Origin: a virus
Lineage: Duplodnaviria; Caudoviricetes
Direction: 5' to 3' (one strand)
DNA: 35,829 nucleotides
IMG/VR virus record: IMGVR_UViG_3300014202_000320
Location: 1 to 35,829 of that record
The notes beneath the pieces were generated by a model, which worked only from the letters and a program-made list of their open reading frames with translations, was not told the origin of the DNA and made no database searches. A program made the translations under genes and the position numbers. Position 1 is the stretch's first letter; each line of letters opens with the position of its first letter. Positions 1 to 35,829 of this stretch are shown piece by piece.

Positions 1-225
1 CTAGGGGGTTTCTTTCTTCTGGTTCCTACGGTTCTGCAACCAGCCAACAAGGATGGTGCCTAGAACGCCTGCCACTGCCGTTGCAGTCGGATTGTTGAGC
101 TGCTTAACGGCATCGATCCAACTGTTAGTTAGCAAAATCAAGCCTGGAAGAGAAGTCTGGAAGGCTGTACGTAGGACTCTTGCTCTACGTTCAGGACTGA
201 GCTTGAAACGCTTAAGGATAGACAA
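1..225 (-). CDS. Putative holin (small 2-TM membrane protein)
   Basis: TTG start with strong GGAGGT RBS; two hydrophobic segments, RVLRTAFQT and WLQN motifs like actinophage holins, basic C-terminus. Confidence 0.6.
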   Translation of the reverse strand: MSILKRFKLSPERRARVLRTAFQTSLPGLILLTNSWIDAVKQLNNPTATAVAGVLGTILVGWLQNRRNQKKETP

Positions 226-401
226 CTTATTTACCTCCTCCCTGTACTAGTGCAAACTGCTAGGTATGGCCTAGTAATAGTTTGTATACCCGAGCAGTGC
301 GAGGGTGGTACGTAGGTAGGTATCAGCATACAAGAGCAAACAAAGAGCATACACTTATGCTCGATTCATTTACCCTAGCACTACGTATGTAGAGCTGTAC
401 T

Positions 402-535
402 ACTGAGGTACCTAGGTACTAAGTACGTAGTACTAAGTACTTACTAGTTAGTACATACGAACGAAGTAAGGGAGGGGGATCTTTTTGTTTGATCCCCTGT
501 ACTTACGAAGTGAGTTAGTACCTAGGTACCTCAGT
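402..535. repeat. Perfect 21-bp inverted repeat with nested inner stem
   Basis: ACTGAGGTACCTAGGTACTAA (402-422) is the exact reverse complement of 515-535; inner GGGGATC/GATCCCC (475-481/491-497) and GTAAG/CTTAC. Confidence 0.9.
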
Positions 536-562
536 CTAGTCAGTGTCGGAAAATCGAGTCAA
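533..562 (-). promoter_or_regulatory. Leftward SigA-like promoter toward holin/terS
   Basis: On - strand TTGACT (562-557), 18-bp spacer, TAGACT (538-533); operator-like site in the spacer. Confidence 0.6.
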
Positions 563-641
563 GTCAGGTAAGATCCGACCCCTTCGCATCCGAGTCATAC
601 AGGCCAAAAGTCCTGGTCAGAGCACAACTTCGTGAGGGTGG

Positions 642-671
642 TTGCATCGGATGATCCAGCGTGCCTAGATT
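642..671 (+). promoter_or_regulatory. Rightward SigA-like promoter for the 812-1711 operon
   Basis: TTGCAT (642-647), 18-bp spacer containing CGGATGATCCA, TAGATT (666-671). Confidence 0.5.
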
Positions 672-811
672 GCTCGCTGTCAAGCCACAACCAACAGACA
701 CAGGGAACGCCTACAGGCTGAATACCAAGAAACAACCTCAACAAATCACATAGCCACGATCGGCCCGCATCCACAAGACACATACGAGTTAGACAACGGA
801 GAAGACAAGTA

Positions 812-1285
812 GTGACAGCAAAGAAGAGGACCATTGAGGTAGACGCTCTACCTGGTGACAGGGTTGAGTATGTCGACCTCCGCAGCAAGGAGACTCGCAC
901 TGGCATTGTGCAGCGAGTGTCCATGGACAAGCAGAAGCGAGTCATCTACACCTTGACCGACCTTGAGCATGGCTCTGCTCGCATGGCTACCAACGTCAAG
1001 GCTCTTCACCCTGTGCACCGGATCAAGGTTGGTGATGTCGTCCGCTTTGACATCCCTCGATCCATGCAGGTTGGCCCCTACTTCCTGAACGCATCGACGT
1101 GGCGCAAGGTCGAAGAGGTGACGGAGCGGTTCATCATTGCCACTGCGCTCGACAAGATCACCAAGGGTCTGCCGCAGGCGTTCAACAAGGCGCACCTGGT
1201 GGACATCGAATGGCGCCAGGACACTGAGCGAGGCTACACCCGTTCGTCTCAGCCCTTCCGCTCGGACGAATACAGCGCACTGTGA
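812..1285 (+). CDS. Hypothetical protein (possible tandem SH3/KOW-like beta-barrels)
   Basis: GGAG RBS, GTG start, repeated PGDRV/VGDVV motifs, GTGA coupling to next ORF. Confidence 0.75.
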   Translation: MTAKKRTIEVDALPGDRVEYVDLRSKETRTGIVQRVSMDKQKRVIYTLTDLEHGSARMATNVKALHPVHRIKVGDVVRFDIPRSMQVGPYFLNASTWRKVEEVTERFIIATALDKITKGLPQAFNKAHLVDIEWRQDTERGYTRSSQPFRSDEYSAL

Positions 1286-1527
1286 CACCGAAGAAGCAGA
1301 CTCTGAACCAGCAAGCCAGCACTGCGGTTGCTGCGTTCCATGTCGACATGCAGGGCTTCAAGAGGCTTGAGCAGATGATGAGCCGTGACCCTGCCAAGGC
1401 GTCAACCGATCGGCTCGGCTCCCGCAAGCTCTCCCCTGTCTCCCGCTCGTGGCGATCCACCTTGGGTGGTGCCTATGGTCAATCGAAGTTCAAAACTGAA
1501 ATTGACACCTACCGTGGCCGCCACTGA
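1282..1527 (+). CDS. Hypothetical protein
   Basis: GTGA overlap with upstream stop; 81 aa. Confidence 0.6.
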   Translation: MTPKKQTLNQQASTAVAAFHVDMQGFKRLEQMMSRDPAKASTDRLGSRKLSPVSRSWRSTLGGAYGQSKFKTEIDTYRGRH

Positions 1528-1711
1528 AACGGTCAAGGCCAAGCGCTTGGGAGCAGGTGACCGCATCATGCTCGCTGGCGAAGTTGTGTCGGTAAAGCAG
1601 GTGGTCAGGTCACCCTCTGGTGACAACCTTGAAGTGCAAGTGTCTGACGCTGAAAGGCGTTCCATGGTCTTGGTGCTCAGTCCTGAGCGCAAGGTCAATC
1701 TAGTCGTCTAG
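1514..1711 (+). CDS. Small beta-barrel-like hypothetical protein
   Basis: In-frame GTG at 1514 of the 1385-1711 ORF; KRLGAGDRIMLAGEVVSV pattern; converges with integrase stop. Confidence 0.55.
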   Translation: MAATETVKAKRLGAGDRIMLAGEVVSVKQVVRSPSGDNLEVQVSDAERRSMVLVLSPERKVNLVV

Positions 1712-2535
1712 AGGTTCACTACCGCCGACTTTGCTCGCTCCGAACCTAGCTCCATATAGATCATGGTGGTGTTCAGGTTCTCATGTCCGAGCAGTTTCGA
1801 CACTAGGGCTACGTCCTCTGTGGCCCTGTAAATCTGCGTAGCAAATCTATGCCTCAACTGGTGAGGCGTACAATCTACGCCTGACGCCTGCATGGCCCTT
1901 GTCAGGGACTTTCCTAGCGTCTCAGTAGCCACTTGAAAAATAGGGCCTTTAGCGCCTTCATAGAGGTAAAACCCTAATTCATCAAGGATGAGGGGATGCA
2001 TAGGCACTATGCGTTCCTTGCTCCCCTTGCCTTTGATCCTTAGTTCCTGGTTCTGCACGTTGACCGCTTCAAAGGTCAGCTCTGCAATTTCAGCCCTGCG
2101 CAATCCTGCGTAGGCGCCGAGTAGAACCCATGTCCTAAGGGGTCTGCGCCAACCAACGAAGAGCAGCACTTTGGCTAGGTCAGCCTCTGATATCGGCCTA
2201 GGCAAAGTCTTGGGTTCTTTGGGCTTCGTCATGCTGACGGCAGGGTTCGTATCTACGTACCCCTCAGCCATCAGAAAGACATAGAACGCCTTAAGATGCT
2301 GTATGTAATGCCTTCGTGACGTAGCGTTCAGGTGATGTAGGTCCAATGATTGTTCTAGGTCTGATGTGCCTGCACTAAACGGATGTTGGTTGATCCGACG
2401 GAATGTGGTGGTTATCACTGTCCGACGAACTTTGATGGTCTTTTCGGCAAGGTATCGGCGGTTACGCTGGTAGTCGCTGAATTCTTGGATGAGTGTTGGG
2501 AGATCCGGTAATGTATCTTCTTTCTGCGCATCCAT
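1708..2535 (-). CDS. int: Tyrosine recombinase/integrase, XerC/D-sized, no arm-binding domain evident
   Basis: Catalytic motifs GLRRAE, KGSKER, HQLRH, LLGH, TMIY; 275 aa. Confidence 0.93.
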   Translation of the reverse strand: MDAQKEDTLPDLPTLIQEFSDYQRNRRYLAEKTIKVRRTVITTTFRRINQHPFSAGTSDLEQSLDLHHLNATSRRHYIQHLKAFYVFLMAEGYVDTNPAVSMTKPKEPKTLPRPISEADLAKVLLFVGWRRPLRTWVLLGAYAGLRRAEIAELTFEAVNVQNQELRIKGKGSKERIVPMHPLILDELGFYLYEGAKGPIFQVATETLGKSLTRAMQASGVDCTPHQLRHRFATQIYRATEDVALVSKLLGHENLNTTMIYMELGSERAKSAVVNL

Positions 2536-2540
2536 GCCGC

Positions 2541-3011
2541 TTATCCCTCACCCTTGGCTCTTTTGGCTAGGCGGCGAAGGGTACCAGGAGTGTTGGAATT
2601 AACCTCACCTCCATGCACATAGCGTCCGCTAAACGTACGTAGCTCACGGAGCGTAGCGTTTGGGTTGGTCAGCACAGTGAGTGGCAGACGTAGCATCGTT
2701 GCAAGGGCTACGGCTTCTTCAACAGGGATATTCGTTACACCATTCAGGCGATCCCTGAGCGCACCAACGCTTATGCCCATGTAGTCGGCAACTTGCTGAT
2801 GCGTCATGCCACGGTCCCGCATGGCCTCACGAAGCACGAACCGAACGTGCCGCCGAAGCTCTGCAACCTGGTCCGTGTATGACTTGTCTGCTCGATCGGC
2901 GTAGGACCCCTTAGGGACCCCTTGGTGACCACCTCTGGCCTGTAAGCCAGCTTGAGTGGTCGACCCTCTCGATCCGATGGGGCGAACGTTGTTGGCCTTA
3001 CGTTGCGGCAT
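2541..3011 (-). CDS. XRE-family HTH immunity repressor
   Basis: MRDRGMTHQQVADYMGISVGALRDRLNG helix-turn-helix; co-oriented with int, divergent from the early operon. Confidence 0.85.
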   Translation of the reverse strand: MPQRKANNVRPIGSRGSTTQAGLQARGGHQGVPKGSYADRADKSYTDQVAELRRHVRFVLREAMRDRGMTHQQVADYMGISVGALRDRLNGVTNIPVEEAVALATMLRLPLTVLTNPNATLRELRTFSGRYVHGGEVNSNTPGTLRRLAKRAKGEG

Positions 3012-3245
3012 GGTAACCGTTCCCTTGTCTGGTTATCTGCTGTCGGGTAGTCCGTCAGAGTACCCCGGTACCCCCATCTATACGCCTTTGAACACCGATA
3101 GTCGATGCCCCTGATTGGGTAACAACCAGGGGCACCGGAAGATCCCACGTCAGAGCCTCACAGGGGCCATCTACGGCCCTGCGGAGAGCAGGAAGGACGA
3201 TCACCCCTGGCAACCGCCAAGAGCCGCCCTGAGCGGCCGCTAGAG

Positions 3246-4229
3246 GTGCCTCAGCCGAAGCCGGTGCCATCGAGCTACCGGGCGCCGGACGGCAAGTGGC
3301 ACCACCACATCAGACAGTCAGACATCACGACGTTTCGCCAATGTCCTGAACTGCGACGTTTGGACATGCTTAAGCAGTTCAAGCGTAGAGACAACGACAC
3401 TGCTGGTCTAGGGACAGCAGCTCACGAAGGCTTCCGCTACACCTGTGAGCACACTCGCCTAGGTGACACTGTGTCCCTTGAGCTGGCAACCGATGCAGCT
3501 CAAGAGGCTTGGTCAGAGATATGGGCTAACGAAGCAACCCACATCACGGAGATAGCAACCGAACGTGAGGGATTGATCTTGGTTGCCGATGTCATGCGAC
3601 GTTGGTGGCACGAGATATGGTTGCCCTACTTCGCTGACGCTCAGATTCTTGAGGTCGAACAGCCCTTCACTGTGTTGGTCTATGAAGACGAATACAGGTG
3701 CATCTATCTGCAAGGTACTTACGACCTTAGGGTGCCTCGCAAAGCCTGCGACTGGAAGACCAGTAACAAGGCTTACAGCGGTAGAGACGCATGGAAGTAC
3801 CAGCGTCACTATTCGTCTGTGCAGCACATCGTTTACCCTTGGGCCATCGATGTGATGCTAGGGCTTGACCCTTTGGCCGGCGCACAAAGCCGGCGGACTG
3901 GTGACCAAGAGCTGAGTCACAGCTTTACGTATTTCGTGATTCCTAGGGAGCCAAAAGGGGCGAGCATCCCTAGCACTGACAGCCTTCAGATCAGGCCAAC
4001 GGTTAGCGATTGCGCATTTCTCCTAGAGGAAATGTTGGGTTGGTGCTACCTGATCGAAGCTGAGCTACCGCAGTGGCCTCTAGGGCCAACTGATTGGTGG
4101 TGCTCATCGAAGTGGTGTCCTGCATGGGATCAGTGCAGGGGACTGCATCACGGACCAGATCCATGGGGACTGGTTCAGCGAATGACAGACAATCTCAACA
4201 AGAAAGGTTACAAAGCTAATGGCAAGTGA
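3246..4229 (+). CDS. PD-(D/E)XK Cas4/RecB-like exonuclease
   Basis: QCP, GTAAHE, EVE, GTYDL, DWKTS motifs and C-terminal CSSKWCPAWDQC cluster. Confidence 0.85.
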   Translation: MPQPKPVPSSYRAPDGKWHHHIRQSDITTFRQCPELRRLDMLKQFKRRDNDTAGLGTAAHEGFRYTCEHTRLGDTVSLELATDAAQEAWSEIWANEATHITEIATEREGLILVADVMRRWWHEIWLPYFADAQILEVEQPFTVLVYEDEYRCIYLQGTYDLRVPRKACDWKTSNKAYSGRDAWKYQRHYSSVQHIVYPWAIDVMLGLDPLAGAQSRRTGDQELSHSFTYFVIPREPKGASIPSTDSLQIRPTVSDCAFLLEEMLGWCYLIEAELPQWPLGPTDWWCSSKWCPAWDQCRGLHHGPDPWGLVQRMTDNLNKKGYKANGK

Positions 4230-4860
4230 CGACACTGTTAAGGTGTATGTGCAGTTCGGTCGCAAGAAGCAGGTTGCTCCGTACGAAATGGCGGAGATGA
4301 GCTGTGCAATCGAGCAGACTTTCTCCGGTGATGTGGACCCTGACGACCTGCTCGCCACCATGAAAGACCTTGCTCTCAGCGTGAAGTCACAGACCCTGCT
4401 TGAGCTTGGACTGCCCTTTGAGCAGGACGACGCTACTGGCCTTATCATGGAAATCTTCCCTGGTGCTGAGGTGATCGAGAGTCACCCTGCTGGCAAGGTC
4501 GCTAGCAAGGCGTCGGTAACCTCCATCGGATCGAAGGCCAAGCGCAAGCCTGTCGAAGTCGTTGAGGACGACGAAGACGAAGAGGAAGAGGACATCGAGG
4601 AAGAGGACGACGAAGAGGAAGAGGAGCCTACTCCCCCGCCGAAGAAGAAGGCCAAGGCTCCGTTCGTTCCCAAGTCTGAGCGTGATGAGCATTTCTTGGA
4701 CTTGATGACCAATCCCAACAACTGGAAGCCTGTTGAGTCCGACAATCCCAAGGCGCCTGACTTCCGTCACAAGTCGTTGAAGAAGCCTGGCACTGACTTC
4801 GCTGTCAGTCTGTGGCTGAGGGATGCACCCAAGGGCTTCGTTAACCCTTTCGAGGACTAG
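4219..4860 (+). CDS. Putative ssDNA-binding protein with acidic linker and C-terminal PDF motif
   Basis: NPNNW...NPKAPDFRHK...LWL resembles the OSB PDF motif; long D/E tract; position between nuclease and helicase. Confidence 0.65.
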   Translation: MASDDTVKVYVQFGRKKQVAPYEMAEMSCAIEQTFSGDVDPDDLLATMKDLALSVKSQTLLELGLPFEQDDATGLIMEIFPGAEVIESHPAGKVASKASVTSIGSKAKRKPVEVVEDDEDEEEEDIEEEDDEEEEEPTPPPKKKAKAPFVPKSERDEHFLDLMTNPNNWKPVESDNPKAPDFRHKSLKKPGTDFAVSLWLRDAPKGFVNPFED

Positions 4861-4874
4861 AACAGCTATGGAGA

Positions 4875-5021
4875 GTGGTGCACCCTTCGTTCGTTGCTGG
4901 CTTCGCTACGGTCGACGGCAAGGTGGTTGCTTGTGCGCCTATCCTGCGGAGGAAGCTGGACTACTGGCGCACCATCGCTGAGCCTGTGCTTGACAGGCTG
5001 TCGGATGTTCCGCTAGGTTGA
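4875..5021 (+). CDS. Small hypothetical protein (or -1 frameshift extension of the upstream gene)
   Basis: Frame reads LWRVVHPSFVAGFATVDGKVVACAPILRRKLDYW...; protein-like; first start codon is GTG 4875; not in the ORF track. Confidence 0.5.
   Translation: MVHPSFVAGFATVDGKVVACAPILRRKLDYWRTIAEPVLDRLSDVPLG
4990..5019 (+). promoter_or_regulatory. SigA-like promoter with operator in spacer
   Basis: TTGACA (4990-4995), 18 bp, TAGGTT (5014-5019); CGGATGTTCCG at 5002-5012; AGCCTGT/ACAGGCT inverted repeat over the -35. Confidence 0.7.
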
Positions 5022-5058
5022 TGGCCGAACCAAACGCCCCTACCAAACGGAGCACGAA

Positions 5059-5520
5059 ATGCCTGCCAAGACCAAGACCAACGCTGTGTCGACTACCCCG
5101 GTCAAGCGTGGCCGAGCCGCCAAGCCTGTCGCTGAGCCTGTCGAGGACTTCGAGGACACCGAAGAGGTGGAGACCGAAGAGGGAGAGGACTACGAAGAGG
5201 CTGACAACGGCGTTGGTGCGGTCGACCCTGACGCCCTGGTCTTCGGTGAGCTTCCCGCCCGAGTGCGAGGCATGAGCGGTGGCCGATGGGCGCCGATCAT
5301 TGAGAAGCTTCAGGCCAACCCCATGAAGTGGGCCGTGGTTGGTCAGTACACCAGCTCTGCGAACCGTCCGAAGCCGCTGCTTCGTGCGCACATCGAGCTG
5401 GCAACTCGTGCCACCACCAGCGTCAACGCTCAGGGCAAGCCGCTCTTCGATCTGTGGGGTCGCTACAATCCTGAGGCTTTCGCTGAGGTTGTGGAGGACA
5501 TGGAAGAGGACGAAGGCTGA
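5059..5520 (+). CDS. Hypothetical protein (basic N-terminus, acidic tract, folded C-domain)
   Basis: GGAG RBS, ATG, biased codon usage; downstream of strong promoter. Confidence 0.8.
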   Translation: MPAKTKTNAVSTTPVKRGRAAKPVAEPVEDFEDTEEVETEEGEDYEEADNGVGAVDPDALVFGELPARVRGMSGGRWAPIIEKLQANPMKWAVVGQYTSSANRPKPLLRAHIELATRATTSVNAQGKPLFDLWGRYNPEAFAEVVEDMEEDEG

Positions 5521-5533
5521 GCCTTCCAAGATC

Positions 5534-5600
5534 GCCCCTGGGGTCTGGTGCTGTTGCCCAATGTTTGCGACGGCTACTAGCTAGGCCAGGCCCTAGGGGT
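5534..5600 (+). terminator. Long intergenic hairpin (terminator or processing site)
   Basis: 15-bp stem 5534-5548/5586-5600 plus inner 8-bp stem 5550-5557/5567-5574 with G-U pairs on + strand. Confidence 0.55.
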
Positions 5601-5629
5601 TATCCCTGACAGAAAGACAACCGAATAGA

Positions 5630-6613
5630 TTGCTCACGAAGAAGAAACTTCAGGAGAGCAACGCTTTAGGGACCGGCCTTAGTGCCGGTCTTTTTCGTAC
5701 TCTAGAAGCGATTGCTACCCATGAAGTCAAGATTGAAGGAGTCAGTACAGGTCTGCCGTCCATAGACGCCCTGACAGGTGGTCTAAGGCCAGGCAAGTTG
5801 AACTTAGTAGGAGGATACGCAACCAACGGTAAGACGGCCCTGATGGCCTCTGTAGGGGTCCGTACGATGGCAGAGGATGCACCATTTCTGTTCATCAGTG
5901 TGGACGACAGCGATGATACGTTGCTGAGCAAGCTGCTGGCGATGATCTATGACCTACCGATGAGCGATGTCATGCACAAGGGTCCCAAGTGGCGCAAGGC
6001 TCAGGTTAAAGACCTTGAGGGACAGCTCTTCATTGCGACCCCTCAGGACTCATCGAGCTACACAGCAGACCAAGTGCTCACCATCTATGACATGGTGACG
6101 GATTTTTGGGGGCGACCCCCTAGGGTGGCCTGCTTCGATTACATGTCGCTCTTGAGCACCAGTGGTGATGATGGAGGGGGTTACAACGTCAAGGACAAAG
6201 CTCAACGTCTGAAGCAGGTAGCACGGCAAACGCTAGATACGGTCTGGCTTGTGGGTCACCAGTGCAAGAAGGATGCAGGCCAAGACTGTCCGGCCTTGAA
6301 CTTGAATCACCTCGAGTACGGTGGTCACCAAGAGGCTGATGGGGTCGTCTTGGGCTGTAGGCGCAACGTCACTACCACTCAGCTTCCCAAGTGGGAGCAA
6401 GAGCTAGAGCGAGAAACGCCTACGGTGAATGTATCTGTGATGAAGAACAAAATCACTGGCAAGACATCACCTGACCCTGCTGGTACGTCCTATGTGATTG
6501 ACCCTGTGTCTGGCATCCTGCGGCCGTTCACTGCTGACGAAATGCGCATACGTGACCTGAAGGGACGCAAGGTGCAGATGGGTGCACCTGTGCAATTCAA
6601 TCGAAAGGACTAG
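5630..6613 (+). CDS. DnaB-like replicative helicase (SF4 C-terminal domain)
   Basis: STGLPSIDALTGGLRPG, Walker A GYATNGKT, FDYMSLL, HQ, EADGV, KNK motifs. Confidence 0.9.
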   Translation: MLTKKKLQESNALGTGLSAGLFRTLEAIATHEVKIEGVSTGLPSIDALTGGLRPGKLNLVGGYATNGKTALMASVGVRTMAEDAPFLFISVDDSDDTLLSKLLAMIYDLPMSDVMHKGPKWRKAQVKDLEGQLFIATPQDSSSYTADQVLTIYDMVTDFWGRPPRVACFDYMSLLSTSGDDGGGYNVKDKAQRLKQVARQTLDTVWLVGHQCKKDAGQDCPALNLNHLEYGGHQEADGVVLGCRRNVTTTQLPKWEQELERETPTVNVSVMKNKITGKTSPDPAGTSYVIDPVSGILRPFTADEMRIRDLKGRKVQMGAPVQFNRKD

Positions 6614-7567
6614 GTGAGCGTTTCATGGGCCACCGCTAGAACCTTTGGTGACCTTATGGCCGGCCGACTTGATGCATATTTTGTAAGCGGTCGGGTGAAG
6701 GGTGGCTTTGCAAAACGGAGTAGGGTCACCACTGAGCTGTTCGTCAAACACCTAAGAGGCAAGGTCGAAATAGGGACCTACCCTGTGCGTGATGATGCAA
6801 CCTGTAAATGGTCCTGCATCGACATTGACAACGGCAATGATGAAGAGGCATTCGAGCAGGCTTTAGACCTTCAGCGAGCATGGTCCCTGTTCGGTGTAGT
6901 CGCATGGATTGAGCGAAGCAGGAGCAAGGGCTATCACGTTTGGCTGTTCCACGATGGCTGGATATCCGCCCGCACTGCTCGCTACGCAGGACTATGGGTT
7001 AATCACATCAGCGAGGTTAACTCCCCTGAGGTGAACCCTAAGAACGTCGCACCATGGCTAGTGACTGGTGGGTTGGTCAACACGGTTCGCACTCCGTACA
7101 GCGGACAGGCCAACCCTGGTCGCATGGTCATGGTGGATACGGAAGGGAAGGCTATTGAACTTACTGACTTCATTGAAGCTGCATCTGCTCAGAAGGTTGG
7201 AGCGGAGACTTTACAAGGTGTATCGGAACGCTGGAAGAGGCACCTTAGCGCTACGTCTAGAGAGGGTAACGTTACGTCTGGACGCAGGTCTATTGATGCT
7301 GAGTTTCAGGGCATGGGCGTACGCATACGAAGCGAGTCGCAAGCAGCCGCACAAATCCTCAGAGGTAAACGGCTCATCGTACAGGGTGAGAGAGACAACC
7401 AATTTCACACCATTGCCAACTATCTGCGCAACACGGAGGTTTCATACCAGGAAGCGTTACGTGCCATTGAGGGGGTCTGGCGAGAACAGCTAACGGACAA
7501 GGCAGGGTTTCCCCTGTCTGATGCAATAGCCAAGGTGAACAGAGCATATGGTTATCGTAGAGGTTGA
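6614..7567 (+). CDS. AEP-superfamily primase (TOTE-primase-like) with PriCT-like C-terminus
   Basis: IGTYP, CIDID, ERSRSKGYHVWLF, VRTP motifs; C-terminal GERDNQFHTIANYLR. Confidence 0.8.
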   Translation: MSVSWATARTFGDLMAGRLDAYFVSGRVKGGFAKRSRVTTELFVKHLRGKVEIGTYPVRDDATCKWSCIDIDNGNDEEAFEQALDLQRAWSLFGVVAWIERSRSKGYHVWLFHDGWISARTARYAGLWVNHISEVNSPEVNPKNVAPWLVTGGLVNTVRTPYSGQANPGRMVMVDTEGKAIELTDFIEAASAQKVGAETLQGVSERWKRHLSATSREGNVTSGRRSIDAEFQGMGVRIRSESQAAAQILRGKRLIVQGERDNQFHTIANYLRNTEVSYQEALRAIEGVWREQLTDKAGFPLSDAIAKVNRAYGYRRG

Positions 7568-7772
7568 GGTACAGCCAAGTCCGGACATCTTAGCCGACAG
7601 TGAGACAGATCATTACGTCTGCTGCATGGACGTGAACCTTTCACTATGTGGCATGGACGTAACAGACTCTGAGCTTGACAGCTTGCGAGAGGAATACACT
7701 TGCATAGTGTGCGCTGACCTTGAGGCCAACGCTCCTAACTTCTGCCCAAAGTATTCTATCTGTAAAGGATGA
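7548..7772 (+). CDS. Small Cys/His-rich putative metal-binding protein
   Basis: HYVCC, LCG, CIVC, C..C motifs; 74 aa. Confidence 0.65.
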   Translation: MVIVEVEVQPSPDILADSETDHYVCCMDVNLSLCGMDVTDSELDSLREEYTCIVCADLEANAPNFCPKYSICKG

Positions 7773-7773
7773 A

Positions 7774-8739
7774 TTGGAATTCATAGACGACTTGCCGCCT
7801 GCCGTACCGGCAAAGGCAGTCAGTAAAGCCGGCAGTGCAAAGCCGGCGCAACCTGCTAAGTCTGGCTACACCAGACCGAAGAACCTTCAGCCTGTCCAGT
7901 GTCCCAACTGTGACGAAGTGTTGCCAGGCATGGCTAGCCTGAATGCTCACACTGCCAAATACCATCATCAGTCTGTACCTGAGAAACCTTGGACACCTGG
8001 TGATGCTGAGGTGGCTGAGCAACAGCTTGCCGGTAGGTATGACCTGGGGCGAGCACGGTTGTTTCAGCACTACAGCGTTTGGCTTGAGAACGATCGGGTC
8101 ATCAGGGCCAAGGCAACCTACTACCGCAAGCAGCTTGCCTCCTGGGTGGTGTTGGGCATTGATGCCAGCGTGCGCAGCACAGGGCTGAGCTTCCTCGAAG
8201 CGCCTTCAGGGGACAGCCTAAGCCTGACACTTGAGCCGACAGGGACAGGGCTTCAAGAGCGCATGGCCTCGATCAAGAATGGCCTCTATCGAGCCCTGAG
8301 GGACGAGTGGGACCCACTACCGATGCTCGCCGTCATGGAGCGTGGCTTTTCTGCGCCGATCAAGGGAGCCAACTCAGGGCCTAGCGCTACCAAGTTGGGC
8401 ATGGTGCAGGGCGTGATTCTCAGTGCCTTGGATGAGCTGCAAATCCCCTGCTTCGTACTGTCGCCTAAGACGGTCAAGAAGTTCGCTACCGGCAACGGCA
8501 ATGCCACGAAAGACCAAGTGCTAGAAGCTGCAATGCAACAGCTAGGGCTTGAGTCAAGCGGACCGCTGAAGAAGGACTTGCTGAAGGACTATGACAGGGC
8601 CGACAGTTTGTGGCTTGCTCACATTGGTGGCCTGACAATCGATGGCTTTGACTCAGGCACTGAATACGAATACGAACAGCTTGAGTACTTCAATACCATT
8701 GAATACGAATCCGTAGAGGATGATGGGTCATCCGACTAG
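7774..8739 (+). CDS. ruvC: RuvC-like Holliday junction resolvase with N-terminal C2H2 zinc finger
   Basis: VLGIDAS..TG, VME, PKTVKKFATGNGNATKDQV, DRADS motifs; CPNC-x12-H-x4-H; TTG 7774 behind AAGGA preferred over 7720. Confidence 0.85.
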   Translation: MEFIDDLPPAVPAKAVSKAGSAKPAQPAKSGYTRPKNLQPVQCPNCDEVLPGMASLNAHTAKYHHQSVPEKPWTPGDAEVAEQQLAGRYDLGRARLFQHYSVWLENDRVIRAKATYYRKQLASWVVLGIDASVRSTGLSFLEAPSGDSLSLTLEPTGTGLQERMASIKNGLYRALRDEWDPLPMLAVMERGFSAPIKGANSGPSATKLGMVQGVILSALDELQIPCFVLSPKTVKKFATGNGNATKDQVLEAAMQQLGLESSGPLKKDLLKDYDRADSLWLAHIGGLTIDGFDSGTEYEYEQLEYFNTIEYESVEDDGSSD

Positions 8740-9151
8740 CAGGCCAATGGCCTATCGTCCTCACCCTGGCATAGAGCTTGGTCACGTCGTGGTCACTTCA
8801 ACCAACGACACACATCACACCAGGTTCAAGCCTAGACCAGCAGTGGTGGTCAAGATCGATGACTTCGATTACCACCTTGCCATTCTCACTACCAATTCAC
8901 ACTTTGCCAACGGTCTACCCCGAATCAAAGTGGACAGCTTGAGACTCACAGGAGACACGAAGGATAGCTACCTATGGGGCGGACGCCTGAAGGTGGCTGA
9001 GCCTGGTCGGGTCGACCCTACGCCCATTGGCTTCTGCTATTGGGAGCTAGCTAGAGCCATCACCAACACCATGGATGGTATCGACGAAGAAACAAAGACA
9101 GCCTTCCTCAAGGCTGTTGCACTACATGAGACACAGGAAGAAGAACCATGA
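8720..9151 (+). CDS. PemK/MazF-like domain protein
   Basis: GHVVV...KPRPAVVV...LAILTT pattern typical of the MazF/PemK fold. Confidence 0.6.
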   Translation: MMGHPTSRPMAYRPHPGIELGHVVVTSTNDTHHTRFKPRPAVVVKIDDFDYHLAILTTNSHFANGLPRIKVDSLRLTGDTKDSYLWGGRLKVAEPGRVDPTPIGFCYWELARAITNTMDGIDEETKTAFLKAVALHETQEEEP

Positions 9152-9423
9152 CAACCGATCCCTTGGCCGAAGATCGTAGGCCAGAGAAGAAGCGCAAGAA
9201 GAAGGACAAGAAGAAGCATAAGGGGGTTCAGTTCCAAGCCATGATTGAAGCAAGCGCTGTGCTCAATATCATTGAAGAGCTGATCAGTGAGTCGCATTCG
9301 AGCATGTTTCTCCGGCACGATGCGCACAATGCAGATGCCATCAGTGACACGGCCGTTACGTTCATGGCTGCGCTTGTTGGCCCTACCCTCGATCGCTTGG
9401 GCATTGAGGTGCGGCCGATATGA
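9148..9423 (+). CDS. Hypothetical protein with poly-Lys tract
   Basis: ATGA coupling, AGGAAG RBS. Confidence 0.7.
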   Translation: MTTDPLAEDRRPEKKRKKKDKKKHKGVQFQAMIEASAVLNIIEELISESHSSMFLRHDAHNADAISDTAVTFMAALVGPTLDRLGIEVRPI

Positions 9424-9713
9424 TCCCTGTACTGTTCGACTGCACCATTCGTGGTACTGATCTTGACGAGATGCTCGCAGCGACTGAGCGCAGAGCACGC
9501 ACAGCACTCAAGGCAACGAATGGCGAACCGCTTTACTGGCACAAAGCAAAGATGCGTGCTGTAGCCATCGAAGACAGCAATGAACTTGTCTACGAGCTTG
9601 ACTGTCTCGTATTGACTATGAGCATGGCGCATGAAGCGCAAAAGACGTTGGCTCACTTGGATGATGTTCGCACTACCGCAAGTCTCTTGAACGCCTTTCG
9701 AGAAGAGGATTGA
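9420..9713 (+). CDS. Hypothetical protein
   Basis: ATGA coupling, GAGGT RBS. Confidence 0.7.
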   Translation: MIPVLFDCTIRGTDLDEMLAATERRARTALKATNGEPLYWHKAKMRAVAIEDSNELVYELDCLVLTMSMAHEAQKTLAHLDDVRTTASLLNAFREED

Positions 9714-9717
9714 TCCG

Positions 9718-9915
9718 ATGGAGTCATATACGTCAGGCGTCGGACAAGCCAAGACCAAGACCAGCGACAAGAGCGATACGGTATGGGTGGTCATGCTTGG
9801 ACCTAGCCTCTTGGGCATCTACGCCGATTGGTCTACCGCTTACCGCACTCTTGCCCCTCTCACTGACTCTGGTCAGAAGATCACCATTGAACGCAGAAAG
9901 GTTGAGCATGGCTAA
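9718..9915 (+). CDS. Hypothetical protein
   Basis: GAGG RBS; VWVV...LLGIYADWSTA...ITIERRKV small phage domain pattern. Confidence 0.65.
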   Translation: MESYTSGVGQAKTKTSDKSDTVWVVMLGPSLLGIYADWSTAYRTLAPLTDSGQKITIERRKVEHG

Positions 9916-10120
9916 CTGTGCAAGCCAGCTCATCGCCATAGCGAGACAGCTTGAGCACCAAGAGAACAGAGCACGCTTTATCGAAAGCCAGTGCAAGCGG
10001 GCTATGGAGCTGCTTCGTCAGGTCAGTGCCAATCCTGAGGCTAAGAAGCTCATGGGTGACGAATGGCAAGTCGAAGTGCACTATGACTTCGCCATCCCTA
10101 ACGGTTGGTACGACAAGTGA
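9908..10120 (+). CDS. Hypothetical protein
   Basis: In-frame ATG 9908 of the 9710 ORF, AAAGGT RBS, 8-bp overlap. Confidence 0.65.
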   Translation: MANCASQLIAIARQLEHQENRARFIESQCKRAMELLRQVSANPEAKKLMGDEWQVEVHYDFAIPNGWYDK

Positions 10121-10212
10121 TTCTTGCCCTACTGATCGGCTCAGGCATGGCCTTTGCCTTTCTAGTGGGTTACCTGTTGGGACAGAAGGAAGAAAGGGAC
10201 CAATGGCAGTAG
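10117..10212 (+). CDS. 31-aa single-TM membrane peptide
   Basis: GTGA coupling; MILALLIGSGMAFAFLVGYLLGQKEERDQWQ; not in ORF track. Confidence 0.5.
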   Translation: MILALLIGSGMAFAFLVGYLLGQKEERDQWQ

Positions 10213-10358
10213 GACCGCTCAAGGAAACCTTGGCACCTGAGGGTGAATACACCTTTACCCTTGAGGAATACAAGCGTCAGCGTGAGGCTGACGCACTGGC
10301 AGGAACAGATACCAACATCAAGCGCACAAGAGCCATCACGTCAGGGGAATTTCTGTGA
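10203..10358 (+). CDS. Hypothetical protein (51 aa)
   Basis: ATG 10203 after AAAGGG RBS, in frame with the 9951 ORF. Confidence 0.6.
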   Translation: MAVGPLKETLAPEGEYTFTLEEYKRQREADALAGTDTNIKRTRAITSGEFL

Positions 10359-10498
10359 CAAACGACAAGACCAGACTCCAACGCTTTACCTTGAAGAGTC
10401 TTGAAGTCATGATTACGGCCTGCGTTCTCATCATCGTCCTTTCGTTCCTTTTGAGTCTCATTCTTGGCGCTGTCGTTCTGATCAACAGGATTGCCTGA
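10355..10498 (+). CDS. 47-aa membrane protein
   Basis: GTGA coupling upstream, TGATG coupling to dcd; long hydrophobic C-terminal helix; not in ORF track. Confidence 0.6.
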   Translation: MTNDKTRLQRFTLKSLEVMITACVLIIVLSFLLSLILGAVVLINRIA

Positions 10499-10938
10499 TG
10501 GTTGCATTCAACGACTACGCACTAGAGCGGTTGAAGCCGTGCAACCCTTGGGACCCTGAGCTGCTGAACGGAGCGACGGTTGACCTGAGGCTCGCTGAGT
10601 CCGTCCACCTGGCGCCAGGGGACTTCCTGCTGAGCCACACCATCGAGGTGGTAACCATCCCCCTTGACGCCCTTGGGATCGTCGCTGGCAAGTCCTCACC
10701 CGCCCGAGAGGGGTTGCAGGTGGAATGCGCAGGGGTCGTTGATCCGGGATTCAGCGGTCAGCTCGTGCTTGAGCTGAAGAACCTTGGCCATGAGCATCTG
10801 TATCCCGAAGAGGGACAGCGTATAGCTCAGCTCTGGTTGATGGAACTGAGCGGACCGACTACCCGACCCTACGCAGTGGTTGGGCACTACATGCACCAGA
10901 GAGGCAATCGGAAAGCTTGGTGGCACAATGAACAGTAG
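10498..10938 (+). CDS. dcd: dCTP deaminase
   Basis: ATVDLRL, GKSSPAREGL, AGVVDPGFSGQLVLEL, RIAQL, HYMHQRG motifs. Confidence 0.9.
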   Translation: MVAFNDYALERLKPCNPWDPELLNGATVDLRLAESVHLAPGDFLLSHTIEVVTIPLDALGIVAGKSSPAREGLQVECAGVVDPGFSGQLVLELKNLGHEHLYPEEGQRIAQLWLMELSGPTTRPYAVVGHYMHQRGNRKAWWHNEQ

Positions 10939-11500
10939 ACGTAGAACATGCCAGCGATGTGGGGTAGGAACTACCTACTGGATGAAGAGTGATGGCGAAT
11001 TCTACTGCAAGTCTTGGGACGCCTGCTCTGGCAGGGTGAAGGCCAAGACCAAGGTCAGCTTGACCATCAACGGTGAGGAACCGCCGACTACCACTGGCAC
11101 GATTGGCGACATTATCGCTACCACTCTCACTACCTGCTCAAACCCTGAGCAAAGCTATTGGGATGAATCGGAGAGAGGCGAGCACATCGCCAACGCCCGT
11201 AACACGGGGATGGATCGAGCGGCCGTCTTGAGTGCGGCAGGGGAAGCGGTCAACGGATCGAGGGACCAGGACTACGGCTCACCTGAGCAGAGCTTCGAGA
11301 AGATCGCTGGCCTTTGGAACGCCTACCTTGATAGGCACCCTAACGAGCCTGGCTACCTTGAGCCTTGGGACGTGGCAGCGATGCTCGCTCTACTCAAGGT
11401 GGCACGGATCAGGCGTAGCCCTGGTCATCGTGATTCATGGGTAGACCTTGCTGGCTATGCGGCTTGTGGGGCAGAGGCTTGGGCTAACCGGCAATGGTGA
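10928..11500 (+). CDS. DUF6378-domain protein with N-terminal Cys cluster
   Basis: VNGSRDQDYGSPEQSFEKIAGLW...LKVAR...DSWVDLAGYAA motif; ATG at 10928. Confidence 0.8.
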   Translation: MNSRRRTCQRCGVGTTYWMKSDGEFYCKSWDACSGRVKAKTKVSLTINGEEPPTTTGTIGDIIATTLTTCSNPEQSYWDESERGEHIANARNTGMDRAAVLSAAGEAVNGSRDQDYGSPEQSFEKIAGLWNAYLDRHPNEPGYLEPWDVAAMLALLKVARIRRSPGHRDSWVDLAGYAACGAEAWANRQW

Positions 11501-11733
11501 TGCGTGGCCCTGTCGATCCAACCCTATTCACCATCAAAGAGCTTGACGAACCAACTCCCTTCGGGATCGGCAACACCTTTGACCTGACCAACGAGAAGGA
11601 AGAGCGAGACGCCTTTACTCACTTCTTGCGGGCGATAAGGAATGCACGAGAAGCAGACGGTTCTGTGTCGATTGAATTTTGGGGCATGGGTTATACGTTC
11701 ATCATCCAGCCCCATCCAAAGGAATGGCACTGA
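11494..11733 (+). CDS. Hypothetical protein
   Basis: Coupled to upstream stop; 79 aa. Confidence 0.6.
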   Translation: MVMRGPVDPTLFTIKELDEPTPFGIGNTFDLTNEKEERDAFTHFLRAIRNAREADGSVSIEFWGMGYTFIIQPHPKEWH

Positions 11734-12167
11734 CGTACAACCTTCGTCCAACTCTGAAGGGTAAGCCTTGGGCCGGCGGACTAAAGCCGGCGCCTAGTGG
11801 CGGCAAGATCAAGTATGAGCCAACCACTGAAGCTGAAATGAAGTGGTGGCTTGGCAAGGTCAAGGGTAGGAAGAAGTCAACGACTAAGGCCACGCTGTGT
11901 CTAGGTGGCCCCTACCATGACACGAGAGTGCCCAAGGAATTCGTCTGCTCGTTTCAGATGAAAGACCGCAAGGGCAAGACAGTGAAGACCTATAAGGAAG
12001 TCATAGCCACTACTCCCCTGGTCTTTACTGTCCCTCCATATGCAGGACGATACGAGTACAGCGAAACGGAGAACGCATACCTATGGAAAGCAACCAACCT
12101 GGTGAGGATTCCACCGAAGCCAAAGAAGACCAAGGTGCAAGACTCACAGCCATCACCAAGCGACTGA
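11724..12167 (+). CDS. Basic hypothetical protein
   Basis: In-frame ATG 11724 after AAAGG; LCLGGPYHD motif. Confidence 0.65.
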   Translation: MALTYNLRPTLKGKPWAGGLKPAPSGGKIKYEPTTEAEMKWWLGKVKGRKKSTTKATLCLGGPYHDTRVPKEFVCSFQMKDRKGKTVKTYKEVIATTPLVFTVPPYAGRYEYSETENAYLWKATNLVRIPPKPKKTKVQDSQPSPSD

Positions 12168-12421
12168 ACGACAAGCGAATGCGGTTGATCCGCACCATGC
12201 CTATCCCTGACACGCTGGCACAGGTCATCGTAAACGCTCAGCTCACTGCCTTTGAAGTGGAGACACTTAAGGATCTCGTCTTCAATGTGTTTCTTGATCC
12301 CGAGCATAGGCAGGCCAGAGGCGAGACCTATCACCTGTCTCTGTTCATCAGGTACGAAGCCTGGTTGGATGAACAGCAGTCAGAGGTGAACAGGGCACTG
12401 CTCATGCAGGGACTCAATTGA
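12083..12421 (+). CDS. Hypothetical protein
   Basis: GGAG RBS; overlaps upstream gene by 85 bp, start uncertain. Confidence 0.6.
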   Translation: MESNQPGEDSTEAKEDQGARLTAITKRLNDKRMRLIRTMPIPDTLAQVIVNAQLTAFEVETLKDLVFNVFLDPEHRQARGETYHLSLFIRYEAWLDEQQSEVNRALLMQGLN

Positions 12422-12630
12422 GACAATGGCTCATGCTTGACAATGGCGGAATAATTGACTGGTCTCGCATCGTAGTTCTTGAGCCTGACATGCCTCAGGC
12501 TGATCGATGGGTCATCGATGCATGGACAGAGCTAGGCACTGTCTTCCGTCTCAAAGGTGAGTGGTCTAGCCATGCTGAGGCAGTCGATGGCCTGCAAGAC
12601 ATGCTTGCCAAGCTGGCGGAACAGGGTTGA
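12418..12630 (+). CDS. Hypothetical protein
   Basis: TTGA coupling; last gene before terminator. Confidence 0.65.
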   Translation: MRQWLMLDNGGIIDWSRIVVLEPDMPQADRWVIDAWTELGTVFRLKGEWSSHAEAVDGLQDMLAKLAEQG

Positions 12631-12633
12631 CAT

Positions 12634-12668
12634 GCAGGCCAGGGGCATATTTTGTCCCTGGCCTGTTT
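12634..12668 (+). terminator. Intrinsic terminator
   Basis: 14-bp stem GCAGGCCAGGGGCA/TGTCCCTGGCCTGT right after stop, short T run. Confidence 0.7.
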
Positions 12669-12674
12669 GCCCCC

Positions 12675-12706
12675 TTGACATGCACCGGATCTTCCGGCAG
12701 TATGGT
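12675..12706 (+). promoter_or_regulatory. Promoter with perfect operator
   Basis: TTGACA 12675-12680, CGGATCTTCCG 12686-12696; -10 ambiguous (CAGTAT at 17 bp or TATGGT at 20 bp). Confidence 0.55.
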
Positions 12707-12737
12707 GGTTGTTCCGCCGGACAGCGGGACAAAGCAA

Positions 12738-12853
12738 GCCCTAGCTAACCGAAGCTTAAAGCCTCCCGTGATCCGCAAGGTAGGAGGTCGACCGACGACT
12801 ACGAAGGTCAAGCCGGACCATGCTTACTGCCAGTGCGAGTCTGGCCTAGGGCA
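12738..12853 (+). ncRNA. tRNA-like structured RNA (acceptor stem + T-arm, expanded interior)
   Basis: GCCCTAG/CTAGGGC 7-bp stem, adjacent GCCAG-TGCGAGT-CTGGC T-arm, discriminator A; three internal hairpins. Confidence 0.6.
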
Positions 12854-12884
12854 CTAAACGGACAAAGACCAAGGAGTGACGGAC

Positions 12885-13202
12885 ATGAGGAAGCTTCAGC
12901 CCAAAGCAGGCCGCTTGGTATCCGCAAGGGTCCCCGGAACTGCAGACAACAGCAACACCATCGTGGTAGGTCGAATCATTGAGGTTGGCGAAGAGCGAGT
13001 GACCATCGTGGTTGTCAGCCATGACCATGCCAACACTTCGACCATAAACGAGAACAACGACACTGAGATCAAGTGCTCTAGTTGGGGTTGGATTCGGACC
13101 GACGATGACTCGCTTGTCCGGCAAACTGCAATGTACGACCTGCACGTTGATCGCATCATCGGCGTTTACAGCGATGCGCCGGAACGTCGCTACGGTGCCT
13201 GA
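12885..13202 (+). CDS. Hypothetical beta-rich protein
   Basis: AAGGAG RBS with ATG at 12885 (ORF track start 12876). Confidence 0.75.
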   Translation: MRKLQPKAGRLVSARVPGTADNSNTIVVGRIIEVGEERVTIVVVSHDHANTSTINENNDTEIKCSSWGWIRTDDDSLVRQTAMYDLHVDRIIGVYSDAPERRYGA

Positions 13203-13206
13203 GCAG

Positions 13207-13341
13207 GTTGTCAGGGAGCAGGGGGCTTCGGTCCCCTGTGCCACTGATCGAGGGAAGTGCTCTGCCAGAAGGAAGACCTGGCATAGAGCTGAGCGCGTGT
13301 TGCTGTCACTCCATGCTTCCTGGTCATGAACGGTTGATAAC
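13207..13341 (+). ncRNA. Multibranch structured intergenic RNA
   Basis: Closing stem GTTGTCA/TGATAAC, C(UUCG)G hairpin 13218-13239, stems 13259-13268/13278-13289 and 13245-13258/13315-13326. Confidence 0.5.
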
Positions 13342-13353
13342 GAAAGGCAATGC

Positions 13354-13467
13354 ATGAAGGCACCGAAGAACCAGCGTCCAAAGGCTGAGCCTGCAAAGTT
13401 CATCACTGTCATGGTGGTTGAAGCTGGCAAGGGGAAGCGTCGCTTCATCAAGGAGACAATCAGGTGA
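13354..13467 (+). CDS. 37-aa basic peptide
   Basis: GAAAGG RBS, ATG, GTGA coupling to next gene; not in ORF track. Confidence 0.55.
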   Translation: MKAPKNQRPKAEPAKFITVMVVEAGKGKRRFIKETIR

Positions 13468-13898
13468 CCAAGCTAGATCCAGAATTCAAGGCCAAGTGGA
13501 TTGCTGCCCTTCGGTCTGGCGAGTATCCGCCAGGCCAGGGCTGTCTGTTCATGAAGATGCCAGGCAAGCAAGAGGGGTACTGCTGTCTTGGTGTTGGTGC
13601 CCATGTCGCCGGTGTACTTGAGGTTCGTCTTACCAGCAGTGGACGGTATCAAGGCAGTGTGTTTGCTGAGTCTGAAGGAGTGCAGTATCCCCAATCAGCC
13701 TACTGGCATGGGCCGAACGATGAATTGAAGGCTAAGCCATCGGCCGAAATGTGCAACGATGCTACGGCTTATCTTCTGCTTGCGGACCGACCTGGCGTAG
13801 ATATTGACGGTCTCATGATCACTTCCCTGCTCGCTGACCTGAATGACAAGCGTGTCCCTCACGCTCAGTTGGCTGACCTGATCGAGAAGCACCTGTGA
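13464..13898 (+). CDS. Conserved phage hypothetical protein
   Basis: KAKWIAALRSGEY...YCCLGV...ADLND...LADLIE pattern seen in many phages; AAGGAG RBS. Confidence 0.8.
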   Translation: MTKLDPEFKAKWIAALRSGEYPPGQGCLFMKMPGKQEGYCCLGVGAHVAGVLEVRLTSSGRYQGSVFAESEGVQYPQSAYWHGPNDELKAKPSAEMCNDATAYLLLADRPGVDIDGLMITSLLADLNDKRVPHAQLADLIEKHL

Positions 13899-14173
13899 TG
13901 CTGCTGCTGTTTCGTTCCCTGTTGTGGCTTGCTCTGTCGGCGGTCACACCAGGAAGCGTGCCAGTGGAAGCGTTCAACGACCCTGCACCTGGTACGCCTG
14001 TCATTGTGTCCATCGAACCTGTGCCGTCAACAACGTGGCGTACTGGCATACCTGAGGACTTCACACCTGCGACAGTCCCTGAGGGTGTAGGAGAAGAGCC
14101 GCTCGATTCAGAGTCCGAGCATGTCGGTCGGGAACCCTTGGCCCCTGCCACTGGGGAAGCGTGTCCGTCGTGA
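13895..14173 (+). CDS. Putative exported Pro/acidic-rich protein
   Basis: Signal-peptide-like N-terminus; GTGA coupling. Confidence 0.55.
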   Translation: MMLLLFRSLLWLALSAVTPGSVPVEAFNDPAPGTPVIVSIEPVPSTTWRTGIPEDFTPATVPEGVGEEPLDSESEHVGREPLAPATGEACPS

Positions 14174-14289
14174 AGGACGATCGCTGCAAGTACTGCCAGG
14201 CTCGCCAGTGGTCAGGTAAGGTAGAGCGCACTCGCTGGCTACGTAAGCGCAAGTGCTGGTACTGCGGACAGAAGGCAGACGACAAGTGA
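14170..14289 (+). CDS. 39-aa zinc-ribbon peptide
   Basis: CKYC...CWYC; GTGA coupled at both ends; not in ORF track. Confidence 0.55.
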   Translation: MKDDRCKYCQARQWSGKVERTRWLRKRKCWYCGQKADDK

Positions 14290-14657
14290 TCTGGCAGTGG
14301 GAGCCACCCAAAGAGACTGAGTGCCACGCTGAAGCATGGATGCGTGACAGCATGGTTCACCTCAACTCATGGGATTACGCATACACAGAGCTTACGCCTG
14401 AAGCCATGGACGACCTGTGCATTGCATGGTTGAAGTACAGGCAGATTCTGAAGCCTGATTATGACCTGGTTTGTCGAACGCTAGACGAAGACAGTCGGTC
14501 ACGAGAGTTTTGGGCCAATACTGATGGCTGGTATGGATATCATAGACTTGGCCCGAAGTGGTCTGACGAAGATGTAGCACGCTTCAACGAACAGGCCATA
14601 ACAATCGAACATAAGCAGGTCGTTAGATATGCAACCGAATGGAAGGACGAAACTTGA
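14286..14657 (+). CDS. Trp-rich hypothetical protein
   Basis: In-frame GTG 14286 overlapping upstream stop. Confidence 0.65.
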   Translation: MIWQWEPPKETECHAEAWMRDSMVHLNSWDYAYTELTPEAMDDLCIAWLKYRQILKPDYDLVCRTLDEDSRSREFWANTDGWYGYHRLGPKWSDEDVARFNEQAITIEHKQVVRYATEWKDET

Positions 14658-14983
14658 AAGACATTCGCATTGATGACCAGCAGCGTCAGCGCTGTTGGAA
14701 CTGTGGTGGTATCAACTTCACCACTCAACGCACTACCCGAAGCAAGCTCTTCGGACTGCTGTGCTTGCTCACCAAGCCGAAGCTTCGATGCGTTCGCTGC
14801 GGCGAGTACAACGACCCTGGCAACGCCAAGCACTACCAAGGTCCTGCATCGAGGAAGTACGCAGCAGAGTGGCAGCAAGAGCAAGCTACATGGGGTGCCT
14901 TCGTTGGTCATCCTCACGAGTTGCCAGGCATGTGGCACCAGTCGGACCTATCGGGAGGATGGGCCGACACTCAACAACCCTGA
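14654..14983 (+). CDS. Zinc-ribbon protein
   Basis: CWNC...CVRC; TTGA coupling, AAGGA RBS. Confidence 0.7.
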   Translation: MKDIRIDDQQRQRCWNCGGINFTTQRTTRSKLFGLLCLLTKPKLRCVRCGEYNDPGNAKHYQGPASRKYAAEWQQEQATWGAFVGHPHELPGMWHQSDLSGGWADTQQP

Positions 14984-14996
14984 ACCCTAAAGCACT

Positions 14997-15028
14997 GAAC
15001 CCCTGTCCTTCGTGGATGGGGGTTCTTT
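14997..15028 (+). terminator. Intrinsic terminator ending the rightward arm
   Basis: GAACCCCTGTCC/GGATGGGGGTTC stem then TTT. Confidence 0.7.
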
Positions 15029-15039
15029 GCGTTCTAGGG

Positions 15040-15186
15040 CTACTTGGTGGCCTTCGGCTTCTTGCCCTTGCCACAGCGCCGGTAGCGGCACCAACGGCGC
15101 AGGCACCAGGTGCAGCCGCCGACCTCGTCAACCGCCCGGTACAGCTCTGCCAGGCGCTGCGCCCGGTCCATGCCCTGCCCTTGCAT
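15040..15186 (-). CDS. 48-aa Cys-rich basic protein
   Basis: GGAGG RBS, ATG; MQGQGMDRAQRLAELYRAVDEVGGCTWCLRRWCRYRRCGKGKKPKATK; not in ORF track. Confidence 0.65.
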   Translation of the reverse strand: MQGQGMDRAQRLAELYRAVDEVGGCTWCLRRWCRYRRCGKGKKPKATK

Positions 15187-15562
15187 CGGTCCTCCCTTGG
15201 GATCGTCCGTAGCTCTGTCGGTTCATCCGTCCTAGCACAGCCGCAGCAGCGGCCCTAGGAGCGCTTGCCAGGGGTCGGCCGCTATGACCATGGCCCGACA
15301 GGGGGTCAGCGCCTTAGGCGGCGCTACAGCGGCTCTCGTGCCTGCGCACCTCGAGGATTCATCAGGAACAGAGCCGAAGAGCTCTCCCCTGAGGGACAGC
15401 AAACCCCCTGGTCGCTTGAGTGTGGAGCTTGGAAACAGGGTGCGCAGTCTGGTTCCGTGTTGCCGCAATCACTCTAGGGACTATCAGGGGGTTCTGTTAG
15501 TGGGTCATGTTCATCGACCCATCGACAAACTACCACCATGTTCTTTGAGCTGTCTAGGCCAT

Positions 15563-15598
15563 AAACGACAAAAGCCCCTGACCCGAAGGCCAGGGGGC
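15563..15598 (-). terminator. Intrinsic terminator of the late operon
   Basis: On - strand GCCCCCTGGCC-TTCG-GGTCAGGGGC then TTTTGTCGTTT. Confidence 0.8.
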
Positions 15599-15606
15599 AA
15601 GTCAGC

Positions 15607-15861
15607 TCAGTTGTTACCGTGCTTCTGGTTCGTCTGCGACGTGGGCTCTGATGGCCTGAAGCCAATTGCTATCAGCGCACCAGATAGGGCCGATGCCAGC
15701 GTCGTTGCGAGCATCGATAGTTCCGGCGGTATCGCCTTCTCTTGGATCGCTAGAAGGAAGATGCCTACCGTTATCACGTTCGTCAGGAAGACGAACCCTA
15801 GAAGAATGATCTTCCGTTCGCTCGATGTGGGTCGCTGCTGTATAGCCATCATGTCCGCCAT
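15607..15861 (-). CDS. 2-TM lysis-associated membrane protein (holin-like)
   Basis: Two clear hydrophobic helices; downstream of endolysin. Confidence 0.65.
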   Translation of the reverse strand: MADMMAIQQRPTSSERKIILLGFVFLTNVITVGIFLLAIQEKAIPPELSMLATTLASALSGALIAIGFRPSEPTSQTNQKHGNN

Positions 15862-15955
15862 GGTGGTGATGTCTCATACTGAGTGCTGCCAGCAGAGAGG
15901 TTGTTGATAGGGCTACAGCAGCGATCAACCCTAGGACAGTGCCAAGGTCCATCAC
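15614..15955 (-). CDS. N-terminal TM protein overlapping the holin-like gene
   Basis: GAAAGG RBS, TM helix then HHHH; C-terminal two-thirds overlap 15607-15861 in another frame. Confidence 0.45.
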   Translation of the reverse strand: MMDLGTVLGLIAAVALSTTSLLAALSMRHHHHGGHDGYTAATHIERTEDHSSRVRLPDERDNGRHLPSSDPREGDTAGTIDARNDAGIGPIWCADSNWLQAIRAHVADEPEAR

Positions 15956-15967
15956 TCAAGCCTTTCC

Positions 15968-16912
15968 CTAGATCACCTTTCTACGAAAGTAGTCCGGTGC
16001 GTTAGGGTCTTTGCCTTCCTCCCACTTGACAAGACCAAGAGGAATCCAGTCTATGGCTCGCCAAGGCTCAGGCGTAAGGCCACCAGTGTGCATGTCATGC
16101 GCTGCTTGACTGACCGAGTAGGAACCCTGTCCAATCTCGTCAAGCGCATCGTACAGCAACACCTTGCGACCGTTGCGCACAAGATAGAGCGTGAGGTTTC
16201 TGTCTTGCAGGACAAGCATTGAGTCTTCCTCCGTTGGACTGTAGGGGTAGGGAACCAGCGAGGTAGGAGCACCAGGTGTAGGGAGAGTCACAGGGGCAAG
16301 CGGGGGATTGACCCGAGCATCTAGTAGAGCCTCCGCTGCGTAGCCCACAACCGCCTTCAGGTTGAGTAGACCAGGGTCCCAACGGTCCCCGTTCTCAGGG
16401 ACATGCCTGTGCCCGCAGTTGCCGTTGAAGGTTGCCCAACGCTGCTGCGTGAACCGCTGCGGCGCATCCTCCCTAGAGCTGTTGGCGATGATGCCAGGCT
16501 CTGGCGTATCGGTAAGGTCGATGTCTCCGCCTGCCGCTCGAATCCATCGAATGACAGGGGCAAGCGTTTCCCTACCAAGCCAGCGCAGATCGTCAGCGCT
16601 AAGCGTTCCGATCGTCTCGCTAAAGCCATTCACCTCAATCTGAATGCATGGCATGTAGTTCGTCTCATAACCGCCAGGCTCATTCCATAAAGCTTTAGCG
16701 GCAAGGTGAAACGGAACACATTGGAGGTTGAGCCGGCGCAATGGGTCAGCGACGATATGGCTAGGGGATCGCCAGTTAGGGCACCAAAGCCTAGGGTCAC
16801 TGGCTATCTGCGTAGTGTGCCAAACGATGCGGAAGGGATAGCCGATGAGGTATTCACCTGATGGCCCTGATGCTGTTGATTGAAACGAGAATACGAATCC
16901 TGTAGTGCTCAC
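15968..16912 (-). CDS. Endolysin, N-acetylmuramoyl-L-alanine amidase (amidase_2-like)
   Basis: IVWHTT, SHIV, IQIEVNG, GHRHVP...WDPG zinc-amidase motifs; Pro-rich linker and C-terminal domain. Confidence 0.8.
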   Translation of the reverse strand: MSTTGFVFSFQSTASGPSGEYLIGYPFRIVWHTTQIASDPRLWCPNWRSPSHIVADPLRRLNLQCVPFHLAAKALWNEPGGYETNYMPCIQIEVNGFSETIGTLSADDLRWLGRETLAPVIRWIRAAGGDIDLTDTPEPGIIANSSREDAPQRFTQQRWATFNGNCGHRHVPENGDRWDPGLLNLKAVVGYAAEALLDARVNPPLAPVTLPTPGAPTSLVPYPYSPTEEDSMLVLQDRNLTLYLVRNGRKVLLYDALDEIGQGSYSVSQAAHDMHTGGLTPEPWRAIDWIPLGLVKWEEGKDPNAPDYFRRKVI

Positions 16913-16926
16913 TCCGTTGCCTCTCG

Positions 16927-17427
16927 TTAGGTGCTGTACCAGGTTCCGTCAAAGTTGAAATTACACGTCAATGTTGAACCTGAGTCTTGATACGCAACAT
17001 GTTCTAGATAGTCACCTGCTGCACAACTCACCAGCATTGCAATCGTTGAGTATGCAGCGTTATTGCTATCCTTTGGACTGTTGACATAGCGAAGCGTTGC
17101 ACCGTTCTTCCGAATCGCCTGATATCTAGACGTGCCTGTTGCATTGGCCGCAAAGTCGGCCCATCCAAATACCATGTACTTGCCTGCAACCGAAATGGTT
17201 ACCCGACTGTGATTCGAGCTAGTGCTGTGAAGTCCGCCGTTATCCCAACTCTCAGAGCTGTAGGGAATAGCGGTGTATGCAGCAGTGCCAATGCCGTGAC
17301 TAAGCGCTACTAGTTGCCAAGTGTGTTTACTGCTAGCGAGCCAGTCGATATTGTCCTTTACGTCAGTGTTGAGTTGTGCAGCCGTGAGGGTTGCACTAGT
17401 CCATGTCCTAGGAGTCGTATAGGCCAT
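16927..17427 (-). CDS. Minor tail / receptor-binding protein, C1q/TNF-like C-domain
   Basis: PRTWT...LTAAQLNTDVKDN anchor; TISVAGKYMV and AGDYLE beta-sandwich motifs. Confidence 0.75.
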   Translation of the reverse strand: MAYTTPRTWTSATLTAAQLNTDVKDNIDWLASSKHTWQLVALSHGIGTAAYTAIPYSSESWDNGGLHSTSSNHSRVTISVAGKYMVFGWADFAANATGTSRYQAIRKNGATLRYVNSPKDSNNAAYSTIAMLVSCAAGDYLEHVAYQDSGSTLTCNFNFDGTWYST

Positions 17428-19257
17428 CTAGTGTCCGATCACTGTTGCGCCACCTAGCGCATCGGTTCCAAGGATGAAGAACGACGTAGAGAACACTGGG
17501 GAAAGCGTCAGCGTTGTGAACCAGGTAAGGTCCGTCAAGTTGATGCTGTGAGCAATCGATTCGATGTAGCAGGTATACGTAACGTCAGTGCCCACGTTGT
17601 TGGGCTTGTGCTTGACGACTACCCTGTCTCCAATTTGATGACCAATGACAGCAGCCATTTCACTTGAGCCGGCACGAGCGTTGACAACCAACGAACTGAT
17701 ACGTGGTGTAAGGTCTTTGTATCTGGCGAGCAGTAGTTGCCCGAGGCCGACCGCATCGTTGTTGCTAGCCAGCTCTAGGCCGGTCAGGTCATAGGCGCCT
17801 ATCTGATAGTATGCTGCTATGCTCGTCGCATCTTGAGCAAGGTTTACGATGTCACTACCAACGATAGAAGTTCTGATCGAGTTGAACAGGTAGACATCAT
17901 CAGGCGTAGGCGTAGCTCCTACGTAGCGCAGGTCTGATCCACTGTGACCGTAGGTGGCCTGAGTGTTCAGGCTTCTCGTGTCTTCGTTGAAGTCATAGCG
18001 AGACTTGAACGTGACCGTTCCGTCAGCCTTAACGTAGAACTTGCCAAACTCAGCCTTGGTGTAGGTCTTGATCAGGTCGAGCAGGTTGCCGGATACCTCA
18101 GCGATGGGAGACACGATGCAGTCTCCGGTATCAATGCTGCGGTCACCGCTCTTCCATCCAGCAGCGTCAAGCAGTCGGGTGATGCGTGCTCCGCTGGTAT
18201 CGCCAGGCCAACCCTTGCCAGCGTTGTAGTTGTTCAAGACTTGAGCAGCAGTCAGCACAGAGGAATAGATAGCCACCTCTTTAATGTCTGCCCATAGGGC
18301 TATCCAGCTAGAACCAACGGTGAACTTCGGACCCATGGTGAATCCGTTACGTCCGCCTGTCTGTGTGAACAGCTTTTGCGCCCAAGCGCCTGAACCCTCT
18401 TCGACTCCATCAACGTAAATCTTTGCAGTCGTTGAGTTGCTGGTTACGACAATGTGATGCCATAGACCATCATTCAATGCTCTACCAGGTGCAGACACAG
18501 TGCCACCGTTGACAGTGACGTACGGTGCAACCTGAATGGTTGAGCTGATGGCACCTATCTCGCACACCAAATCCATAGCGGCATTAACAGGTGCCTGCCA
18601 CCTGAACCAGCATTCAAACGATTGGTCGTTAGGAGCGGTACCGTTGAAGCTGTTTGCCCATACCATTGAGCCGCTGAGCATGCGGACGAAGTCTCTAGAG
18701 GTAGTGTCCAGCGTTGCAGACTCTTCGTCAGCAAGCCGCTTGTAGCTGCCAGCTAGGGCAGCATTGATCCCTGACACGCTTTCCATGCAAAGCGCAGTGT
18801 TCGGACCATCGTTGCAACGGTGATACGTCTCAAGACTTGAGTATCCCTGCACCGTAAAGGCGTAGGGACTACCGGCAATATCCATGCCTGCCATGAGCGT
18901 GAGATCATCAAAGGCAGTAACGGTAGTGATGATGTCCTTACGCTCAAGGTCGTAAGCAGTAGACCAGCTCTGCACATAGCCAGTGAAGAGCACCGTTGCG
19001 CCACTGCGCACCCTGATGCGCTTACGTGGCTTGATGTTCGGACTGTACGTGCCAGACGAGTTGGACGAATCAAAGTCTCTCGATCGATCCTGTAGCTGTA
19101 GCGTCAGGGAGCCACTAGCAAACTCGTCGTTCTCAGCAGTGCGACCGATGTAGGTTTCGATGCCACCGATCACACTGCTAGTGATGTCCACCCAACTAGG
19201 CGAGTCGAGTGGATTGGTAGTCGGACTGAATTCGACAGTCACCAAAGGATAAGCCAT
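17428..19257 (-). CDS. Tail-tip/hub protein with inserted LamG/ConA-like domain
   Basis: WVDIT, LFTGYV hub motifs; SFECWF...LNDGLWHHIVVT...IYVDG...IKEVAIY LamG pattern. Confidence 0.8.
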   Translation of the reverse strand: MAYPLVTVEFSPTTNPLDSPSWVDITSSVIGGIETYIGRTAENDEFASGSLTLQLQDRSRDFDSSNSSGTYSPNIKPRKRIRVRSGATVLFTGYVQSWSTAYDLERKDIITTVTAFDDLTLMAGMDIAGSPYAFTVQGYSSLETYHRCNDGPNTALCMESVSGINAALAGSYKRLADEESATLDTTSRDFVRMLSGSMVWANSFNGTAPNDQSFECWFRWQAPVNAAMDLVCEIGAISSTIQVAPYVTVNGGTVSAPGRALNDGLWHHIVVTSNSTTAKIYVDGVEEGSGAWAQKLFTQTGGRNGFTMGPKFTVGSSWIALWADIKEVAIYSSVLTAAQVLNNYNAGKGWPGDTSGARITRLLDAAGWKSGDRSIDTGDCIVSPIAEVSGNLLDLIKTYTKAEFGKFYVKADGTVTFKSRYDFNEDTRSLNTQATYGHSGSDLRYVGATPTPDDVYLFNSIRTSIVGSDIVNLAQDATSIAAYYQIGAYDLTGLELASNNDAVGLGQLLLARYKDLTPRISSLVVNARAGSSEMAAVIGHQIGDRVVVKHKPNNVGTDVTYTCYIESIAHSINLTDLTWFTTLTLSPVFSTSFFILGTDALGGATVIGH

Positions 19258-21536
19258 TAGGCCACTCGCTTGACAGTAAAGGGAAGAGCACCGTTCCTAC
19301 GCTGATGAGCAATCAGTGCCTGAACGATCTGATCAGCGTTGACATTGGAACCAGTGTGAATGTGCACCTCACGAGCGATGGGACCGACGTTTGTGCCACC
19401 ACCATTGCTGATGTTCGTTACGCTGGCGAGCATCGGGGTAGGTGAAATCTTGTCGACCATCCTGCTCGACGCAGCCTCAACGCCTGGCGTACCCTGTGCG
19501 ATGCCTTCGGCCAGACCCTGAGCAGTGAACCGGCCAAGCTCCATGGTTACTCGTGAGGGAGAGAAGATGCCCAACACATCACGAATAGGACCAGGGATAT
19601 TCTCAGCCACCATGGCAGACACTTCGCTAGACAGCCTGCCGGCCATAGACCAAATCCCATTGATCAGACCATTAATAATCTCTTGGCCTGTATCGAAGAG
19701 AAACGTACCAGCGCCAACGATTCCGTCAGCCATCCAGTTGAGGACGTTCTTACCGAAGCCGATCAGTGCAGGCATGGCTTCCGTTGCAGCCCATACGCCG
19801 AACGTGATGGTCCAGTTCATCAGCTTGCCAGGCAACTCCCTGACAGCTTCAGCGATCCACTCAACTAGCTTAATCTGAAACTTGGCAGTCTCGATCAAGA
19901 TGGCAGGGATAGCAGTACCGGTAGCCCATTCGGTAAACGCACCGATCCAGCCTGGCAGCTCGTTCTTCAGGTACGTAATGCCATCGAGGATCCAGTTGCC
20001 AAGCAGCTTGGCGAATTCCAACACCTGCTCGCCCAACCACGGAAGAGCAGTGCCACCGATCCACTCACCAAGAGCAACGATCCAGCCAGGCAGATTCTCA
20101 GCGAGATAGGTAACGGCTGCACCGATCCAGCCACCCAACAGCTTGGCAAGCTCTAGGCTCTTCTCGCCAAGCCAAGGGATAGCAACGTTGTCCAGCCATT
20201 CCTTAAGGATACCAAACCAAATAGGAATATTCTCCTGAAGGTATGGAATGGCAGTGTCAACTACCCATGAACCAAACAGCTTGCCAAGCCTGAGCAGTGC
20301 GCTGCTAATGGCAGGATAGACCGTGCCATAGATGAAGACTTCAAGCTTGACGAATGCCTCACCCAACTTACTGAACACTTCGCCGGCTGCACCCTCAAGG
20401 CCACTGGTCTTGAAGATGTCAGCGACCTTGGTGACCCAGCCACCAAACTTCTCTAGGGCAGGGATCACGTAGCGAACAACTAGGTCGGCAAGTTCACCAA
20501 GTGCCTTGCGCTTGAAGCTCTCAAACTTGACCGACAGGTTGTCATTCAGGATGGTGCCTGTCTTGACCGCTGCACCCTCGATGTCCCCTAGGCCCTTCGC
20601 AGCGCTGTCGAGATCGAGAGCGTAGAGCGCATCGCCCAAGTCCTCAGCCTGCGTCCCGAACAGCCCTACAGCGACCTGTGCTCGAAGCGCCGGATCCTCC
20701 ATGGCCTTGAGCCTGTCCATCACATCGTCCAGCCCTGCACGAGCCTCAGGGCCGCCCTTGGCAAACGTGGCTGTCATCGCCTCAGCGTCCAGCCCTAGGG
20801 CCTTGAACGACTCAGCGGTCAGCGTGCTTCCGTCGATGGCCCTGATGCTGAATTCCTTGAAGGCATCAGCAACCTTATCGCCATCTCTAGCGCCTGCATT
20901 CAGACCCTGAACCAGAAGACCAGTAGCGTCAGCACCATCGATGCCAAGCTTCTTGAACTGCACCGAATACTCGTTAAGAGTATCCATGAAGTCTTCCGAC
21001 TTGTCGGCTCCCTGTTGGAAACCTCTGGTCATAATGTCCATGGCTGCATCAACGTCAGGCGCCAAGCCGTTGCGCACCAGGTTGCCAGCTCCACGAACGA
21101 CGCTGTTGAAATCCTGGTCAAAGGCAGTAGCCATGTCCATGATCTTTGACGTGACGTTTTCAATGTCTGCCGTAGTCGCTTCGTCAGCGCTGAGCAGTCC
21201 ACCCTGAAAGGCGCTAGCGATTACGTCGTTAACGTCAGAGATCGATTCGCCGTAGGCATTCTTATAGAGGTTGCCAGCAGCAGTGCCTAGCTCTTTCTGC
21301 ATTTCAGGGTTGAATACGCCCATCTTTGCAGCAAGCTTATCGTTGGCTGCTTCGTTGTCCATGGCAGTCATGACGCCAGAAACAAGAGCAGCACCAACGG
21401 CAGCACCAACGCCTAGGGCTGCACCCTTGAGAGCACCGGCCCAATTCTTGACCTTGGACTCTGACTCCTTGCCGCCCTTGTCTACCGCTGAATCATCCCA
21501 TCCAACCTTAACAAGTAGCTCAGCCGCAGTGGTCAT
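19257..21536 (-). CDS. Tape measure protein
   Basis: 759 aa Ala/Gly-rich helical; DFMDTLNEYS, ADAFKEF, LFGTQAEDLG, Trp-periodic repeats, GIFSPSRV. Confidence 0.93.
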   Translation of the reverse strand: MTTAAELLVKVGWDDSAVDKGGKESESKVKNWAGALKGAALGVGAAVGAALVSGVMTAMDNEAANDKLAAKMGVFNPEMQKELGTAAGNLYKNAYGESISDVNDVIASAFQGGLLSADEATTADIENVTSKIMDMATAFDQDFNSVVRGAGNLVRNGLAPDVDAAMDIMTRGFQQGADKSEDFMDTLNEYSVQFKKLGIDGADATGLLVQGLNAGARDGDKVADAFKEFSIRAIDGSTLTAESFKALGLDAEAMTATFAKGGPEARAGLDDVMDRLKAMEDPALRAQVAVGLFGTQAEDLGDALYALDLDSAAKGLGDIEGAAVKTGTILNDNLSVKFESFKRKALGELADLVVRYVIPALEKFGGWVTKVADIFKTSGLEGAAGEVFSKLGEAFVKLEVFIYGTVYPAISSALLRLGKLFGSWVVDTAIPYLQENIPIWFGILKEWLDNVAIPWLGEKSLELAKLLGGWIGAAVTYLAENLPGWIVALGEWIGGTALPWLGEQVLEFAKLLGNWILDGITYLKNELPGWIGAFTEWATGTAIPAILIETAKFQIKLVEWIAEAVRELPGKLMNWTITFGVWAATEAMPALIGFGKNVLNWMADGIVGAGTFLFDTGQEIINGLINGIWSMAGRLSSEVSAMVAENIPGPIRDVLGIFSPSRVTMELGRFTAQGLAEGIAQGTPGVEAASSRMVDKISPTPMLASVTNISNGGGTNVGPIAREVHIHTGSNVNADQIVQALIAHQRRNGALPFTVKRVA

Positions 21537-21721
21537 CGGTTTCTCATTTCTGCTACGTGAGCCTCAACGTTCGTGATTGCTGCTGCGACACCATTCCAAA
21601 AGCTTGGCTTGGCCATGATGTCTTCAGGATGACAGTTGTAGAAGCGAGCAGCCTGTGCCACTGACCACCACCAAGGGGGCCGGTAGTCTTCGTGAGGACA
21701 CCAGTTGCCATCTGTTGCCAT
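21533..21721 (-). CDS. Tail assembly chaperone, frameshifted C-terminal part (gpT-like)
   Basis: Open in the -1 frame from the GGGAAAC slippery site. Confidence 0.75.
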   Translation of the reverse strand: MATDGNWCPHEDYRPPWWWSVAQAARFYNCHPEDIMAKPSFWNGVAAAITNVEAHVAEMRNR

Positions 21722-21753
21722 ATAGCGACGAAGGTTCCTGATGTCCTCTTCTG

Positions 21754-22071
21754 TTAGTTTCCCTGTTCGGCAACCTTGTCGGACGACTCAGTAAGAATCT
21801 GCCGAAGCAGGTTGCCAGGGAAGTTGGTGGTGATCACCTCAGGATCAAGCGGCACCATCACATCATCGTCATCAGTGATGTCCCAAGCCTGCACGTACTC
21901 ACAGAAGAACCGGATGACTTCGGCAACCCCTTCTCTACCAGTGGCTTCCCTCAGGGCAAGCTCACGCTCAGGGGTCATAAGGTTAGGGCGGACGGTAAGG
22001 GTTACAGGTGTACCGTCAAGATCAATGGTGACCGTAACGGTTCGGTTCGTCCAACTGGAAAGCTTCGCCAT
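21754..22071 (-). CDS. Tail assembly chaperone (gpG-like)
   Basis: Between tail tube and tape measure; WDITDDD motif; ends in slippery site. Confidence 0.85.
   Translation of the reverse strand: MAKLSSWTNRTVTVTIDLDGTPVTLTVRPNLMTPERELALREATGREGVAEVIRFFCEYVQAWDITDDDDVMVPLDPEVITTNFPGNLLRQILTESSDKVAEQGN
21757..21763 (-). other. -1 ribosomal frameshift heptamer G GGA AAC
   Basis: CAG GGA AAC TAA at end of chaperone; -1 frame reads GKLTEEDIRNLRRYMATDG... Confidence 0.85.
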
Positions 22072-22107
22072 TTCAATTACTCCGTTGATAGTTTGTATCG
22101 AGAACGC

Positions 22108-23097
22108 TTAGAGCGCAGACACCTTGTTGGTAAGCACAGCCTCAGTGGCCTTGCCGTAAGTGCTGTCATGAACCAGCTTGAACGTCAGGTCAATTGCATA
22201 GACCCCATCCTGATCGCCAAGCTCTTTAGGAGTCTCAGCAACGACGCAAGCGAAATCCCAAAGCAGTGAATAGGGTTCGGTGGCAGCACCGGCAAGCTGA
22301 GTGCTGGTCGCATCCATGCGAAGAAACGTCTTGGTGTTGTTTCGCATGTTGGTAATGAAGGCCATGCCAGCGGAGTCAGCCTCAAGCTTGAGCTTGACCA
22401 TTGCGTTGGGAGCAGTCTCAACAGGCGTAGCCCAAGAGCTGTTAGCAGAGTCAACAACCCAAAGAGGCGAGCGAGCATTGCCGTAGGTAATCTCCCATGA
22501 CAGGACTCGGGTCAGCTTGGTAGTGCCCAACCCTGCCGAAGCAGTGTCTGCATACCAGGACACTTCACCAGGGAGCATGACAACCTGTGTGCCTACCGTT
22601 GTAGGCGTAGCAGTCATGGTAATACCGTCTTGGAACTGTCGACCCAAGAAGGCGCCTGAAACCTCAACCTTGGAACGGTCACCTTTCAGTGACATTTCAG
22701 AGCAGAAGTTGTAGACGTTCTTATGAGCACGAACGCTAGAACCCTGCTCAATGGTGTAGGTCTTGATGGTGTCCTCTGCGCTACTGCTCGGTGAGAAGGT
22801 CCAAGCCTTGCCGTCAGTATCAACCGTGGCAGGCGTAGCGTTCTCGATCAGCGACGCATAGATGTAAGCAAGCTCATCGTAGGTAGGCGTACCGCTGAAC
22901 TTCCAGCCGCCCCACTCTTGACCCAAGGCACTGCCAGTGGGAAAGCGCATGCCACCACTGGTAATGTCTGTCATGTTGCCATCAATGCTGACCTTGAAGG
23001 CCAGCGACGGAAGGAACTTGCTAGCGGCAACACCAGTGCCAGCAGTGGACTCAGCGCCAATCTGAGTGGTCTGAAGAATGGATGCACGTTCAACCAT
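22108..23097 (-). CDS. Major tail tube protein
   Basis: 329 aa Thr/Ser-rich beta protein, GAESTAGT and YTIEQG motifs; synteny. Confidence 0.85.
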   Translation of the reverse strand: MVERASILQTTQIGAESTAGTGVAASKFLPSLAFKVSIDGNMTDITSGGMRFPTGSALGQEWGGWKFSGTPTYDELAYIYASLIENATPATVDTDGKAWTFSPSSSAEDTIKTYTIEQGSSVRAHKNVYNFCSEMSLKGDRSKVEVSGAFLGRQFQDGITMTATPTTVGTQVVMLPGEVSWYADTASAGLGTTKLTRVLSWEITYGNARSPLWVVDSANSSWATPVETAPNAMVKLKLEADSAGMAFITNMRNNTKTFLRMDATSTQLAGAATEPYSLLWDFACVVAETPKELGDQDGVYAIDLTFKLVHDSTYGKATEAVLTNKVSAL

Positions 23098-23103
23098 TGG
23101 GCG

Positions 23104-23529
23104 TTAACCTTTCTGAACAATCAGACGATACATTCCGCCCAAGTGGCGGTATTGCTTTCCGTTCTCTACATCGACCAGCCTGAAAGTTTCTTCTCTGGTG
23201 CAGGTGTAGATTGTTGCTCCGTCAGCAGTGCCATTCGCATTCTGTAGGACAGTGTCCATGCGATCGGCAATGGTCTTGGCAGTGGCATAGCTCGTGTCTT
23301 CAACCGTTGCCCTGACAAGCCAAAGCTGATTGCTGAAGATTCGATTGAGTGAGTCACCGGTTACAGTGTCCACGTCTGATTGAAGATTGAACACCACCAT
23401 AGGGTGAGCTGAAGACTCAGGGGCAGGCTGTTCGTAGACGCCTTCAATCAAGGCCATAAGGGTGGCATCGCCAGTGAGCGTGTCATACAGCCATTCAGCT
23501 GCATAGCTCGATTCAATAGCCAAGGTCAT
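23104..23529 (-). CDS. Tail terminator/completion protein (DUF3168-like)
   Basis: LYDTLTGDATL...VYEQPAP...P pattern; synteny. Confidence 0.8.
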   Translation of the reverse strand: MTLAIESSYAAEWLYDTLTGDATLMALIEGVYEQPAPESSAHPMVVFNLQSDVDTVTGDSLNRIFSNQLWLVRATVEDTSYATAKTIADRMDTVLQNANGTADGATIYTCTREETFRLVDVENGKQYRHLGGMYRLIVQKG

Positions 23530-23879
23530 CCCCTCAACTTTGATTCAAGATCGGCAACAGCCTTCATGAACTTTGGTCGCTCAGCTTCAGCGGCAGGGGT
23601 CATCGCTGGCTTGGCTGCTCGAAACTGAGTGCCATACTCATCGAAGATCCCGGTGAACTTGCGACGATTGCCAGCAACCACTTCGCCAAGTAGTCGACCG
23701 TCCTTCGTGCTGTATCGCTTCTTGAGTGGAATGCGTCTACGGTTAGGCCAACGCTGTCTAACGTCAGCCTCGATGCGATCCACCGAATCGACTACCGCAT
23801 TAGCGCCTACGGCTTTGACCTGCTCAGCGAGTGAGCGAAGATTGTTGAAGACGATTACTACGTCGTCATTGGTGCTCAC
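23526..23879 (-). CDS. HK97 gp10-like neck/tail-completion protein
   Basis: EYGT...AKPAMTPA motif; GTG 23879 coupled to upstream stop. Confidence 0.8.
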   Translation of the reverse strand: MSTNDDVVIVFNNLRSLAEQVKAVGANAVVDSVDRIEADVRQRWPNRRRIPLKKRYSTKDGRLLGEVVAGNRRKFTGIFDEYGTQFRAAKPAMTPAAEAERPKFMKAVADLESKLRG

Positions 23880-24241
23880 GTCAGCAAAGCCAACTGTGCA
23901 CGCTTGACCAACTGCCAAGACCTATCAGCAGCGATGTCCTCTACCTCGTAGGTCTTGCCGTCGTACTCAATGCGATCGAGCTTCGTGAGGTCCTGGTCCC
24001 ATGCAACCGTCAGGGTCCAACGCTCAACCGCCGTAACCCTCGCTGCACGCTCTAGCTCCGTGTTTGAGGCCAGGCCGCTAGGAGCCATGCGGCAGGGGAC
24101 GGAAGCGGCTGAGACGGCCCATACGGAGGACTCAGAGCCCATGCCGTCAGGGGTCCGGGTTGCCGTGATGATCGAGCAGGTGTCGGGGAGGTAGTCGCTC
24201 GTCATGGCTCGCATGTCCGCAAGTTGAGCGGCAGTCAGCAC
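23876..24241 (-). CDS. Head closure / head-tail adaptor
   Basis: PDGMG, VPCR, DRIEYDGKTYEV motifs. Confidence 0.8.
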   Translation of the reverse strand: MLTAAQLADMRAMTSDYLPDTCSIITATRTPDGMGSESSVWAVSAASVPCRMAPSGLASNTELERAARVTAVERWTLTVAWDQDLTKLDRIEYDGKTYEVEDIAADRSWQLVKRAQLALLT

Positions 24242-24825
24242 TACGAGTACCGCCGATCGAGGCTCCGGGTTGGCGTACTCGGTCCCTGTTGAATCGTGAT
24301 GGTGTAAGGCGTCTTCTTTTCGTACACATTCGCCATGGCAAGAAAGTTGGTGAACAACTGTGAACGGGTGAAGTTCTGTCCATCAGTGCCAAACGAAAAC
24401 GCAGAGCTAGCGATGATGCCAGCTTTCAACCGCCAACCATTCATTGCAGCGAAGTTCAGATCGTAGGTTGGATACCATTCGGTGCCCATCCATTCCCATG
24501 CCAGATCATTGCCATCTAGCTCTAGGTATTGGTCGGTCAGCTTCTGCCTGCCAGTCATGTCCCTAAAGGTGATGCCAGTAGAGGTACCTGCAGTAATGGC
24601 ACGCCAGTAATTGCCAGACTGCTTGACCCTGTCCCCCACTGTGTAGTCAGTAGCAGTGGCGTAGTCGTCGGTAACGTCTGCTCGATTCTGCGGACTGTTG
24701 CCAGTGAAGTCGGCACGCTCAGCAGCAGTGAGCAAGTCCAACACTTGTTCGTGCGTGATCGTTGGCTCTTCGTCGATGGCGAGCATAGACTTGAGCTGTC
24801 GGACCGCATCGTTAAAGGTACTCAA
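24241..24825 (-). CDS. Head-tail connector with inserted CBM-like module
   Basis: YDLNFAA..GW..KAG and DGQNFTRSQ connector motifs; insert YATATDYTVGDRV...YWRAITAGTS. Confidence 0.7.
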   Translation of the reverse strand: MSTFNDAVRQLKSMLAIDEEPTITHEQVLDLLTAAERADFTGNSPQNRADVTDDYATATDYTVGDRVKQSGNYWRAITAGTSTGITFRDMTGRQKLTDQYLELDGNDLAWEWMGTEWYPTYDLNFAAMNGWRLKAGIIASSAFSFGTDGQNFTRSQLFTNFLAMANVYEKKTPYTITIQQGPSTPTRSLDRRYS

Positions 24826-24861
24826 TCAAACCTCAGTCTTTCGCCATCAATCGGCCGGCCC

Positions 24862-24894
24862 AAGGGGTACAGACACGGAGTAACATCTGCACCC
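24862..24894 (-). terminator. Hairpin after capsid genes
   Basis: GGGGTGCAGA/TCTGTACCCC stem on - strand; weak U-tract. Confidence 0.5.
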
Positions 24895-24920
24895 CCTGGA
24901 CCATGCCTCAGCTAGAAGCC

Positions 24921-25136
24921 TCAGCTACAGGCGTCAACTTCTTCGCTGATCTGTTGCTCGCTGTAGCCACAAGCAAGCAGCATCGCTCGCCAATCGTGAC
25001 CGTCAGCCTCAAACCTGTCAGCCAATTCGTACAGTGAGATATCAACCCCACTGCGATACTCGGCTTCAAGGCTCTTTGCGACTTGGCTAGGCACATCTGA
25101 CTCAACAGAGCTAGCCTTCTTCTTCGGTGCAGCCAT
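24921..25136 (-). CDS. Small hypothetical protein after the capsid gene
   Basis: ATG 5 bp after MCP stop; 71 aa. Confidence 0.65.
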   Translation of the reverse strand: MAAPKKKASSVESDVPSQVAKSLEAEYRSGVDISLYELADRFEADGHDWRAMLLACGYSEQQISEEVDACS

Positions 25137-25141
25137 AAGCG

Positions 25142-26257
25142 TTACCCGAGGACACGAACCGCACGGAGCGGGTCAAGGGTCTTGACGCCAAACAGGATGT
25201 CAAGCGAGATGATGTTCTTCTTCGTGCTGCTGTTGTAGTCGTAGACCACTCGCACACTAAGACCCTTGTAGGTCTCGATCTGCGCCGAAACACCACCCAT
25301 CGGCAGGGCCAGAGGACGGCTCACGAAAGCAAACGCATTGCGATGGAACGCAAGGTTTGCAACGTGGTTGGCGATGCGAGTAACCACCGCACCATCAGAC
25401 CAACCAGGCGAAGCCGGAAGGAATGCCACAGCAGTCAGCGTGTTGGCCGCAGCAGTCTTGGCTGCTGTGAGGGTGTAATACTGCGTATCGCCAGCAACCG
25501 TGAACAGCGAACCAGCCTCCCACGTACCAGTAATGGTAGAGGCGTCGATATCCATGGTAGTGGCAGCAGCAGCGACCGCACCGTTCAGCGCAAACGTGCC
25601 AGTGTGAGCAATCGTGCCATTGTCATGGCTCGCCACATTCTGACCAGCGAAGAAGTCGAAGCCATAGCGACGGCCAAGAGCGGCTTCGTTCAGTGCGTCA
25701 AGACCCTGAGCACCAGCCCAAGCCATGTTCGTGAACGCTTCCTGCTGAAGCATCTTATCCTCAGCCGCAGGACCAACCACGAACCGACGATCGGCCATCG
25801 GCACATTGTTTTCCTGAAGAATGCGACGGGTGCCAGTGATGTCAGCAACAACACCAGGGGTAGTGCCAGCAGTTCCATACGCTTCGTAGCAGTCAACGTA
25901 CAGGCCGCAAAGAAGCTGGTCGATCTTCTGCGCATGGGCCTCCATGGCAGGGGCAATCAACTGCTCACGAAAGTCAGTGACGTCCAGAGTCATCTCCTTG
26001 GAGGTAACCTCAAACGACACGTCGTAGTGCTTGTCCAGCACAACGCTAGTGGAAGTCTCAGTGATGGTCTGAGCATTGATGGTGCTAGAGAAAGCCTCAG
26101 CCTCAAACGTGGCAGGCTTGCGAATGGTGACCGTATCGCCAACGTTCGCAAACTCCGAAGAGTAGTCACGATGGACAAGGGGAAGCATGACGGTCTGTGC
26201 GTACAGATTCGCCAGCGCTTCCTTGGCGATGACATCAGAAGTGAGCAGGGTAGCCAT
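25142..26257 (-). CDS. Major capsid protein (P22-coat-like family, inserted beta domain)
   Basis: GDTVTIRKP, RRFVVGP, GRRYGFD, NLAFHRNAFAFVSRPL, LDILFGVKTL motifs; AGGAG RBS. Confidence 0.9.
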   Translation of the reverse strand: MATLLTSDVIAKEALANLYAQTVMLPLVHRDYSSEFANVGDTVTIRKPATFEAEAFSSTINAQTITETSTSVVLDKHYDVSFEVTSKEMTLDVTDFREQLIAPAMEAHAQKIDQLLCGLYVDCYEAYGTAGTTPGVVADITGTRRILQENNVPMADRRFVVGPAAEDKMLQQEAFTNMAWAGAQGLDALNEAALGRRYGFDFFAGQNVASHDNGTIAHTGTFALNGAVAAAATTMDIDASTITGTWEAGSLFTVAGDTQYYTLTAAKTAAANTLTAVAFLPASPGWSDGAVVTRIANHVANLAFHRNAFAFVSRPLALPMGGVSAQIETYKGLSVRVVYDYNSSTKKNIISLDILFGVKTLDPLRAVRVLG

Positions 26258-26281
26258 TGGGCTGAATCTCCTAAGGGTTGA

Positions 26282-26953
26282 TTACCAGCGAAATCCGCTG
26301 GTCTGCTTCTCTTTAGCCTTCCGCTTAATTCGATCTTCAACGGAAAGCTTGGACTCATCCAGCGTGTCCCTAGGGCCGCCGTCTGCCCCATCCTCAAACT
26401 TCGGCGCCTTCAGGCTTGGCTTACGCTTAAGCAGTGCCTTGAGCTTTGCCTCAATATCGATGGGTTCGTCTTCGTCATCGAAGTCGATACCGTCACGCTC
26501 AAGGTAGAGCTGTGCAGTTTCGTGATCTTCGATCTTCAATTCCCTGGCAGCAGTGATAACGGCAAGGCTCAGATTCTTCGTACGAAGCTTCTCTTGAACC
26601 TTGGTGATCTTTTCCTCTGCAACCTTGGCCTTCTCTACTGCCTTGTCAATTTCAGACTTCTGAGAGGCAGTGAGTTTGTCATACTCTTCAGCCTTCTTCT
26701 TCACATCGGCGTAATCGGCAAACTGTGCACGCTCACGCTTCAGACGGTCCTTGACAATGCGATCAAGATCGGCCTGAGTGAAAGTCTTAGGCTTGTCTTC
26801 GCCGGCTCCAGAGTCATCCGTATTGGAATCGTCCTCACCGTTGTCATTGCTGTCGTCATCGTCAGCGCCACCAGTGATAACCGGAAGCTTGGTGCCATCA
26901 GGCCAAAGCCAGAAAGAACCCCGACGGATCGGATCATCATTACCCATAATCAT
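26282..26953 (-). CDS. Capsid scaffolding protein
   Basis: Acidic linker, KTFTQADLDRIVKDRLKRER coiled coil, DGG C-terminus; ATG 26953 preferred. Confidence 0.85.
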   Translation of the reverse strand: MIMGNDDPIRRGSFWLWPDGTKLPVITGGADDDDSNDNGEDDSNTDDSGAGEDKPKTFTQADLDRIVKDRLKRERAQFADYADVKKKAEEYDKLTASQKSEIDKAVEKAKVAEEKITKVQEKLRTKNLSLAVITAARELKIEDHETAQLYLERDGIDFDDEDEPIDIEAKLKALLKRKPSLKAPKFEDGADGGPRDTLDESKLSVEDRIKRKAKEKQTSGFRW

Positions 26954-27020
26954 GGTGCTTGCCTTGCTCCGCACTATTAAGCGTCAGTGCGTTAACGCTC
27001 AGCCCTTAGGAATGCTTGGG

Positions 27021-27323
27021 CTAGATCACGTTGGACTGTTCGACAATCACGGTCAGTTCAGAGACACCGACAACAGCACTGGAGCCGTTCAGGGTTTCTC
27101 CCCTGAATCGCCAAGTGCCTGCCGCATCCATGTCTAGAGTCAGATGGTAAACCTTGCCTGACGTAACCTCTGTGACTTCAGAGTCAACACCAAGGGTGTA
27201 CGTAGTCGAAGTGCCGCTAGGGTCCTTCACCTTGAAACGCACACCACTTGGGTTGGCTGCTGTGCCTGCCTCGTTAACGGCAGTGAGTTTGACGGTTAGG
27301 TCTTGCTGTACATAGACGGTCAC
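27021..27323 (-). CDS. Small Ig-like beta-sandwich protein
   Basis: NPSGVRFKVKDPSG...GKVY...AGTWRFR pattern; ATGA coupling. Confidence 0.75.
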   Translation of the reverse strand: MTVYVQQDLTVKLTAVNEAGTAANPSGVRFKVKDPSGTSTTYTLGVDSEVTEVTSGKVYHLTLDMDAAGTWRFRGETLNGSSAVVGVSELTVIVEQSNVI

Positions 27324-30300
27324 TGCAAGGTCTCCATAGTGAGGAAGGAACTAAGAGCTTCGAGAGTGACGCCTTGAGCAACCAGGCTCAGAGCAATTAC
27401 CTGCACCGCAGATGGTGGAATCTGAACGATCGTTCCGAGCAGTGTGCCGAACGCAGTAGCGATAGCGCCTGCCACTTCTCGCTGACCTTGAGCCGTAAGA
27501 CTCAGACCACCGAACGAAACAACAGCCTGACCTTCATGCCCAACGGTCCCGCTAGACGTTGCAGTCAGTGCACCGAAGATGGTGCTTACGGTTCCACTGG
27601 TATCCGGTACGCCAGAGGCTGTAGCCGTCAGCGCACCGAAGGCGCCGACCGCTGTACCGGTCTGCTCGATCGTTGCCCCTGCCGTGGCAGTGAGCGTGCC
27701 GAAGCTCGTGCTGATCGTCCCTGTGTGGCCCACGGAGCCAGCCACAGTGCTCGCCAGGGCGAGGCCGGTAGTGATGGTGCCGGTTACCTCAGGCGTCCCG
27801 CTAGCGGCCGCTGTGAGACCACCAAGAGCAGAGCTGATCGAACCCGTTACGGAGCTTGACCCTTGCACTGCGGTAGCGGTAAGCGCACCGAACGACGTGG
27901 AGATTGACCCAGCAACTTCGGGTGTACCTGAAGCTACAGCACTCAGACTGCCGAAACTGCTAACGATTGAGCCAGAGCCAGCAGCGGCGTAGTCTGAAGC
28001 GTGACCACCTGTTGTGTCGTCGTCACCAGGCCACCAGTAGAGATCGTCCCAAGCCGGGTTACCCCATTTTGCATCGGGGTAATTCGACGTACTTTCGTCC
28101 GACGCTACTTCGTAACGGTTTCTAGCCCATACCGAACCGGACCCGTCATCACTTACGGCCCAAGACCTAAGCGGCCTGCCAGTGCTTACAGCTCTACCGA
28201 TACGAGTGGCAAAGGTGTTTTCACGAAACGTTATACCTGTAGACGTTCCAGACGCAGACAGTGAAATCGTTTCTTGATCGCCACCAAACTTATTGCCAAT
28301 AATCTCCGCATCATCATACGAGCCAGTGCCCTGCCAGGCTAGACAGTTGGTGTTGCCCCAAATCTCCATCGTGTTATGGAGACATTGAGCACCATAGTAA
28401 TTCCCATCATTCACCAACCAGCAATCATTGTGGTACTGGTTAGCCGTAGCGTTGACGATGAAGGGGTCACCGCCATGGTGAAACCACGAATATCGTACGA
28501 TATGGGGATTCGCTACAGTTGAACCTGATAGCTGTAGAGCGTTTCCAAATCCCCAGAAGTCGCAATGATCGATAACCAAACCAGCGGGCGTAGATGTTCC
28601 GTATGCCCCATCACCAATGATTGCGAACTGATAGGACTTACCATAGCTAACCCAAGTCGACGGATCAGCCTCTACTTCCTCACCCGTCAATCTTGTGGGA
28701 TAGTTTACCACAGAGGGTTGAAAAGTGCAGTAGTTAAAGGTAACCAGTCCGCCGCTAGCAGCGAAGATCAGCGCTTGAAATGCAGTTGCATCACCTTGAT
28801 CGGAAACGTTCGCCGAATACTGGAAACGACATCCGTTAAACGTGACAGGTGAAGTGATCTTCGAGCCACCAGTACCGACAAGCACACCGGCCTGATAGTC
28901 GGCAAAGTTGACAGTCGTGCCGCCGGTTATCGTCTGCTCCGTAGCGAAGGTGCCACCAGTAAACGAACCAGGCCACGAAGGATGCTTCGAATATCCTGTA
29001 TTAGTCTCGTTGCCCCATGTCGTTGCGGTAGCGGTAAGCGCACCGAACGAAGTAGAGATCGAGCCTGCTACATCGTTGACATACTGAAGGGCTGTAGCGG
29101 TAAGCGTGCCTAGATCAATGGCAATGCTTCCCGAGACTTCCTTTGCCCCTGTTGCTGTAGCGGTAAAATCAAACGTACTGCCAGCCGTACCTTCAACGTC
29201 TGGAATGTTTAGGTTTGATATATAGGCAAAAGCAACACCAGGCCCCGGAGGTGTGCCACCTACGGCACTGCCGAATCCAAAAGCCAGTTCAACGGTAGTC
29301 AGATCAAACGTACTGCTTGCACCAGACGCTTCGTAGCGATTCGTCCAAGTGATTGCATCGCCAGACGTATCGACGAAGAGCGAACCGCCAGCTTCACGGT
29401 AGCGCCAATACTTCATCGTTGAAGCATCGTAGGTAGGCGTCGCTACTGTGGACCCATTGTAGTAGATGGTCAATACTGATTGGTCGGCACGCTTGTAGGT
29501 GGACGCAAGGAGTACGGACCCACTGGCACGAGTCAACTTGAATTCGACATAACCATAACTAGCGTTCGGCTGCACCTTCACATATGCAGCGTTGGCGATA
29601 AGGCTTCTGTCTGTGTAGTCGACCAGGTTGCGGTCAAGAGCCATGTCGAGCACGGCTTTGTTGTTCTCATAGGTAATCGCACCAAGAGTGGTGGTGAAGT
29701 TGTCTGTGTCTGCGTCGCTGAAGTCGTTAGTGATGCTCGACCAAAGGTTTGCAGCGATCACCACTGCGGTTGCAGTCAGGCCACCGAATCCGGAAGCAAT
29801 AGAACCAGCAACGTCAGGGATACCGGAAGTAGTAGCTGTTAGTGCTCCGTAGCTCGATGCAATTGCGCCACTGACATCAGGCGTACCAGATGCAGTGCCA
29901 GTGAGTGCGCCGAAGTCGGTAGTGATTGTGCCGGCTTTAGTCGCAAGACCAGACGCAGTGACAGTCAGCGAACCAAGCGCAGTAGTGATAGCGCCTGACT
30001 TCTCAGGTATCCCTTGAGCCGTAGCAGTCAATGCGCCGAAGTTGCTAGCGACAGTGCCAGACTTATCAGGTGCACCTAGTGCGGTAGCAGTGATTCCACC
30101 AAGGCCAGTGCTGATAGAACCAACTACGTCAGGCACACCAGCAGACGTAGCAGCGAGTGCGCCTAGGTTGCTGACAAGGGCACCAGTAACACCAGGAACA
30201 CCAGAAGCAGTAGCAGTGACAGCGCCAAGATTGGTAACGATCGTTCCGGTTACGGAGCCACCACCAGCGCTAGCCGTAACAGCAATCGCTATCTGTCCGA

Positions 30301-30886
30301 CGTCAAGGCCAGTATAACTAGCCAAACCAAAATCAGCAGTTGCAGCAGAGGTGTTTACCCATTGGCAAACGTAGAACCCTGCATACGATGTATTGTTTAC
30401 ATCGACGAGAACTGAACCAGTGCCAGTGCCGGTAGCAGCCGACGCAGTGAAGTTAATTGCCGACCAATCGGACGTCAGAGTGCATACGAAATCGCCAGCG
30501 CCTACGGTCAAGCTCATCAATGCTTGAGTGTCGTTGGCAGTAGCAGAGCCGAAGTCGTTTGCGCCCGACAGGACTAGAACAATAGCGCCCCCCCTGTTGG
30601 TTCCAGTGCGTGAGATAGTGATTACGCCTGAACCATCAGAAGCAGCTTTAGCCGTATAGCCTCTAGCGTATGGATTACCTGCACCAGCACCTGACGTCAC
30701 TGCTCTTGACGCAAAGGTCAAACCTGTTGCGGTGCACGCTGTGACAGCATTAGCCGCATTCTCAAGGCCGGTCAAGACCACGATGACATCATCGGTCAAC
30801 CAGGTAGCAGAAGCAGTCGCAAACGACCCACTTCCAGCTTCAACCCACGTAGACGTTTGGTAGGTGCCACGAACCGCAATAGCCAT
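27320..30886 (-). CDS. 1188-aa fibre/adhesin-like protein: 21-aa repeats, lectin-like and beta-helix domains
   Basis: About 20 repeats like VAGSISTSFGALTATASGTPE in three blocks; YWRYREAGG..WT beta-sandwich; FNGCRF/IDHCDF/IVRYSWFH/IIGNKF/FRENTF beta-helix rungs. Confidence 0.8.
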   Translation of the reverse strand: MAIAVRGTYQTSTWVEAGSGSFATASATWLTDDVIVVLTGLENAANAVTACTATGLTFASRAVTSGAGAGNPYARGYTAKAASDGSGVITISRTGTNRGGAIVLVLSGANDFGSATANDTQALMSLTVGAGDFVCTLTSDWSAINFTASAATGTGTGSVLVDVNNTSYAGFYVCQWVNTSAATADFGLASYTGLDVGQIAIAVTASAGGGSVTGTIVTNLGAVTATASGVPGVTGALVSNLGALAATSAGVPDVVGSISTGLGGITATALGAPDKSGTVASNFGALTATAQGIPEKSGAITTALGSLTVTASGLATKAGTITTDFGALTGTASGTPDVSGAIASSYGALTATTSGIPDVAGSIASGFGGLTATAVVIAANLWSSITNDFSDADTDNFTTTLGAITYENNKAVLDMALDRNLVDYTDRSLIANAAYVKVQPNASYGYVEFKLTRASGSVLLASTYKRADQSVLTIYYNGSTVATPTYDASTMKYWRYREAGGSLFVDTSGDAITWTNRYEASGASSTFDLTTVELAFGFGSAVGGTPPGPGVAFAYISNLNIPDVEGTAGSTFDFTATATGAKEVSGSIAIDLGTLTATALQYVNDVAGSISTSFGALTATATTWGNETNTGYSKHPSWPGSFTGGTFATEQTITGGTTVNFADYQAGVLVGTGGSKITSPVTFNGCRFQYSANVSDQGDATAFQALIFAASGGLVTFNYCTFQPSVVNYPTRLTGEEVEADPSTWVSYGKSYQFAIIGDGAYGTSTPAGLVIDHCDFWGFGNALQLSGSTVANPHIVRYSWFHHGGDPFIVNATANQYHNDCWLVNDGNYYGAQCLHNTMEIWGNTNCLAWQGTGSYDDAEIIGNKFGGDQETISLSASGTSTGITFRENTFATRIGRAVSTGRPLRSWAVSDDGSGSVWARNRYEVASDESTSNYPDAKWGNPAWDDLYWWPGDDDTTGGHASDYAAAGSGSIVSSFGSLSAVASGTPEVAGSISTSFGALTATAVQGSSSVTGSISSALGGLTAAASGTPEVTGTITTGLALASTVAGSVGHTGTISTSFGTLTATAGATIEQTGTAVGAFGALTATASGVPDTSGTVSTIFGALTATSSGTVGHEGQAVVSFGGLSLTAQGQREVAGAIATAFGTLLGTIVQIPPSAVQVIALSLVAQGVTLEALSSFLTMETLQ

Positions 30887-30924
30887 TGGCCTACCTTTCC
30901 GCTACTCCGTTGGATAATCCAAAC

Positions 30925-31317
30925 TCAGGACGCAATAGAGAACGACAGATCGATATCACCAGAAGCAATGGTGAACGTATCGCCAGCGGTCACAGCGTTG
31001 GCAGTGATGGTGCCAGAGGCAATGAAGGTGCCAGCGGTAGAAGCAGTCCAAAGCGAGTAGTGGGTATAATCCTCAGAGGTGTCAACCTCACCAGTCGTCC
31101 ACGAAACGGAAGCGTCAGAGCTGATCGCACCAGCAGACGCAGCACCAAAGCTCACGGACTTCCGAGTAGCGTTGCCAGCAACAGCCGTAGTACCAGCAGC
31201 ACCAGGATCAGCAGTGTGCAGCTGAATGTAGATCGGCTGCGTAATCGAGTAAGCGGTGCCATTGCACACAGCATCGAGAATTGCAGTAGCGGTAGCGGAG
31301 GCGAGACCAACAGCCAT
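30925..31317 (-). CDS. Small virion fibre-associated structural protein
   Basis: IYIQLHTADPG...TRKSVSF...THYSLWTASTAGTF...VTAGDTFTI motif; AAGGA RBS. Confidence 0.8.
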   Translation of the reverse strand: MAVGLASATATAILDAVCNGTAYSITQPIYIQLHTADPGAAGTTAVAGNATRKSVSFGAASAGAISSDASVSWTTGEVDTSEDYTHYSLWTASTAGTFIASGTITANAVTAGDTFTIASGDIDLSFSIAS

Positions 31318-31328
31318 GATTGTTTCCT

Positions 31329-32303
31329 TTACGCAACTAGTGGTTTAAGGGTTTTGATATCAACGAAGACAAGGCCACCGTTCTTGCGTGCAGCCTTTAG
31401 GTTTTCATCCCACTGCTTGACCAGATCAAGTCTTAGTTCTTTGCGCCTGATCTTGGCTTTGAGTGCAGCTTCTAGCTTCTTGTCTGCTGGCGTAAGTTGC
31501 CGACTTGCCTTCACTACCTTGGTCGAAACCTTGGTGAAGGTGTCGCCGGCTTTAGTGAGTACAGGGCCTAACTCACCATGCTCTTTGACTACAGCCTTGA
31601 TCGGCTTCGCCTCTTCAGCCTTGGCTTTGTTCTTCGCTTGAATGGCCTTCAGCCGTTCATTGCTCGCTTGAACGCCAGGGTCATTGCGGCCGATGATCGG
31701 AACCACTGTGCAGTGACAGTGATTGTGGACAGGCTGTAGATCTTTGATGTTGTAGCGCCTAGTGCTGATCAATAGACAGAAATCACAGGCGCCAGAATCA
31801 GGGACTCGCCTATGCCCCGTCACGTTTGACTTCGGGTGATCGGTCCAGCTCACTGCCGCCTGGCGATGGGCCAGCATCACGTCCGTCTCGCCGCTCGATC
31901 GAGCTAGAGCAGAGCCACGCTGTAGGGCCTCTGTGAAGCCCTGTGAGCGACTGACGGCCGTCCGGGCGGCAACCATCGGCCTGGCGTAGACCGTAAGCGG
32001 AGAGACGCCCTGGCGGACGGCTGAGAGGACGTCCACGATGGCAGGAGCGGGACCGGGCGAGATCCCTTCCGCCTGAGCAAGAAAGGCGTAGGTCAGCGAT
32101 GCAGACTGCGTCTGTGCTGCCAGGGTTTGAGCAGCAGCAGCCTGAGCAAACTTGCTCATGGCTTCGTCGCTCAGATCATCGACCTGTTCCCACAGTTGCC
32201 CTATAGCCTCACTGTTCAGCGTTGCCAGACGAATCAGGTTGTTCTGTACCGCCTGAGCTACCTGCATCATCTGTGGTGTTGTCAGCGTCATCAGGTGCCC
32301 CAC
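31329..32303 (-). CDS. MuF-like minor head protein
   Basis: RRVPDSGACDFCLLIS and HNHCHCTVVP motifs; follows portal; start may be 32291 or 32270. Confidence 0.8.
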   Translation of the reverse strand: MGHLMTLTTPQMMQVAQAVQNNLIRLATLNSEAIGQLWEQVDDLSDEAMSKFAQAAAAQTLAAQTQSASLTYAFLAQAEGISPGPAPAIVDVLSAVRQGVSPLTVYARPMVAARTAVSRSQGFTEALQRGSALARSSGETDVMLAHRQAAVSWTDHPKSNVTGHRRVPDSGACDFCLLISTRRYNIKDLQPVHNHCHCTVVPIIGRNDPGVQASNERLKAIQAKNKAKAEEAKPIKAVVKEHGELGPVLTKAGDTFTKVSTKVVKASRQLTPADKKLEAALKAKIRRKELRLDLVKQWDENLKAARKNGGLVFVDIKTLKPLVA

Positions 32304-33672
32304 TGGTTACAACGATGGGAGAAGGTGCAGCCATTGAAGCAGTAAGCGCTTCTTCCATAGCCCACTGAGTCATCCGCTCAATCTGCTCTTGCGAGTAACC
32401 AGCGTCTTCCCAAAGCTGACGGATAGGAACGCCCAAGGTCTTGAGCTTGGTCAGTGCATCGACATGCTCAGACTCAGTGCGAGACTCAGGGTCAGACCAG
32501 ATGGTCTCAGCCCTGTAATACTCAGCCTTTACATCGTCGTTGATCTTGAAAGCGAGTCTCATGACTTCTTCCCAAGCCTCACCGAAGTGACGACCCCTAC
32601 TCTTGACCTTGGCAATCAGACCAGTCTCAGTGGCCTTCAGTGTTTCGCCACTAGGGAACGTTCCCGACTGTCCGAGCAGGTAATGGGGTGGTGTTCTCGT
32701 CCTGCTCGCCACAGACTGAATCCGGTTCTCAAGGAAGCGGGTGTAGTTGCTCAGGTCTGTAGGCTCGAAGCTTCCGAACTTTGCATCAGCATCAGGAGCA
32801 ATGAATACCCTGTTGATGTTTGACGTAAAGGGATTCTTGGGCTGACCAGTGTCAGGGTCTACTTCAACCTCAATGCCAGCGGCCCAACGCTGACGGTAGG
32901 CCGCAAACTCTGAAGCGACAATTGCATCGCACAGAATCTTATTGATTTGGTCCTGAGTGCTAAGGACATCCTGCAATTCTGAGCGGTAAGAACCAGGCAT
33001 CGCAAGCGGACGGTTGTAGAACGGAATCACGTTCACAACACCAAGAGGGTTCTTAACCGTCTTCTTCAGCTCAAGCTTGTCACCCTTGCGGAAGAACTTA
33101 TACAGCTTGTCAGGTGCGTAGAGGTTGACGAATTCGCCGTCAGTCCATTCGTCTCGCCACACCTTGATTGCCAAGCGCCTAGCTCTACGGCTACCGGATT
33201 CGAGCAGTACGTACACTTGCGATGCATCTTCGATGGTGATGATCGGCAGCGAGAAGTCGTCCTTCTCAGGCGTACCCCAAACCATTGCGTAGCCGATGCC
33301 ATCGATCAGCGTGCTTGTGTGCAGTAGCTCAGAGTCAGCATCAAGGCTGTTGCGCTGCCAAATGTCCCAAGCCTCAGTATCACCCTTGCCAGTTACGCCT
33401 ACAGGTGAATCACCTTCGGCGCCGGCTTCAGGCTCACTACCAAAGCGAAACCCCTCAACGTTCATGCGCTCAGAGACAGCCTCAACAACAATAGGCATCC
33501 AGTTGTCACAGACTTCCGTGAGCATCTGTGAGAATTCGTCTCGATAGCCTTGAGTTGAAAACGAGAGCTGAAAATCACCAGCGTAATACTTGCGGTATTT
33601 CGCTATGGTTTCGTTCTGCGTCTTGAGCCGTGCTTCAAGTCGGGTCACAATGTCTTCGAGATCCATTATCAC
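32209..33672 (-). CDS. Portal protein (SPP1 gp6-like)
   Basis: YYAG, NWMPIVV, NPLGVV..PF.NRP, SEL, TPPHYL, SGE motifs. Confidence 0.92.
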   Translation of the reverse strand: MIMDLEDIVTRLEARLKTQNETIAKYRKYYAGDFQLSFSTQGYRDEFSQMLTEVCDNWMPIVVEAVSERMNVEGFRFGSEPEAGAEGDSPVGVTGKGDTEAWDIWQRNSLDADSELLHTSTLIDGIGYAMVWGTPEKDDFSLPIITIEDASQVYVLLESGSRRARRLAIKVWRDEWTDGEFVNLYAPDKLYKFFRKGDKLELKKTVKNPLGVVNVIPFYNRPLAMPGSYRSELQDVLSTQDQINKILCDAIVASEFAAYRQRWAAGIEVEVDPDTGQPKNPFTSNINRVFIAPDADAKFGSFEPTDLSNYTRFLENRIQSVASRTRTPPHYLLGQSGTFPSGETLKATETGLIAKVKSRGRHFGEAWEEVMRLAFKINDDVKAEYYRAETIWSDPESRTESEHVDALTKLKTLGVPIRQLWEDAGYSQEQIERMTQWAMEEALTASMAAPSPIVVTSGAPDDADNTTDDAGSSGGTEQPDSSGNAEQ

Positions 33673-33678
33673 CCCTTA

Positions 33679-35283
33679 CTAGAACGCATACACTTTGCCG
33701 CTGCGCTTCTTCTTTGGTTGGTCATCGCCATGCCTCTTGGCATCCAACCTGGCTTCGTCTGCCAGGATGCTGGAAATCACAGCGTCAATCTTGTGAGGAC
33801 TACCGGGGCGATCTTTCGTAGGTACAAACCCAAAGTCACCAGTAGAGGTATCCACAATGATTCGAGTCTGTCGCTTGTGAGCGTTCGCTACTTGCTTGGC
33901 AAACTCTTCGTCAGGGTGGTGAGTAAGTGTGCCTTCTGCGATTCCCTCAACCCATCGATGTGTTGCCCAAGCCATAGGCAGATCACGGTTCGTCCACCAG
34001 GGCAAGACAACACGGTCACCGTAGGTTCCCTGCCACGTAGCTATTTGCTCGCCCCAGTGAGGTGGATCACAGTACATACGAACCAAGGTGAACTTATCTG
34101 TCAACTCTCTGAGCGTAAGGTCTACCTGCGCTCGCAAGTTAAAGACGTCTTCCTCTGTTCCGTTGGGGTAGTAAATCAGTGCAGGCCACTGGTAGCGGTC
34201 AGCGAGGCAGGACACAACTAGCGCAGTGCTGTCGTTGTAGAGCGAACCGTCAAAGCCAATGCAGATCAGTTCGCCAGGGACAGGCTCCCTATCGACTGCA
34301 CAAGCCTTCCACTCATCAGGGTCTATGGCTCGCTTATCGCTGCTGCTTCGTTTGTTCCACCAGAAGCGTACGGCTTTGTCTCGTGATCGCTTGAACTTGC
34401 GATATATGCGGTAATCGTCGAGCCATACAGCATCGCCAATAGCATCACGAATCCCCGTAAAGATATCGTCGTCATTCTTTGGGTCCAGTCCATCCCGTGC
34501 ACTACGCAGGTCAAACAAGATTCCAGAGTCTTCGTCTTCTTGCACAGCTCTATGGTCTTGCTCGAGCACTGAGCCTTCACCGACGCCGTACATGGTGGAC
34601 ACCTTCAACCCGTGAGGGTCAGAAGCGCCAAGCTTTGCAAGGTTGTAGTTCAATACCCGATCAAGCTCTAGTAGATCGGGCAGCATCCAAAGGTGTGGCT
34701 CTTCCTCAACAGTGAACGTTGGCCTACCACCATCACGACTGATAGACGAAGAGGTGACCACCCGAGCATTCCCGGCACCGTTGCGCTTAACGGTCACCTT
34801 GGTCAACCCGATGTCAAGGTCGTCAGCGTAGGTAGCCGTTTGGGCTATGTCATAGAACGAAGCCCAAGCCGTATCTTTCACCTGATCTTCAGCCGTAGCC
34901 GCAAAGGGAATGTCAGCAGTGCTACCTAGTTCCCAAAGCGTTGACGCTACAGGGTCACCGTTGGCGTCCCATCCGGCGAATCGGCAAGGGCCGAACAGCT
35001 CAGCATGAGTGATCCACGCTGCTAGCTCAGACTTGCGAGCTCCCTTGAGCCTGCAATAGATGGCCCACTCATAGCGGAACTTGCCAACGTTGCGACGGCA
35101 ATCGCAATGTGGCCGGCTACAGTCTGCAACAGGGTGCACTTCATACATTGAATAGATGAAGCGTTGTTCCTCAAGGGTTAGCTCTACATGTTGGCCCTTT
35201 ACTGGGCCAGGGCCATGACGTAGCTCAGCCTCGATGAAGTCGCAGACGTAGTCACCGATAGAAGGCCAGACAAGATCACTCAT
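33679..35283 (-). CDS. terL: Terminase large subunit
   Basis: Walker A RLKGARKSE, Walker B TVEEEPH, nuclease CIGFDGS..DSTAL, KIDAV. Confidence 0.93.
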   Translation of the reverse strand: MSDLVWPSIGDYVCDFIEAELRHGPGPVKGQHVELTLEEQRFIYSMYEVHPVADCSRPHCDCRRNVGKFRYEWAIYCRLKGARKSELAAWITHAELFGPCRFAGWDANGDPVASTLWELGSTADIPFAATAEDQVKDTAWASFYDIAQTATYADDLDIGLTKVTVKRNGAGNARVVTSSSISRDGGRPTFTVEEEPHLWMLPDLLELDRVLNYNLAKLGASDPHGLKVSTMYGVGEGSVLEQDHRAVQEDEDSGILFDLRSARDGLDPKNDDDIFTGIRDAIGDAVWLDDYRIYRKFKRSRDKAVRFWWNKRSSSDKRAIDPDEWKACAVDREPVPGELICIGFDGSLYNDSTALVVSCLADRYQWPALIYYPNGTEEDVFNLRAQVDLTLRELTDKFTLVRMYCDPPHWGEQIATWQGTYGDRVVLPWWTNRDLPMAWATHRWVEGIAEGTLTHHPDEEFAKQVANAHKRQTRIIVDTSTGDFGFVPTKDRPGSPHKIDAVISSILADEARLDAKRHGDDQPKKKRSGKVYAF

Positions 35284-35313
35284 GCGAGCATCCTCCGTGG
35301 CCTCTCAGGGCCG

Positions 35314-35808
35314 TCAGCTCTTTCGAGGGTCCATGCGCTTGGGTCGCTCTGGCAGGCTCTGCACGCTCGCCAACGTCGTTTCCTGCTCCCCCTTGAGGTA
35401 CGCAGGGTGGTGGCGCCACCGAAGTTGAAGCATGGCCTTGGGATTCAGCCCTAGCTTGTCCTCAATACGCTGAAGGCCAGTGACAGTGGCACCGCTAAAG
35501 TCACCATCTGTAAAGGATTCGTAGAGGAAGATCCATTGCTCAATGATTGAGCGCATATCTTCGGGCCACTGTATTGCCTGAGGTGAAGACCAAAGCCTAT
35601 CCCATGCGGCAACAGCCTGGGTGGACCACTTGGGTTGATAGGTCTTGGTGACCATCTCGCCAGTGTCTTTGTCCACAATGTGCACTTGCTTCTTCTTGAG
35701 TGCAGGCATTGGGGGTATAGGGTTCGGATTGTGGGCCGGAAGCTCAGTCCAGACCATATCGAGTTGATTGCGTCTAGCACGCTCTTCAGCAGGCTTAGGG
35801 TATGCCAT
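35314..35808 (-). CDS. terS: Terminase small subunit
   Basis: WDRLWSSPQAIQW and EDKLGLNPKAMLQLRW motifs; directly upstream of terL. Confidence 0.85.
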   Translation of the reverse strand: MAYPKPAEERARRNQLDMVWTELPAHNPNPIPPMPALKKKQVHIVDKDTGEMVTKTYQPKWSTQAVAAWDRLWSSPQAIQWPEDMRSIIEQWIFLYESFTDGDFSGATVTGLQRIEDKLGLNPKAMLQLRWRHHPAYLKGEQETTLASVQSLPERPKRMDPRKS

Positions 35809-35829
35809 GGTCCGTTACCCCTTTCGTTT

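Follow-up and report, generated by a model that had tools for sequence, protein, structure and literature searches.

A tRNA-like RNA in the likely early leader of a tailed phage and short tRNA mimics before the genes of actinobacterial phages

What may a phage gain from an RNA that displays the upper half of a tRNA directly ahead of a protein-coding gene? The question is raised by positions 12738..12856 of IMGVR_UViG_3300014202_000320. The window, by which we mean the whole stretch of DNA that was analysed, is this complete viral record of 35,829 bases, which CheckV estimates as 49% complete. Genes for an integrase, a repressor, an exonuclease, a helicase, a primase, RuvC and a dCTP deaminase in its left part indicate a temperate tailed phage, and on the right the minus strand encodes tail and head proteins and the terminase. 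The host is likely actinobacterial, because the terminase matches those of actinobacteriophages at about 30%. Several further traits of the record may be mentioned. A holin-like 74-aa ORF, recognised by eye (1-225, minus strand), has base 1 as its very last position; were the record, which is classed as linear, circular, the following gene on this strand (35314-35808) would start 21 nt on. An AT-rich palindromic stretch at 402-535, with many TAGTAC units and a perfect 21-nt inverted repeat, is a possible replication origin; similar stretches are found in two related phages (L053 2750-2870 and L061 near 4619). Between the head genes, an 1188-aa ORF (27320-30886, minus strand) contains 21-aa repeats with a 63-nt period and has neither a PHROG match nor a Pfam match above cut-off.

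The tRNA-like element sits between the replication operon and a series of small genes without assigned function, and all features of the locus given below are on the plus strand. The last stop codon of the upstream operon is followed by a 13-bp hairpin (12635..12665), a possible terminator judging from its sequence and fold, which the terminator scan of the record did not call. Next comes a likely early promoter (12675..12706), read by eye and not called by a consensus promoter scan, in which TTGACA (12675-12680) precedes either CAGTAT, with a 17-nt spacer, or TATGGT, with a 20-nt spacer. A palindrome noticed by eye inside it (12685-12697) is a candidate operator. Possible operator sites are also formed by GACATGCA, present at 1345, 12629 and 12677 on the plus strand and at 16096 on the minus strand, with two copies overlapping TTGACA boxes, and by an 11-nt repeat at 1014 and 12681 that the 1014 site and the promoter spacer have in common. 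In the syntenic relative G003, whose helicase is 60% identical to that of the record, the same place is occupied by an array of promoter-gene-hairpin cassettes (read by eye), and for this reason the locus is taken as an early-gene region. The syntenic relative L053 has an array of promoters of the TTGAC-17-TANNNT type at the equivalent place, also read by eye. CsrA-type GGA motifs (CGGACA) occur 8 times on the plus and 10 times on the minus strand of the record, with 3 of them near the RNA.

Downstream, the start codon lies 28 nt 3' of the element and is preceded by a Shine-Dalgarno-like AAGGAG (12871..12876). The gene that it opens (12885..13202) encodes a singleton of 105 aa, predicted to be all-beta, with no sequence match in Pfam, PHROG or PDB; a search with this protein retrieved 0 loci. 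Its nearest structure model in the atlas belongs to a PemK/MazF cluster (TM 0.55, below the atlas's own bar), and the AlphaFold model computed without alignment has a mean pLDDT of 39. The suggestion that the RNA acts jointly with the adjacent protein is not supported: the protein is a singleton without usable structure, and in the annotated records the short elements described below adjoin many different small genes. After this first early gene, an intergenic region of 150 nt (13203-13353) contains a UUCG hairpin and a second long hairpin.

The anatomy of the element can be followed from its 5' side. A leader hairpin (12711..12730; pair probabilities 0.98-0.99) is separated from it by 7 A-rich, single-stranded nucleotides (12731..12737) with A at position -1, a predicted RNase P leader judging from the sequence and from comparison with the short elements discussed below. 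The acceptor-type stem comprises seven Watson-Crick pairs (12738-12744/12846-12852), and G1, at the head of its 5' strand, is the predicted RNase P cut site. It is stacked on a T arm (12829..12845) made of a 5-bp stem (12829-12833/12841-12845) and the loop TGCGAGT (12834-12840), in which U54, C56, R57 and A58 conform to tRNA. The 3' part (12846..12856) ends with a discriminator A (12853) and CUA in the place of CCA. Between the acceptor strands lie 84 nt, made of a connector (12745..12760), a hairpin A with a GCAA tetraloop (12761..12788; 0.66-0.75), a hairpin B (12790..12809; 0.88-0.89) and a segment (12810..12828) in which hairpin C, at 12810-12825, has a pair probability of 0.00; by family-model alignment, this last segment resembles the 5-nt strand and 11-12-nt linker of the short elements. 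The first-pass annotation had described the acceptor stem, the T arm, the A-CTA end, the 84-nt interior, the inner hairpins and the leader hairpin, and all of them are present where it had placed them. Its labels for the inner arms, 'D-like' and 'anticodon-like', were not supported, the latter hairpin being the one with probability 0.00.

Could such a top half arise by chance? A descriptor asking for a 7-bp acceptor stem and a 5-bp T arm has a single site in the whole record, and it found matches in 4 of 300 dinucleotide shuffles of the record (1 of 300 in a stricter form). The tRNA top half of this RNA is real. Thermodynamic folding counts against it: the minimum-energy fold is not exceptional, with z -1.62 and 16 of 200 shuffles folding as well, and in ViennaRNA the 3' side of the T arm (12839-12845) pairs preferentially with 12812-12818. 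In the free ensemble, the T stem has a pair probability of 0.22, the outer five acceptor pairs 0.65-0.71 and the inner two 0.52 and 0.26. Forcing the acceptor stem and T arm yields a fold 2.7 kcal/mol worse than the best free one, in a model without tertiary contacts.

As had been anticipated, the element corresponds to no canonical class. ARAGORN finds 0 tRNA genes and RF00005 does not match; the interior is 84 nt long and there is no cloverleaf with a D arm and a 7-nt anticodon loop. That the RNA is not a standard tmRNA, as proposed from the lack of a G3-U70 pair, is borne out: the third pair is C3-G70, the end is ACUA rather than CCA, there is no tag frame, and ARAGORN and Rfam are both negative. 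Nor does it have the marks of an antisense RNA of the C4/CI kind, there being no Rfam match and no colinear target nearby. A tRNA fragment of an attP site was rejected, since the RNA has both strands of the acceptor stem and lies 10 kb from the integrase gene. An Rfam signal for RAGATH-23 (E 0.056, far below cut-off) covers the upstream hairpin and not the tRNA-like element.

The T loop itself has counterparts in genuine tRNA genes. Genes that ARAGORN calls as tRNA-Arg, -Ile and -Met carry TGCGAGT as their T loop in 4 (L006, L016, L026, L037) of 8 candidate tRNA-like loci tested, these 8 being drawn from a set of 50. Around position 1501 of four other loci (L008, L035, L043, L049), tRNA-like genes with a TGCGAGT loop, probably tRNA-Asp and missed by ARAGORN, occur in phage tRNA arrays. 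In the G55 tRNA-Met of L026, GAAGC stands at the same positions as in our element and is part of the D loop. In the connector, GAAGC at element positions 14-18 is therefore the more likely D-loop mimic, whose AG would meet the G55-containing T loop; AG occurs in the element at positions 16-17 only.

Full-length homologues of the 119-nt RNA were found neither by blastn nor by pattern scans nor by a single-sequence covariance model. Against phages, blastn gave nothing at E 1 and short matches only at E 10; against plasmids, it gave 3 short matches only, and the 3' 27 nt of the RNA match an Acinetobacter plasmid tRNA-Leu(UAA) at 92.6%. Exact or gapped patterns returned 0 hits in GTDB genomes and 0 in IMG/VR. 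A helicase search did retrieve relatives of the phage, whose loci are without the RNA: a DNA search of 3 related records was negative in all 3, no such element was found in the syntenic G003, and the single-sequence model run over the relatives gave nothing outside the element itself below E 0.6. Over 100 loci, the best match of this model (28 bits) was carried by the 3' half. The element is thus a single instance, and hairpins A-C are without a covariation test because no full-length homologue was found.

A different picture emerged when the top half alone was considered. A gapped pattern led to 12 loci, two of which hold several short tRNA-like elements, and a wider pattern (T loop plus GGGCAC) extended the set to at least 120 loci. 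Applied to 197 loci and the window, a descriptor gave 112 matches, which were reduced to 55 unique elements by removal of duplicates and of 38 overlaps with ARAGORN tRNAs; 48 of the 55 have a linker of 10-14 nt. These mini-tRNAs, 43-47 nt long and anticodon-less, consist of a 4-6-bp acceptor stem, the linker and a 5-7-bp T arm (11-12 bp in total), followed by AC and two variable bases; the constancy of C74 was built into the search patterns. Changes on both sides were seen in 9 of 10 aligned stem pairs, for elements that had been selected for pairing. A family model matched 31 of 36 records, most of which had been chosen for holding a pattern match, with 1-10 copies each; it found none in three relatives of the window's phage.

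Two features of the family, neither of them built into the search patterns, point to a tRNA-like elbow and to a defined place in the transcript. The T loop and the linker vary together: among the 48 elements, 24 combine UGCG with AG and 20 combine UUCG with GG, while one is crossed and three have other combinations. The two parts match in 44 of 45 cases (Fisher p 7e-12 on these 45, kinship among elements being ignored), and both types stand side by side in 4 loci. In the light of the anatomy of the tRNA elbow, as treated in PMC4810234, this switch is the G18/U55 contact of tRNA changed to A18/G55, and it is evidence for an elbow in the family. As to position, the mini-tRNAs come after a stop codon and ahead of the ribosome-binding site that follows it: in 35 of the 48, a stop triplet, whatever its frame, lies 6-12 nt upstream, and 42 are followed within 17-50 nt by a motif resembling a ribosome-binding site and a start codon. 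A is found at position -1 in 39 of the 48 elements of this first set and in 58 of the 72 of a larger set of short elements, of which only 2 end in ACCA.

Variants also exist with linkers of 16-43 nt that enclose one or two hairpins; one copy, with a 36-nt linker, is a tRNA-Gly according to ARAGORN. In L100, L122 and L076, another hairpin stands between many of the mini-tRNAs and the ribosome-binding site, whereas the window copy has none. Type II hammerhead ribozymes were noticed in two mini-tRNA loci, L075 (973-1036; 45 bits, above cut-off) and L147 (1501-1561; 32 bits, below it). The L075 ribozyme occupies the same kind of slot, 230 nt from mini-tRNA elements.

The family seems to have gone unnoticed. 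In the annotated phages xhp1, Madraxi, Morgana, SWU2, Sheen and Dagobah, its members lie unannotated between genes, and Rfam has no match to the mini-tRNAs in the loci scanned. A literature search, which took in PMC4201824, PMC9302106 and PMC9897764 and left aside the large candidate-RNA catalogues and their supplements, found no description of the family, nor any account of tRNA-like signals as repeated punctuation of phage early operons. The CaiB intergenic repeats, as they appear in PMC9302106, are a different motif.

How does the element of the window compare with this family? It shares the G1-started 12-bp coaxial stem, the T loop, A at -1, a non-CCA end and a start codon within 50 nt, a fit that is partly circular in that the family was found with a motif derived from the window. 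It departs from the family in that its 84-nt interior takes the place of a 10-14-nt linker with AG or GG at positions 9-11. The best match of the family model in 96,975 bases is 12812-12856, with only 20 bits and E 0.059, the seed motif being window-derived here too.

Closer in architecture are the Pleft leaders of Cluster A mycobacteriophages. In L5 (Z18946), a long-interior tRNA-like module (51,226-51,131, minus strand) lies directly before gene 89, with a 6-bp acceptor stem, a 63-nt interior with hairpins, a 5-bp T arm and an ACUA end. The region matches 135 phage records, 132 of which are mycobacteriophages. Cluster A Pleft modules have interiors of 36-75 nt, a GG loop that matches their UUCG T loop and, in L5, D29, Serenity, Piro94 and Edison31, an ACUA end. 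Across nine aligned copies, 16 of 35 pairs show changes on both sides, above all 500 shuffles and all slid controls. The 88-89 intergenic region of L5 (L234 around 146, minus strand) contains a second T-arm-bearing element, before gene 88, and D29 genes 63-64 have only 9 nt between them in the present annotation.

The Pleft leader gives rise to the most abundant phage RNA, which is stable, processed to species of 100-500 nt and toxic when cloned (Dedrick et al., 2017; PMC5712189). In L5, about 90% of the transcripts end at 51,140-51,190, and gene 89 is weakly expressed (PMC5712189); these ends fall inside the module. A deletion of 51,195-51,407 could not be purified, whereas one of 51,407-51,619 could (PMC5712189), and the RNA is apparently essential on this account. 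The former deletion takes the first 32 nt of the module and about 180 nt upstream of it. The passages of this paper that concern Pleft do not call its RNA tRNA-like: 'tRNA' stands there for tRNA genes, and neither 'secondary structure' nor 'tRNA-like' occurs (PMC5712189).

The window RNA has the layout of the Pleft leaders of L5, D29 and StarStuff, with an early promoter (a likely one in the window), a leader, a long-interior tRNA-like module, ACUA and the first early gene. The leader is, however, about 145 nt long in the window against about 500 nt in L5. Moreover, the top half has 6+5 bp in L5 and 7+5 bp in the window, the T loop is UUCGAUU in the former and UGCGAGU in the latter, and the interiors differ, that of L5 having a hairpin with a GGAAUG loop. 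Homology to Pleft in sequence and structure, as marked by the GGAAUG hairpin and the GGGUAG stem, is not seen in the window RNA: the Cluster A model R3 has no match at the element with E up to 2. By analogy, it can be proposed that the window RNA is an analogue or a distant member of the mini-tRNA and Pleft elements and that it probably works like them; it is the largest form found, and the Pleft RNA of L5 and D29 ends in one such module. The view of the first-pass annotation that the RNA is an undescribed tRNA mimic, possibly an RNase P or RNase Z signal, thereby gains a covarying family before actinophage genes and a long form at L5 Pleft, while the processing itself is proposed by analogy.

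The explanation that we favour, at about an even probability, is that the window RNA mimics a tRNA top half in the leader of a likely early operon and serves as a signal for host RNase P, fixing the ends and the lifetime of the early transcript. It is suggested by what is kept, namely G1, an 11-12-bp stack, an elbow and a short free leader, and by what is dropped, namely the anticodon arm and CCA. The known properties of the enzyme are in keeping with such substrates. RNase P binds the elbow (PMC4810234, PMC4919913, PMC1874595) and pairs the 3' end of its substrate with the L15 loop (PMC4919913, PMC1874595), and in Bacillus subtilis it cuts CCA-less precursors in vivo (PMC1874595). Transcription would start near 12711. 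The acceptor and T stems would then stack into a 12-bp helix and the interior AG, for which the pairing is possible in sequence, would dock on the UGCGAGU loop to form the elbow. RNase P would grip this elbow and the A73-C74 end, cut before G12738 and remove a 27-nt leader. The mRNA of 12885-13202 and of the small genes behind it would thereafter begin with a base-paired, structured 5' end. Part of the RNA may also be cut or trimmed on its 3' side into a stable species of about 116 nt, and ACUA in place of ACCA would prevent its handling as a finished tRNA. In gene arrays, mini-tRNAs would split the early transcript into units, each with a folded 5' end. For the window copy, G1, the 12 bp, the T loop, A at -1, ACUA and the start codon 28 nt on all speak in favour of the RNase P signal. 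What counts against it is the 84-nt interior, beyond what a pure cutting signal explains, together with the lack of a full-length homologue, the absence of the element from G003, the family score of 20 bits, the negative Cluster A model and the ViennaRNA fold that breaks the T stem. In addition, the L5 read profile and the weak expression of gene 89 speak for a module that stays on the leader RNA as its 3' end rather than for a clean RNase P cut before it.

This last point, together with the fact that RNase Z acts on CCA-less ends (PMC4919913, PMC1874595), makes a free, trans-acting RNA the main rival, which we regard as a serious though clearly less probable explanation. Here the leader plus module, or the 116-nt module, would be a stable non-coding RNA whose 3' end is set and protected by the tRNA-like fold, and which would act in trans, as Pleft RNA seems to do, for instance by titrating RNase P, enzymes that bind the elbow or defence nucleases that cut tRNAs. 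The drop of L5 reads inside the module and the abundance, stability and toxicity of the Pleft transcript (PMC5712189) agree with it, as do the large structured interiors of promoter-proximal copies, which a cutting mark would not need. Most family copies, however, have the minimal form and are linked in position to stop codons and start sites; between the window module and the next gene there is no terminator-like hairpin, and the RNA offers no canonical anticodon arm that could serve as a decoy.

The other rivals look unlikely. The 92.6% match of the 3' 27 nt to the plasmid tRNA-Leu(UAA), a CUUAAAG loop-like motif in the interior and the absence of the element from the syntenic relative would suit a decaying tRNA-Leu(UAA) gene with insertions and no present function. 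Such a remnant is improbable, since all 12 top-half pairs are intact while neither ARAGORN nor Rfam recognises D or anticodon arms, and since the ACUA end, A at -1 and the position obey the family rules. Somewhat more doubtful still is an action on the ribosome, in which the elbow would bind the L1 stalk or another tRNA site and help translation to start or restart at the next gene. The L1 stalk does recognise elbows (PMC4810234), and the stop-codon spacing is fixed with start codons close by; against this, the window and Pleft copies come after a promoter rather than a stop codon, ordinary Shine-Dalgarno motifs follow most copies, and a tRNA-length acceptor stem with G1 suits an end-measuring enzyme. 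The least probable of these explanations makes the RNA a C4/CI-type antisense regulator of the gene at 812-1285 or the RNA antitoxin of a presumed MazF-fold neighbour. Positions 12828-12842 are the exact reverse complement of 891-905 (15 nt), and 12783-12792 that of 872-881 (10 nt), within the coding region of 812-1285. Yet matches of 15 nt occur in 8 of 301 equally long tiles of the genome, the two stretches matched here lack colinearity, and one of them is the T arm itself; pairing with 872-905 was therefore rejected as within the range of chance. As for the antitoxin, the PemK/MazF resemblance (TM 0.55) falls under the atlas's bar and the protein has no match in Pfam, PHROG or PDB sequences.

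Returning to the RNase P signal, a more general proposal, which may equally well hold or fail, is that actinobacterial phages use an RNA punctuation in which elbow-bearing tRNA top-half mimics bring in the host's RNase P, so that early transcripts are cut, capped and timed, with 43-nt copies before up to ten early genes and copies of 70-120 nt at the main early promoter. The family is present in cultured phages of Mycobacterium, Gordonia, Rhodococcus, Streptomyces and Actinomyces, which makes the proposal directly testable. It gives a structural handle on the role of the abundant, stable and apparently essential Pleft RNA of Cluster A. Moreover, a 44-nt elbow mimic would be a compact natural substrate of RNase P, and possibly a tool to cut or stabilise actinobacterial mRNA.

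Among known RNAs, YrlA carries a tRNA-like domain in actinobacteria and phages, and RNase P cleaves the YrlA of Mycobacterium smegmatis, whose acceptor-like stem has 7 bp (Chen et al., 2014; PMC4201824). As described there, YrlA has an acceptor-like stem-loop between its T and D arms, whereas the arm order of the window RNA is different; the two are set apart partly by this description (PMC4201824). The idea of a Y-RNA-like ligand was not upheld, given this arm order and the lack of a match in the one test of the YrlA model RF02553. Nor is a Ro60-like gene found among the proteins of the phage record that were scanned. More generally, tRNA-like processing signals are known in organelles, in eukaryotic long RNAs and in a few bacterial RNAs. 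The window RNA and the mini-tRNA family, which is uncatalogued in Rfam, would be of this kind, as far as their sequences allow function to be proposed. In P1 C4 RNA, the tRNA-like domain of tmRNA, plant mitochondrial t-elements and mascRNA, an acceptor stem on a T arm serves as an address for the enzymes of tRNA maturation. Unlike these, the window and mini-family elements have no Rfam match, no G3-U70, no tag frame and no encoded CCA, and those of the mini family are repeated before phage genes. Early transcripts of phage T7 are cut at RNase III sites. Such sites and ribozymes share with the tRNA mimics the slot between small early genes, but the mimics would rely on a tRNA enzyme of the host, and the cut RNA would start with a folded 5' end.
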